A program made the position numbers and the translations under genes. The notes beneath the pieces were generated by a model. That model saw only the letters and a list, made by a program, of their open reading frames with translations. It made no database searches and was not told the origin of the DNA. Source: Gemmatimonadota bacterium (GTDB lineage: Bacteria > Gemmatimonadota > Gemmatimonadetes > JACCXV01 > JAHWKZ01). From it: DNA of 41,741 nt. The stretch is from NCBI GenBank assembly GCA_041577935.1, contig JBFGIA010000003.1, forward strand, positions 1 to 41,741. The letters run 5' to 3'. How positions within the stretch are numbered: position 1 is the stretch's first letter; each line of letters begins with the position of its first letter. Of this stretch, positions 1-41,741 are shown piece by piece.

Positions 1-197
1 ACCGGCTCCGGCTTGAGCACCATGCCACCGCCGCCACCGTACGGGTAATCATCGACCTGCTCGCCGTCGGGCACGAATTCACGCAGATCGACCACCTCGT
101 ACGAGAACAACCCCTTGGAGCGCGCGCGACCGGTGATCGACTGCTTGAGCGGTTGTGTGAAGTAGTCGGGAAACAGGGTCACGATGTTGACGTGCAC
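1..197 (-). CDS. trmD: tRNA (guanine37-N1)-methyltransferase TrmD, N-terminal part (runs off window)
   Basis: Manual translation from GTG at 197: MHVNIVTLFPDYF...VDLREF...VDDYPYGGGGGMVLKPEP, the TrmD signature; follows rimM. Confidence 0.96.
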   Translation of the reverse strand, partial: MHVNIVTLFPDYFTQPLKQSITGRARSKGLFSYEVVDLREFVPDGEQVDDYPYGGGGGMVLKPEP

Positions 198-199
198 GG

Positions 200-724
200 T
201 TACAGCTCCTCCCACCCTTCGGGCGGGCTTACGACGATCGTCGTCGCATCGACCTGACGAATGAACGGTTCTACAAACGGCAAGAACCGACGCCGACCGC
301 CGGGTTCGCCGATCTCCAACAACACCGGTCCGTCCGACTCGATCACCGAGATCACATCGCCAAACGAGCGACCGGTTTCATCCCGCACCTCGCACCCCAC
401 CAGCGCATGCAGAAAGAACTCGTCCTCGGCTCGCGCTTGGACCGCTTCGTCGTACGGTATCAGCAGGTAGTAGCCGGCTCGCTGCTCGGCGTGAGTGCGG
501 TCGTCGATCCGATCGAGCTTGAGCAACCACCGTTGCTTGTGGCGTCGGCTGGCCACGATCGACACCTCCACGCCTTCACCATCCGCATCGGGCGCCAACA
601 CGAGCGTGCGCCCAACCGCAAACCGCTCATCGTGCTCGGTCATCGGCTCGACTTGGACCTCGCCCTTGAGCCCGTGGGCTTTGACTATTCGGCCCACCAC
701 CACCAGGGTTTCCGGTGTCGTCAG
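200..724 (-). CDS. rimM: Ribosome maturation factor RimM
   Basis: VVVGRIVKAHGLKGEV N-terminal motif, PRC-barrel C-terminus (FLPFVEPFIRQVD); lies between rpsP and trmD. Start uncertain (CTG at 724 after GGAGG, or a downstream GTG). Confidence 0.93.
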   Translation of the reverse strand: MTTPETLVVVGRIVKAHGLKGEVQVEPMTEHDERFAVGRTLVLAPDADGEGVEVSIVASRRHKQRWLLKLDRIDDRTHAEQRAGYYLLIPYDEAVQARAEDEFFLHALVGCEVRDETGRSFGDVISVIESDGPVLLEIGEPGGRRRFLPFVEPFIRQVDATTIVVSPPEGWEEL

Positions 725-725
725 G

Positions 726-1175
726 CTACCCCTCCGTTGTCTGCTCTGCGTCGTCCGCGATCTCGGTCGCCGGCTCGACGACGGGTTCGGGCGCCGGCGC
801 CGGTTCGGGCACTGGTGCCGGTTCGGGTGCTGGTGCCGGTTCAAGCGTTGGCTCGGGCTCAGGTGCTGGTGCCGGCGCGACTACGGGCTCCGGTCGCGGC
901 CGTTCCACCGGCCACTCGCCGGTCTTGAATCGCTGCCAAACGCCGATCTGTGATAGCAACGAGCGAGCGCTGTCGCTCGGCTCGGCGCCCTTCTCCAACC
1001 ACTCCAGCGCCTTGTCGCGGTCGATGTTGATATCGGCCGGCTCCGTGCGCGGATTGTACGTCCCGATCGTGTCCAGGAACCGCCCGTCACGGGGACTCCT
1101 GGAATCCGCCACCACGAGGCGATAGTGAGGTTGCTTCTTGGCGCCCATGCGCCGCAATCGAATGCGTACTGCCAC
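726..1175 (-). CDS. rpsP: 30S ribosomal protein S16 with Pro/Ala/Glu-rich C-terminal extension
   Basis: [33 protein letters not shown]...GTYNP; GGAGGT SD upstream of GTG. Confidence 0.98.
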
Positions 1176-1178
1176 CAG

Positions 1179-2492
1179 TTACCTCCTTTGACGCTGAGAA
1201 CCCAGCGTCGTCTTGAGTTTTTTCATCATCTTGTTCATCTCGCCAAACTGCTTCATGAGCTGGTTGACCTCTTGAACCGAAGTGCCGCTACCGTTCGCGA
1301 TCCGCTTGCGACGGCTACCGTCGAGCAGCTTCGGGTTGCGCCGCTCAGCCGGCGTCATCGACAGGATGATCGCCTCGATACGCTTTAATCGGCTCGGGTC
1401 GACATCGACATCCCGCAACTGCTTCCCGACGCCGGGGATCATCCCGATCAACCCTTGTAGCGGCCCCATCCGCTCCAACTGCCGAAGAGCGGTGAGAAAA
1501 TCTTCCAGATCGAGTTTTCCGCGGCCGACCTTCTTCTCGAGTTGACTGGCGTCTTCTACATCGATCGCCTCCTGAGCTTTCTCGACCAGCGACACGACGT
1601 CGCCGCGGTCGAGGATCCGCCCCGCCATGCGATCAGGATGAAACGGCTCGAGGCCGTCCGTCCTCTCCCCCACGCCGATGAACTTGATCGGCAAACCGGT
1701 CACCGCGTGGATCGATAGCGCCGCGCCGCCGCGCGCATCGCCGTCCAGCTTGGTCAGAATCACGCCCGTCAGCGGCAGCCGCGCGCCAAACGTCTCGGCG
1801 ATCTGCACGGCGTCGTGACCGGTCATCCCGTCGGCGACCAGGAGCAACTCGTGAGGCGTGACCGTCTGGACGACACGATCGAGCTCATCCATCATCACAT
1901 CGTCGATGTGCAGCCGACCTGCGGTATCGACGATGACGACGTTGCGCTTGTCTGCCCGCGCTCGCTCGACGCCCGCCTGGGCCAGTCGTTCGACCTGGGT
2001 CTCGTCGCGATCCGACACCACTGGAAAGTCGAGCTGGCGCGCCAACGTCTCGAGCTGATCGATCGCCGCCGGTCGATAGACATCGGCCGCCACCAGCAAC
2101 GGTCGACGCCCGCGCTTCGCCATGTGGTGGGCGAGCTTGGCTGCGGTCGTCGTTTTGCCGGAGCCTTGCAACCCGACCAGGGCGATTATCGTGGGTGGTT
2201 GCCGCGACTCCTCGAGCGGTGCGTTGGCGCCACCCAATAGATCGACCAACTCGTCGTGCACGATCTTGATGACTTGTTGTGCCGGGGTGACCGACCGGGT
2301 GATCTCCTTTCCGCGGGCGCGCTCGGCCACCCGGGCGCAAAAATCCTTCGCCACCCGATAGTGGACATCGGCCTCGAGAAGCGCGCGGCGGACCTCACGC
2401 ATCCCTTCGGTGATGAGCTCTTCGTCGAGAACTCCGCGGCTTCGAAAGCGCGCCAGCGCGCCGTCGAGTTTGGCACTCAGCTCGTCGAACAT
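1179..2492 (-). CDS. ffh: Signal recognition particle protein Ffh
   Basis: Starts MFDELSAKL; GLQGSGKTT, DTAGR, TKLDGDARGG, M-domain SRRKRIANGSG. ORF-track extension upstream of 2492 overlaps the next gene. Confidence 0.98.
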   Translation of the reverse strand: MFDELSAKLDGALARFRSRGVLDEELITEGMREVRRALLEADVHYRVAKDFCARVAERARGKEITRSVTPAQQVIKIVHDELVDLLGGANAPLEESRQPPTIIALVGLQGSGKTTTAAKLAHHMAKRGRRPLLVAADVYRPAAIDQLETLARQLDFPVVSDRDETQVERLAQAGVERARADKRNVVIVDTAGRLHIDDVMMDELDRVVQTVTPHELLLVADGMTGHDAVQIAETFGARLPLTGVILTKLDGDARGGAALSIHAVTGLPIKFIGVGERTDGLEPFHPDRMAGRILDRGDVVSLVEKAQEAIDVEDASQLEKKVGRGKLDLEDFLTALRQLERMGPLQGLIGMIPGVGKQLRDVDVDPSRLKRIEAIILSMTPAERRNPKLLDGSRRKRIANGSGTSVQEVNQLMKQFGEMNKMMKKLKTTLGSQRQRR

Positions 2493-2602
2493 TGTTCCTG
2501 TGATAAAACGGTCGCAGATCGTGCGCCGGCGTTCGGCGCCGCCCTCGTAGTCCGGGCCATCCCGGAGAACGAAGGAAAGCGAATAGGCGAGGCAATCTAG
2601 TT

Positions 2603-4141
2603 CTAGATCAGGAGCGCAGCCACCAGAATGTAGAGCAGGCCGCCGAGCGTCGCCGCTGCCAAGGCGAGCGGGAGCTGGGTCAAGACGTGATCCATCAGAT
2701 CGCAGCCGGTGGCCAGCGAAGACAGGATGGTCGTATCCGAGATCGGCGAGCATTGATCGCCGAACACGCTGCCGCCGGTGACCGCGCCAAAGCAGAGCGC
2801 CAGGTAGGTGGGGTCGGGCTGTACCGCCCACGCCAGCGGTATCGCGACCGGGAAGATGACCGCGTACGTCCCCCACGACGTTCCCGTCGAGAACGCGACG
2901 ACCATGCAGAGGAACAACAACGCCGCCGGCAAGATGACCGGCGGAACCGCGCCAAACGTCTCGACGATGTAGGGCGCCGTGCCGACCGCATCAGCGACCG
3001 ACTTGAGCGTTACCGCGAGCGCCAGCACCACCGCGCCGATCGTGACCCCGCGCCAACCCGACAGCAGTCCTTCGATCACGGCGTGAAGCCGCATCCCCTT
3101 GACGAGCGCCACCGCCACGCCCACCAGAACCGCCAACACGAACGCCTCGGCGATCGGCAACGACAGCGCCGACGACTCTCGCTGGCCGAGCACGAAGTAG
3201 CTGATCGCGAACGGGCCGATCGCCACGCCGAGCAGTGTCCCGATCGGCGCGAAGAAGTCGATCAGTCCGGGTTTGTAGTCGTAGGGCGGATCGATGCGGG
3301 TGAGATCGTCGGCGGCCATCGGCGTCGCGCCGGGCCGATCGAGCGCCCCGGTCTCGCGCGCTCGCTGGCGCGCGGCCCCCATTCGCCGCCCAGTAAGACG
3401 GCCCATCTTGTCCCCCGCGAACAGCAGGGTGAACAGGATCGCGAACATCGCGTAGAAGTTGAACGGCAAAGCGCGGAAGAAGAACCCGATCGCATCGGAC
3501 TGCGTGGCCAGCACCGGTACGCTGCCGGCGACCAGCCCACCGACATAGATCGGCCACACGTTGAACGGAATCAGCGTCGCCGCCGGCGATGCCGTCGAAT
3601 CGACGATGTAAGCCAGCTCTTCGTGTGCCACCCGATGCTGGTCAGAGACCGGGCGCACAGTCGTCCCGGTCAACACCGTGCTGATCGTGCCACCCTGGTG
3701 GAAGACGAGTCCCATGACCCAGGCGAAGAGCTTGGCCGACCTCGGTCCGGTCGCAACCCGCTTCCCTGCCCATTCGGCGAACCGCTGTGCGCCACCGGTC
3801 TTGGTCCACAACCCGATCAACCCGCCCAACGACCACAGATACACCAGCAGAATGAGGGCGTAGTTTTCCGACCCGACCGATGGGATGAGGAACGCTTGCA
3901 CGATGTTGAGCTCGCCGCTGATCACGCCGCCCAGCACGATGCCGACAAACAAGGCCGTGATGACCTCTCGCAACGCGAACGCGAGCACCAGCGTGACCAG
4001 CGGGGGGACGACCGACCACGCGCCGTAGTGCACTCCGTTCGTGGGAAACCGACCGGCGAGAGTGAAACCGATCGCTACGAGCGCGACCCCGAGGACGAGG
4101 ACGCGCCACCGCAACCCACGGCCAGACCGTGTGCCCGTCAC
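2603..4141 (-). CDS. Na+/H+ antiporter NhaC-family membrane transporter
   Basis: Many TM segments; motifs EELAYIVDSTASP, FSTGTSWGT, GSVFGDQCSPISDTTILSS typical of NhaC family; start GTG 4141 approximate. Confidence 0.85.
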   Translation of the reverse strand: MTGTRSGRGLRWRVLVLGVALVAIGFTLAGRFPTNGVHYGAWSVVPPLVTLVLAFALREVITALFVGIVLGGVISGELNIVQAFLIPSVGSENYALILLVYLWSLGGLIGLWTKTGGAQRFAEWAGKRVATGPRSAKLFAWVMGLVFHQGGTISTVLTGTTVRPVSDQHRVAHEELAYIVDSTASPAATLIPFNVWPIYVGGLVAGSVPVLATQSDAIGFFFRALPFNFYAMFAILFTLLFAGDKMGRLTGRRMGAARQRARETGALDRPGATPMAADDLTRIDPPYDYKPGLIDFFAPIGTLLGVAIGPFAISYFVLGQRESSALSLPIAEAFVLAVLVGVAVALVKGMRLHAVIEGLLSGWRGVTIGAVVLALAVTLKSVADAVGTAPYIVETFGAVPPVILPAALLFLCMVVAFSTGTSWGTYAVIFPVAIPLAWAVQPDPTYLALCFGAVTGGSVFGDQCSPISDTTILSSLATGCDLMDHVLTQLPLALAAATLGGLLYILVAALLI

Positions 4142-4151
4142 CGCGGGAGCA

Positions 4152-4820
4152 TCAATCGACTGTCGCTTGACGTAGTGCGCGCATACGCGCCGCCGGGTCG
4201 TCACCGCCGTAGACGCCCGAGCCGCTGACGAGCACGTCAGCTCCCGCGCGCACGACCTCGGCCGCGTTGTCGGCGGTGATGCCGCCATCGACCTCGAGCC
4301 ACGGGCGGCTGTCCTCGGGCAAACCATCGATCCGCTGACGAGCGCTCTGCAGCCGGTCCAACGACTCGGGGATGAAGCTCTGTCCCGACCAACCGGGATT
4401 GACGCTCATGACGAGCAGCAAGTCGAACGCCCCCCACACCGCGTCGACCGCACTCAGTGGCGTGCCAGGGTTGATCGCCACACCGGCACTTACGCCCAAC
4501 TCCCTGACGCGTTGAAGCTGGCGGTGGAGGTGGGTCGTGGCTTCGACGTGAACGGTCAAGATGTCGGCCCCGGCGTCGACGTATTCGTCAAAGTACTGCT
4601 CCGGTCGTTCGACCATCAGGTGAACGTCGATCGGCACGTCGACCACCCGTTCGGCGGTCCTTATCATGGCCGCGCCGAAGGTCAGGTTAGGGACGAAGTG
4701 GCCGTCCATGACATCGACGTGGATCCAATCGGCGCCACCCTCGACGACCGCGACGATCTCATCCGCCAGCCGATCAAAGTCCGCAGCCAGCACGGACGGC
4801 GCGATCAGGATCCCGCTCAT
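4152..4820 (-). CDS. rpe: Ribulose-phosphate 3-epimerase
   Basis: IAPSVLAADF, WIHVDVMDGHFVPNLTFG, MSVNPG, EVDGGI. Confidence 0.97.
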   Translation of the reverse strand: MSGILIAPSVLAADFDRLADEIVAVVEGGADWIHVDVMDGHFVPNLTFGAAMIRTAERVVDVPIDVHLMVERPEQYFDEYVDAGADILTVHVEATTHLHRQLQRVRELGVSAGVAINPGTPLSAVDAVWGAFDLLLVMSVNPGWSGQSFIPESLDRLQSARQRIDGLPEDSRPWLEVDGGITADNAAEVVRAGADVLVSGSGVYGGDDPAARMRALRQATVD

Positions 4821-5581
4821 GGAGCCACCCGGCCGAGCTCGAGTCGCGCCGCCGAGCCGGTGTGGACGTGTTGCCCCGGCCGCGGCCGTTGACCGGTGAC
4901 GACGGTGGGCCCGGCGATACCCTGCTCGTCAGGGCTCAAAGAGCCCACTTGGCCGACCGTGATCCCGTAGGTGAGCAGCGTGTCGCGAGCCGCCCTCAAG
5001 GGCAGACCGCGGACATCGGGCATCTCGACCAGCGTGCCACCCTGGCTGACGACCATCGTGACCTCGACGCCGGGTTCGATTTCGGTACCCGCCGGTGGAA
5101 TCGTCTCCACGATCGTTCCCCACGGGTGCAACTCGCTCGGCTTTTGTCGGGACGGTGTGATCGCGAGGCCGAGTCGCGACAAGATCTCCTCCCCCAACTC
5201 GAGCTCGACACCGGCCAGATCGGGCAGCACAGTTGGCTCGGTGCCGCGACTCACGAGCACCCAGACCGTATCACCGCGGGGGCGATAGAAACCTGGCGGC
5301 GGCAGCTGATAGATCACCCGGCCCGCTTCGACATCAGCGCTTCGACGCTCGCCACCCACCGTGACGACGTATCCCTCATCGTCGGCTTTGTCGCGTGCTC
5401 TCTCGACCTCCATGTGACCCAGGTTGGGCACGCGGGCGATGCGACCCTGCGCCAGAGTGTCAGGCAGGAAGAAAATTTGCGCCGCGATGTAACCGACCAA
5501 CAGTGCACCCATTACGGTCGCCACGATCGCCAGCGGGATCTGCCAGGTTGCGCTCCCGACGCCGGGTGGCGGCGCGCTCAC
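4817..5581 (-). CDS. PASTA-domain membrane protein (N-terminal TM, ~3 PASTA repeats, no kinase domain)
   Basis: Repeats beginning VPNL/LPDL/MPDV with Q.P.PG and VS.G motifs; located between rsmB and rpe. Confidence 0.85.
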   Translation of the reverse strand: MSAPPPGVGSATWQIPLAIVATVMGALLVGYIAAQIFFLPDTLAQGRIARVPNLGHMEVERARDKADDEGYVVTVGGERRSADVEAGRVIYQLPPPGFYRPRGDTVWVLVSRGTEPTVLPDLAGVELELGEEILSRLGLAITPSRQKPSELHPWGTIVETIPPAGTEIEPGVEVTMVVSQGGTLVEMPDVRGLPLRAARDTLLTYGITVGQVGSLSPDEQGIAGPTVVTGQRPRPGQHVHTGSAARLELGRVAP

Positions 5582-6918
5582 GCCGCCTCGCGCACTAGTC
5601 GAGCGGCGAAGAAGCCGTCCAGATCCCCGCTCCAGGGCCGGGTCATCATGTAATCACCGTCGCGATGGTGAGCCGGCACAGCCCCGCCTACCGGAACGCT
5701 CCGGAACTCTCGGCGATCAGAGAGAAATGCGGTTATCACTCGATCGTTCTCCTCGGGTTCGAGCGAGCAAGTAGCGTAAACGAGCGTGCCGCCCGGCGCG
5801 ACTCGATCGGCGAGTTGCGCCAAGAGCTCGCGTTGAAACGTCGCGAACGTCGCCACGTCTTCGGGCAAACGGCGCCATCGGGCGTCGACCCGCCGACGCA
5901 ACACACCGGTGCCGGTGCACGGCACATCGGCGATCACCAGCGAAAACTGCGCCGCGGTCGGCACCGAGCGCGCGTCCGCGGCCACCAGCCACGGCGCGGT
6001 CAACCCTAGACGCTCAACATTCTCGCGGACCCGCCGCAACCTCGCGAAATCGCTGTCGATCGCCAAAGCGCGGAGCGCCGGTGCCTTGGCCAACAGCCCG
6101 CACAGTTTCGTCCCGGGTGCGGCGCACGCGTCGAGCACGCGGTCTTCGGGCCCAGCATCGACCATATCCGTGACCCACTGCGAACCCGCGTCCTGGATCC
6201 AAAACCATCCATCCACCCAGCCCGGCAACGCCGGCGGTGGCGTGCCGCGACCGACGACCACCGCGTCCGGCTTGTCGGGGTGCGGTCGGGCCTCGATGCC
6301 GGCATCGATCAACCGCTCGACGACTGTCCCGGTCGTTGCCCTCTGCACGTTTACCGCCAGGTGCAGGTTTGGTGGCCTATTGTTGCTCTCGAGCAGCGCC
6401 TCGGCCGTCTCCGCACCGTACGCTTCGACCCACCGAGCCACCATCCATTTGGGGTGACTGTGCTTGATCGCCAAATAGAAAACTCGGTCGTCCGGGTCCG
6501 GCAACGGCAATTCCTGACGTTGCCGATCGACGTTTCTAAGAACCGCATTGACGAGCCCCGATGCCCACCGCGCTCTACCGTTCGGCAGCGCATCGTTCAC
6601 CAACTCGACGCTCTCGTCGACCGCTGACCAGACTGGGACGCGATCCAGAAACACGATCTGGTAGGCCCCCAACTCCAGGATCGAGACGACGTCCGGCGGG
6701 AGCGTGTCGATCCCGTGCTTTAGCAACGCATCCAGGTGGTAGTCGAGCCGGTCGCGCCAGCGGATCGCGCCGTATGCCAGCTCCATCGTGAACGCCCGCT
6801 GACGATCGTCAAGCCCGGCGGCACGTCGCTCGAAGCTCTCGTCTGCGCGGGTCCCGTTTCGCACATCGCGTAGGATCTCGAGCGCCCGCCGCCGCTCAAC
6901 GCTGGGGCGCGCACCCAT
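5578..6918 (-). CDS. rsmB: 16S rRNA m5C967 methyltransferase RsmB/Sun
   Basis: NusB-like N-terminus, SHPKW, IQD, LDACAAPGTK, DVPCTGTG, YATCS..PEEN. Confidence 0.95.
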   Translation of the reverse strand: MGARPSVERRRALEILRDVRNGTRADESFERRAAGLDDRQRAFTMELAYGAIRWRDRLDYHLDALLKHGIDTLPPDVVSILELGAYQIVFLDRVPVWSAVDESVELVNDALPNGRARWASGLVNAVLRNVDRQRQELPLPDPDDRVFYLAIKHSHPKWMVARWVEAYGAETAEALLESNNRPPNLHLAVNVQRATTGTVVERLIDAGIEARPHPDKPDAVVVGRGTPPPALPGWVDGWFWIQDAGSQWVTDMVDAGPEDRVLDACAAPGTKLCGLLAKAPALRALAIDSDFARLRRVRENVERLGLTAPWLVAADARSVPTAAQFSLVIADVPCTGTGVLRRRVDARWRRLPEDVATFATFQRELLAQLADRVAPGGTLVYATCSLEPEENDRVITAFLSDRREFRSVPVGGAVPAHHRDGDYMMTRPWSGDLDGFFAARLVREAA

Positions 6919-7746
6919 TCAGTCGCCGACCCTGCCCTCCGTCGGACTCGACGCGGTGGCCCACTGACGTCGGGGCATCCGACCGACTTCAAATGCCAAC
7001 CGTCCGGCCTCGACCGCGTGCCGCATCGCGGTGGCCATCAACACCGGATCGTCGGCTTTGGCGATCGCCGTGTTCATGAGGATGCCGTCGACGCCGAGCT
7101 CCATCGCGACCGCCGCGTCCGAAGCCGTCCCGACACCGGCATCGACAATAACCGGCACCGAAACCGCATCCAGAATGAACTGGATGTTGAGCGGATTGGT
7201 CACCCCGAGACCGGAACCGATCGGCGAGGCGAGCGGCATGACCGCCGCCGCGCCCGCCTCTTCGAGGCGTCGCGCGATCACGACGTCATCGTTTGTGTAC
7301 GGCAACACGGTAAACCCCTCTTCGACAAGGGTTCGAGTCGCCGCGACGAGCCCTTCGACGTCGGGATACAACGTCCGCTCGTCTCCGATGACCTCCAGCT
7401 TGATGAAATCGCTTAGCCCCGCGGCACGACCGAGACGAGCGACCCGTATCGCGTCATCCGCTGAGTAGCAGCCGGCGGTGTTCGGGAGGATCAGGACCTT
7501 GTCTGGATCGAGATAGTGGAGCAGGCTCGTTTCGTCCGACGCGTCGAGCTTGACCCGTCGCACCGCAACCGTGATAACATCAGCGCCCGACGCCTCTAGG
7601 CACCGAACCATCGTCTCCGGAGAGTCGTATTTTCCGCTGCCGATGATGAGCCGGGAGCGGAACGTTCGTCCACCGAGTCGCCACCCGGTGGATAGATCTG
7701 CCACCGCATCGGCCGGCATCGATGGGGTCGTGGTCGCCTCGGTCAT
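6919..7746 (-). CDS. thiG: Thiazole synthase ThiG
   Basis: [42 protein letters not shown]. Confidence 0.97.
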
Positions 7747-7761
7747 ATCGGCCTCCTTTGC

Positions 7762-7992
7762 TCAGCCACCGCCCACGAAGTGAACGACCTCGAGCGTGTC
7801 GCCTGCCAATAACGCTGTCGTATCAAACCGATCACGGGGCAGGATGACACCGTTGGCTTCGACCACGACGGTATCGGGGTCGATCTCATGGGCGGTGAGA
7901 AACGCCTCGACGGTCGTCCCTTCGGCGACAAGCCGCGTTTCGCCGTTGACGACGATCTCGACCTTTTTCTTGGCGACAGTCGGGTTTGACAC
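7762..7992 (-). CDS. thiS: Sulfur carrier protein ThiS
   Basis: IVVNGE...GDTLEVVHFVGGG with C-terminal GG; adjacent to thiG; GTG start at 7992 inferred. Confidence 0.93.
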   Translation of the reverse strand: MSNPTVAKKKVEIVVNGETRLVAEGTTVEAFLTAHEIDPDTVVVEANGVILPRDRFDTTALLAGDTLEVVHFVGGG

Positions 7993-7997
7993 GTGAG

Positions 7998-8663
7998 CTA
8001 ATGTAACGTCTTGGTGGAGTTCTGACCGACTACCGCGAGGAAATCTCGCACCGCCCGACCGGGGTCGGCGGCCGCCCAAAGGGCCCGGATCGCGACCACC
8101 CCGCAAGCGCCGGCGGCGACCACCGTGGATGTTCGGTCAGGGGTCATCCCACCGACTGCGAGCCGCGGCAGTGGCGGCAGACTCTCGGCTTTGAGCGTCG
8201 ACTGGATCTCTTCGAGCACTCCGACTCCGACCGGCTCCGCTTTGGGGTGACTCCGGGTCGCGTAGATCGCACCCACCACCAGGTGGTCCGCGCCGTCTCG
8301 GGCAGCGGCGATCGCCGCTTCCACCGAGTGCACCGATCGACCGACGCGAGTTGACGGGCCAACGACCCGGCGCGCGCCGGCGATCGAAAGGCCGCGCTCG
8401 GGCAACTGCACGCCGTCGGCGTGAAATGCGCGCGTTAAGTCGGCCCGGTCGCCGATCCAGAGCTCGGCCCGGTGACGATCGGTGCGCTCACGGACCCCCG
8501 CGATCAGCTCCGAGAACGCGCGGTCGTCTAGCGCTCGCGATCGCAGCCAAACACCTGGCAGCCCGGCTTCGAGCATCGTCTCGAGCGTGGTCGCGAAACC
8601 AGGGTGTTCCAAACGCCGATCGTCGGTCGCGGCGACCAACGCGGGGAGCTGGTCGTCACGCAT
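7998..8663 (-). CDS. Thiamine phosphate synthase (ThiE/TenI)-family protein, divergent
   Basis: ADGVQL, VGRSVHS, GADHLVVG.IYAT.SH, AVGGMTP, GVVAIRA; starts MRDDQLP overlapping fmt stop. Confidence 0.85.
   Translation of the reverse strand: MRDDQLPALVAATDDRRLEHPGFATTLETMLEAGLPGVWLRSRALDDRAFSELIAGVRERTDRHRAELWIGDRADLTRAFHADGVQLPERGLSIAGARRVVGPSTRVGRSVHSVEAAIAAARDGADHLVVGAIYATRSHPKAEPVGVGVLEEIQSTLKAESLPPLPRLAVGGMTPDRTSTVVAAGACGVVAIRALWAAADPGRAVRDFLAVVGQNSTKTLH
8000..8005 (-). promoter_or_regulatory. Putative -10 element (TACATT) 7 nt before thiS GTG; leaderless promoter candidate
   Basis: Minus strand TACATT-agctcac-GTG; no SD. Confidence 0.45.
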
Positions 8664-9591
8664 CCTCACCCAGCCGCTCACCGGCGGCCAGCATCCGGCC
8701 CCGAGCCCAATCCGAGCCCGACATCCGTTCTCTACCGGCCGGTTGGACGACATCGAGTACGACCAGTCCATCACCCGCGACAACCACCGGCTCGGGATCG
8801 ACACGCACGACCGCGCCCGACGGCGCACTCTCGGCCCCGTCGATCGGTCGCAGCCGGAACACCTTGAGCCGCTCGCCACGCCACGTCGTCCACGCACCGG
8901 GCCACGGGTCGTAGGCTCGTACTGCGCGCTCGAGCGACGCGACACCGGCGGACCAATCGAGGTGCGCATCCGTAGCCGTGACTTTCATGGCGTACGAAGC
9001 CAGGGCGTCGTCCTGCGGTGTTTCTGTCAGGGTCCCGGCTTCGAGACGAGCCAGCGCGTCGACCATCAGCGTCGCGCCGAGCGTTGCCAAACGCTCGGTG
9101 ACCGAACCTGCCGAGTCATCGGCGTGAATCGGCTCCTCGGCGTGTAGACAGATCGGGCCGGTGTCGAGCCCAGCCTCCATGCGCATGATCGTAATGCCAG
9201 TCGAATCACAACCGTCGAGTATGGCGCGGGTAACCGGAGCCGCACCGCGGTAGGCGGGCAAGAGCGACGCGTGCACGTTGAACGCCCCGCGAGCCGGCAG
9301 CGCGAGCACTTCGGGGCGCAAGATCTCGCCGTACGCGGCTACGACAAACACGTCTGGCTCGGCATCGGTCAAACGGACGACGAAACTCTCGCCGCGTGGT
9401 TTGTCAGGCTTGAGCAGCGGGATGCTGGCGGTCGCGGCGACTTGTGCGACCGGGGTAGGCGAGACTTGTCCGCCGCGACCGCGACGACGGTCGGGTTGCG
9501 TCACGACCGCCGCCACCGAGTGATGGCTGTCGATCAGCGCTTTCAACGTGGGTACCGCGAATCGGGGGCTGCCCCAGAAGACGACCTGCAC
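8656..9591 (-). CDS. fmt: Methionyl-tRNA formyltransferase
   Basis: VVTQPDR, VVAAYG.IL, NVHASLLP.YRGAAP, GLDTGP. Confidence 0.97.
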   Translation of the reverse strand: MQVVFWGSPRFAVPTLKALIDSHHSVAAVVTQPDRRRGRGGQVSPTPVAQVAATASIPLLKPDKPRGESFVVRLTDAEPDVFVVAAYGEILRPEVLALPARGAFNVHASLLPAYRGAAPVTRAILDGCDSTGITIMRMEAGLDTGPICLHAEEPIHADDSAGSVTERLATLGATLMVDALARLEAGTLTETPQDDALASYAMKVTATDAHLDWSAGVASLERAVRAYDPWPGAWTTWRGERLKVFRLRPIDGAESAPSGAVVRVDPEPVVVAGDGLVVLDVVQPAGRERMSGSDWARGRMLAAGERLGEDA

Positions 9592-9602
9592 GGACTCGCC
9601 CG

Positions 9603-10130
9603 CTACGCCGGGCCGACCGGAAGGCCCTTCTCCGCCATCGCGCTCTTGAACTCACGCACTGCGAGGTCACGACGGAGCGTGCCCAGGTGATCGATGAACA
9701 GGATCCCGTCCAGGTGATCGAGCTCGTGCTGGAGAACCCGCGACAACAGATCGACGCCCCAAACGGTGTGGCGAACACCATTACGATCCTGGTACTCGAC
9801 CTCGACCTCGGCCGATCGCTCGATCATCTCGACGACACCTGGGATCGACAAACATCCCTCCTCGCTATCGACCGTCCCGGACTTTGATACGACGACCGGG
9901 TTGATGAGCTCGAGGACCTCGGTCCCGTCACGTGCTTCGCTCACGTCGACCACCGTGACACGCCGCGCGTCGCCGACCTGAGGTGCTGCAAGCCCGACCC
10001 CAGCGTTCTCGTACATCGTCTCCGCGAGATCGTCGAGCAACGTTCCGAGATCGGCGTCGAACCGCTCGACAGGCTCGGTCTTCTGACGCAAAACCGCGTC
10101 GCCGAGATAACGCAGCTCGCGAATCGCCAT
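9603..10130 (-). CDS. def: Peptide deformylase
   Basis: GVGLAAPQVG, EGCLSIP, QHELDHLDG; start MAIREL at 10130 overlapping yajC stop. Confidence 0.97.
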   Translation of the reverse strand: MAIRELRYLGDAVLRQKTEPVERFDADLGTLLDDLAETMYENAGVGLAAPQVGDARRVTVVDVSEARDGTEVLELINPVVVSKSGTVDSEEGCLSIPGVVEMIERSAEVEVEYQDRNGVRHTVWGVDLLSRVLQHELDHLDGILFIDHLGTLRRDLAVREFKSAMAEKGLPVGPA

Positions 10131-10465
10131 TACGACTTTTCCGGCTCGCTGGGCTTGCCTAGCACTCGCACGACCTTGCTGCGTTCGACGTCGACCTTGA
10201 CCCCATCGGTGACCTTCAGAGACACCTTCTCTTCGTTGAGCGACATGATGCGGCCGTAAAGACCGCCCACGGTAACTACCTCGTCGCCCTTTTTCAGGCC
10301 CTTTACGAGCGCGCCGTGTCGCTGCTGCTCCTTTTGCTGCGGGCGGATGAGCAGAAACCACAGGATCGCGACCATCGCCGCGATCGGCAACAGCGAAACG
10401 AAGAACCCTTCGGTTCCGCCTTGACCACCGGGCGACCCCATGAGCACGGGTATCACATAATGCAT
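10130..10465 (-). CDS. yajC: Preprotein translocase subunit YajC
   Basis: WFLLIRPQQK, LKKGDEVVTVGGLYG; GGAGG SD before ATG 10465. Confidence 0.95.
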   Translation of the reverse strand: MHYVIPVLMGSPGGQGGTEGFFVSLLPIAAMVAILWFLLIRPQQKEQQRHGALVKGLKKGDEVVTVGGLYGRIMSLNEEKVSLKVTDGVKVDVERSKVVRVLGKPSEPEKS

Positions 10466-11601
10466 TGCGCCTCCATTGCTGATGCGAGCAGGTATCGATC
10501 GCTCCAACCACTCGACCACTGTTCGAACTCTCCGGCTTCGATCGCTCGCCGCGCCCGCTCTACAAGTTCGATCAGGAACGCCACGTTATGGTAGGAAAGA
10601 AGCCGGGGACCGAGCATCTCGTCGGATCGGAAAAGGTGTCGGATGTAGCCCCGGCTCCACGTCTTGCAAACCGCACAACCACACTTCTCGTCGAGCGGGC
10701 GATCATCGGCGGCAAAACGTGCGTTCTCGATGTTGATCCGGCCGTCGCGTGTATACGCCGCGCCGGTGCGTCCGTGGCGCGTGGGAGCGACACAATCAAA
10801 CAGATCGACACCGCGACCGATCGCCGTCACAACATCCTCCGGGAAACCGACTCCCATCAAGTAACGTGGCTTGTCCGCCGGTAACTCCGGCACGGTTACA
10901 TCGAGCATCTCGTACATGAGCGGTTTTGATTCACCGACCGACAGCCCGCCGATCGCGAACCCATCGAAATCGAGCGACGTCATCGCGCGTGCGTTCTGGC
11001 GCCGCAGCCCACCATCCACCGACCCCTGCACGATGCCGTACAGAAACCGGTGATGCACCCACGGCTCACCGTTTAGCGCCCGGTGGGCGGTCAAGCACCG
11101 CTCCGCCCAGCGCAGTGTCCGCTCGGCCGCGACCTGCGCTTCGTTGGGCTCGCACGGATACGGTGCGCACTCATCGAACGCCATGACGATATCGGCACCG
11201 AGCTTGGCTTCAAGCTGCATCACGCTCTCGGGTGTAAAACGGTGCGTGGTACCGTCGAGATGTGACCGGAATGTGACCCCCTCGTCGTCAATCTGTCTGA
11301 GGGCGGCCAGGCTGAACACCTGATAGCCGCCGCTATCGGTCAAAATTGGCCCGTCCCAGCCCATGAACCGGTGCAGCCCGCCCAACTCGAAAACGATATC
11401 TGCTCCCGGTCGCAGATGAAGGTGGTACGCGTTGGCGAGCACGATCTCGACCCCGAGCTCGATGAGATCGTTGGGCGTGAGCGCCTTGACGGTGGCCAGC
11501 GTCCCGACCGGCATAAAAGCCGGCGTGCGGACGACGCCGTGATCAGTGTGAAGCGCCCCCGTACGAGCACGATCGTCGAGGGCGCCTGCTTTCCAGTGCA
11601 T
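10453..11601 (-). CDS. tgt: tRNA-guanine transglycosylase
   Basis: TPAFMPVGT, LTDSGGYQVFSL, AIGGLSVGE, PRYLMGVG, DLFDCV, Zn site CGCAVC...H. Confidence 0.98.
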   Translation of the reverse strand: MHWKAGALDDRARTGALHTDHGVVRTPAFMPVGTLATVKALTPNDLIELGVEIVLANAYHLHLRPGADIVFELGGLHRFMGWDGPILTDSGGYQVFSLAALRQIDDEGVTFRSHLDGTTHRFTPESVMQLEAKLGADIVMAFDECAPYPCEPNEAQVAAERTLRWAERCLTAHRALNGEPWVHHRFLYGIVQGSVDGGLRRQNARAMTSLDFDGFAIGGLSVGESKPLMYEMLDVTVPELPADKPRYLMGVGFPEDVVTAIGRGVDLFDCVAPTRHGRTGAAYTRDGRINIENARFAADDRPLDEKCGCAVCKTWSRGYIRHLFRSDEMLGPRLLSYHNVAFLIELVERARRAIEAGEFEQWSSGWSDRYLLASAMEAQCIM

Positions 11602-11608
11602 GGGCCTG

Positions 11609-11614
11609 AAGTTA
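11609..11614 (-). promoter_or_regulatory. Putative -10 element (TAACTT) 7 nt before tgt ATG
   Basis: Minus strand TAACTT-caggccc-ATG; no SD. Confidence 0.45.
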
Positions 11615-11618
11615 CCCG

Positions 11619-13031
11619 CTACTCGGCGGCTCGTCCGTTGGACTCGAGTTCGACGCGATCCCCCGGATCGGGCACCGACGAGCGCCAGCCCAGCTCGTCA
11701 CTGAGACGGCTGACGAGCGCCGCTGCTGCATCGGGTTCGCCGTGTACGGCGTACGCGCCTTGGGGCGGCTCGGTCACCGTACCGAGCCATCGTATGAGCT
11801 CGTTGCTGCCGGCGTGCGCCGACATACCGTGTAGTACCTCCACCGTGGCGCGCACCGGAACCTCATCATGAAAGATGTGGACAGTACGATCGCCGGAAGC
11901 CAGCTGATGGCCCCGCGTCCCGTGCGCCTGATAGCCGACCATGAGCACCGTTGTCCGCGGATCGGGCAACCGCTTTCGCATGTGGTGCAGAATGCGACCG
12001 CCGGTGACCATCCCGCTGGCCGAGATAATGATGATCGGCTCGTCGATCTCATTGATCGCTTTGGATTGCTTGGGGCTGCGGGCGAGCCGAAAGTCCGTGC
12101 ACCGGAGCGGTGTGTCTTCAGCGATCACCCGCTCCCACGTCTTGTCGTCGAACTCCTCGCGGTGGCGGCTGTAGATATCGACCGCGTCGAGCGCCATCGG
12201 GCTGTCGATGAACGTCGGCAGACAAGGGATTCGACCGGCGCGCTCGAGCTCGTTCAGATGGACCATCAGCGCTTGAGTTCGACCGACGGCAAACGCCGGC
12301 ACGATCAGCGCCCCCCCACGCTCCACCGCCGCCAGCACGACGCGTTCGAGTTGGTCGGCGACCGGCTCGTGCTCGTGTACACGGTCGCCGTAGGTCGATT
12401 CTGTCACCACGTAGTCGGCCTCGTCGATCGGATCCGGATCCGGAAGGATCGGCACCCCGAACCGCCCGATGTCACCCGAGAAGACGACCCTCGACCGGGT
12501 TCCGTTCTCCTCGATGTCGAACGTTACGAACGCGGCCCCGATGATGTGCCCGGCGCGGTGGTACGTCGCGGTCAGGCCGTTGCCGAGGTCGATCGGGTCA
12601 CCGTGCATGATCGGTTTTGCGCGTTTGGCGGCGGTACGACCCTCGTCAGCAGTGTATAGCGGCAGAGCCGGTTTGTGCGAGGTGATTCCTTTGCGATTGC
12701 GGTAACGCGCCTCCTCTTCTTGCAACCCACCCGAGTCTTCGAGCAGAACGCGGAGCAAATCGACGGTCGCCGGCGTCGCGTATACCTCACCGTCGAAACC
12801 CTGGCCCAGGAGGCGCGGCAGGTACCCGGTGTGATCGATATGTGCGTGGGTCAACACAACAACGTCGATCGACGCCGCGTCGAACGGCAGGGGCTCCCAA
12901 TTTCGCTGACGCAGTTTTTTGGAGCCCTGAAAGAGACCGCAGTCGATCAGGATCCGTCGTCCAGCAGCCTCCAACAGGTGCTTGGAACCGGTCACCACCT
13001 TGGCTGCGCCGATGAACTCGATCGTCGCCAT
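11619..13031 (-). CDS. MBL-fold beta-CASP metallo-hydrolase (YSH1-like putative nuclease)
   Basis: VTGSKHL, DCGLFQG, THAHIDH, AGHIIG, FSGDIG, ESTYG, PAFAVGR, SASGM, SAHA, VHGE. Confidence 0.92.
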   Translation of the reverse strand: MATIEFIGAAKVVTGSKHLLEAAGRRILIDCGLFQGSKKLRQRNWEPLPFDAASIDVVVLTHAHIDHTGYLPRLLGQGFDGEVYATPATVDLLRVLLEDSGGLQEEEARYRNRKGITSHKPALPLYTADEGRTAAKRAKPIMHGDPIDLGNGLTATYHRAGHIIGAAFVTFDIEENGTRSRVVFSGDIGRFGVPILPDPDPIDEADYVVTESTYGDRVHEHEPVADQLERVVLAAVERGGALIVPAFAVGRTQALMVHLNELERAGRIPCLPTFIDSPMALDAVDIYSRHREEFDDKTWERVIAEDTPLRCTDFRLARSPKQSKAINEIDEPIIIISASGMVTGGRILHHMRKRLPDPRTTVLMVGYQAHGTRGHQLASGDRTVHIFHDEVPVRATVEVLHGMSAHAGSNELIRWLGTVTEPPQGAYAVHGEPDAAAALVSRLSDELGWRSSVPDPGDRVELESNGRAAE

Positions 13032-13042
13032 GGACGCGGAAA

Positions 13043-14110
13043 CTACACGATCAACATCGCGTCGCCGTACGAGTAGAACCGGTAACCGGAATCGACGGCG
13101 TGACGGTAGGCATCGAGGATGAGCTCGGTGCCGGCGAACGCAGCTACCAACAACAGCAGTGTCGATCGTGGCAGATGAAAGTTCGTGACCAGCGCGTCCA
13201 CGCATTGAAACTCGTGTCCCGGCCGAATGTAGAGATCGGTCCAGCCCTGGCGGGTCGACGATTCGAGCGCTCGTACTGTGGTCGTGCCGACCGCCACCAC
13301 GCGGTTGCCCCGTTGACGGGCTCGCGCGACAGCATCGGCGGTCGCTTCAGGAACGTCGAGCCACTCGGCGTCCATGGTGTGATCCTCCGCGCGTTTGGTG
13401 GTCACCGGCCGAAATGTGCCCGGCCCGACGTGAAGCGTCAGCATCGCGCGTTCGACGCCGCGCTCCTCCAGGCTAGCCAACAGCTCAGGAGTGAAGTGGA
13501 GCCCAGCGGTCGGTGCAGCGATCGCACCGCGGTGGGCCGCGTAAACGGTCTGATAACGTTCGCGATCGCTCGACTCGTCATCGCGATCGATGTACGGCGG
13601 CAACGGCACGTGTCCGTGCTCGAAGATCCACTCCCAAGCCGACGTGGGAACGTCGAGCTGGACCGCGCGCATGCCGGGCCCCTCACGCGGGGCGGTGATC
13701 TCGACCCACGCCCCCGGTACCGGGTGGCCGTCGTGGGCCAGAAGCGTCAATCGTTCCCCCGGCCGAGCCTTTTTCGCCGGTCTCGCGAGCGCTTCCCACA
13801 CCCGTCCGGATGCCCGTTCGGGATCTTCGTCGTCCAGCGGCCGGGACAGCAACAGCTCGACCTTGGCGCCGGAGCTCCGCCGCGCGAACAACCGCGCCGG
13901 AAACACCCGCGTGTCGTTCACGACCAATAAGTCACCGGGAACAAGCGCCTCGACCAGGTCCGGAAACTCGGCGTCGCGCCAGCTCGCACTCTGTCGATCG
14001 ACGATCAATAACCGGCTTTGTTCGCGATGTTGTTTTGGGTACTGCGCGATTCGGTGCGCCGGCAACTCGTAGTCGAAGGCGTCCATTGACACTGCACCGC
14101 CCTCAGACAT
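13043..14110 (-). CDS. queA: S-adenosylmethionine:tRNA ribosyltransferase-isomerase QueA
   Basis: FDYELP..IAQYP, VNDTRVFPARL, PLPPYI, AAPTAGLHFT, TNFHLPRST, YRFYSYGDAML. Confidence 0.98.
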   Translation of the reverse strand: MSEGGAVSMDAFDYELPAHRIAQYPKQHREQSRLLIVDRQSASWRDAEFPDLVEALVPGDLLVVNDTRVFPARLFARRSSGAKVELLLSRPLDDEDPERASGRVWEALARPAKKARPGERLTLLAHDGHPVPGAWVEITAPREGPGMRAVQLDVPTSAWEWIFEHGHVPLPPYIDRDDESSDRERYQTVYAAHRGAIAAPTAGLHFTPELLASLEERGVERAMLTLHVGPGTFRPVTTKRAEDHTMDAEWLDVPEATADAVARARQRGNRVVAVGTTTVRALESSTRQGWTDLYIRPGHEFQCVDALVTNFHLPRSTLLLLVAAFAGTELILDAYRHAVDSGYRFYSYGDAMLIV

Positions 14111-14125
14111 CGACGCGACCGTTCG

Positions 14126-14338
14126 CTAACGCACCAGGAAGTTGATCAGCAGGGTAAGAACGATCGAAACGACCAGCGATGTAGCGAGCGGGATGTAGAT
14201 CGTCGTTTCTTCGCGCCGGATCAGGATGTCGCCGGGAAGTTTTCCCGCTCCAGGGATCTTGGGTCCCAGCAGGAACAGGACCCCCAACACGATACATACC
14301 AGGCCGAACAGGATCAGGAGTCGTGCGAACTCGCCCAC
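14126..14338 (-). CDS. DUF2905-family small membrane protein
   Basis: GKLPGDI.I......YIPLATSLVVS motif between two TM helices; usual position upstream of queA. Confidence 0.88.
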   Translation of the reverse strand: MGEFARLLILFGLVCIVLGVLFLLGPKIPGAGKLPGDILIRREETTIYIPLATSLVVSIVLTLLINFLVR

Positions 14339-14685
14339 TCCGGATCCCCCTCGGCCAATCGACCGATCTGGCGTACACGATCAACCGACACGACGAGATC
14401 GCGACGGCCACCTCCCAGCTCGCGTCGCCGCGCGACGTACTCCATAACCTGACGCTGAACAGCCGGCGTCGGTCCGCACTCGGTCTCGAGAAACTTCTGA
14501 CATACGGCACCCAGATCGATCTCGAACCGGCGCTCGAGTCGGCGTATCGTGCGACACAGTCTGAGCTTGGCGGTGTCACCAATGATCTCGAGCTGCTGCG
14601 CCATCCGGGCCGGTGAGTTGTCGTGGACACGGTACCGTTCGGCCGCGGTCTCGGCTTGATCAGAGGTCAAAACGATGAAGTGCAT
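14314..14685 (-). CDS. Hypothetical protein (~123 aa)
   Basis: ORF from ATG 14685 fills the gap between the arsR promoter and DUF2905; TATATT -10-like element upstream; no family recognised. Confidence 0.6.
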   Translation of the reverse strand: MHFIVLTSDQAETAAERYRVHDNSPARMAQQLEIIGDTAKLRLCRTIRRLERRFEIDLGAVCQKFLETECGPTPAVQRQVMEYVARRRELGGGRRDLVVSVDRVRQIGRLAEGDPEWASSHDS

Positions 14686-14733
14686 AGGTCGGTTGGCAAT
14701 ATACCGCTGACAAACGGATGTCCTCACTGGGAG

Positions 14734-14768
14734 TGGACTTATTTGGTTATTTGGCTAAAATGCCATGC
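14734..14768 (+). promoter_or_regulatory. arsR promoter/operator candidate
   Basis: TGGACT-16 nt-TAAAAT with ATG 7 nt downstream; -10 is bracketed by the palindrome TGGC-N6-GCCA, preceded by tandem TTATTTGG. Confidence 0.55.
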
Positions 14769-15101
14769 ATGGGCAGGCTCGAGGGGCACACCAAACGCAG
14801 GCTGGAGGCGCAGGCCCGAGTAATCAAGGCGTTGGCCCACCCGACGCGCCTCTTTCTGGTCGAGGAGCTGTGCCGGGAAGAGCGCTGCGTCTGCGAACTG
14901 GCTGAGATGGTCGGTGCGGACGTTTCGACGGTCTCCAAACACCTGGCCCTACTCCGCGAAGCTGGGATCGTGCAGGACGAGAAGCGAGGCAAACAGGTCT
15001 TCTATCGTCTGCGCATGGACTGCGCGCTCGATTTCGCTTCTTGCGCGAGCGTGATTCTCGAGGAGACGTCTCGCCGCCAGCTGGAGGCGATAGCGAAATG
15101 A
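14769..15101 (+). CDS. arsR: ArsR/SmtB-family metalloregulator
   Basis: KALAHPTRL, ERCVCEL (alpha3 Cys site), STVSKHL..LREAG, GKQVFYRL; directly upstream of acr3. Confidence 0.92.
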   Translation: MGRLEGHTKRRLEAQARVIKALAHPTRLFLVEELCREERCVCELAEMVGADVSTVSKHLALLREAGIVQDEKRGKQVFYRLRMDCALDFASCASVILEETSRRQLEAIAK

Positions 15102-15110
15102 GGTTGCGTC

Positions 15111-16217
15111 ATGACTGATGGCGTCGCTCGCCGACTCTCGTTGCTGGACCGTTACCTGACGGTCTGGATCTTTCTGGCCATAGCGCTGGGGGTCGGCCTC
15201 GGGTACTTGATCCCGGAAGTCGAGTCTTTCATCGACCGTTTTCAGGTCGGCACGACCAACATCCCGATCGCGGTCGGCCTGATCCTGATGATGTACCCGC
15301 CGCTCGCCAAGGTCCGCTACGAGGCGCTGGGAAACGTTTTCCGGCACAAGCGCGTGCTGGCCCTGTCGCTGTTCCAGAATTGGGTCGTCGGACCGATCGT
15401 GATGTTCGCCCTGGCGATGATCTTTCTGTCCGACCTACCAGAATACGCGGTGGGGTTGATCCTCGTGGGTCTCGCCCGCTGCATCGCGATGGTCCTGGTG
15501 TGGAACGACCTGGCGCGTGGTGATCGCGACCTCGTCGGCGGCCTGGTCGCACTCAACGCCATCTTCCAAGTGCTCTTCTACGGCTTTTACGCCTACGTCT
15601 TCATCACTCTCTTGCCGCCGCTGTTTGGCATGCAGGGCAGGATCGTCGACGTCACGATCGGAGAGATCGCGCAGAGCGTCCTCATCTACCTGGGGATTCC
15701 TTTCCTGGCGGGGGTGCTGACCCGGCTGATGCTCGTCAAGCGGAAGGGACGCGAATGGTACGAGCGGGTTTTTATTCCGAGAATCAGCCCGGTCACGCTG
15801 ATGGCGCTGCTGTTCACGATCGTGGTGATGTTCTCGCTCAAGGGCAATTTCATCGTCCAGCTGCCGCTCGACGCGGTGCGGATCGCGATTCCGCTCGCTA
15901 TCTACTTCGTATTCATGTTTCTGGTCACCTTCTTTGCGGGTCGAAGCCGCCGTATCCGAGCCGGCTACGCGGAGAACGCCACCATCTCGCTTACCGCTGC
16001 GAGCAACGACTTCGAGTTGGCGATCGCGGTCGCGGTGGCGGTCTTTGGTGTCGGTTCGGGGGTGGCTTTCGCTACTGTGATCGGGCCGCTGGTCGAGGTC
16101 CCGGTGCTGATCGGGTTGGTGAACGTCGCCCTCTACTTCGAGCGCCGTTACTACGGAGTGGCCCCTGGGGCGCCTCCGGAACTGGCCCGCGACCTAACCG
16201 ACGTCTCTCGGATCTGA
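15111..16217 (+). CDS. acr3: ACR3-family arsenite efflux transporter
   Basis: [57 protein letters not shown]. Confidence 0.96.
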
Positions 16218-18845
16218 GAGCGCGAGCTGGCCGGCGGCTTCGAGGTTCATCGCGAGTCCGTCCGCCCACGCGACGTTGAACGACTCGTTGCCGAGTGCAC
16301 TCTTCGTCGCCGATACATAGCGGTCATAAAGATCACGATCGACGTCGTCGAGAACCGCGCCCATCGGCTTACGCAACGCCTCCGCAGCACCGAATAGACG
16401 CGCGGCGCGATGGTGGTCGCTTTCGGTGGAAGCCACCTGAGCGAGGCCTACCAATCCGTACATCTTGGTCAATCGGTTATCGAATCGAAGCGCCAAGGTC
16501 AGCCCCTCACGGTAGTGCTCGCGTGCCTGATCCGTGTTTCCCAGCTCCAGCTCGGCCTGACCCAGGTTGAAATGCAACACATCCTCCGCGGTGACGTTGC
16601 CCTGCGCGCGAGAGACCTCGAGTCCCTCCAGATAGAGCGACCGGGCGCGTTCGAAATCGCCCTGCGCCCGGTACGCTTCGGCCAGGTTCCCGAGCAGCAG
16701 CGATACCGCGCGGTGGGCCCACGCGACGTCGAAGCCGCGGGCAATCGCGAGCGCGCGCTCATGCCGATCGATCGCCGCGTCGAGCGTGTCCTCGGTAACG
16801 TCGATCCGTCCTTGAGCGGCCAACGCACGGACCGTAATCACCGGATCGTTCTCGGCCTCGCCAAGGGCCAGCGCCTGGTCGGCGATCTCTCGCGAGCGCG
16901 CCAAAGAGCCGTGAAAAAACAGCAACGAGCTCAGGCCGTACAACGCCTTTCCGCGATCGCGCGCATCCGTTTGCCCCTCGCTGGTAACCGCTCGCGTGGC
17001 CCAATCGATCCCTTCGGTCAGCGCCCCGGCGCGACGCCAGTAGCGCCAAAGCGTGCTCACCATCCGCAGCGCCGAAGCCGACCCTTCCTCTCGAAGACTC
17101 CACTCGAGCGCGGCGCGAAGATTGTCGTTGTCGGCCCGCAGACGATCCATCCACTCCGCCGAGTCGGGGCCACTCAACCCATCCTCAGCGCGCTCGGTAA
17201 GCTCTTCGAACCAGCTCAGGTGATGATCATGAACCGCACTCGCGTCACCGGTTTCCGCCAGTCGTTGCGCGGCGTAGTCGCGGGTCGTCTCGAGCATTCG
17301 ATAGCGTGACTCGCCGGCGGGTTCTCGTTCGACAAGCACCAATGACTTGTCGACCAGGGCACCCAGAGAATCGATCACGCTGTCTGCCGGTTCACAAACG
17401 CTCTCCGCGGCGCGCAACGTCCAACCGCTGGCGAATACGGACAAGCTGCGAAACAGCGCCTGCTCTTCGGGTTCCAGGAGCTCGTAGCTCCACTCTATCG
17501 TGGCCTCCAACGTGTCGTGCCTGGCACCCTTCGATCTGGAGCCACTGCGCAAGAGTCGAAACCGATCGTAGAGGCGATCGGCGATCTCGTCGACCGATAG
17601 GACCGCGATGCGGGCGGCGGCGAGCTCGATCGCCAGCGGAATCCCATCCAACCCGTGGCACAACCTGGCTACGGTAGCCGCATTCTGTTCGTCGATCTTG
17701 AAGTCACTGCGTGCCAACCGCGCGCGATCGACAAACAGCTGCACGGCATCGAACGCCTGGGCGGCCTCGGCGACAGCGGTCGATGGCAACTGATCGGGGT
17801 TCGGGGTATCGAGCACCGGCACCCGCCACACTTGTTCGCCTTCGAGTCCCAGGCTCTCACGACTGGTAGCCAGGATTCGGACCCCGGGGCTTGCGTGAAG
17901 CAACAACGCCGCCAGCTCAGCGCATGCATCCCGCGCGTGTTCGCAGTTGTCAAGAAGCAACAACAGGTGCTTCGAGCGCAGCCCGTTGGTCAGTGTATCG
18001 AGCAGCGGTCGCCCGCCGGCCTCGCGGATACCAACCGCCGAAGCAACCGCCTGGGGAACTCGTCCCGGGTCGGTCACAGCGCCCAGCTCAACGAACCAGA
18101 CGCCGTCCTCGAATCGATCCAACAGTCCGCGCGCCACCCGAGTCGCGAGCCGCGTCTTCCCTGTGCCGCCAAGCCCGGTGAGCGTCACCATGCGATGCCG
18201 GTCGAGCAGCGCGTTGACCGTTTCGATCGCGCGTTCGCGATCGACAAAGCGGGTCAGCCGATGGGGAAGGTTGTGCCGCGGCTGGTCAGACGACTCGAGC
18301 GGCGGAAAGTCGCTCCGCAGGTCGGCGTGCAGCACCTGATACACTCGCTCCGCGCGCTCGAGATCTCTCAGCTGGTGCTCGCCGAGATCGAGGAATCCGG
18401 CACCTCCAGGCGCATCGTCCCCGATCAGGTCGCGGGTGGCTCCAGAAACCAACACCTGACCGCCGTGTCCGATTGAGACCAGCCGGGCGATCCGATTCAG
18501 ATCACGACCGAAGTAATCTCCATCGCGGTGTTCGGGTTGACCGGTGTGCAGCGCCATCCGCACGCGGAGCGCGCTGCTCGTCTCAACGGAGGATTCGAGT
18601 CCCCGCTGAGCGTTGAGCGCAGCCGCCAATGCATTAGACGGTGTCGCGAACGCGATGCAGAAAGCGTCGCCGATCGTCTTGAAGATGTGCCCGTAGTGGG
18701 TTTCGACCGCGCGCCGCAGAATCGCATCGTGATCGGCGAGCGCTTTCTCCATGCCGACAGGGTCCTGCTCCCAAAGTCGGGTGCTGCCCTCGATGTCGGT
18801 AAAGAGGAAGGTGACTGTTCCGGTCGGCGGAGAGGTGTGCACCAT
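16194..18845 (-). CDS. Class III adenylate/guanylate cyclase domain + STAND/NB-ARC-like ATPase + TPR protein
   Basis: [37 protein letters not shown] (cyclase); [29 protein letters not shown] (STAND); C-terminal TPR-like helices. Confidence 0.9.
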
Positions 18846-18873
18846 CAATTTGAGTCAGACTCGGGTTAGCCGC

Positions 18874-19947
18874 TCAGCTGTCGAACAGGTGTTCCTGCGG
18901 GTTGTCGGCGCTGGGTGGCGAACCCGCGATCCCGAGGTGTGTGTAGGCGCGGGCGGTCGCCACTCGGCCACGCGGCGTGCGATGTAGAAACCCGCTCTGG
19001 ATCAAGAACGGCTCGTGCACCTCCTCGAGCGTGTCGGCGTCCTCGCCGACCGCCACCGCCAGCGAGTTCACCCCCACCGGACCACCACCGAACTTCTCGA
19101 TCAGCGCGTTCAAGATCCGGGTGTCCATCTCGTCGAGGCCGACGTCGTCGACGTCGAGCGCCTCCAGCGCGGCGCCCGCGATCTCACCGGTAATCCGACC
19201 GTCGCCCTTGACGAGTGCGAAGTCACGGCTCCACTTGAGCAGCCGATTGGCGACGCGCGCCGTACCCCTCGAACGCTCGGCGATGACGGCGATGCCGTTC
19301 GCATCGATCGCGACGTCGAGGATTCGGCCCGACCGCTCAACGATCTGCGCCAACTCCTCCGAAGTGTAGAAATCGAGTCGCGCGGCGTGCTCGAACCGGG
19401 AACGCAAAGGACCGGTCAGCAATCCGCGTTTGGTAGTCGCACCGACCAGCGTGAAGTGCTCGAGCGGCAGCGATACCGATCGCGCCGCCGGGCCCGAATC
19501 GATCAAGATGTCGAGTTGAAACTCCTCCATAGCCGGGTACAAGTACTCTTCGACGACCGTTCGCAGACGATGGATCTCGTCGATGAACAGGACGTCGCCG
19601 CGCTCGAGACCGGTCAGCAGACCGGCCAGATCGCCCGGTTTCTCGAGCACCGGGCCGCTGGTGACGCGGATCTTGCCGTCCAGCTCATGGGCCAGGATGT
19701 GGGCCAGCGTCGTCTTGCCGAGTCCCGGCGGACCGGAGAACAAGCAGTGACCCAGCGGTTCGCCACGTTGCTTGGCGGCTTCGATCGAGATCGCGAGGTT
19801 TTGTTTGAGCTTCTCCTGGCCCGCGAACTCGGCCAGCGTCCGCGGGCGGAGCGTCTGCTCGAACACTTCTTCCTCGGGTGCGGCCGGCTCGGGGCGCGTG
19901 GCGCTACCCGTCAGGTACGATCGAAACGGCTTATCGGCTTCTGCCAT
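18874..19947 (-). CDS. ruvB: Holliday junction helicase RuvB
   Basis: [44 protein letters not shown]. Confidence 0.98.
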
Positions 19948-19950
19948 CGG

Positions 19951-20544
19951 CTACTCGTTTATCGTGGTCAGCGCGTGGCGCGTGATTTCAGGCGCCTCCG
20001 CGTCGGGGTGATCGTTGAGCGTGTGCTGCACCGCTCGCTCGGCAGCCGAGCGGCGGATCCCGAGTGCGATCAACGCTTTGACCGCATCCTGCCCCTCGGT
20101 CGTCAGCTCGATCGGCTCCTCGTCCACCTCGGACTCGGCCAGATCGGCGACCTTGTCCTTCAGCTCCAACACCATTCGCTCGGCGGTCTTTTTTCCCACC
20201 CCACTGATGCCGGTCAGCGTCGCCAGGTCCTGGCGTCGAACGGCGGTCACGAACCGCTCCGGAGTCAGCCGGGACAGCACGTGGAGCGCTAACCGCGGAC
20301 CGATCCCGCTAACGCCGATCAGTGTCTCGAAGAGGCGCCGCTCGCGCGTAGTGGCAAAACCGTACAGCGTCAGCTCCTCGGCCCGCACGTGCAGATAAGT
20401 CACGACGCGCGCTGTGTCGCCCTCGGCGGGCATAGCTTCGTAGGTCGACAACGGGATCGCTACCCGGTACCCGACTCCACCGACATCGACAATCAACTCG
20501 TCGATCGCCTTGCTTACGAGTTCCCCACTCAACGATCCAATCAT
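19951..20544 (-). CDS. ruvA: Holliday junction branch migration protein RuvA
   Basis: MIGSLSG, DVGGVGY, LYGF, VSGIGPRLA, GVGKKTAERMVLELKDK; ATG overlaps ruvC stop. Confidence 0.97.
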   Translation of the reverse strand: MIGSLSGELVSKAIDELIVDVGGVGYRVAIPLSTYEAMPAEGDTARVVTYLHVRAEELTLYGFATTRERRLFETLIGVSGIGPRLALHVLSRLTPERFVTAVRRQDLATLTGISGVGKKTAERMVLELKDKVADLAESEVDEEPIELTTEGQDAVKALIALGIRRSAAERAVQHTLNDHPDAEAPEITRHALTTINE

Positions 20545-21035
20545 GTCGATTTCACCGCTGGGACGGTGTCCCGATGAAGATGGCACAGTGCCACCGCTAA
20601 GCTATCGGTGGCATCGGGCGGCAGTTCCGTCTCGCCCAACCCTAACAATGAGCTCACCATGTACGCGACCTGACTCTTGCTGGCACCGCCATTGCCGACA
20701 ACCGATCGTTTGACCTGGCGCGGCGCATACTCGTGGATTGGCAGTTTCGAGCGCCTAGCAGCGAGCAGCAACACACCGCGCGTCTGACTCATAACCGCCA
20801 ACGCCTTGACGTTTTGACCCAGGAACGCGTTTTCGATCGCGATCGCGGTCGGCGAGAACTCCTCGATCAGCGCTCGGAAACCATCGTCGATTGCGACCAA
20901 TCGGTCGGCTAGTGATCCCTTACCGCCTCGAATCGTACCGCAGTCGATGCAGACCGTGGATCCGGCCCGCTGCTCGATCACGCCGTAACCGGTCACCGTG
21001 CTGCCCGGGTCGATGCCCAGAACTCGCACTGTCAC
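20541..21035 (-). CDS. ruvC: Crossover junction endodeoxyribonuclease RuvC
   Basis: LGIDPGS..TGYGVI, AIE, VGNGGASKSQV, DATDSLAVALCH. Confidence 0.97.
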   Translation of the reverse strand: MTVRVLGIDPGSTVTGYGVIEQRAGSTVCIDCGTIRGGKGSLADRLVAIDDGFRALIEEFSPTAIAIENAFLGQNVKALAVMSQTRGVLLLAARRSKLPIHEYAPRQVKRSVVGNGGASKSQVAYMVSSLLGLGETELPPDATDSLAVALCHLHRDTVPAVKST

Positions 21036-21041
21036 CTCCCC

Positions 21042-21788
21042 TCAACTGGCGCGGGCCAAGATCTCCTCGTCGATGTCGAAGTTGGCCGCCACGCGCTGGA
21101 TATCGTCGTCATCCTCAAGAGCGTCGAGGAGCTTGAGAAGCCTCTCTGCGTCACCGCCTTCCACGGCGACGGCGCTCTTGGCGATCATCGTCAGCTCGGC
21201 TTCCTCGCTCTCGATCCCAGCCTCGCGCAGAGCTTCCTGCACCGCATGCAGATCACTAAACGAGGTCATCACGCGGAAGTAGTCGCCATCGGAGATGACG
21301 TCTTCTGCGCCGGCCTCGATCGCCGGCAAAAAGACCGACTCTTCGTCGAACCTGGAGGCGTCGATCAAGATCTGGCCCTTCTGATCGAACATCCACGCCA
21401 CCGAACCATCCTTCCCGAGGTTGCCCCCGTATTTGGTCAGTGTGTGACGCACCGAGGCAACGGTCCGTTTCTCGTTATCGGTCAGAGCCTCGATAAAAAT
21501 CGCCACCCCGCCAGGCCCGTAAGCCTCGTAAGTGACGGGCACGTAGTTGACGCCAGGCAGTTCGCCGGTACCACGCTTGATCGCCCGATCGATGTTGTCG
21601 GCGGGCATGTTCTGCGCCTTGGCATTCTCGACCGCAGTGCGCAGACGAGGGTTCATGCTGGTATCACCCCCGCCATCCCGCGCTGCGACGGTGATTTCCT
21701 TGATCAGCCTGGAGAAGATCTTGCCGCGCTTTGCGTCAGCAGCGGCCTTTTTGCGCTTGATCGTGGACCATTTCGAGTGACCGGACAT
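21042..21788 (-). CDS. yebC: YebC/PmpR-family protein
   Basis: MSGHSKWSTIKRKK, NPRLR, YEAYGPGG, TDN.KRT; adjacent to ruvC. Confidence 0.97.
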   Translation of the reverse strand: MSGHSKWSTIKRKKAAADAKRGKIFSRLIKEITVAARDGGGDTSMNPRLRTAVENAKAQNMPADNIDRAIKRGTGELPGVNYVPVTYEAYGPGGVAIFIEALTDNEKRTVASVRHTLTKYGGNLGKDGSVAWMFDQKGQILIDASRFDEESVFLPAIEAGAEDVISDGDYFRVMTSFSDLHAVQEALREAGIESEEAELTMIAKSAVAVEGGDAERLLKLLDALEDDDDIQRVAANFDIDEEILARAS

Positions 21789-21795
21789 GTTCTTG

Positions 21796-21801
21796 AATAT
21801 A
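21796..21801 (-). promoter_or_regulatory. Putative -10 element (TATATT) 7 nt before yebC ATG
   Basis: Minus strand TATATT-caagaac-ATG; no SD. Confidence 0.5.
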
Positions 21802-21824
21802 GGGCGTAGTCACAGGTTCTCGCT

Positions 21825-21939
21825 GGTGGGATCACCCCTCGTGGCCGGTGCTCCACTTCGCGGAGCCTCCTCGAGACCTTTGGTCCCTGCGGGGTCTCCG
21901 CTCGTTCCCACACAAACGGCCACTCAGGGTGACCCCACC
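21825..21939 (-). repeat. Structured repeat element, copy 1 (MITE/REP-like; terminal inverted arms plus two internal hairpins)
   Basis: Arms GGTGGG-A-TCACCC-CTC-GTGGCCG / CGGCCAC-TCA-GGGTGA-C-CCCACC; core is the reverse complement of the core at 22624-22707. Confidence 0.85.
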
Positions 21940-21997
21940 GACGACGGGCCGCGACCCCAACCATTGCGGCGGCGCATCGGGGACGAAAGATTCCGGT

Positions 21998-22582
21998 ATG
22001 CGGCCGGCTCTCCTGGTACTCATCGCGCTCTCTGTAACCACACCGCTCGTCGCGCAAGAGGCAGACTCCCTTGTCGCGCGCCCGGTGGCACCGGTCGTCC
22101 GCAAGAACGTCTGTCCATTTGAATGCTGCGTATACCGAGAGTGGACGGCGATCGGAGAGATACCGGTGTATGCAGCGGAAGGCGACACGACGGTTGTCGC
22201 ATTCACGATGAGTGACGACGAATTGTTCACCGCGATCGAGGGTAACGTGCACCTCGATCGATTGGGGCTCGTCGCGGTACATCGATCAGTAACTGACACC
22301 ATCTACGACACCTACCACTACGAAGCGGGAGATACGCTCGTCGTGCTCGACTACCTGGGCGAAGGGTTTTTCACCGCCTGGCTGAGTGGACGGATGTTGG
22401 AAGTCGAGGCGTTTTGGATGTTCGAAGACCCCGACGAACATGGGACCGTTGAGGGTCCCGCATGGACCGTTGTCGCCGAGCCCGACCCGCATTGGTGGGT
22501 TCGCGTTCAGACCAAAGATGATCGCAACGGCTGGATCTACATGAACGAGGCTCGGGTGACGAACGCCGACGCGTGTGGCTGA
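21998..22582 (+). CDS. Secreted hypothetical protein with CPFECC motif and SH3-like C-terminus
   Basis: Signal peptide MRPALLVLIALSVTTPLVA|Q; CPFECCVYREW; WWVRVQTKDDRNGWI resembles bacterial SH3; ends NADACG. Confidence 0.75.
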   Translation: MRPALLVLIALSVTTPLVAQEADSLVARPVAPVVRKNVCPFECCVYREWTAIGEIPVYAAEGDTTVVAFTMSDDELFTAIEGNVHLDRLGLVAVHRSVTDTIYDTYHYEAGDTLVVLDYLGEGFFTAWLSGRMLEVEAFWMFEDPDEHGTVEGPAWTVVAEPDPHWWVRVQTKDDRNGWIYMNEARVTNADACG

Positions 22583-22605
22583 AGTTCGAAATGGATTATT
22601 GCTGG

Positions 22606-22725
22606 CGGCTGGCACCACCCGAAGCGACCGTTTTGCGCGGGAGTGAGCGGAGACCCCACAGAGACCGAAGGTCTCGAGGAGGCTCCGCGAAACGGAGCGC
22701 CGGTCGCGCATGGTGGTACCAGCCG
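22606..22725 (+). repeat. Structured repeat element, copy 2 (inverted relative to copy 1)
   Basis: Arms CGGCTGG-C-ACCACC-CGAA-GCGACCG / CGGTCGC-GCAT-GGTGGT-A-CCAGCCG; internal hairpins GAGACC-GAA-GGTCTC and GCTCCG-CGAAA-CGGAGC. Confidence 0.85.
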
Positions 22726-22736
22726 ACGATCCTCTA

Positions 22737-23924
22737 ATGCTAAGAACGACGCCCTTCCACACCCGCACCGGTCGGCTGTGCCAAGCGCAGAATTGGCGTC
22801 GCTGGGCCGGCTACGTCGTAGCCAGCTCGTACGAGCTCACCCACGAACGCGAATACCACGCGATCCGCAGCACGGCGGCTCTGATCGACGTGTCTCCGCT
22901 CTACAAGTACTCGGTGCGCGGGCCGGATGCCGGACGGTTGCTAAATCGCGTTATCACACGCGACGTCAACAAGTGTGCAGTCAATCAGGTGATGTACACT
23001 CCGTGGTGCGACGAGGACGGAAAGGTCATCGATGATGGCACGTTGTCGCGGTTGGGTGAAGAGACGTTTCGACTGACCGCCGCCGAGCCGAACTTGCGCT
23101 GGCTCCGCGATAACGCACTTGGGCTAAACGTGACGATCGACGACGTCACCGACTCGATCGCAGCGCTGGCATTACAGGGACCCAATTCACGCGAGATCCT
23201 AAAGCACGCTTCCAACGCCGAGCTGGACGAGCTGCGGTTCTTCGGATTGACGCCAGCGCGAGTGCAAGACGTGCCGGTCACGATCTCACGCACTGGATAC
23301 ACCGGCGATCTGGGCTACGAGGTTTGGGTCGACGCAGAGCGAGCGGTATCGCTTTGGGACACGCTCATGGCCACCGGCGAGTCGTACGGAGTCACCCCCG
23401 CCGGAATGCTGGCGCTCGACGTCGCGAGAATCGAAGCCGGTCTGTTGTTGAATCAAGTCGACTACATCCCCGCCAACAAGGCGCTCCTTGAGACGCGCAA
23501 GTCATCGCCATTCGAGCTCGGCCTGGGGTGGACAGTTGTGCTCGACAAGGATCACTTCGTCGGCCGAGCCGCGCTGCTCCAGGAACAGCGCCGGGGCCCG
23601 GCGTGGCGGTTCAGGGGTCTGGAAATCGAGTGGGAGTCGCTGGAGGATGTTTACGCCGAGTTTGGCCTCCCGCCCGAGCTTCCGACGATCGCCTGGCGAA
23701 CGAGCGTGCCGGTGTACTCGAACACCAAGCAGATCGGCTATGCGACGAGCGGAGCCTGGTCACCGACGCTCAAGAAGTACGTCGCCTTGGCGCACCTCCG
23801 TGCGCAACACGCGGAACCGGGCACCGAGCTGACAATGGAGGTCACCGCCGAGCATCAGCGCAAGTCGGCGCTAGCCAGGGTCGTCACGACGCCGTTCTTC
23901 GACCCCGAACGAAAGCGAGCCTGA
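22737..23924 (+). CDS. GcvT-like folate-binding aminomethyltransferase/demethylase family protein
   Basis: TPFH, EYHAIR..AALIDVSPL, GKVIDDGT, LQGP.SR, SRTGYTGDLGYE, ARIEAG, TPFFDP; start 22737 or 22710. Confidence 0.9.
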   Translation: MLRTTPFHTRTGRLCQAQNWRRWAGYVVASSYELTHEREYHAIRSTAALIDVSPLYKYSVRGPDAGRLLNRVITRDVNKCAVNQVMYTPWCDEDGKVIDDGTLSRLGEETFRLTAAEPNLRWLRDNALGLNVTIDDVTDSIAALALQGPNSREILKHASNAELDELRFFGLTPARVQDVPVTISRTGYTGDLGYEVWVDAERAVSLWDTLMATGESYGVTPAGMLALDVARIEAGLLLNQVDYIPANKALLETRKSSPFELGLGWTVVLDKDHFVGRAALLQEQRRGPAWRFRGLEIEWESLEDVYAEFGLPPELPTIAWRTSVPVYSNTKQIGYATSGAWSPTLKKYVALAHLRAQHAEPGTELTMEVTAEHQRKSALARVVTTPFFDPERKRA

Positions 23925-25504
23925 TGGCTGCAAACCGCTACGACGCGGTGGTGATCGGCGGCGGCCACAACGGCCTGGTCGCCGCGGCCTACCTCGCACG
24001 GGCTGGGAAGAAAGTGTTAGTTCTCGAGCGGCGTCACCTGGTCGGCGGCGCTGCGGTCACAGAGGAGGTCTACCCCGGCTTCAAGTATTCGGTCTGCTCT
24101 TACGTGGTGAGCCTGCTCCGCCCCGAGATCATCCGCGAGCTAGACCTCTCCGCCCACGGGCTCGACCTCCTCCCGCTCGAGAGCACCGTCACGCCACTGC
24201 CAAACGGCGACTACCTAGCACGGTGGGCGGATCACGATCAGACCCGCCGCGAGCTCTACCGCCATTCACCCAGCGACGCCGAAGCGTACGATGAGTTTGG
24301 CACGTTGATGTACCACCTCGCCTTCGCGGTCAAACCAATCCTTTCGATGGTGCCACCCGATCCCACGTCGTTGAGCCCTGGTGATCTTCGGTCGCTACTA
24401 AAACTCACCAATCACTTTCGCGGGCTCGGCGAAGAGAAGCTGTACTCATTGATCAAGCTGATGACGATGAGCTCGGCCGACTATCTCGATGAGTGGTTCG
24501 AGACCGAGGCGCTGAAAGCGACGATGTCCGCCAGTGGCGTCATCGGCACTTTCCTCGGGCCACGCTCACCGGGAACCGCGTACGTACTGCTGCATCACTA
24601 CATGGGAGAGATCGATGGCGCGTTCCGAGCGTGGGGTTTCGCCAAGGGCGGGACCGGCAGCGTGAGCGAGGCGATCGCCAGCGCAGCGCGAGGGTTGGGC
24701 GCCGAGATCCGGACCGAAGCATCGGTCGCGCGTGTCATCATCGAGAACGGTCGAGCGGCCGGCGTCGCACTGGAATCGGGCGAGGAGATCAGGGCCAACG
24801 CCGTGGTATCCGGAGTCGACCCCAGGCTCACGTTTCTCGGCCTGATCGAACCCGACGAGCTGCCGAGCGAGTTTGTCCGTGCAATCAAGCGGTTTAGGAT
24901 TCGCGGATCGTCGGGCAAGGTGAACCTGGCATTGGATGCGCTCCCGAACCTGGCTTGCCTCCCCGGCGTCGGACCTCACCTGCGCGGCGCGGTGTCGATC
25001 AGCCCTAGCGTCGAGTACCTGGAGCGAGCCTATGACGACGCTAAGTACGGAGGCTTCTCACGCCATCCCTACATGGACATCGTAATCCCATCGATGATCG
25101 ATCCCGACATGGCGCCACCGGGCAAGCACGTGATGTCGATTTTTGTCCAGTACGCGCCATACGAGCTGAATGGCGGCTGGAACGACGTGCGGCGCGAAAA
25201 TTTTGGTGACGCCGTGATCGACACGCTGTCGGAATACATGCCGAACCTGAAAGACATCATCCTCCATCGCCAAGTCCTGACGCCGTGGGACATGGAGCGC
25301 GATTTCGGATTGACCGAGGGCAACATCTTCCATGGCGAGCTTTCGCTGCATCAGCTCTTTTTCATGCGACCGGCGGCGCCGTGGGCGGACTATCACACTC
25401 CGATCAAAGATTTCTATCAATGTGGATCGGGCACACACCCGGGTGGCGGGATATCCGGAGCCTCGGGACGGCTGGCTGCGTTGACGATGCTCGAGGATAT
25501 GTGA
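23924..25504 (+). CDS. FAD-dependent oxidoreductase, phytoene dehydrogenase-like (PYROXD2-type), paralog A
   Basis: YDAVVIGGGHNGLVAAAYLA, VGGAAVTEE, GLTEGNIFHGE, CGSGTHPGGG; ATG overlaps upstream TGA. Confidence 0.9.
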   Translation: MAANRYDAVVIGGGHNGLVAAAYLARAGKKVLVLERRHLVGGAAVTEEVYPGFKYSVCSYVVSLLRPEIIRELDLSAHGLDLLPLESTVTPLPNGDYLARWADHDQTRRELYRHSPSDAEAYDEFGTLMYHLAFAVKPILSMVPPDPTSLSPGDLRSLLKLTNHFRGLGEEKLYSLIKLMTMSSADYLDEWFETEALKATMSASGVIGTFLGPRSPGTAYVLLHHYMGEIDGAFRAWGFAKGGTGSVSEAIASAARGLGAEIRTEASVARVIIENGRAAGVALESGEEIRANAVVSGVDPRLTFLGLIEPDELPSEFVRAIKRFRIRGSSGKVNLALDALPNLACLPGVGPHLRGAVSISPSVEYLERAYDDAKYGGFSRHPYMDIVIPSMIDPDMAPPGKHVMSIFVQYAPYELNGGWNDVRRENFGDAVIDTLSEYMPNLKDIILHRQVLTPWDMERDFGLTEGNIFHGELSLHQLFFMRPAAPWADYHTPIKDFYQCGSGTHPGGGISGASGRLAALTMLEDM

Positions 25505-25505
25505 C

Positions 25506-27095
25506 GTGAGCCGACCTTACGACGCCATCATCGTCGGTGCCGGGCACAATGGGCTCACCACCGCGGCGCGCCTCGCCAAGGCGGGTTTACGCGTACTGGC
25601 GCTGGAGCGTCGCGACGCGGTCGGCGGCGCCCTGGTGACCGAGGAGATCCACCCCGGTTTCAAGGTCGATGCCGCATGCCACCAGATCGGGGTCTTGCAT
25701 CCCGGCGTGGTCGGCGATCTCGATCAGGCGCTTGGGGTCACACCCGACATCGTGCGCTGCGACCCGGTCGTGTTTGCACCACTCATCGATGGCCGTCACC
25801 TACTCTTGTGGCGTGACCCGGCAACCACCACCGAGGCGATCGCGACGCTCTCGAAGAGTGACGCCGAGAAGTGGAGCTCGTTTGTCGAGTTGATCACCAA
25901 GGCTGCCGGTTTACTCGAGACGGCCTACGAACGAACCCCACCCGATCTGCTATCGGTCGATGCGAGTGATCTGTGGTCGCTGGTGCGCCTCGGAGGTCGG
26001 GCCCGCCGGCTCGGGAAGCGCGAGATGATGGAGGTGGCTCGGCTTCTGACCATGACCGTCGCCGAGCTGCTCGACGAGTGGTTCGAGAGCGATCTGCTCA
26101 AAGGAACACTCGGTGCCACGGGTATCACGGGCATGTTCCAGGGTCCGATGGCGGCCGGCACGGCGTACATGCTGCTCCACAATCACGTTGGCACGGAAAA
26201 CGGCGCGGTCCGGTCCGTGGACCGGGTACGAGGCGGGGTCGGCGTTTTGTCACACGCGTTGCACGATCTCGCTCGGTCGTGTGGCGTGGAAATCAAGACC
26301 AACGCGTCGGTCACTCGGATCGTCGTCAAGAACGGCCGAGCGACCGGTGTGGTACTCGCCAACGGCGACGAAATAGAAACCAAGCGTGTCGTCTCGAACG
26401 CTGACCCGCGACGCACGTTTCTCGATCTCGTCGACCCGCTCGATCTCGCCCCGCGATTCGTGCGTCAGGTTCAGAACATCAAGTACCGGGGCGCCTGCGC
26501 CAAAGTGAACCTGGCGCTCGATACGCTTCCGCGCTTCACTGTTAGTGATGCGGCTCACCTCGGTGGTGTTGTATCGATCAGCCCGAGCCTCGATTATCTG
26601 GAGCGCGCGTACGACGACGCCAAGTACGGAGAGATCTCTCGGGAGCCGTATCTGGAGGCGGTCATCCCCTCGCTGGCCGACTCATCACTGGCGCCTCCCG
26701 GGAAACACGTTATGTCGATCCTCGTCCAGTACGCGCCCTATCATCTCAACGATGGCACGTGGGATGAGTCGAAAACCTCCGAGCTCGCCGATCGGACAGT
26801 GAAAACGTTGACTCAGTACGCGCCCGACCTCGAACAGATCGTGCTCGCTCGACAGGTCTTGAGCCCGCGCGATCTCGAAACCGATTTCGGCTTGACCGAA
26901 GGCAACATCTATCACGGTGAGATGACGCTCGATCAGCTCTTCATCATGCGTCCGGTCCCAGGTTGGGCCCGCTATCGCACGCCGATCGAGAACCTCTATC
27001 TGTGTGGCGCCGGTACGCACCCCGGCGGCGGCGTGACCGCAAGACCCGGTTACAACGCCGCCCGCGAAATCTTGAAGGACGTGAAACGCAAGTAG
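25506..27095 (+). CDS. FAD-dependent oxidoreductase, phytoene dehydrogenase-like (PYROXD2-type), paralog B
   Basis: YDAIIVGAGHNGL, GLTEGNIYHGE, YLCGAGTHPGGG; clearly paralogous to the upstream gene. Confidence 0.9.
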   Translation: MSRPYDAIIVGAGHNGLTTAARLAKAGLRVLALERRDAVGGALVTEEIHPGFKVDAACHQIGVLHPGVVGDLDQALGVTPDIVRCDPVVFAPLIDGRHLLLWRDPATTTEAIATLSKSDAEKWSSFVELITKAAGLLETAYERTPPDLLSVDASDLWSLVRLGGRARRLGKREMMEVARLLTMTVAELLDEWFESDLLKGTLGATGITGMFQGPMAAGTAYMLLHNHVGTENGAVRSVDRVRGGVGVLSHALHDLARSCGVEIKTNASVTRIVVKNGRATGVVLANGDEIETKRVVSNADPRRTFLDLVDPLDLAPRFVRQVQNIKYRGACAKVNLALDTLPRFTVSDAAHLGGVVSISPSLDYLERAYDDAKYGEISREPYLEAVIPSLADSSLAPPGKHVMSILVQYAPYHLNDGTWDESKTSELADRTVKTLTQYAPDLEQIVLARQVLSPRDLETDFGLTEGNIYHGEMTLDQLFIMRPVPGWARYRTPIENLYLCGAGTHPGGGVTARPGYNAAREILKDVKRK

Positions 27096-27124
27096 GGGTC
27101 GGGATCGACGCTGTCGACGGGTTC

Positions 27125-27158
27125 GAGGCTCCGCGAAGTGGAGCGCGGCCACAGGGGG
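27125..27158 (+). repeat. Partial (right-half) copy 3 of the structured repeat
   Basis: GAGGCTCCGCGAAGTGGAGC is identical to the reverse complement of copy 1, followed by GCGGCCACAGGGGG (copy 1: ACCGGCCACGAGGGG). Confidence 0.8.
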
Positions 27159-27283
27159 CCGCCCAGATGATTGTCCATCGCCAAGGCACTCGATAGCCAG
27201 CTTGTGGCAATTTGAAGAGTCTCATCATTGAGATCATTTTTGAAGAGTTTTTCGTAAGTATTGCTGCAAAAGAAGGAGTAATC

Positions 27284-27721
27284 ATGAACGAGCCAGAAGT
27301 CTGGACGTTTTTCTGGGGTTCCTACATGAATCTCGATGTGCTCAAGGAAGTGGACTACAAGCCTCGGACTTACGAGGTCGCTCGGTTGCCCGGATTTGAC
27401 ATCACAATTCGACCTTTGGCGAATATCGCACGTTCGGATCGACATACGGTCTATGGAATTCTTGCGCCGGGGACGCACGCTGAACTCGCGCGACTCTATG
27501 ATCACGCCGAGAATGTGCTTGGAGGACGGTACCTGCCCGAGGCAGTGTTGGTCGAGACGAAATCCGGTGGATGGAAACCGGCGCTCACGTACATCGCCCC
27601 GCAGCTAAGCGGAGAACCCGCTGGGTCGGATTATGTCGAGCGGATCGTGAAACCGGCCAGGGAGTACGGTTTTCCAGCTTGGTATATCGATCGTTTGGAG
27701 TCGTTTCGACCCACAGGTTAG
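27284..27721 (+). CDS. Gamma-glutamylcyclotransferase (GGCT/AIG2-like) family protein
   Basis: FFWGSYMN, VYGIL, Y.P..V.V, ALTYI, GFPAWYI; AAGGAG SD before ATG 27284. Confidence 0.75.
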   Translation: MNEPEVWTFFWGSYMNLDVLKEVDYKPRTYEVARLPGFDITIRPLANIARSDRHTVYGILAPGTHAELARLYDHAENVLGGRYLPEAVLVETKSGGWKPALTYIAPQLSGEPAGSDYVERIVKPAREYGFPAWYIDRLESFRPTG

Positions 27722-27824
27722 CGAGACGTCCATCACCACCGCATCCTGCAGCCACGAATTTCATCCACGACGGCGATCAAGCAGGACGCAGTATCCCCCC
27801 AGACGACAATTCCCTCCGGCAGGC

Positions 27825-29927
27825 TTAGTGCCTGATCCCAGCCCCCTCGCGTTCCTTCTCCGCCTCGGCGATCACTTTCTGCGCGATATCGTGCGGCACC
27901 TCTTCGTACCCGTGGAAGGCACGCGCGTGATCGCCCCGACCCTGAGTGATCGATCTCAGACTCGTCGAGTAGCGATACAGCTCGGCTTGCGGAACATGTG
28001 CGCTGATCTTCTGTTTTCCGTTTCCGCTCGGCTCCATTCCGAGCACTCTGCCTCGACGCTGATTCAGATCGCCGATCACGTCACCCAGGTACTCGTCCGG
28101 CGTCACAACCGTCACTTCCATGATCGGCTCGAGCAAAACGGCGTCGCAATTTCCGATCGCGTTCTGGAACGCCATCGAGCCAGCGACCTTGAACGCCATC
28201 TCGCTTGAATCAACCGAATGGTGCGAGCCATCGATCAGCTCGACCTGAAGGTCGACCACCGGGTAGCCGGCCAGCACACCCTTGCTCATCGTTTCTTGGA
28301 TCCCTTTGTTCACCGCCGGGATGAACTTGTTGGGAATGACACCGCCGGTGATCTGATCCACGAACTCGTACCCCTCGCCGCGGCCCTTGGGGATCAGCCG
28401 CACCTTGCAGTCGCCGAACTGACCCCGGCCGCCGGTCTGTTTCTTGTAACGTCCCTGGGCCTCTCCGCGCCGCTTGATCGTTTCACGGTAGGCGATTTTT
28501 GGCTGCAGCATCTTCGCTTCGACGTGGAATTTGCGCTTCATGCGTTCGAGCACGACCTGTAGGTGCAGCTCACCCATCCCGCGGATGATCGTCTGACCGA
28601 GCTCCGGGTTGTAGGCATGGACGAACGTCGGATCTTCCTCGTGGAGCTTCGACAGCGCGCTCCCGATCTTTTCCTCCTCGCCTTCGTGCATCGGCTCGAT
28701 CGCTACGGATATGACCGGCTTTGGAAAATCGATACCGCGAAGCAGAATCTGATCGTTACGGCTGCAGAACGAGTCTCCGGTGTGTGAATCCTTGAGCTTG
28801 GGAACGACCCCGATGTCACCGCTGTTGACGCTCTTGACCTCGGTTCGATCGCGGCCTTGCATGATGCCGACGTGCGCCAATCGCTCGTCGTGTTGTTGCG
28901 TCGAGTTGTAAACGTCCTGACCGCTCTTGACCTGACCGCTGAAGACGCGGAAGTAGGACAGCTCGCCAACATGCGGCTCTGTCGTGGTTTTGAAGACGAG
29001 CGCCGACAACGGCGCGCTGTTCTCGCGCGCCACGAACACTTTCTCGCTGTCGCCTGGACGGGTGGCCCGAATCTCCGGACGCTCGGCCGGGCTCGGGCAT
29101 AGCTCCACGACCTCTTTGAGCAGCGAACGTACGCCCTTGAGCTGCTCGGGCGCGCCGCAGAAAACCGGGAACAGCTCCCCTCTTGCCATCCCCGCTTTCA
29201 TCGCCCCCGTCACCTCATCGCGATTGAACTCCTCACCTTCGAGATAGCGCTCGATCAGCGTGTCGTCGGTCTCGGCGACCGTCTCGACCAATTCCCGTCG
29301 GTAGCGATCATAGTCGGCACGCACTTCATCCGGGATCTCCCCGATCTTCCGCTTCCCGGTCGCGCCATCCTCGTAGAGGTGCGCGTTCTCGTTGAACAGA
29401 TTGCAGATGCCGTGAAAATCGGCGCCCTGTCCGATCGGGATCTCGACCGGAATGGCACGTGGGGACAATCCATCGCGAATCTGTCGATAGACCTTCTCAA
29501 AATCGGCATGCTCTTTGTCCATCATGTTGATGAAGATCAACCGCGGCAGCTTCTCGGCTTCGGCGTACTCCCACACGCGCTCGGTCCCGACCTCGACGCC
29601 AGCAACCGCGTTGACCACCAGGCACGCGCTGTCCGCCACTCGCAAACCGGACACGACCTCGCCGGCGAAGTCGAGATAACCGGGCGTGTCGATCAGGTTG
29701 ACCTTGGTATCCATAAACTCGGCGTAAGCCATCGCCAGGCTGACTGATATCTGATGCTCCGTCTCGTCGGGGGTGAAGTCGGTCAGCGAAGTGCCATCCT
29801 CGACCGAACCCATGCGGGTGCAAGAGCCGGCCAACCACGCCATCGCGTTTACCAGCGTGGTTTTGCCCGACGCGCCGTGTCCAATCACGGCGAGATTCCT
29901 TATGCGTGCACTGTCATAAACGTCCAC
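27825..29927 (-). CDS. Elongation factor G-like protein (EF-G2 paralog)
   Basis: IRNLAVIGHGASGKTT, LIDTPGYLDF, GMGELHL, YRETI, KKQTGGRGQFG, HSVDSSEMAFK; not in the str operon; divergent switch I and G4. Confidence 0.93.
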   Translation of the reverse strand: MDVYDSARIRNLAVIGHGASGKTTLVNAMAWLAGSCTRMGSVEDGTSLTDFTPDETEHQISVSLAMAYAEFMDTKVNLIDTPGYLDFAGEVVSGLRVADSACLVVNAVAGVEVGTERVWEYAEAEKLPRLIFINMMDKEHADFEKVYRQIRDGLSPRAIPVEIPIGQGADFHGICNLFNENAHLYEDGATGKRKIGEIPDEVRADYDRYRRELVETVAETDDTLIERYLEGEEFNRDEVTGAMKAGMARGELFPVFCGAPEQLKGVRSLLKEVVELCPSPAERPEIRATRPGDSEKVFVARENSAPLSALVFKTTTEPHVGELSYFRVFSGQVKSGQDVYNSTQQHDERLAHVGIMQGRDRTEVKSVNSGDIGVVPKLKDSHTGDSFCSRNDQILLRGIDFPKPVISVAIEPMHEGEEEKIGSALSKLHEEDPTFVHAYNPELGQTIIRGMGELHLQVVLERMKRKFHVEAKMLQPKIAYRETIKRRGEAQGRYKKQTGGRGQFGDCKVRLIPKGRGEGYEFVDQITGGVIPNKFIPAVNKGIQETMSKGVLAGYPVVDLQVELIDGSHHSVDSSEMAFKVAGSMAFQNAIGNCDAVLLEPIMEVTVVTPDEYLGDVIGDLNQRRGRVLGMEPSGNGKQKISAHVPQAELYRYSTSLRSITQGRGDHARAFHGYEEVPHDIAQKVIAEAEKEREGAGIRH

Positions 29928-29957
29928 AACATCTCCTTTCTCTATGTTATCTCGCGC

Positions 29958-31994
29958 CTACATCTCTTCGGCTCGCCGAAGATCCTCGGTCACCTCGCCA
30001 CCCGAATGCGCGCGTTCGGCGACGTACCAGAGCAGCCCCGCCAACCCACCAAACACGATCAACGAGACGGCCGTGCCGGCACCTTCGGTCACACCGGTGA
30101 CCGCGGTCTGGAAGGCGCTGATCAGTGCCGACTGCTCACCAAAGAACACCAGGCCGGCGATGATGACGCCGACGAGAGCGGCCCCGGCGATCAACCCCGA
30201 AGCGAACAGCACGCCGTTTTCTCGCTTCTCGCGCAAGACATCGATCCGAGCGGCGTGACGCTTCTCGATCGCCAATCGGACGATACCACCGACCAAGATC
30301 GGCGACATGAGCGAGAGCGGCAGGTAGAGACCCACCGCTACCACCAGCGATGGCAACCCGACCATCTCGAACATCGCAGCCAAAAATATTCCCGCCACGA
30401 CGAGCGCCCACGGCAAGTCGGCGTTGACCACGCCGTCGATCACCAGCGCCATCAGCGTCGCCTGCGGAGCCGGAAGCTCTTCCGAGCCGATCCCGATCCC
30501 GCCATGCAGCACCATCAAGACTGAACCCATTACGGTGGCCGCCGTCAGCACGCCGATCATCTCGCCGATCTGCTGGCGTCGCGGCGTCGCCCCGATCAGG
30601 AAGCCGGTCTTGAGGTCCTGTGACGTGTCGCCGGCGATCGCCGCGCTTATCGCGATGATCGCACCCACAAGCAGGATCGCCATGCGGGGATCGCCGACCG
30701 TGTTCTCGGTCCGGCCCAACGCGACGAACAACAGCGCGGTCAGCAGCAACGTGGCAATCGTCATGCCGCTGACCGGATTGGACGATGTGCCGACCAGCCC
30801 GACGATACGCGACGAGACGGTGACAAAGAAGAACGAGAAGATGACCATCAGGATCGCCCCGAGCGCTCCGGCGGGGGCGAACGAAGCCGGCAGGAGAGCC
30901 AGGATCAATGCGATCCCGAGCGCTCCAGCGATCACGGTCGTGAACGGGAGGTCCCTCTCGGTCCGCTTGATCGAACCTTGGTCGGTGCTTTCACGGATCC
31001 CGCGCATGCCCATCCGGAAAGAGCCTACGATCGTCGGCAGCGCGCGCACGAGCGTGATGATGCCGCCAAACGCGACCGCGCCCGCACCGACGTACCGGAT
31101 GTAGCGATTCCAGATGTCGCCTGGTTCCATGTCGCGGATCAGCGCTTCGGTCTCGGGATAGAGCGGTGTGCCTGCGGACGCCCCGAAGGTCGCGATCAGC
31201 GGAATCAAGACGAGCCACGAAACGGCGCTTCCCATGAACAGGATCGCGGAGATCCGTGGTCCGATGATATAACCGACCCCGAGCAGCTCCGGAGTGGCGT
31301 CGATGCCGAACTCGGCTTTGGGATAGCCGCGGATCCGAAACGCCGGGTCGCCGCGCCAAAGCGAGAGCGCGTTGTTGTTTACGAAATACTGATAGACCGC
31401 CCCCACCCCGAGGCCGCTAAACAGAAGTCGCGCCTTGGCGCCACCTGTGTCGCCGGCGGCCAGCACCTCGGCGCACGCCGTCCCCTCCGGGTAGGGCAGC
31501 TTGCCGTGCTCGTCGCGGATCAGGTAACGGCGCAGCGGGATCATGAAGAGGACCCCCAACAATCCGCCGAGGGCGGCCAGCGTAAAGATCAGTAATTGAC
31601 TGGGTGACAATCCGAAGATGAATAGCGCGGGCAGCGTGAAGATCACTCCGGCCGCCAGCGACTCCCCCGCCGAACCGACCGTCTGGACCATGTTGCCCTC
31701 GAGGATCGTACCGCCTTTAAGTGCGCGGAAGAACGCCACGCCCATGACCGCTGCCGGGATCGACGCGCTCACGGTCAGACCGACCTTGAGACCCAGGTAC
31801 GCGTTGGCGGCGCCAAATACGACGCCAACGAGGATGCCGATGATCACCGCGCGCAGCGTGAACTCGCGCAGTGTAGCCTCGGCAGGCACATACGGTTGGT
31901 AGTCGCGGCCGGGGATCTCCTCGTAGGCCTCGGGCGGCAAACCCTTGCCTTGACGGGTCGTTGGTTCCGGCGTCGTGACGACGTCTTCGCTCAT
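29958..31994 (-). CDS. OPT-family oligopeptide transporter
   Basis: EFTLRA, NAYLGLKVGLTVSASIPAA, SAGESLAAG, LPYPEGTACAEVL, SNPVSGMTIATL, DLKTGFL.GATP, PAPQATLM. Confidence 0.95.
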   Translation of the reverse strand: MSEDVVTTPEPTTRQGKGLPPEAYEEIPGRDYQPYVPAEATLREFTLRAVIIGILVGVVFGAANAYLGLKVGLTVSASIPAAVMGVAFFRALKGGTILEGNMVQTVGSAGESLAAGVIFTLPALFIFGLSPSQLLIFTLAALGGLLGVLFMIPLRRYLIRDEHGKLPYPEGTACAEVLAAGDTGGAKARLLFSGLGVGAVYQYFVNNNALSLWRGDPAFRIRGYPKAEFGIDATPELLGVGYIIGPRISAILFMGSAVSWLVLIPLIATFGASAGTPLYPETEALIRDMEPGDIWNRYIRYVGAGAVAFGGIITLVRALPTIVGSFRMGMRGIRESTDQGSIKRTERDLPFTTVIAGALGIALILALLPASFAPAGALGAILMVIFSFFFVTVSSRIVGLVGTSSNPVSGMTIATLLLTALLFVALGRTENTVGDPRMAILLVGAIIAISAAIAGDTSQDLKTGFLIGATPRRQQIGEMIGVLTAATVMGSVLMVLHGGIGIGSEELPAPQATLMALVIDGVVNADLPWALVVAGIFLAAMFEMVGLPSLVVAVGLYLPLSLMSPILVGGIVRLAIEKRHAARIDVLREKRENGVLFASGLIAGAALVGVIIAGLVFFGEQSALISAFQTAVTGVTEGAGTAVSLIVFGGLAGLLWYVAERAHSGGEVTEDLRRAEEM

Positions 31995-33097
31995 CGAGCC
32001 TCCCCGGATTGGGGTCTGTTGGAGCTCGAGCGGATGGCTGCCGCTCGCTTCCGAAGATGATCCACCTGGACGAGGATGTCGTCAGTCGGCGGCGGCGCAG
32101 CGCTAGCGCCGGCCCAACGGTACCGAATCCGGCCGGACTCGTCCACGACCAGGATCTGGGGCGTCACGTCGGCGCCAAAATCCGACCGGGAGCTGTCCCG
32201 GTCGGGAGGAACAACGATCGCGAACGACTGTGGCGGGCCGGCGGCAGCGGGATCAGCCCCCAGCCAGACGCCCACCAGTGCCCCGCCTCGGCGTCGCATC
32301 GCGATCGCCAACTCGCCAAGTCGACTGGCGTAGCCCGAGCAGCCGTCGCACGCCGGGTCCCATACGACGAGGACGAGCGGACGGCCGATCAAAGCGCCAG
32401 TAGCGAGTGGCGGACCGGTACGTCGCGGATAAGCGAAGTCAGGCAGCGGGTCACGGAGCGGTCCAGCCACCAACAGTTGCTGGCGCTCGTCTTCGATCCG
32501 GGCGCGCTCGGCGGTGCGTAGATCGTCGAGCCCTCGGAGCGAGCCGTGCCGCCGCCGGTAGACCGTCTCGAGCGGGGGCGTGGCCCGCTCTCCCACACCG
32601 CGAATCTCGGCGTCCAGGAGCGCGTCGATCGCGTCGTCCCACAGCCGGCGGGCAGCGTACACGCGTCCCAGGTGCAGGAAGTGCTCGGCGTAGCCAGTCG
32701 TCGTGCCGCGGCTGTTGATCTCGGCAACCGCCGACACGAGCGCGGCCTCCGCCTGCCTCAGGTCTTGGCGACGGAACGCGGCCCAGCCGAGCGTATCCAA
32801 CAGTCGTCCCCGGTAGGTGCGAAAATACCGGCCTGGTGTCTCACCCTCTGGCAACAGCGCTGGATCCTCGAAATCGAGTCGGGCCAGCCATTGCTGCACT
32901 TGCGTTTCGAGCAGTGATAGCTCGCTTGGTGGCAGTGAATCAGCGGCGGCGGCGAAAACGTTCGACAAGCTGTCGAGATCGAGCGCCAAGCGAACCGGTT
33001 CGGCAGGAACGACTTCAGGCTCGGGCTGTGGCCGGACACCGAGACACCCCGCACCGATCGCCACGCACACAATCCCCAACGGAATCCACCCCCTCAT
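31991..33097 (-). CDS. Putative lipoprotein with TPR-like region and C-terminal redoxin (TlpA-like) domain
   Basis: Lipobox IGAGC; LDTLGWAAFR TPR-like helix; LPDF...GRPLVLVVWDPACDGC...TPQILVVDESGRIRY thioredoxin-fold motifs; stop overlaps OPT start. Confidence 0.7.
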   Translation of the reverse strand: MRGWIPLGIVCVAIGAGCLGVRPQPEPEVVPAEPVRLALDLDSLSNVFAAAADSLPPSELSLLETQVQQWLARLDFEDPALLPEGETPGRYFRTYRGRLLDTLGWAAFRRQDLRQAEAALVSAVAEINSRGTTTGYAEHFLHLGRVYAARRLWDDAIDALLDAEIRGVGERATPPLETVYRRRHGSLRGLDDLRTAERARIEDERQQLLVAGPLRDPLPDFAYPRRTGPPLATGALIGRPLVLVVWDPACDGCSGYASRLGELAIAMRRRGGALVGVWLGADPAAAGPPQSFAIVVPPDRDSSRSDFGADVTPQILVVDESGRIRYRWAGASAAPPPTDDILVQVDHLRKRAAAIRSSSNRPQSGEAR

Positions 33098-33225
33098 CAA
33101 CCCGCTTGTCGATCCACGTGGGGTCAACAAGCTTTGGCGGTCATGCACGCGGCGATGTCCATTGTCAGATGGCGATTTCATCGAAGGACGGTGACGATAG
33201 CCGAGCCCACCGCCGGCGGCCAAAC

Positions 33226-34149
33226 GTGAGACGCAAGACGACGCTGATCCTGCTCGCGGCTGCGCTCGTGCTGGCGGTCGCGCTCTGGCGCTATAGCACA
33301 CGCGACTATCGACCTGTGTTCAGTCGCACCGCGGGGGAGCTCATTCAGGTCCGCGATTCAACCGGTTTCGGCCGCGCCGAAGACGGCAAGCAATTGACCG
33401 AGGTTACGTTGGTCAGCGACACCGGCCTCGAGGTGCGGGTGCGCGTTCGCGCCCTCGGCGAACGGACTGGTACACGCTACCCGGCCGCGCTGTTGGTTGG
33501 CGGGATGAGGAACGGTCGTATGACGGTCGACGTCCCGCTCGAGACCGAGAACCTGATCCTGGCCAGCGTCGACTACCCGTACAACGGTCCCATGTGGCCT
33601 AAGGGATGGCAGTGGATGCGGTATCTCATTCCTCTCCGACGCGGATTTCTGGAGACGCCGCCGGCGCTCCTGTTGGCGGCCCAATACCTGTACACCCGAG
33701 ATGACGTGGACCCCGAACGGGTCTCGATCATCGGTGTCAGCCTCGGAGTCCCGTTCGCGACAGTTACGGCGGCGACCGACCGGAGGCTGGCCGGCGCCGC
33801 GCTGCTGCACGGCGGTGCCGACATTCGTCGCATGGCATACTACGCCTATGCCGATGCTGGACCCGCTTGGGTGATGAATGGTCTGGCGGTCGTCACGGCC
33901 TGGATGGTGGCGCCGCTCGAGCCCGCCAAGTACGCCGGCGAGATCGCACCGCGCCCGACATTGGTGGTAAACGCCACCGACGACCAGCGCGTCGACCCGC
34001 AGAGCGGCGATCGGCTTCAACGCGCGGTGCGCCAGCCAAAACGGGTCATCTGGCACGACAGCGGTCATGTGCACCGCTCTCAAACTGAGATCGTGGTCGA
34101 GCTTATGGAGATGACGCTCGACTGGATGGCCGCCAACGGGCTGCGATGA
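33226..34149 (+). CDS. Membrane-anchored alpha/beta hydrolase (dienelactone hydrolase/peptidase S9-like)
   Basis: N-terminal TM; VDPERVSIIGVSLG nucleophile elbow, NATDDQRV (Asp), DSGH (His); GTG start inferred. Confidence 0.8.
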   Translation: MRRKTTLILLAAALVLAVALWRYSTRDYRPVFSRTAGELIQVRDSTGFGRAEDGKQLTEVTLVSDTGLEVRVRVRALGERTGTRYPAALLVGGMRNGRMTVDVPLETENLILASVDYPYNGPMWPKGWQWMRYLIPLRRGFLETPPALLLAAQYLYTRDDVDPERVSIIGVSLGVPFATVTAATDRRLAGAALLHGGADIRRMAYYAYADAGPAWVMNGLAVVTAWMVAPLEPAKYAGEIAPRPTLVVNATDDQRVDPQSGDRLQRAVRQPKRVIWHDSGHVHRSQTEIVVELMEMTLDWMAANGLR

Positions 34150-34289
34150 GGCCCTTTTCACGCGGGTTGACGCCAGACCGGGTAGACGGCGACATTCAGT
34201 GCACGTTCAGGCGCCTCCCCTGTGTGTTCCTGGACGACCCGGCTCGACGACGACTCTTTTTCCGAACTCGGACCCCGGAGGTCTCCCGC

Positions 34290-34586
34290 ATGCGGTTTTT
34301 GAAGCTCTTTCCCGTTTTCGCGTTCGCAGCGCTGTTAACGATCGGCGCCTGTCAGCAGGCCGAAGACGCCGGCGACGCCATGGACGACGCGGCCGGTGAG
34401 GTTGAGGGAATGGCCGACGAGGCCATGGACGAGATGGAAGGCATGGCCGAAGAGGGCATGGACGAGATGGAAGGCATGGCTGACGAGGCCATGGACGAGA
34501 TGGAAGGCATGGCTGACGACGCCATGGACGCTGCGAACCCGTGCAGTCCGGACGCAGACGCGGCTAACCCCTGCGCGGGCGAGTAA
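34290..34586 (+). CDS. Small Met/acid-rich repeat lipoprotein (98 aa)
   Basis: GGAGG SD; signal peptide with lipobox IGAC; [11 protein letters not shown]-type repeats; two AANPC motifs; followed by an intrinsic terminator. Confidence 0.85.
34410..34530 (+). repeat. 33-bp coding tandem repeat (~3.7 copies)
   Basis: Unit ATGGCYGAMGAGGSCATGGACGAGATGGAAGGC read three times plus a partial fourth. Confidence 0.9.
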
Positions 34587-34628
34587 GAAACGCCAACGCG
34601 CAAACGCGCGATTATCGCGTAACGCTTC

Positions 34629-34663
34629 AAGCGGCCGTCCTAAATTGGGACGGCCGCTTTTTT
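34629..34663 (+). terminator. Intrinsic terminator
   Basis: AAGCGGCCGTCC-TAAATTG-GGACGGCCGCTT stem-loop with a T6 tract. Confidence 0.85.
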
Positions 34664-34689
34664 CTAGCCCCAACACGAGATCGAGGCCA

Positions 34690-36642
34690 ATGCCAAATAT
34701 CGATACCATGCTGCAAGAGGAGCGGCGCTTCCCGCCGCCTCCCGAGTTCGCCGAGCGGGCTCATATCGGTTCGATCGAAGAGTACGAGCGCCTCTACCGG
34801 GAGTCGCTCGACGATCCGGAGACGTTCTGGGCCCGGATGGCCGCAGAGCTGGATTGGATCGAACCCTGGGAACGGGTTCTCGAGTGGAACCCACCGTATG
34901 CCCGCTGGTTCTCGGGCGCCAAGCTGAACGCTTCCGTCAACTGTCTCGATCGGCACCTCGGTGCGCGAAGTGACAAGGTCGCCATCCGCTGGGAAGGCGA
35001 GCCGCCGAACGAGCAACGCGAGTTGACCTATGCCGAGCTCCACGCCGCGGTCTGTCGCTTCGCTGCTGGACTCCATGAGTTAGGGCTCGAAACCGGCGAC
35101 CGAGTGGCGATCTACATGCCGATGGTTCCCGAGCTGGTGATCGCGTGCCTCGCCTGCGCGCGACTGGGTCTGGTGCACTCGGTGATTTTCGCCGGCTTTA
35201 GTGCCGAGGCGATCAAAGACCGGGTCAACGACTCCGGGGTTCGGGCCATCATCACGTCGGATGGCGGATGGCGACGCGGCAAGGTGCTCGATCTAAAGGC
35301 CAACGTCGATCGTGCCGTCGCCGATTGCCCGTCGGTTGAACATGTAATCGTGCTGCGCCGCACCGGCACCGAGGTCGAATGGACCGAAGGCCGGGATCAC
35401 TGGTGGAACGACGTCGTTCGGGATGCGCCGGCGAACTGCGAACCGGTGGCGTTGGACGCTGAACACCCGCTATTCATCCTCTACACCTCGGGCACGACCG
35501 GGAAGCCCAAAGGCATCCTCCATACGACCGGCGGCTACCTGCTCGGAGCCGCGCTAACCACCAAATACGTTTTCGATCTACGCGAAGATGACATCTACTG
35601 GTGCACGGCCGATGTCGGGTGGGTCACCGGCCACTCGTACATCGTGTACGGTCCGCTTGCGATGGGAGCGACGACGGTGATCTACGAGGGCGCCCCCGAC
35701 TATCCCGAGCCGGATCGATTCTGGGACATCGTCGAGCGACACAACGTCACGATCTTCTACACCGCGCCGACTGCGATTCGCGCATTCATGAAGTGGGGCG
35801 ACAAGTGGCCCGAGGGACACGACCTTTCGTCTTTGCGCCTGTTGGGTACCGTCGGTGAACCGATCAACCCCGAAGCGTGGATGTGGTACCACCGAATGAT
35901 CGGCAACGAACAGTGTCCGATCGTCGACACCTGGTGGCAAACCGAGACCGGATCGATTCTGATCACACCGTTACCCGGCGCTACGGTGACCAAGCCCGGT
36001 TCGGCGACCAAGCCTTTCTTCGGCGTCGAGACCGATGTCGTCGACGAGGCCGGCGAGTCCGTCGGACCGGGAGCCGGTGGTCTCCTCGTGATCAAGCAGC
36101 CGTGGCCGTCGATGCTGCGAACGATCTATGGTGACGACGACCGGTACCGCGATCAGTACTGGTCGAAGTACGGGGATCGCAATTGGTATTTCACCGGCGA
36201 TGGCGCACGCATCGATGAGGACGGCTATTTGTGGATCGTGGGGCGCGTCGACGACGTGTTGAACGTTGCCGGGCATCGATTGGGGACCGCTGAGGTCGAA
36301 AGCGCGCTAGTGGCCCACGACGCGGTCGTCGAGGCTGCTGTTGTAGGCCGTCCGGACGAGATCAAGGGCCAGGCGGTGGTCGCCTTCTGCACGCTCGAGC
36401 CAAACGCCGAGCCGACCGAGGCACTAAAGACCGAGCTCAAAGCGTTCGTCGGCGAACAGATCGGCGCGATCGCTCGACCGGCCGAGATCCGGTTCGCGGA
36501 GGCGGTCCCGAAAACCCGCAGCGGCAAGATCATGCGTCGGTTGCTAAAGGACATCGCCTCGGGCGCCGAGGAGGTCGGCGACACAACGACGCTCGAGGAT
36601 TACTCGGTTCTGGCTGCGCTGCGCGAGTCCGACGAGAGCTAG
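34690..36642 (+). CDS. acs: Acetyl-CoA synthetase (AMP-forming)
   Basis: [59 protein letters not shown]; start MPNIDT. Confidence 0.97.
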
Positions 36643-37694
36643 CCGCCGCGCCGCGAAGCCAACACTTCGAGCGCCGCGTCGACGACCGCCGCGGGCCCCG
36701 GGTCGGTGAAGGGCTCCAGTCCGGACCGCGTTCGCCGCGGCCAATGGCGAGCCTCGGCGCCAGCGACCGCCACTCCGGGCAGGTGCTCCGCCGGGCCGTG
36801 AACGGCGGCGCTCGAGCGTCCAAAGACCGCTACCACGGGTGTCCCGACCAGCCCCGCGAGGTGCATCGGGCCGGTGTCCATCCCGATGAACAGGTCGCAC
36901 CGGGAGAGCAGGTACGTGAGCTCTCGAACCGTCGTCGGGGGGATCAAGTGGGCGTCGCCCAGCGCATCGGCCAGCGCTTGGGCTTCTTCTTCCTCCGCCG
37001 GGCCCCAGCCGATCAGTAACGTGCCGCCGGAACGCTGTTTGATCTCGCGCAGCGCTGCTTCCAGCCGAGCCGGGTCCCATCGTTTGTGGCTGCCGCTCAC
37101 GCTCGACCCGGGATAGCCCAACAACCAGGGTCGCGGTTGGTCGCTGATCGGCTCGAGGAACCGATCGACGCGCGATCTCTCCTGGGGATCAAACTCCAGA
37201 AGAGCGGCGACGACATCGGGCACGTCGAGCCATTCCACCAACGAGCGGTGTCGCAAGTGGCGGTTGACGTTTTTCCCTGGCGGGTAGCGTAGACCGTGGT
37301 ACCACAGCCAGGCGAGGTTGCGCGCGTGCCCGGGACCCCAACCGACGCGAACCGCTCGGCCACCGGCGCCAACCGCCCAAACTGCGCCCTTCAACATCCC
37401 CTGGAAGTCGAGCACCAGATCGTAGCCCCGGGCACGCATCCGCGAGCGGAGTTTCCAGGGAGCACGCGACAGTATCTCCCTCCAGCGCCTGAACGGGACG
37501 ACGAAGAGCTCGTCGATCTGGGGGTGACCGCGGAGCACATCGGCGGCTTTCGATTGGACGACCCAGTCGATCTCGGCGCCGGGAAACTTTTGCCGCAGGC
37601 CGTTCAGCATCGGCAGCACGCGTGCCACGTCACCGATCGAGCCCAGCCGGACGATCAGAATGCGGCGCGGGTCGGCGGGAAGCGTGCGAAGCAT
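36639..37694 (-). CDS. Glycosyltransferase family 9 (LPS heptosyltransferase-like)
   Basis: [26 protein letters not shown]...[22 protein letters not shown]. Confidence 0.9.
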
Positions 37695-37700
37695 GGCGGA

Positions 37701-37706
37701 AAGGTA
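37701..37706 (-). promoter_or_regulatory. Putative -10 element (TACCTT) 6 nt before GT9 ATG
   Basis: Minus strand TACCTT-tccgcc-ATG; no SD; only 58 bp of intergenic space shared with divergent pdxS. Confidence 0.45.
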
Positions 37707-37752
37707 CTTGGCGCCCTGAAGGACGTGTATCTTTGTGCGCAGGAGGCACTGC

Positions 37753-38643
37753 ATGAACCAGCGCGAAACGGGAACGATCGAGGTTAAACGCGGTCTCGCC
37801 CAAATGCTCAAGGGCGGCGTCATCATGGACGTGACCACCGCCGAGATGGCAAAGATCGCCGAGCAGGCGGGTGCCGTCGCGGTGATGGCGCTCGAGCGTG
37901 TCCCGTCAGACATCCGCGCCGGCGGCGGCGTGGCCCGAATGGCACCGGTAACCAAGATCAAGGAGATCGTCGCCGGGGTGTCGATCCCGGTCATGGCCAA
38001 GTGCCGGATCGGTCATTTCGTCGAGGCCCAGATCGAGGAAGCGCTGGGCGTTGACTATCTCGACGAGTCCGAAGTGCTGACGCCGGCTGACGAGGCGCAC
38101 CACATCGACAAGCATGAGTTCACGATCCCGTTCGTATGCGGGGCCCGTGACTTGGGCGAGGCGTTGCGCCGAATCGGCGAAGGCGCGGCCATGATCCGCA
38201 CCAAGGGTGAACCGGGGACCGGCAACATCGTCGAGGCGGTGCGCCATCTGCGACTGATCCGGGCCCAGATCAGGGACCTCGCAACGCGTCCGACCGAGGA
38301 ACTGTTAGTGGCCGCCAAGGAGCTGCGCGCACCGCTCGATCTCGTTGAGGAGACCGCGCGCACCGAGCGGTTGCCGGTGGTCAACTTCGCCGCCGGCGGG
38401 GTCGCGACGCCGGCCGACGCGGCGCTCATGATGCAGCTCGGCGCCGATGGTGTGTTCGTGGGCTCGGGCATCTTCAAGTCCGAAAACCCTGCTGCGTACG
38501 CGCGTGCGATCGTGCTCGCGACGACCCACTACGACGATCCCGACATCCTGGCCCGCGTATCCGAGGAGCTGGGCACCGACGCGGCCATGGTGGGGCTCGA
38601 GCGGTTGACCGAAGAAGAGCTCATGCAGACCCGCTCGACTTGA
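37753..38643 (+). CDS. pdxS: Pyridoxal 5'-phosphate synthase lyase subunit
   Basis: [43 protein letters not shown]; AGGAGG SD. Confidence 0.98.
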
Positions 38644-39236
38644 GCCGCCGCCCCGCGATCGGTGTGCTTGGCGTCCAGGGCGATGTCTCCGAGCACATAG
38701 CGGCGGTCGAGCGAGCCGGCGGCGCCGCGCGCAAGATCAAACACCCCGACGAATTGACCGACGTCGCCGGCCTGATTCTCCCGGGTGGCGAGTCGACGAC
38801 CCATCGTCGCTTGCTCGACTACGAGGATCTGCTGTCGGCGATCGCCGACCGGTACCGCGAGGGGATGGCGGTCTTTGGTACGTGCGCCGGGGCGATCCTG
38901 TTGGCGACCGAAGTCCGCGGCGCGCCCACACCCCACCTCTCGCTGGTCGATATCACCGTCAGGCGAAACGCGTTCGGTCGTCAGCGCGAATCGTTCGTCA
39001 CCAATCTCGATGTCGCTGGGTTGGACGGCGGGCCGCTACGGGCGGTGTTTATTCGCGCACCGATTATCGAGCGTGTGGGTCCGGGGATCGATGTATTGGC
39101 GACGGTCGACGAAGAGATCGTTCTCGCCGAGAGCGACCGCGCGCTCGTCGCCGCGTTCCACCCCGAGCTCACTGCCGATGATCGATTGCACAGGCGATTC
39201 CTGGGAAAAACCACCGCCAACGAGCTAGCGAGCTAA
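38640..39236 (+). CDS. pdxT: Pyridoxal 5'-phosphate synthase glutaminase subunit
   Basis: [38 protein letters not shown]; TTG start overlapping pdxS stop. Confidence 0.97.
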
Positions 39237-39318
39237 CATCCCCGCCTGAGGGGCCAAGCACCTACAGCGCGGGGGACTTATCCCCACAGACATCCTGCAG
39301 CTTGTCCGGTTACGATAA

Positions 39319-39575
39319 GGGCGAGTGGGTCGAACCGATTCCGGGCGCCCGGAACCCTCGCGGTCACCCTTCGAGACCACACATCAATAAAGCGACTCGA
39401 AGCGGCACCTCCCGGCAGGAATCGATGGCAGCACAGAACCTGGAGTACCCGGCCGGTCTGTCAGCCAATTACGACGCCGCGCTCGACGCAGCAGGTCCGG
39501 AGAATGTCGCGGCGTAGAACGTCGGCATGGTGGCCCGGCACGAGGTTGCGGCCGTCAAGCCCGCGGAACGCGCCC
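39319..39575. other. Unassigned structured intergenic segment (candidate ncRNA or gene remnant)
   Basis: Complementary ends GGGCG/CGCCC, perfect 16-bp palindrome at 39339-39354, long imperfect hairpin 39424-39556; no family recognised. Confidence 0.3.
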
Positions 39576-39629
39576 ACTATCGCTGATACAGACGCCGCTG
39601 TTCAATCGACGAGGTGCCCCACCGTGGGG

Positions 39630-40187
39630 ATGCGAATTATGCTGACTTACTTGCTCGCTTTGACGCTGCCAGTTGCAGCAACTGCGCTGCTATATGCCCG
39701 ATACGAGTATCGCAAGCGAGGCAAATTAACGTTTTTCGGGCTGGCGCTGCTTTGTGCGATGTTATTCGTCCCGAATCTGGTGATTGAATTCGCGACTACA
39801 TATGCGATGCCAAGCACATTGCTGGATGGCATGGGTGTCCTGGTTGGTATTGTCGGTATCGTCTTATGCCTGCGTGGCGTCATCGCGTTTCGCTCTCTGC
39901 CCAAGGTTCTCTGTTTAGATCCGGGCGAGCTTGCGGAGGCCGGGGCATACCGTTGGAGCAGGAACCCGCAATACGTCGGCTGGTTTCTTTTCCTACTGGG
40001 TTTCGCTCTCAATGACTGGTCGTTGTGGTGTCTTGGGGCGTTACTCGTTGTTCTGATCAGCCTGCACTTTCTTGTATTGATAGAAGAGGAGCATCTGCGC
40101 CGTATTTTTGGCGCACAATACGTCGAGTTTTGCCGTCGAACGCCACGCTATCTGGGTTGGGGGCCTTTGAGGTTGACGAGGTCATGA
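39630..40187 (+). CDS. Isoprenylcysteine carboxylmethyltransferase / PEMT-family membrane protein
   Basis: GAYRWSRNPQYVG and EEEHL...FG..Y..FC..TPRY motifs; visibly more AT-rich than neighbours; start 39630 or 39639. Confidence 0.85.
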   Translation: MRIMLTYLLALTLPVAATALLYARYEYRKRGKLTFFGLALLCAMLFVPNLVIEFATTYAMPSTLLDGMGVLVGIVGIVLCLRGVIAFRSLPKVLCLDPGELAEAGAYRWSRNPQYVGWFLFLLGFALNDWSLWCLGALLVVLISLHFLVLIEEEHLRRIFGAQYVEFCRRTPRYLGWGPLRLTRS

Positions 40188-40280
40188 ACGTTTTCTTCTA
40201 TGGTCTTTTCATGGATGAAGACCTGCTCGCCGGTCACCGTCGAATTCGCGGACGGAAGTAATGCCGAAGCCAGTTGCTAC
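40184..40280 (+). pseudogene. Internally deleted GGCT-family remnant
   Basis: MNVFFYGLFMDEDLL (GGCT-type N-terminus, ATGA-coupled to PEMT gene) joins out of frame to PVTVEFADGSNAEASCY, which resembles AVLVETKSGGWKPALTY of the intact gene at 27284. Confidence 0.65.
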
Positions 40281-40360
40281 AGGAGCAAAAAATTCGAACC
40301 CTTCAGCGTTCACCCCGCCCCTCGGAGCAAACCGGAGGGCGGATTCTCATCACTCAAGCG

Positions 40361-41407
40361 TCAACAGCTCTCGCCGGCGAGAAACCAGCACCGCGTCTGC
40401 GCGCTGGTCTTGAAGAACTCGAGCAACATCGCGCCGACCTTTTGCTCGCCCAAAGGTGACGGATGCGTGCCGTCGCCGACAAAGTCTTCGCGCACCCAGA
40501 TCAAACCGTCGGCGCGCGGGTTCTCGCCGTCAGCCCAGAGATACGGCCCCCACGCCAGCCACGGTGTGCCAAAATTGAGACTAAGGTCGCCGGCCTCGGC
40601 GTCGATGACTCCGGTTCGCGACTGCGTGATCTGGGCTTCGATGAGCCACTTGACCGCAAAGCCGGTCTCGAACGCGTACGGCTCGGGGTTGAGCGTCGTG
40701 GTGGCGTAGCCGGCGTATGTTCGGCTCGAGACAAGCACCTGTTGCAGGTTCGGGTAGTGGACCATGAGGGCGCGCACGATGTCGCCCAAGCTCGCTTCGA
40801 GCTGTAACGCATCCGCGTCAGCGGCTGGCAACGAAACGGTCGGCCGCGGGTTGGCTTGCTTGATCCACGCGATTTGAACTTGTGCCTCGGTCAACCCCAA
40901 CGGCGCCAATCGCTGGTCCCGAACGCGATCGTAGACCGGATCGTCGGGCGAGTCCCAATCGGTGGCCGGGTGACCGCCGACCGCACCGTCGACCAGCACG
41001 AGGTGCTCGTGATCGACCGCCGGGTCGGCCAGCGCCTGTCCGACGAAGCTCCACGGGGCGCAGTCGGTGACCCGCCCGCGGCAGAACTCGCGTGTCGTGT
41101 TCGACATGCCGACCGACAACAACGCGTACACGCCGTCCGGGCTGGGATCGCCGTTCTGGTCAAGTGGCTGGATCTGGGCCGCCCGATCCCTCCCCACCGC
41201 GGCGTGGTCACCGGGCACGGTGTTGGCGCCGCCCGGGTAGAGCCCACCGAGAAACCCCTCGTACGTCGCCGCCGTCAGCTCGGTGAGCGGCACGGCGACA
41301 TCGGCGTCGGGGAGATCGCCCGGGGAGGGCGCGTCCGTCACCTCAGGTGTCGTGACACCGTTGCACGCGATCGCGACGGCGATTCCGGTAAACAACTGTA
41401 AGCGCAT
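40361..41407 (-). CDS. Putative lipoprotein with SGNH-hydrolase-like motifs
   Basis: Lipobox AIAC; SVGMSNT (block I), GAVGG (II), KQAN (III), DGTHP (V); GGAGG SD. Confidence 0.7.
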   Translation of the reverse strand: MRLQLFTGIAVAIACNGVTTPEVTDAPSPGDLPDADVAVPLTELTAATYEGFLGGLYPGGANTVPGDHAAVGRDRAAQIQPLDQNGDPSPDGVYALLSVGMSNTTREFCRGRVTDCAPWSFVGQALADPAVDHEHLVLVDGAVGGHPATDWDSPDDPVYDRVRDQRLAPLGLTEAQVQIAWIKQANPRPTVSLPAADADALQLEASLGDIVRALMVHYPNLQQVLVSSRTYAGYATTTLNPEPYAFETGFAVKWLIEAQITQSRTGVIDAEAGDLSLNFGTPWLAWGPYLWADGENPRADGLIWVREDFVGDGTHPSPLGEQKVGAMLLEFFKTSAQTRCWFLAGESC

Positions 41408-41469
41408 CCCACCTCCGAAACGAAAAGGTCACGTCGTTCGTGGTTGGGACGCGCGTCAGCGGCTCGGCA

Positions 41470-41741
41470 TTAAGCGTCCTCGCGGATCAGGCTGGCGTGG
41501 ATCATGGCGCTCCACTGCGGCGCGGTAATAAAGATGTCGCCCCACCCGGGGTAATCATCGAACGTCTCCTCGGCCTGGATCGCCTCGAGGGTCTTGCCGG
41601 CCTCAACGTGGCCGCGGACGATCGCTGTCGTCTCGGTCAGCATGGTGTGGAAGCGACGCAAGTCTTCGATGTCGGCGACCGGTCCATGACCTGGAATGAT
41701 CCGAACGTTCTCCGGGATCCGATCGAGCACCGCGGCGACGT
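41470..41741 (-). CDS. MBL-fold metallo-hydrolase, C-terminal part (start beyond window)
   Basis: IIPGHGP motif followed by helical GKTLEAIQ tail typical of MBL-fold hydrolases. Confidence 0.75.
   Translation of the reverse strand, partial: VAAVLDRIPENVRIIPGHGPVADIEDLRRFHTMLTETTAIVRGHVEAGKTLEAIQAEETFDDYPGWGDIFITAPQWSAMIHASLIREDA

Follow-up and report, generated by a model that had tools for sequence, protein, structure and literature searches.

A family of long hairpin repeats outside current catalogues, with a core conserved across two phyla, found as an inverted pair beside yebC in a Gemmatimonadota genome

The ERIC elements of enterobacteria, also called IRU, are imperfect palindromes of about 130 nt that occupy short intergenic stretches in or beside transcription units, in either orientation. 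They have no transposase of their own, range from a few to hundreds of copies among related genomes, and include variants with an extra block at a fixed internal site. ERIC, REP and BOX elements have been described as hairpins acting in cis on mRNA, either as stabilisers of 3' ends or intercistronic segments, as processing sites, or as pause sites or terminators.

The analysis of a 41,741-nt stretch of DNA from a Gemmatimonadota bacterium (the window; contig JBFGIA010000003.1 of assembly GCA_041577935.1) centred on an inverted pair of hairpins that brackets a small gene next to yebC. The pair belongs to a real, uncatalogued family of hairpin repeats, of the MITE or ERIC kind, whose core is conserved across two phyla. 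By anatomy and position, the family may be likened to ERIC as a transcribed palindromic repeat: the size of the palindrome, the intergenic setting, the occurrence in either orientation, the range of copy numbers, the variants with an insertion at a fixed site and the lack of an own transposase are all alike. This likeness is drawn from descriptions of ERIC rather than from its sequence, sequence and hosts being unrelated, and the architecture differs in that the centre is the conserved part here while the outer arms differ at every locus of the window lineage. The Bacillales members of the family share terminal inverted repeats, direct repeats and high copy number with MITEs as generally described, for instance the Correia elements and bcr1 from the Bacillus cereus group. 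However, the window copies have neither family-wide terminal repeats nor a visible target duplication, and a search for a parent insertion sequence of the ISL3 type returned none. Indeed, the terminal inverted repeats by which a MITE is recognised are absent throughout the window lineage, the arms being specific to each locus.

The inverted pair in the window

A repeat finder returned a single inverted repeat between positions 21500 and 23000, with arms of 90 nt (21827-21916 and 22632-22721) that are 81% complementary and lie 715 nt apart (Table 1). When the reverse complement of the left copy is aligned with the right copy, the mean column identity is 84%. Both copies fold as a single long irregular hairpin of about 125 nt, in which a core of about 85 nt is almost the same in the two, and the outer arms are poorly conserved though self-pairing, the 5'-side arms being only about 59% alike by a count on the alignment. 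Folded as RNA, the copies reach -84.1 kcal/mol (z -8.9) and -75.5 kcal/mol (z -5.6), with none of 200 shuffled sequences equally stable; the opposite strands give z-scores of -4.7 and -5.3, and folding with DNA parameters gives -4.8, -5.3, -3.4 and -5.3. Neither the folding energies nor the counts of G-U pairs point to a clear strand preference. The structured inverted pair described in a first-pass annotation of this DNA is thus confirmed by repeat search, alignment and folding, including its closing stems (GTGGCCG/CGGCCAC in the left copy, GCGACCG/CGGTCGC in the right).

Two details of that description did not stand. In the second of the two inner hairpins it had drawn (GCTCC...GGAGC), no pair is changed on both sides, a result given equally by 500 of 500 shuffles, and these bases pair instead with the 5'-side GCGGAG (GC 17, CG 11, AU 1). 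The argument for single-stranded DNA that it drew from exceptionally stable c-GNA-g loops fails as well: the tip loop is C-GAA-G in the right copy only and C-AAA-G in the left, and across the family the hairpin tip is free in both length and sequence, so that there is no conserved GNA triloop.

Table 1. Positions of the two hairpins, a truncated copy and the neighbouring genes, in window coordinates.
Feature	Position	Strand	Basis or remark
yebC (TACO1/YebC family)	21042-21788	-	start codon about 30 nt from base of left hairpin
Left copy, whole hairpin	21820-21944	-	repeat search, folding, core pattern, covariance model
Left copy, outer arms	about 21820-21840 and 21925-21944		
Left copy, core pattern	21863-21898		
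Left copy, covariance-model match	21823-21943		102 bits
Enclosed gene, 194 aa	21998-22582	+	no Pfam family; hydrophobic signal-like N-terminus (read from sequence)
Right copy, whole hairpin	22603-22728	+	repeat search, folding, core pattern, covariance model
Right copy, core pattern	22650-22685		
Right copy, covariance-model match	22604-22725		102 bits
Aminomethyltransferase-like gene (GCV_T)	22737-23924	+	ATG 22737 is the start conserved in six relatives, just beyond right hairpin
Truncated tenth copy	27125-27152	+	reduced to the 3' half of the core (GAGGCTCCGCGAAGTGGAGCGCGGCCAC)

As had been noted from the outset, the window copies show neither a transposase nor a target duplication, and no promoter-like or terminator-like signals were found there. 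A terminator scan of positions 21600-22900 detected no T run at the base of either hairpin, such as an intrinsic terminator would have. The longest ORF of the GCV_T gene begins at ATG 22710, within the arm of the right hairpin, upstream of the conserved ATG 22737, and the element can in this way mislead start-codon calls.

Contigs assembled from three of four public DNA runs (X1, X2, X5) span both elements together with their junctions, and joints skipping an element were found in none of the contigs of the four runs. Since, in addition, the left copy recurs at the orthologous position in a related genome (G007), the inverted pair is not an assembly artefact. Contigs of the public runs also end within both element cores (window 21844-21873 and 22592-22657), as expected because unitigs break at inverted repeats; in another relative (G010), too, a contig terminates in a copy.

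A dispersed family with paired arms and a conserved core

BLAST, nhmmer and a covariance model each returned nine full copies in the window genome, on eight contigs of the 2.30-Mb assembly, all of them in short gaps between ORFs. The proposal that the pair represents a dispersed family of folded elements, for which a covariance model was built and scanned, was thus borne out, with further copies in relatives. Similarity between copies stops at the helix P2 (GGCCG/CGGCC), beyond which a stem of 15-30 bp is private to each locus. The unit is therefore best described as an asymmetric core of about 85 nt within a hairpin of 125-150 nt. Inside the outer stem, P2 is joined by P5 (GCGGAG/CUCCGC), a bulged helix (GAG-A-CC-CC / GG-A-GG-CUC) and a free-form tip hairpin; the most conserved letters form a 22-nt core, GAGACCCCRCAG...RAGGAGGCTC.

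In 35 genomes of the order, the core pattern has 74 matches read forwards and none read backwards, so that chance does not account for the window pair. The exact core occurs in 21 of these genomes (19 of 33 without the unpublished genomes G017 and G018), all from a single family. The covariance model matches 113 loci in 23 of the 31 genomes of this family (107 in 21 of 29 without G017 and G018), and 74 of the 113 matches, or 68 of the 107, contain the exact 22-nt core. Across an even sample of the phylum, the model matches 3 of 151 genomes. Copy numbers per genome range from 1 to 17 in the window lineage, and in one genus (g7) 4 of 9 genomes have no copy at all, which implies that none of the loci is indispensable on its own.

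Copies keep their pairing through two-sided changes of base pairs. Among 31 lineage copies, 92.1% of cells are paired compared to 81.9% in shuffles, and the covariation score is 0.306 compared to 0.131, neither value being reached in any of 500 shuffles; controls with slid pairing positions have 35-45% of cells paired. The compensatory change inferred earlier from the two window copies is thus real covariation. The invariance of the core (21 columns of the alignment) is in part circular, because 30 of the 31 sequences were chosen by the exact core pattern. The first-pass annotation had concluded that structure, not sequence, is selected, and this holds for the outer arms but not for the core, which is conserved in sequence even in another phylum. 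Comparisons of orthologous copies depend on their divergence: four close pairs have no fully compensated changes versus 3-6 broken pairs, and several more diverged pairs have 4-10 compensated pairs along with many broken ones, the number of the latter being inflated by alignment error. Orthologous copies in different genera still form long near-perfect stems despite differing arm sequences.

The elements favour the ends of genes. For 32 copies of the window lineage, a gene ends at the 3' side of the element in 25 of the 29 called cases, or about 14 versus 4 once collapsed to independent loci by our own procedure; at the 5' side, 14 genes end at the element versus 10 that start there. Both orientations relative to the adjoining upstream gene occur, in a ratio of roughly 2:1.

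BLAST of flanking sequences places copies from different genomes, and even different genera, at the same loci, so that many copies must be old. Two loci illustrate their fate. The first (C6) is filled in the window genome (G000) and G007, and G010 and G011, in which the site is empty, have short hairpins there. The second (G000:C55:5995-6147) is filled in G000, G008 and G010 (contigs break at the element), retains only the 3' part in G011 and is empty in G006. Copies are lost through internal or microhomology deletion and rarely gained, although the short hairpins seen where the element is absent may have been there beforehand as targets and need not be remnants of deletion. Altogether, the copies of the window lineage appear to be old and largely immobile, with locus-specific arms. 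At the second locus, G005 and G009 (L247, L246) have a gene of about 750 nt together with a remnant of the element's 3' arm, and no such gene is present in G000, G008 or G010, nor in the empty site of G006. In a further genome (G024:C29, L171), a full copy lies beside two tandem occurrences of the element's 3' half, which represent a partial duplication.

Origin of the pair around the small gene

The gene order ruvC, yebC, small gene, GCV_T is kept in all six relatives that have the small gene (G005, G006, G007, G009, G010 and G011). None of the six has the right element, and only G007 has the left one. At the site of the right copy, four of the six share a conserved spacer of about 50 nt that is replaced by the element in the window genome; no short hairpin is present there in relatives, and the comparison of filled and empty sites revealed no target-site duplication, nor any clean duplication. 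The right copy is the only clear case of a recent gain, which took place in the line of the window genome. The site of the left copy, at yebC, has a different history: in G010 it is the filled sequence lacking a segment with ACCCC repeats at its borders, in G011 only a short hairpin is left, equivalent to the base of the outer stem, and G005 and G006 have possible remnants.

An unusual tip, RGACCRRAGGTCNC, is common to both window copies and to the site at 27.1 kb, which points to local copying. The G007 orthologue of the latter site, at which only a truncated copy remains in the window, has an intact copy about 5.2 kb from its yebC copy, with a tip nearly equal to that of the window's right copy. 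Taken together, the evidence points to an origin of the pair around the small gene by local duplication, not as a cassette. It had been suggested that the elements perhaps helped to acquire the enclosed gene, and the pair might be seen as a composite or cassette-like unit by which the gene was captured. The geometry of the pair would fit such a unit, as would a second inverted pair around a small gene in G005, but capture is ruled out at this locus by the presence of the same gene and neighbours in six relatives largely without copies, and its probability can be taken as close to nil. The enclosed gene is native, not cargo. Its homologues are found in six of the seven other genomes of the genus, with 79-91% identity; weaker homologues (35-41%) occur in three genomes of two other genera.

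The second pair in G005 (L268, G005:C258) lies at 6254-6375 (-) and 6999-7117 (+). Its outer arms are almost identical and its tips different. In G006, G007 and G011, one copy only is found, with the same arms as the G005 pair.

Bacillales relatives and the nature of the element

The same core was found at no fewer than 127 loci in named genomes. Among the matches listed, all are of Bacillales type except for one in Pisciglobus and those in two Gemmatimonadota MAGs, which carry a GC-rich form. Four Bacillaceae genomes have 134, 241, 24 and 37 exact cores, and the pattern is present in 3 of 401 genomes in an even sample of their phylum (that of G036). The element thus occurs in a minority of lineages of both phyla, which fits horizontal spread. 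In Gottfriedia it takes the form of a repeat of about 220 nt, with inverted ends common to the copies and the core in the centre. Of the 23 copies with recognisable ends (29 were examined), 12 have a flanking direct repeat of at least 6 nt, compared to a mean of 3.3 in shuffles, none of 1000 of which reached 12; direct repeats flanking the Bacillales MITEs are about 6-10 bp long. Inverted ends and direct repeats are the signature of a MITE, so that in these bacteria the element spreads as DNA by means of a transposase supplied in trans. A parent of the ISL3 type, considered because of a likeness of the ends, was not borne out by a transposase search and a comparison of ends: PF01610, the ISL3 transposase, was detected neither in G036 nor in the window genome, and the 3.7 kb examined at the single ISL3 copy of G035 contain no matching ends.

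Bacillales copies have a conserved U-G pair in the helix CUGCGGG/CCCGCGG. One class of variants in Bacillaceae (L197-L208, genomes G040-G044) has an insertion of about 55 nt (CGAAAATGC..GCATTTTCTTCGTGCG followed by a hairpin) at a fixed site of the 5' arm, and among the five genomes searched its number runs from 1 to 33 each, with dozens in three. A group II intron origin of 'TTCGTGCG' variants was rejected, with no match to an Rfam intron; these are standard elements with the internal insertion of about 55 nt. Core-less forms number 5 against 245 full copies in five Bacillaceae genomes, and have junctions at direct repeats inside the arms, which identifies them as deletions, not empty carriers. 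No orientation bias was detected for 117 Bacillales copies with short flanks, 57 of which have no call on either side; in Gottfriedia, the downstream gene is co-oriented at 22 of 30 loci, all 30 on a single contig. Plasmid records gave 18 matches, none annotated as a feature, two of them in a zwf-gnd-pgi operon, with gnd on one side and a hypothetical gene on the other. A link to phages was dismissed, there being no match in phage records and one in viral contigs.

Rfam 15 has no match at gathering thresholds in the whole window, and none on the elements at E-values up to 10. The only sub-threshold match of the Bacillales form is to RF02577 (tsr24 of Staphylococcus aureus), at 24-25 bits for a threshold of 50, with tsr24 aligning to its middle part. 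According to PMC4752604, tsr24 is transcribed from an intergenic region of S. aureus, as RT-PCR confirmed, and one of three strains lacks it. Its consensus shares the helix GACUCCUG.GGGA ... CCC..GGAAAGCG with the Bacillales form, and both are intergenic and present in only some strains; tsr24 does not have the GAGACCCC/GGAGGCUC core, and does not match the window copies at all. A literature search on tsr24, MITEs, REP and other stem-loops, Gemmatimonadota and Gottfriedia repeats retrieved no description of the element, and six sequence strings used as queries hit only chance primer matches to one 10-mer. PMC2267715, which lists bcr1, also mentions stem-loop families without names from B. halodurans, E. 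faecalis and S. aureus, to which a link is possible.

Two types of mobile folded DNA had been put forward for the window pair. REP and REPIN elements are similarly GC-rich, dispersed intergenic hairpins that sometimes form inverted pairs, but the elements described here are four times longer and have a conserved asymmetric core, whereas the REPIN unit is a palindrome of 20-40 nt. Moreover, the gene for the Y1/RAYT transposase (PF01797) is absent from all 35 genomes of the order, G017 and G018 included, in a search whose control was positive in 6 of 14 known genomes, which does not support the REPIN reading. The attC sites of integrons are likewise imperfect palindromes, in part of whose stem the structure is better conserved than the sequence; however, their conserved boxes lie at the base and their centre is variable, which is the reverse of the situation here. 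The attC reading is not supported either, as single copies and inverted pairs are dispersed over the genome with no direct-orientation cassette arrays, and the bases of their stems differ at each locus. Reverse transcriptase was detected in 8 of the same 35 genomes, with no relation to the copy number of the element, and TnpB above cut-off in one; the window genome has neither. RAYT, reverse transcriptase and TnpB as partners were thus discarded, none of them being associated with the element.

The nature of the element may be approached from its anatomy and position. Our best guess, a tentative one held at somewhat less than even odds, is that a transcribed hairpin acts in cis on neighbouring mRNAs. 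Each element would represent a non-coding hairpin module derived from a mobile element, which spreads as DNA in Bacillales through a transposase supplied in trans and would persist in the window lineage as old, essentially immobile descendants. These would be co-transcribed with their neighbours, probably as a hairpin within the mRNA, where the long stem could serve as a stabiliser of 3' ends or intercistronic segments, a processing site, or a pause site or terminator, with the conserved bulged core as a putative binding site for a factor. The detection as a transcript of tsr24, to which the Bacillales form aligns below threshold, speaks for transcription in a relative. Against this account stands the missing T run beyond the hairpins, and what is hard to explain is why the conserved core should be asymmetric if the RNA works in either orientation. 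It is tempting to speculate instead that the core is an uncatalogued functional module housed in different carriers, namely MITEs driven by a transposase in Bacillales and long hairpins particular to each locus in the window lineage, and recognised by a factor common to both; such a module may enter existing hairpin loops at gene ends without a transposase of its own. We consider this unlikely. It is a rather doubtful, though somewhat more credible, view that the elements are selfish or neutral relics, dead MITE derivatives with no host function whose palindromes were inherited as such and whose intact copies are preferentially detected. Bursts of 134-241 copies in Bacillaceae, the few genomes that carry the element (3 of 151 and 3 of 401), its absence from 8 of the family's 31 genomes, the frequency of loss and truncation, the ascertainment by exact pattern, and the broken rather than compensated pairs of close orthologues (3-6 versus 0) are all in keeping with neutrality. 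It accounts less well for the long near-perfect stems that orthologous copies still fold across genera despite the divergence of their arms, for the 4-10 compensated pairs in more diverged orthologues, and for a level of pairing and covariation that no shuffle out of 500 attained.

The elements might also be genes for a multi-copy structured non-coding RNA, such as a trans-acting small RNA or a protein scaffold, with the core as functional site and a variable outer stem. The conservation of the core sequence across two phyla, the covariation backing the fold, the optional domain of about 55 nt at one fixed internal site and the conserved U-G pair of Bacillales copies, as well as the detection of tsr24 as a transcript, are features of such RNAs. 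We nevertheless regard this as distinctly improbable, as promoter-like and terminator-like signals are lacking at the window copies, copies fill intergenic gaps in both orientations, folding is without strand preference, and the inverted ends and flanking repeats in Gottfriedia resemble transposed DNA. Mobility as single-stranded DNA in the manner of REPINs or attC sites, or the entry of a module into the loops of hairpins already present, for example terminators, under the action of a structure-specific enzyme, is more improbable still. Such insertion into loops would explain why empty sites in relatives retain a short hairpin matching the base of the outer stem, why loop letters are found inverted on both sides of the insert (ATCAC...GTGAT at yebC, GACAC...GTGTC at C6), why every copy of the window genome sits in a locus-specific long stem, and why copies adjoin the 3' ends of genes. 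Against it stand the enzyme searches in the 35 genomes, the site of the right copy, which has no such hairpin in relatives, the rarity of core-less forms in Bacillaceae, which look like deletions, and the lack of direct-orientation arrays.

If a role of the transcribed hairpin in cis is indeed confirmed, a large structured intergenic repeat family that reaches hundreds of copies in Bacillaceae common in soil and marine habitats would so far lie outside the RNA-family libraries. The elements also break assemblies, with public contigs stopping within them. The same 22 letters in two distant phyla, set in arms that keep only their pairing, represent a natural experiment on the persistence of hairpins, which over long times may be maintained by selection on RNA, by selection on DNA, or by repair within palindromes.
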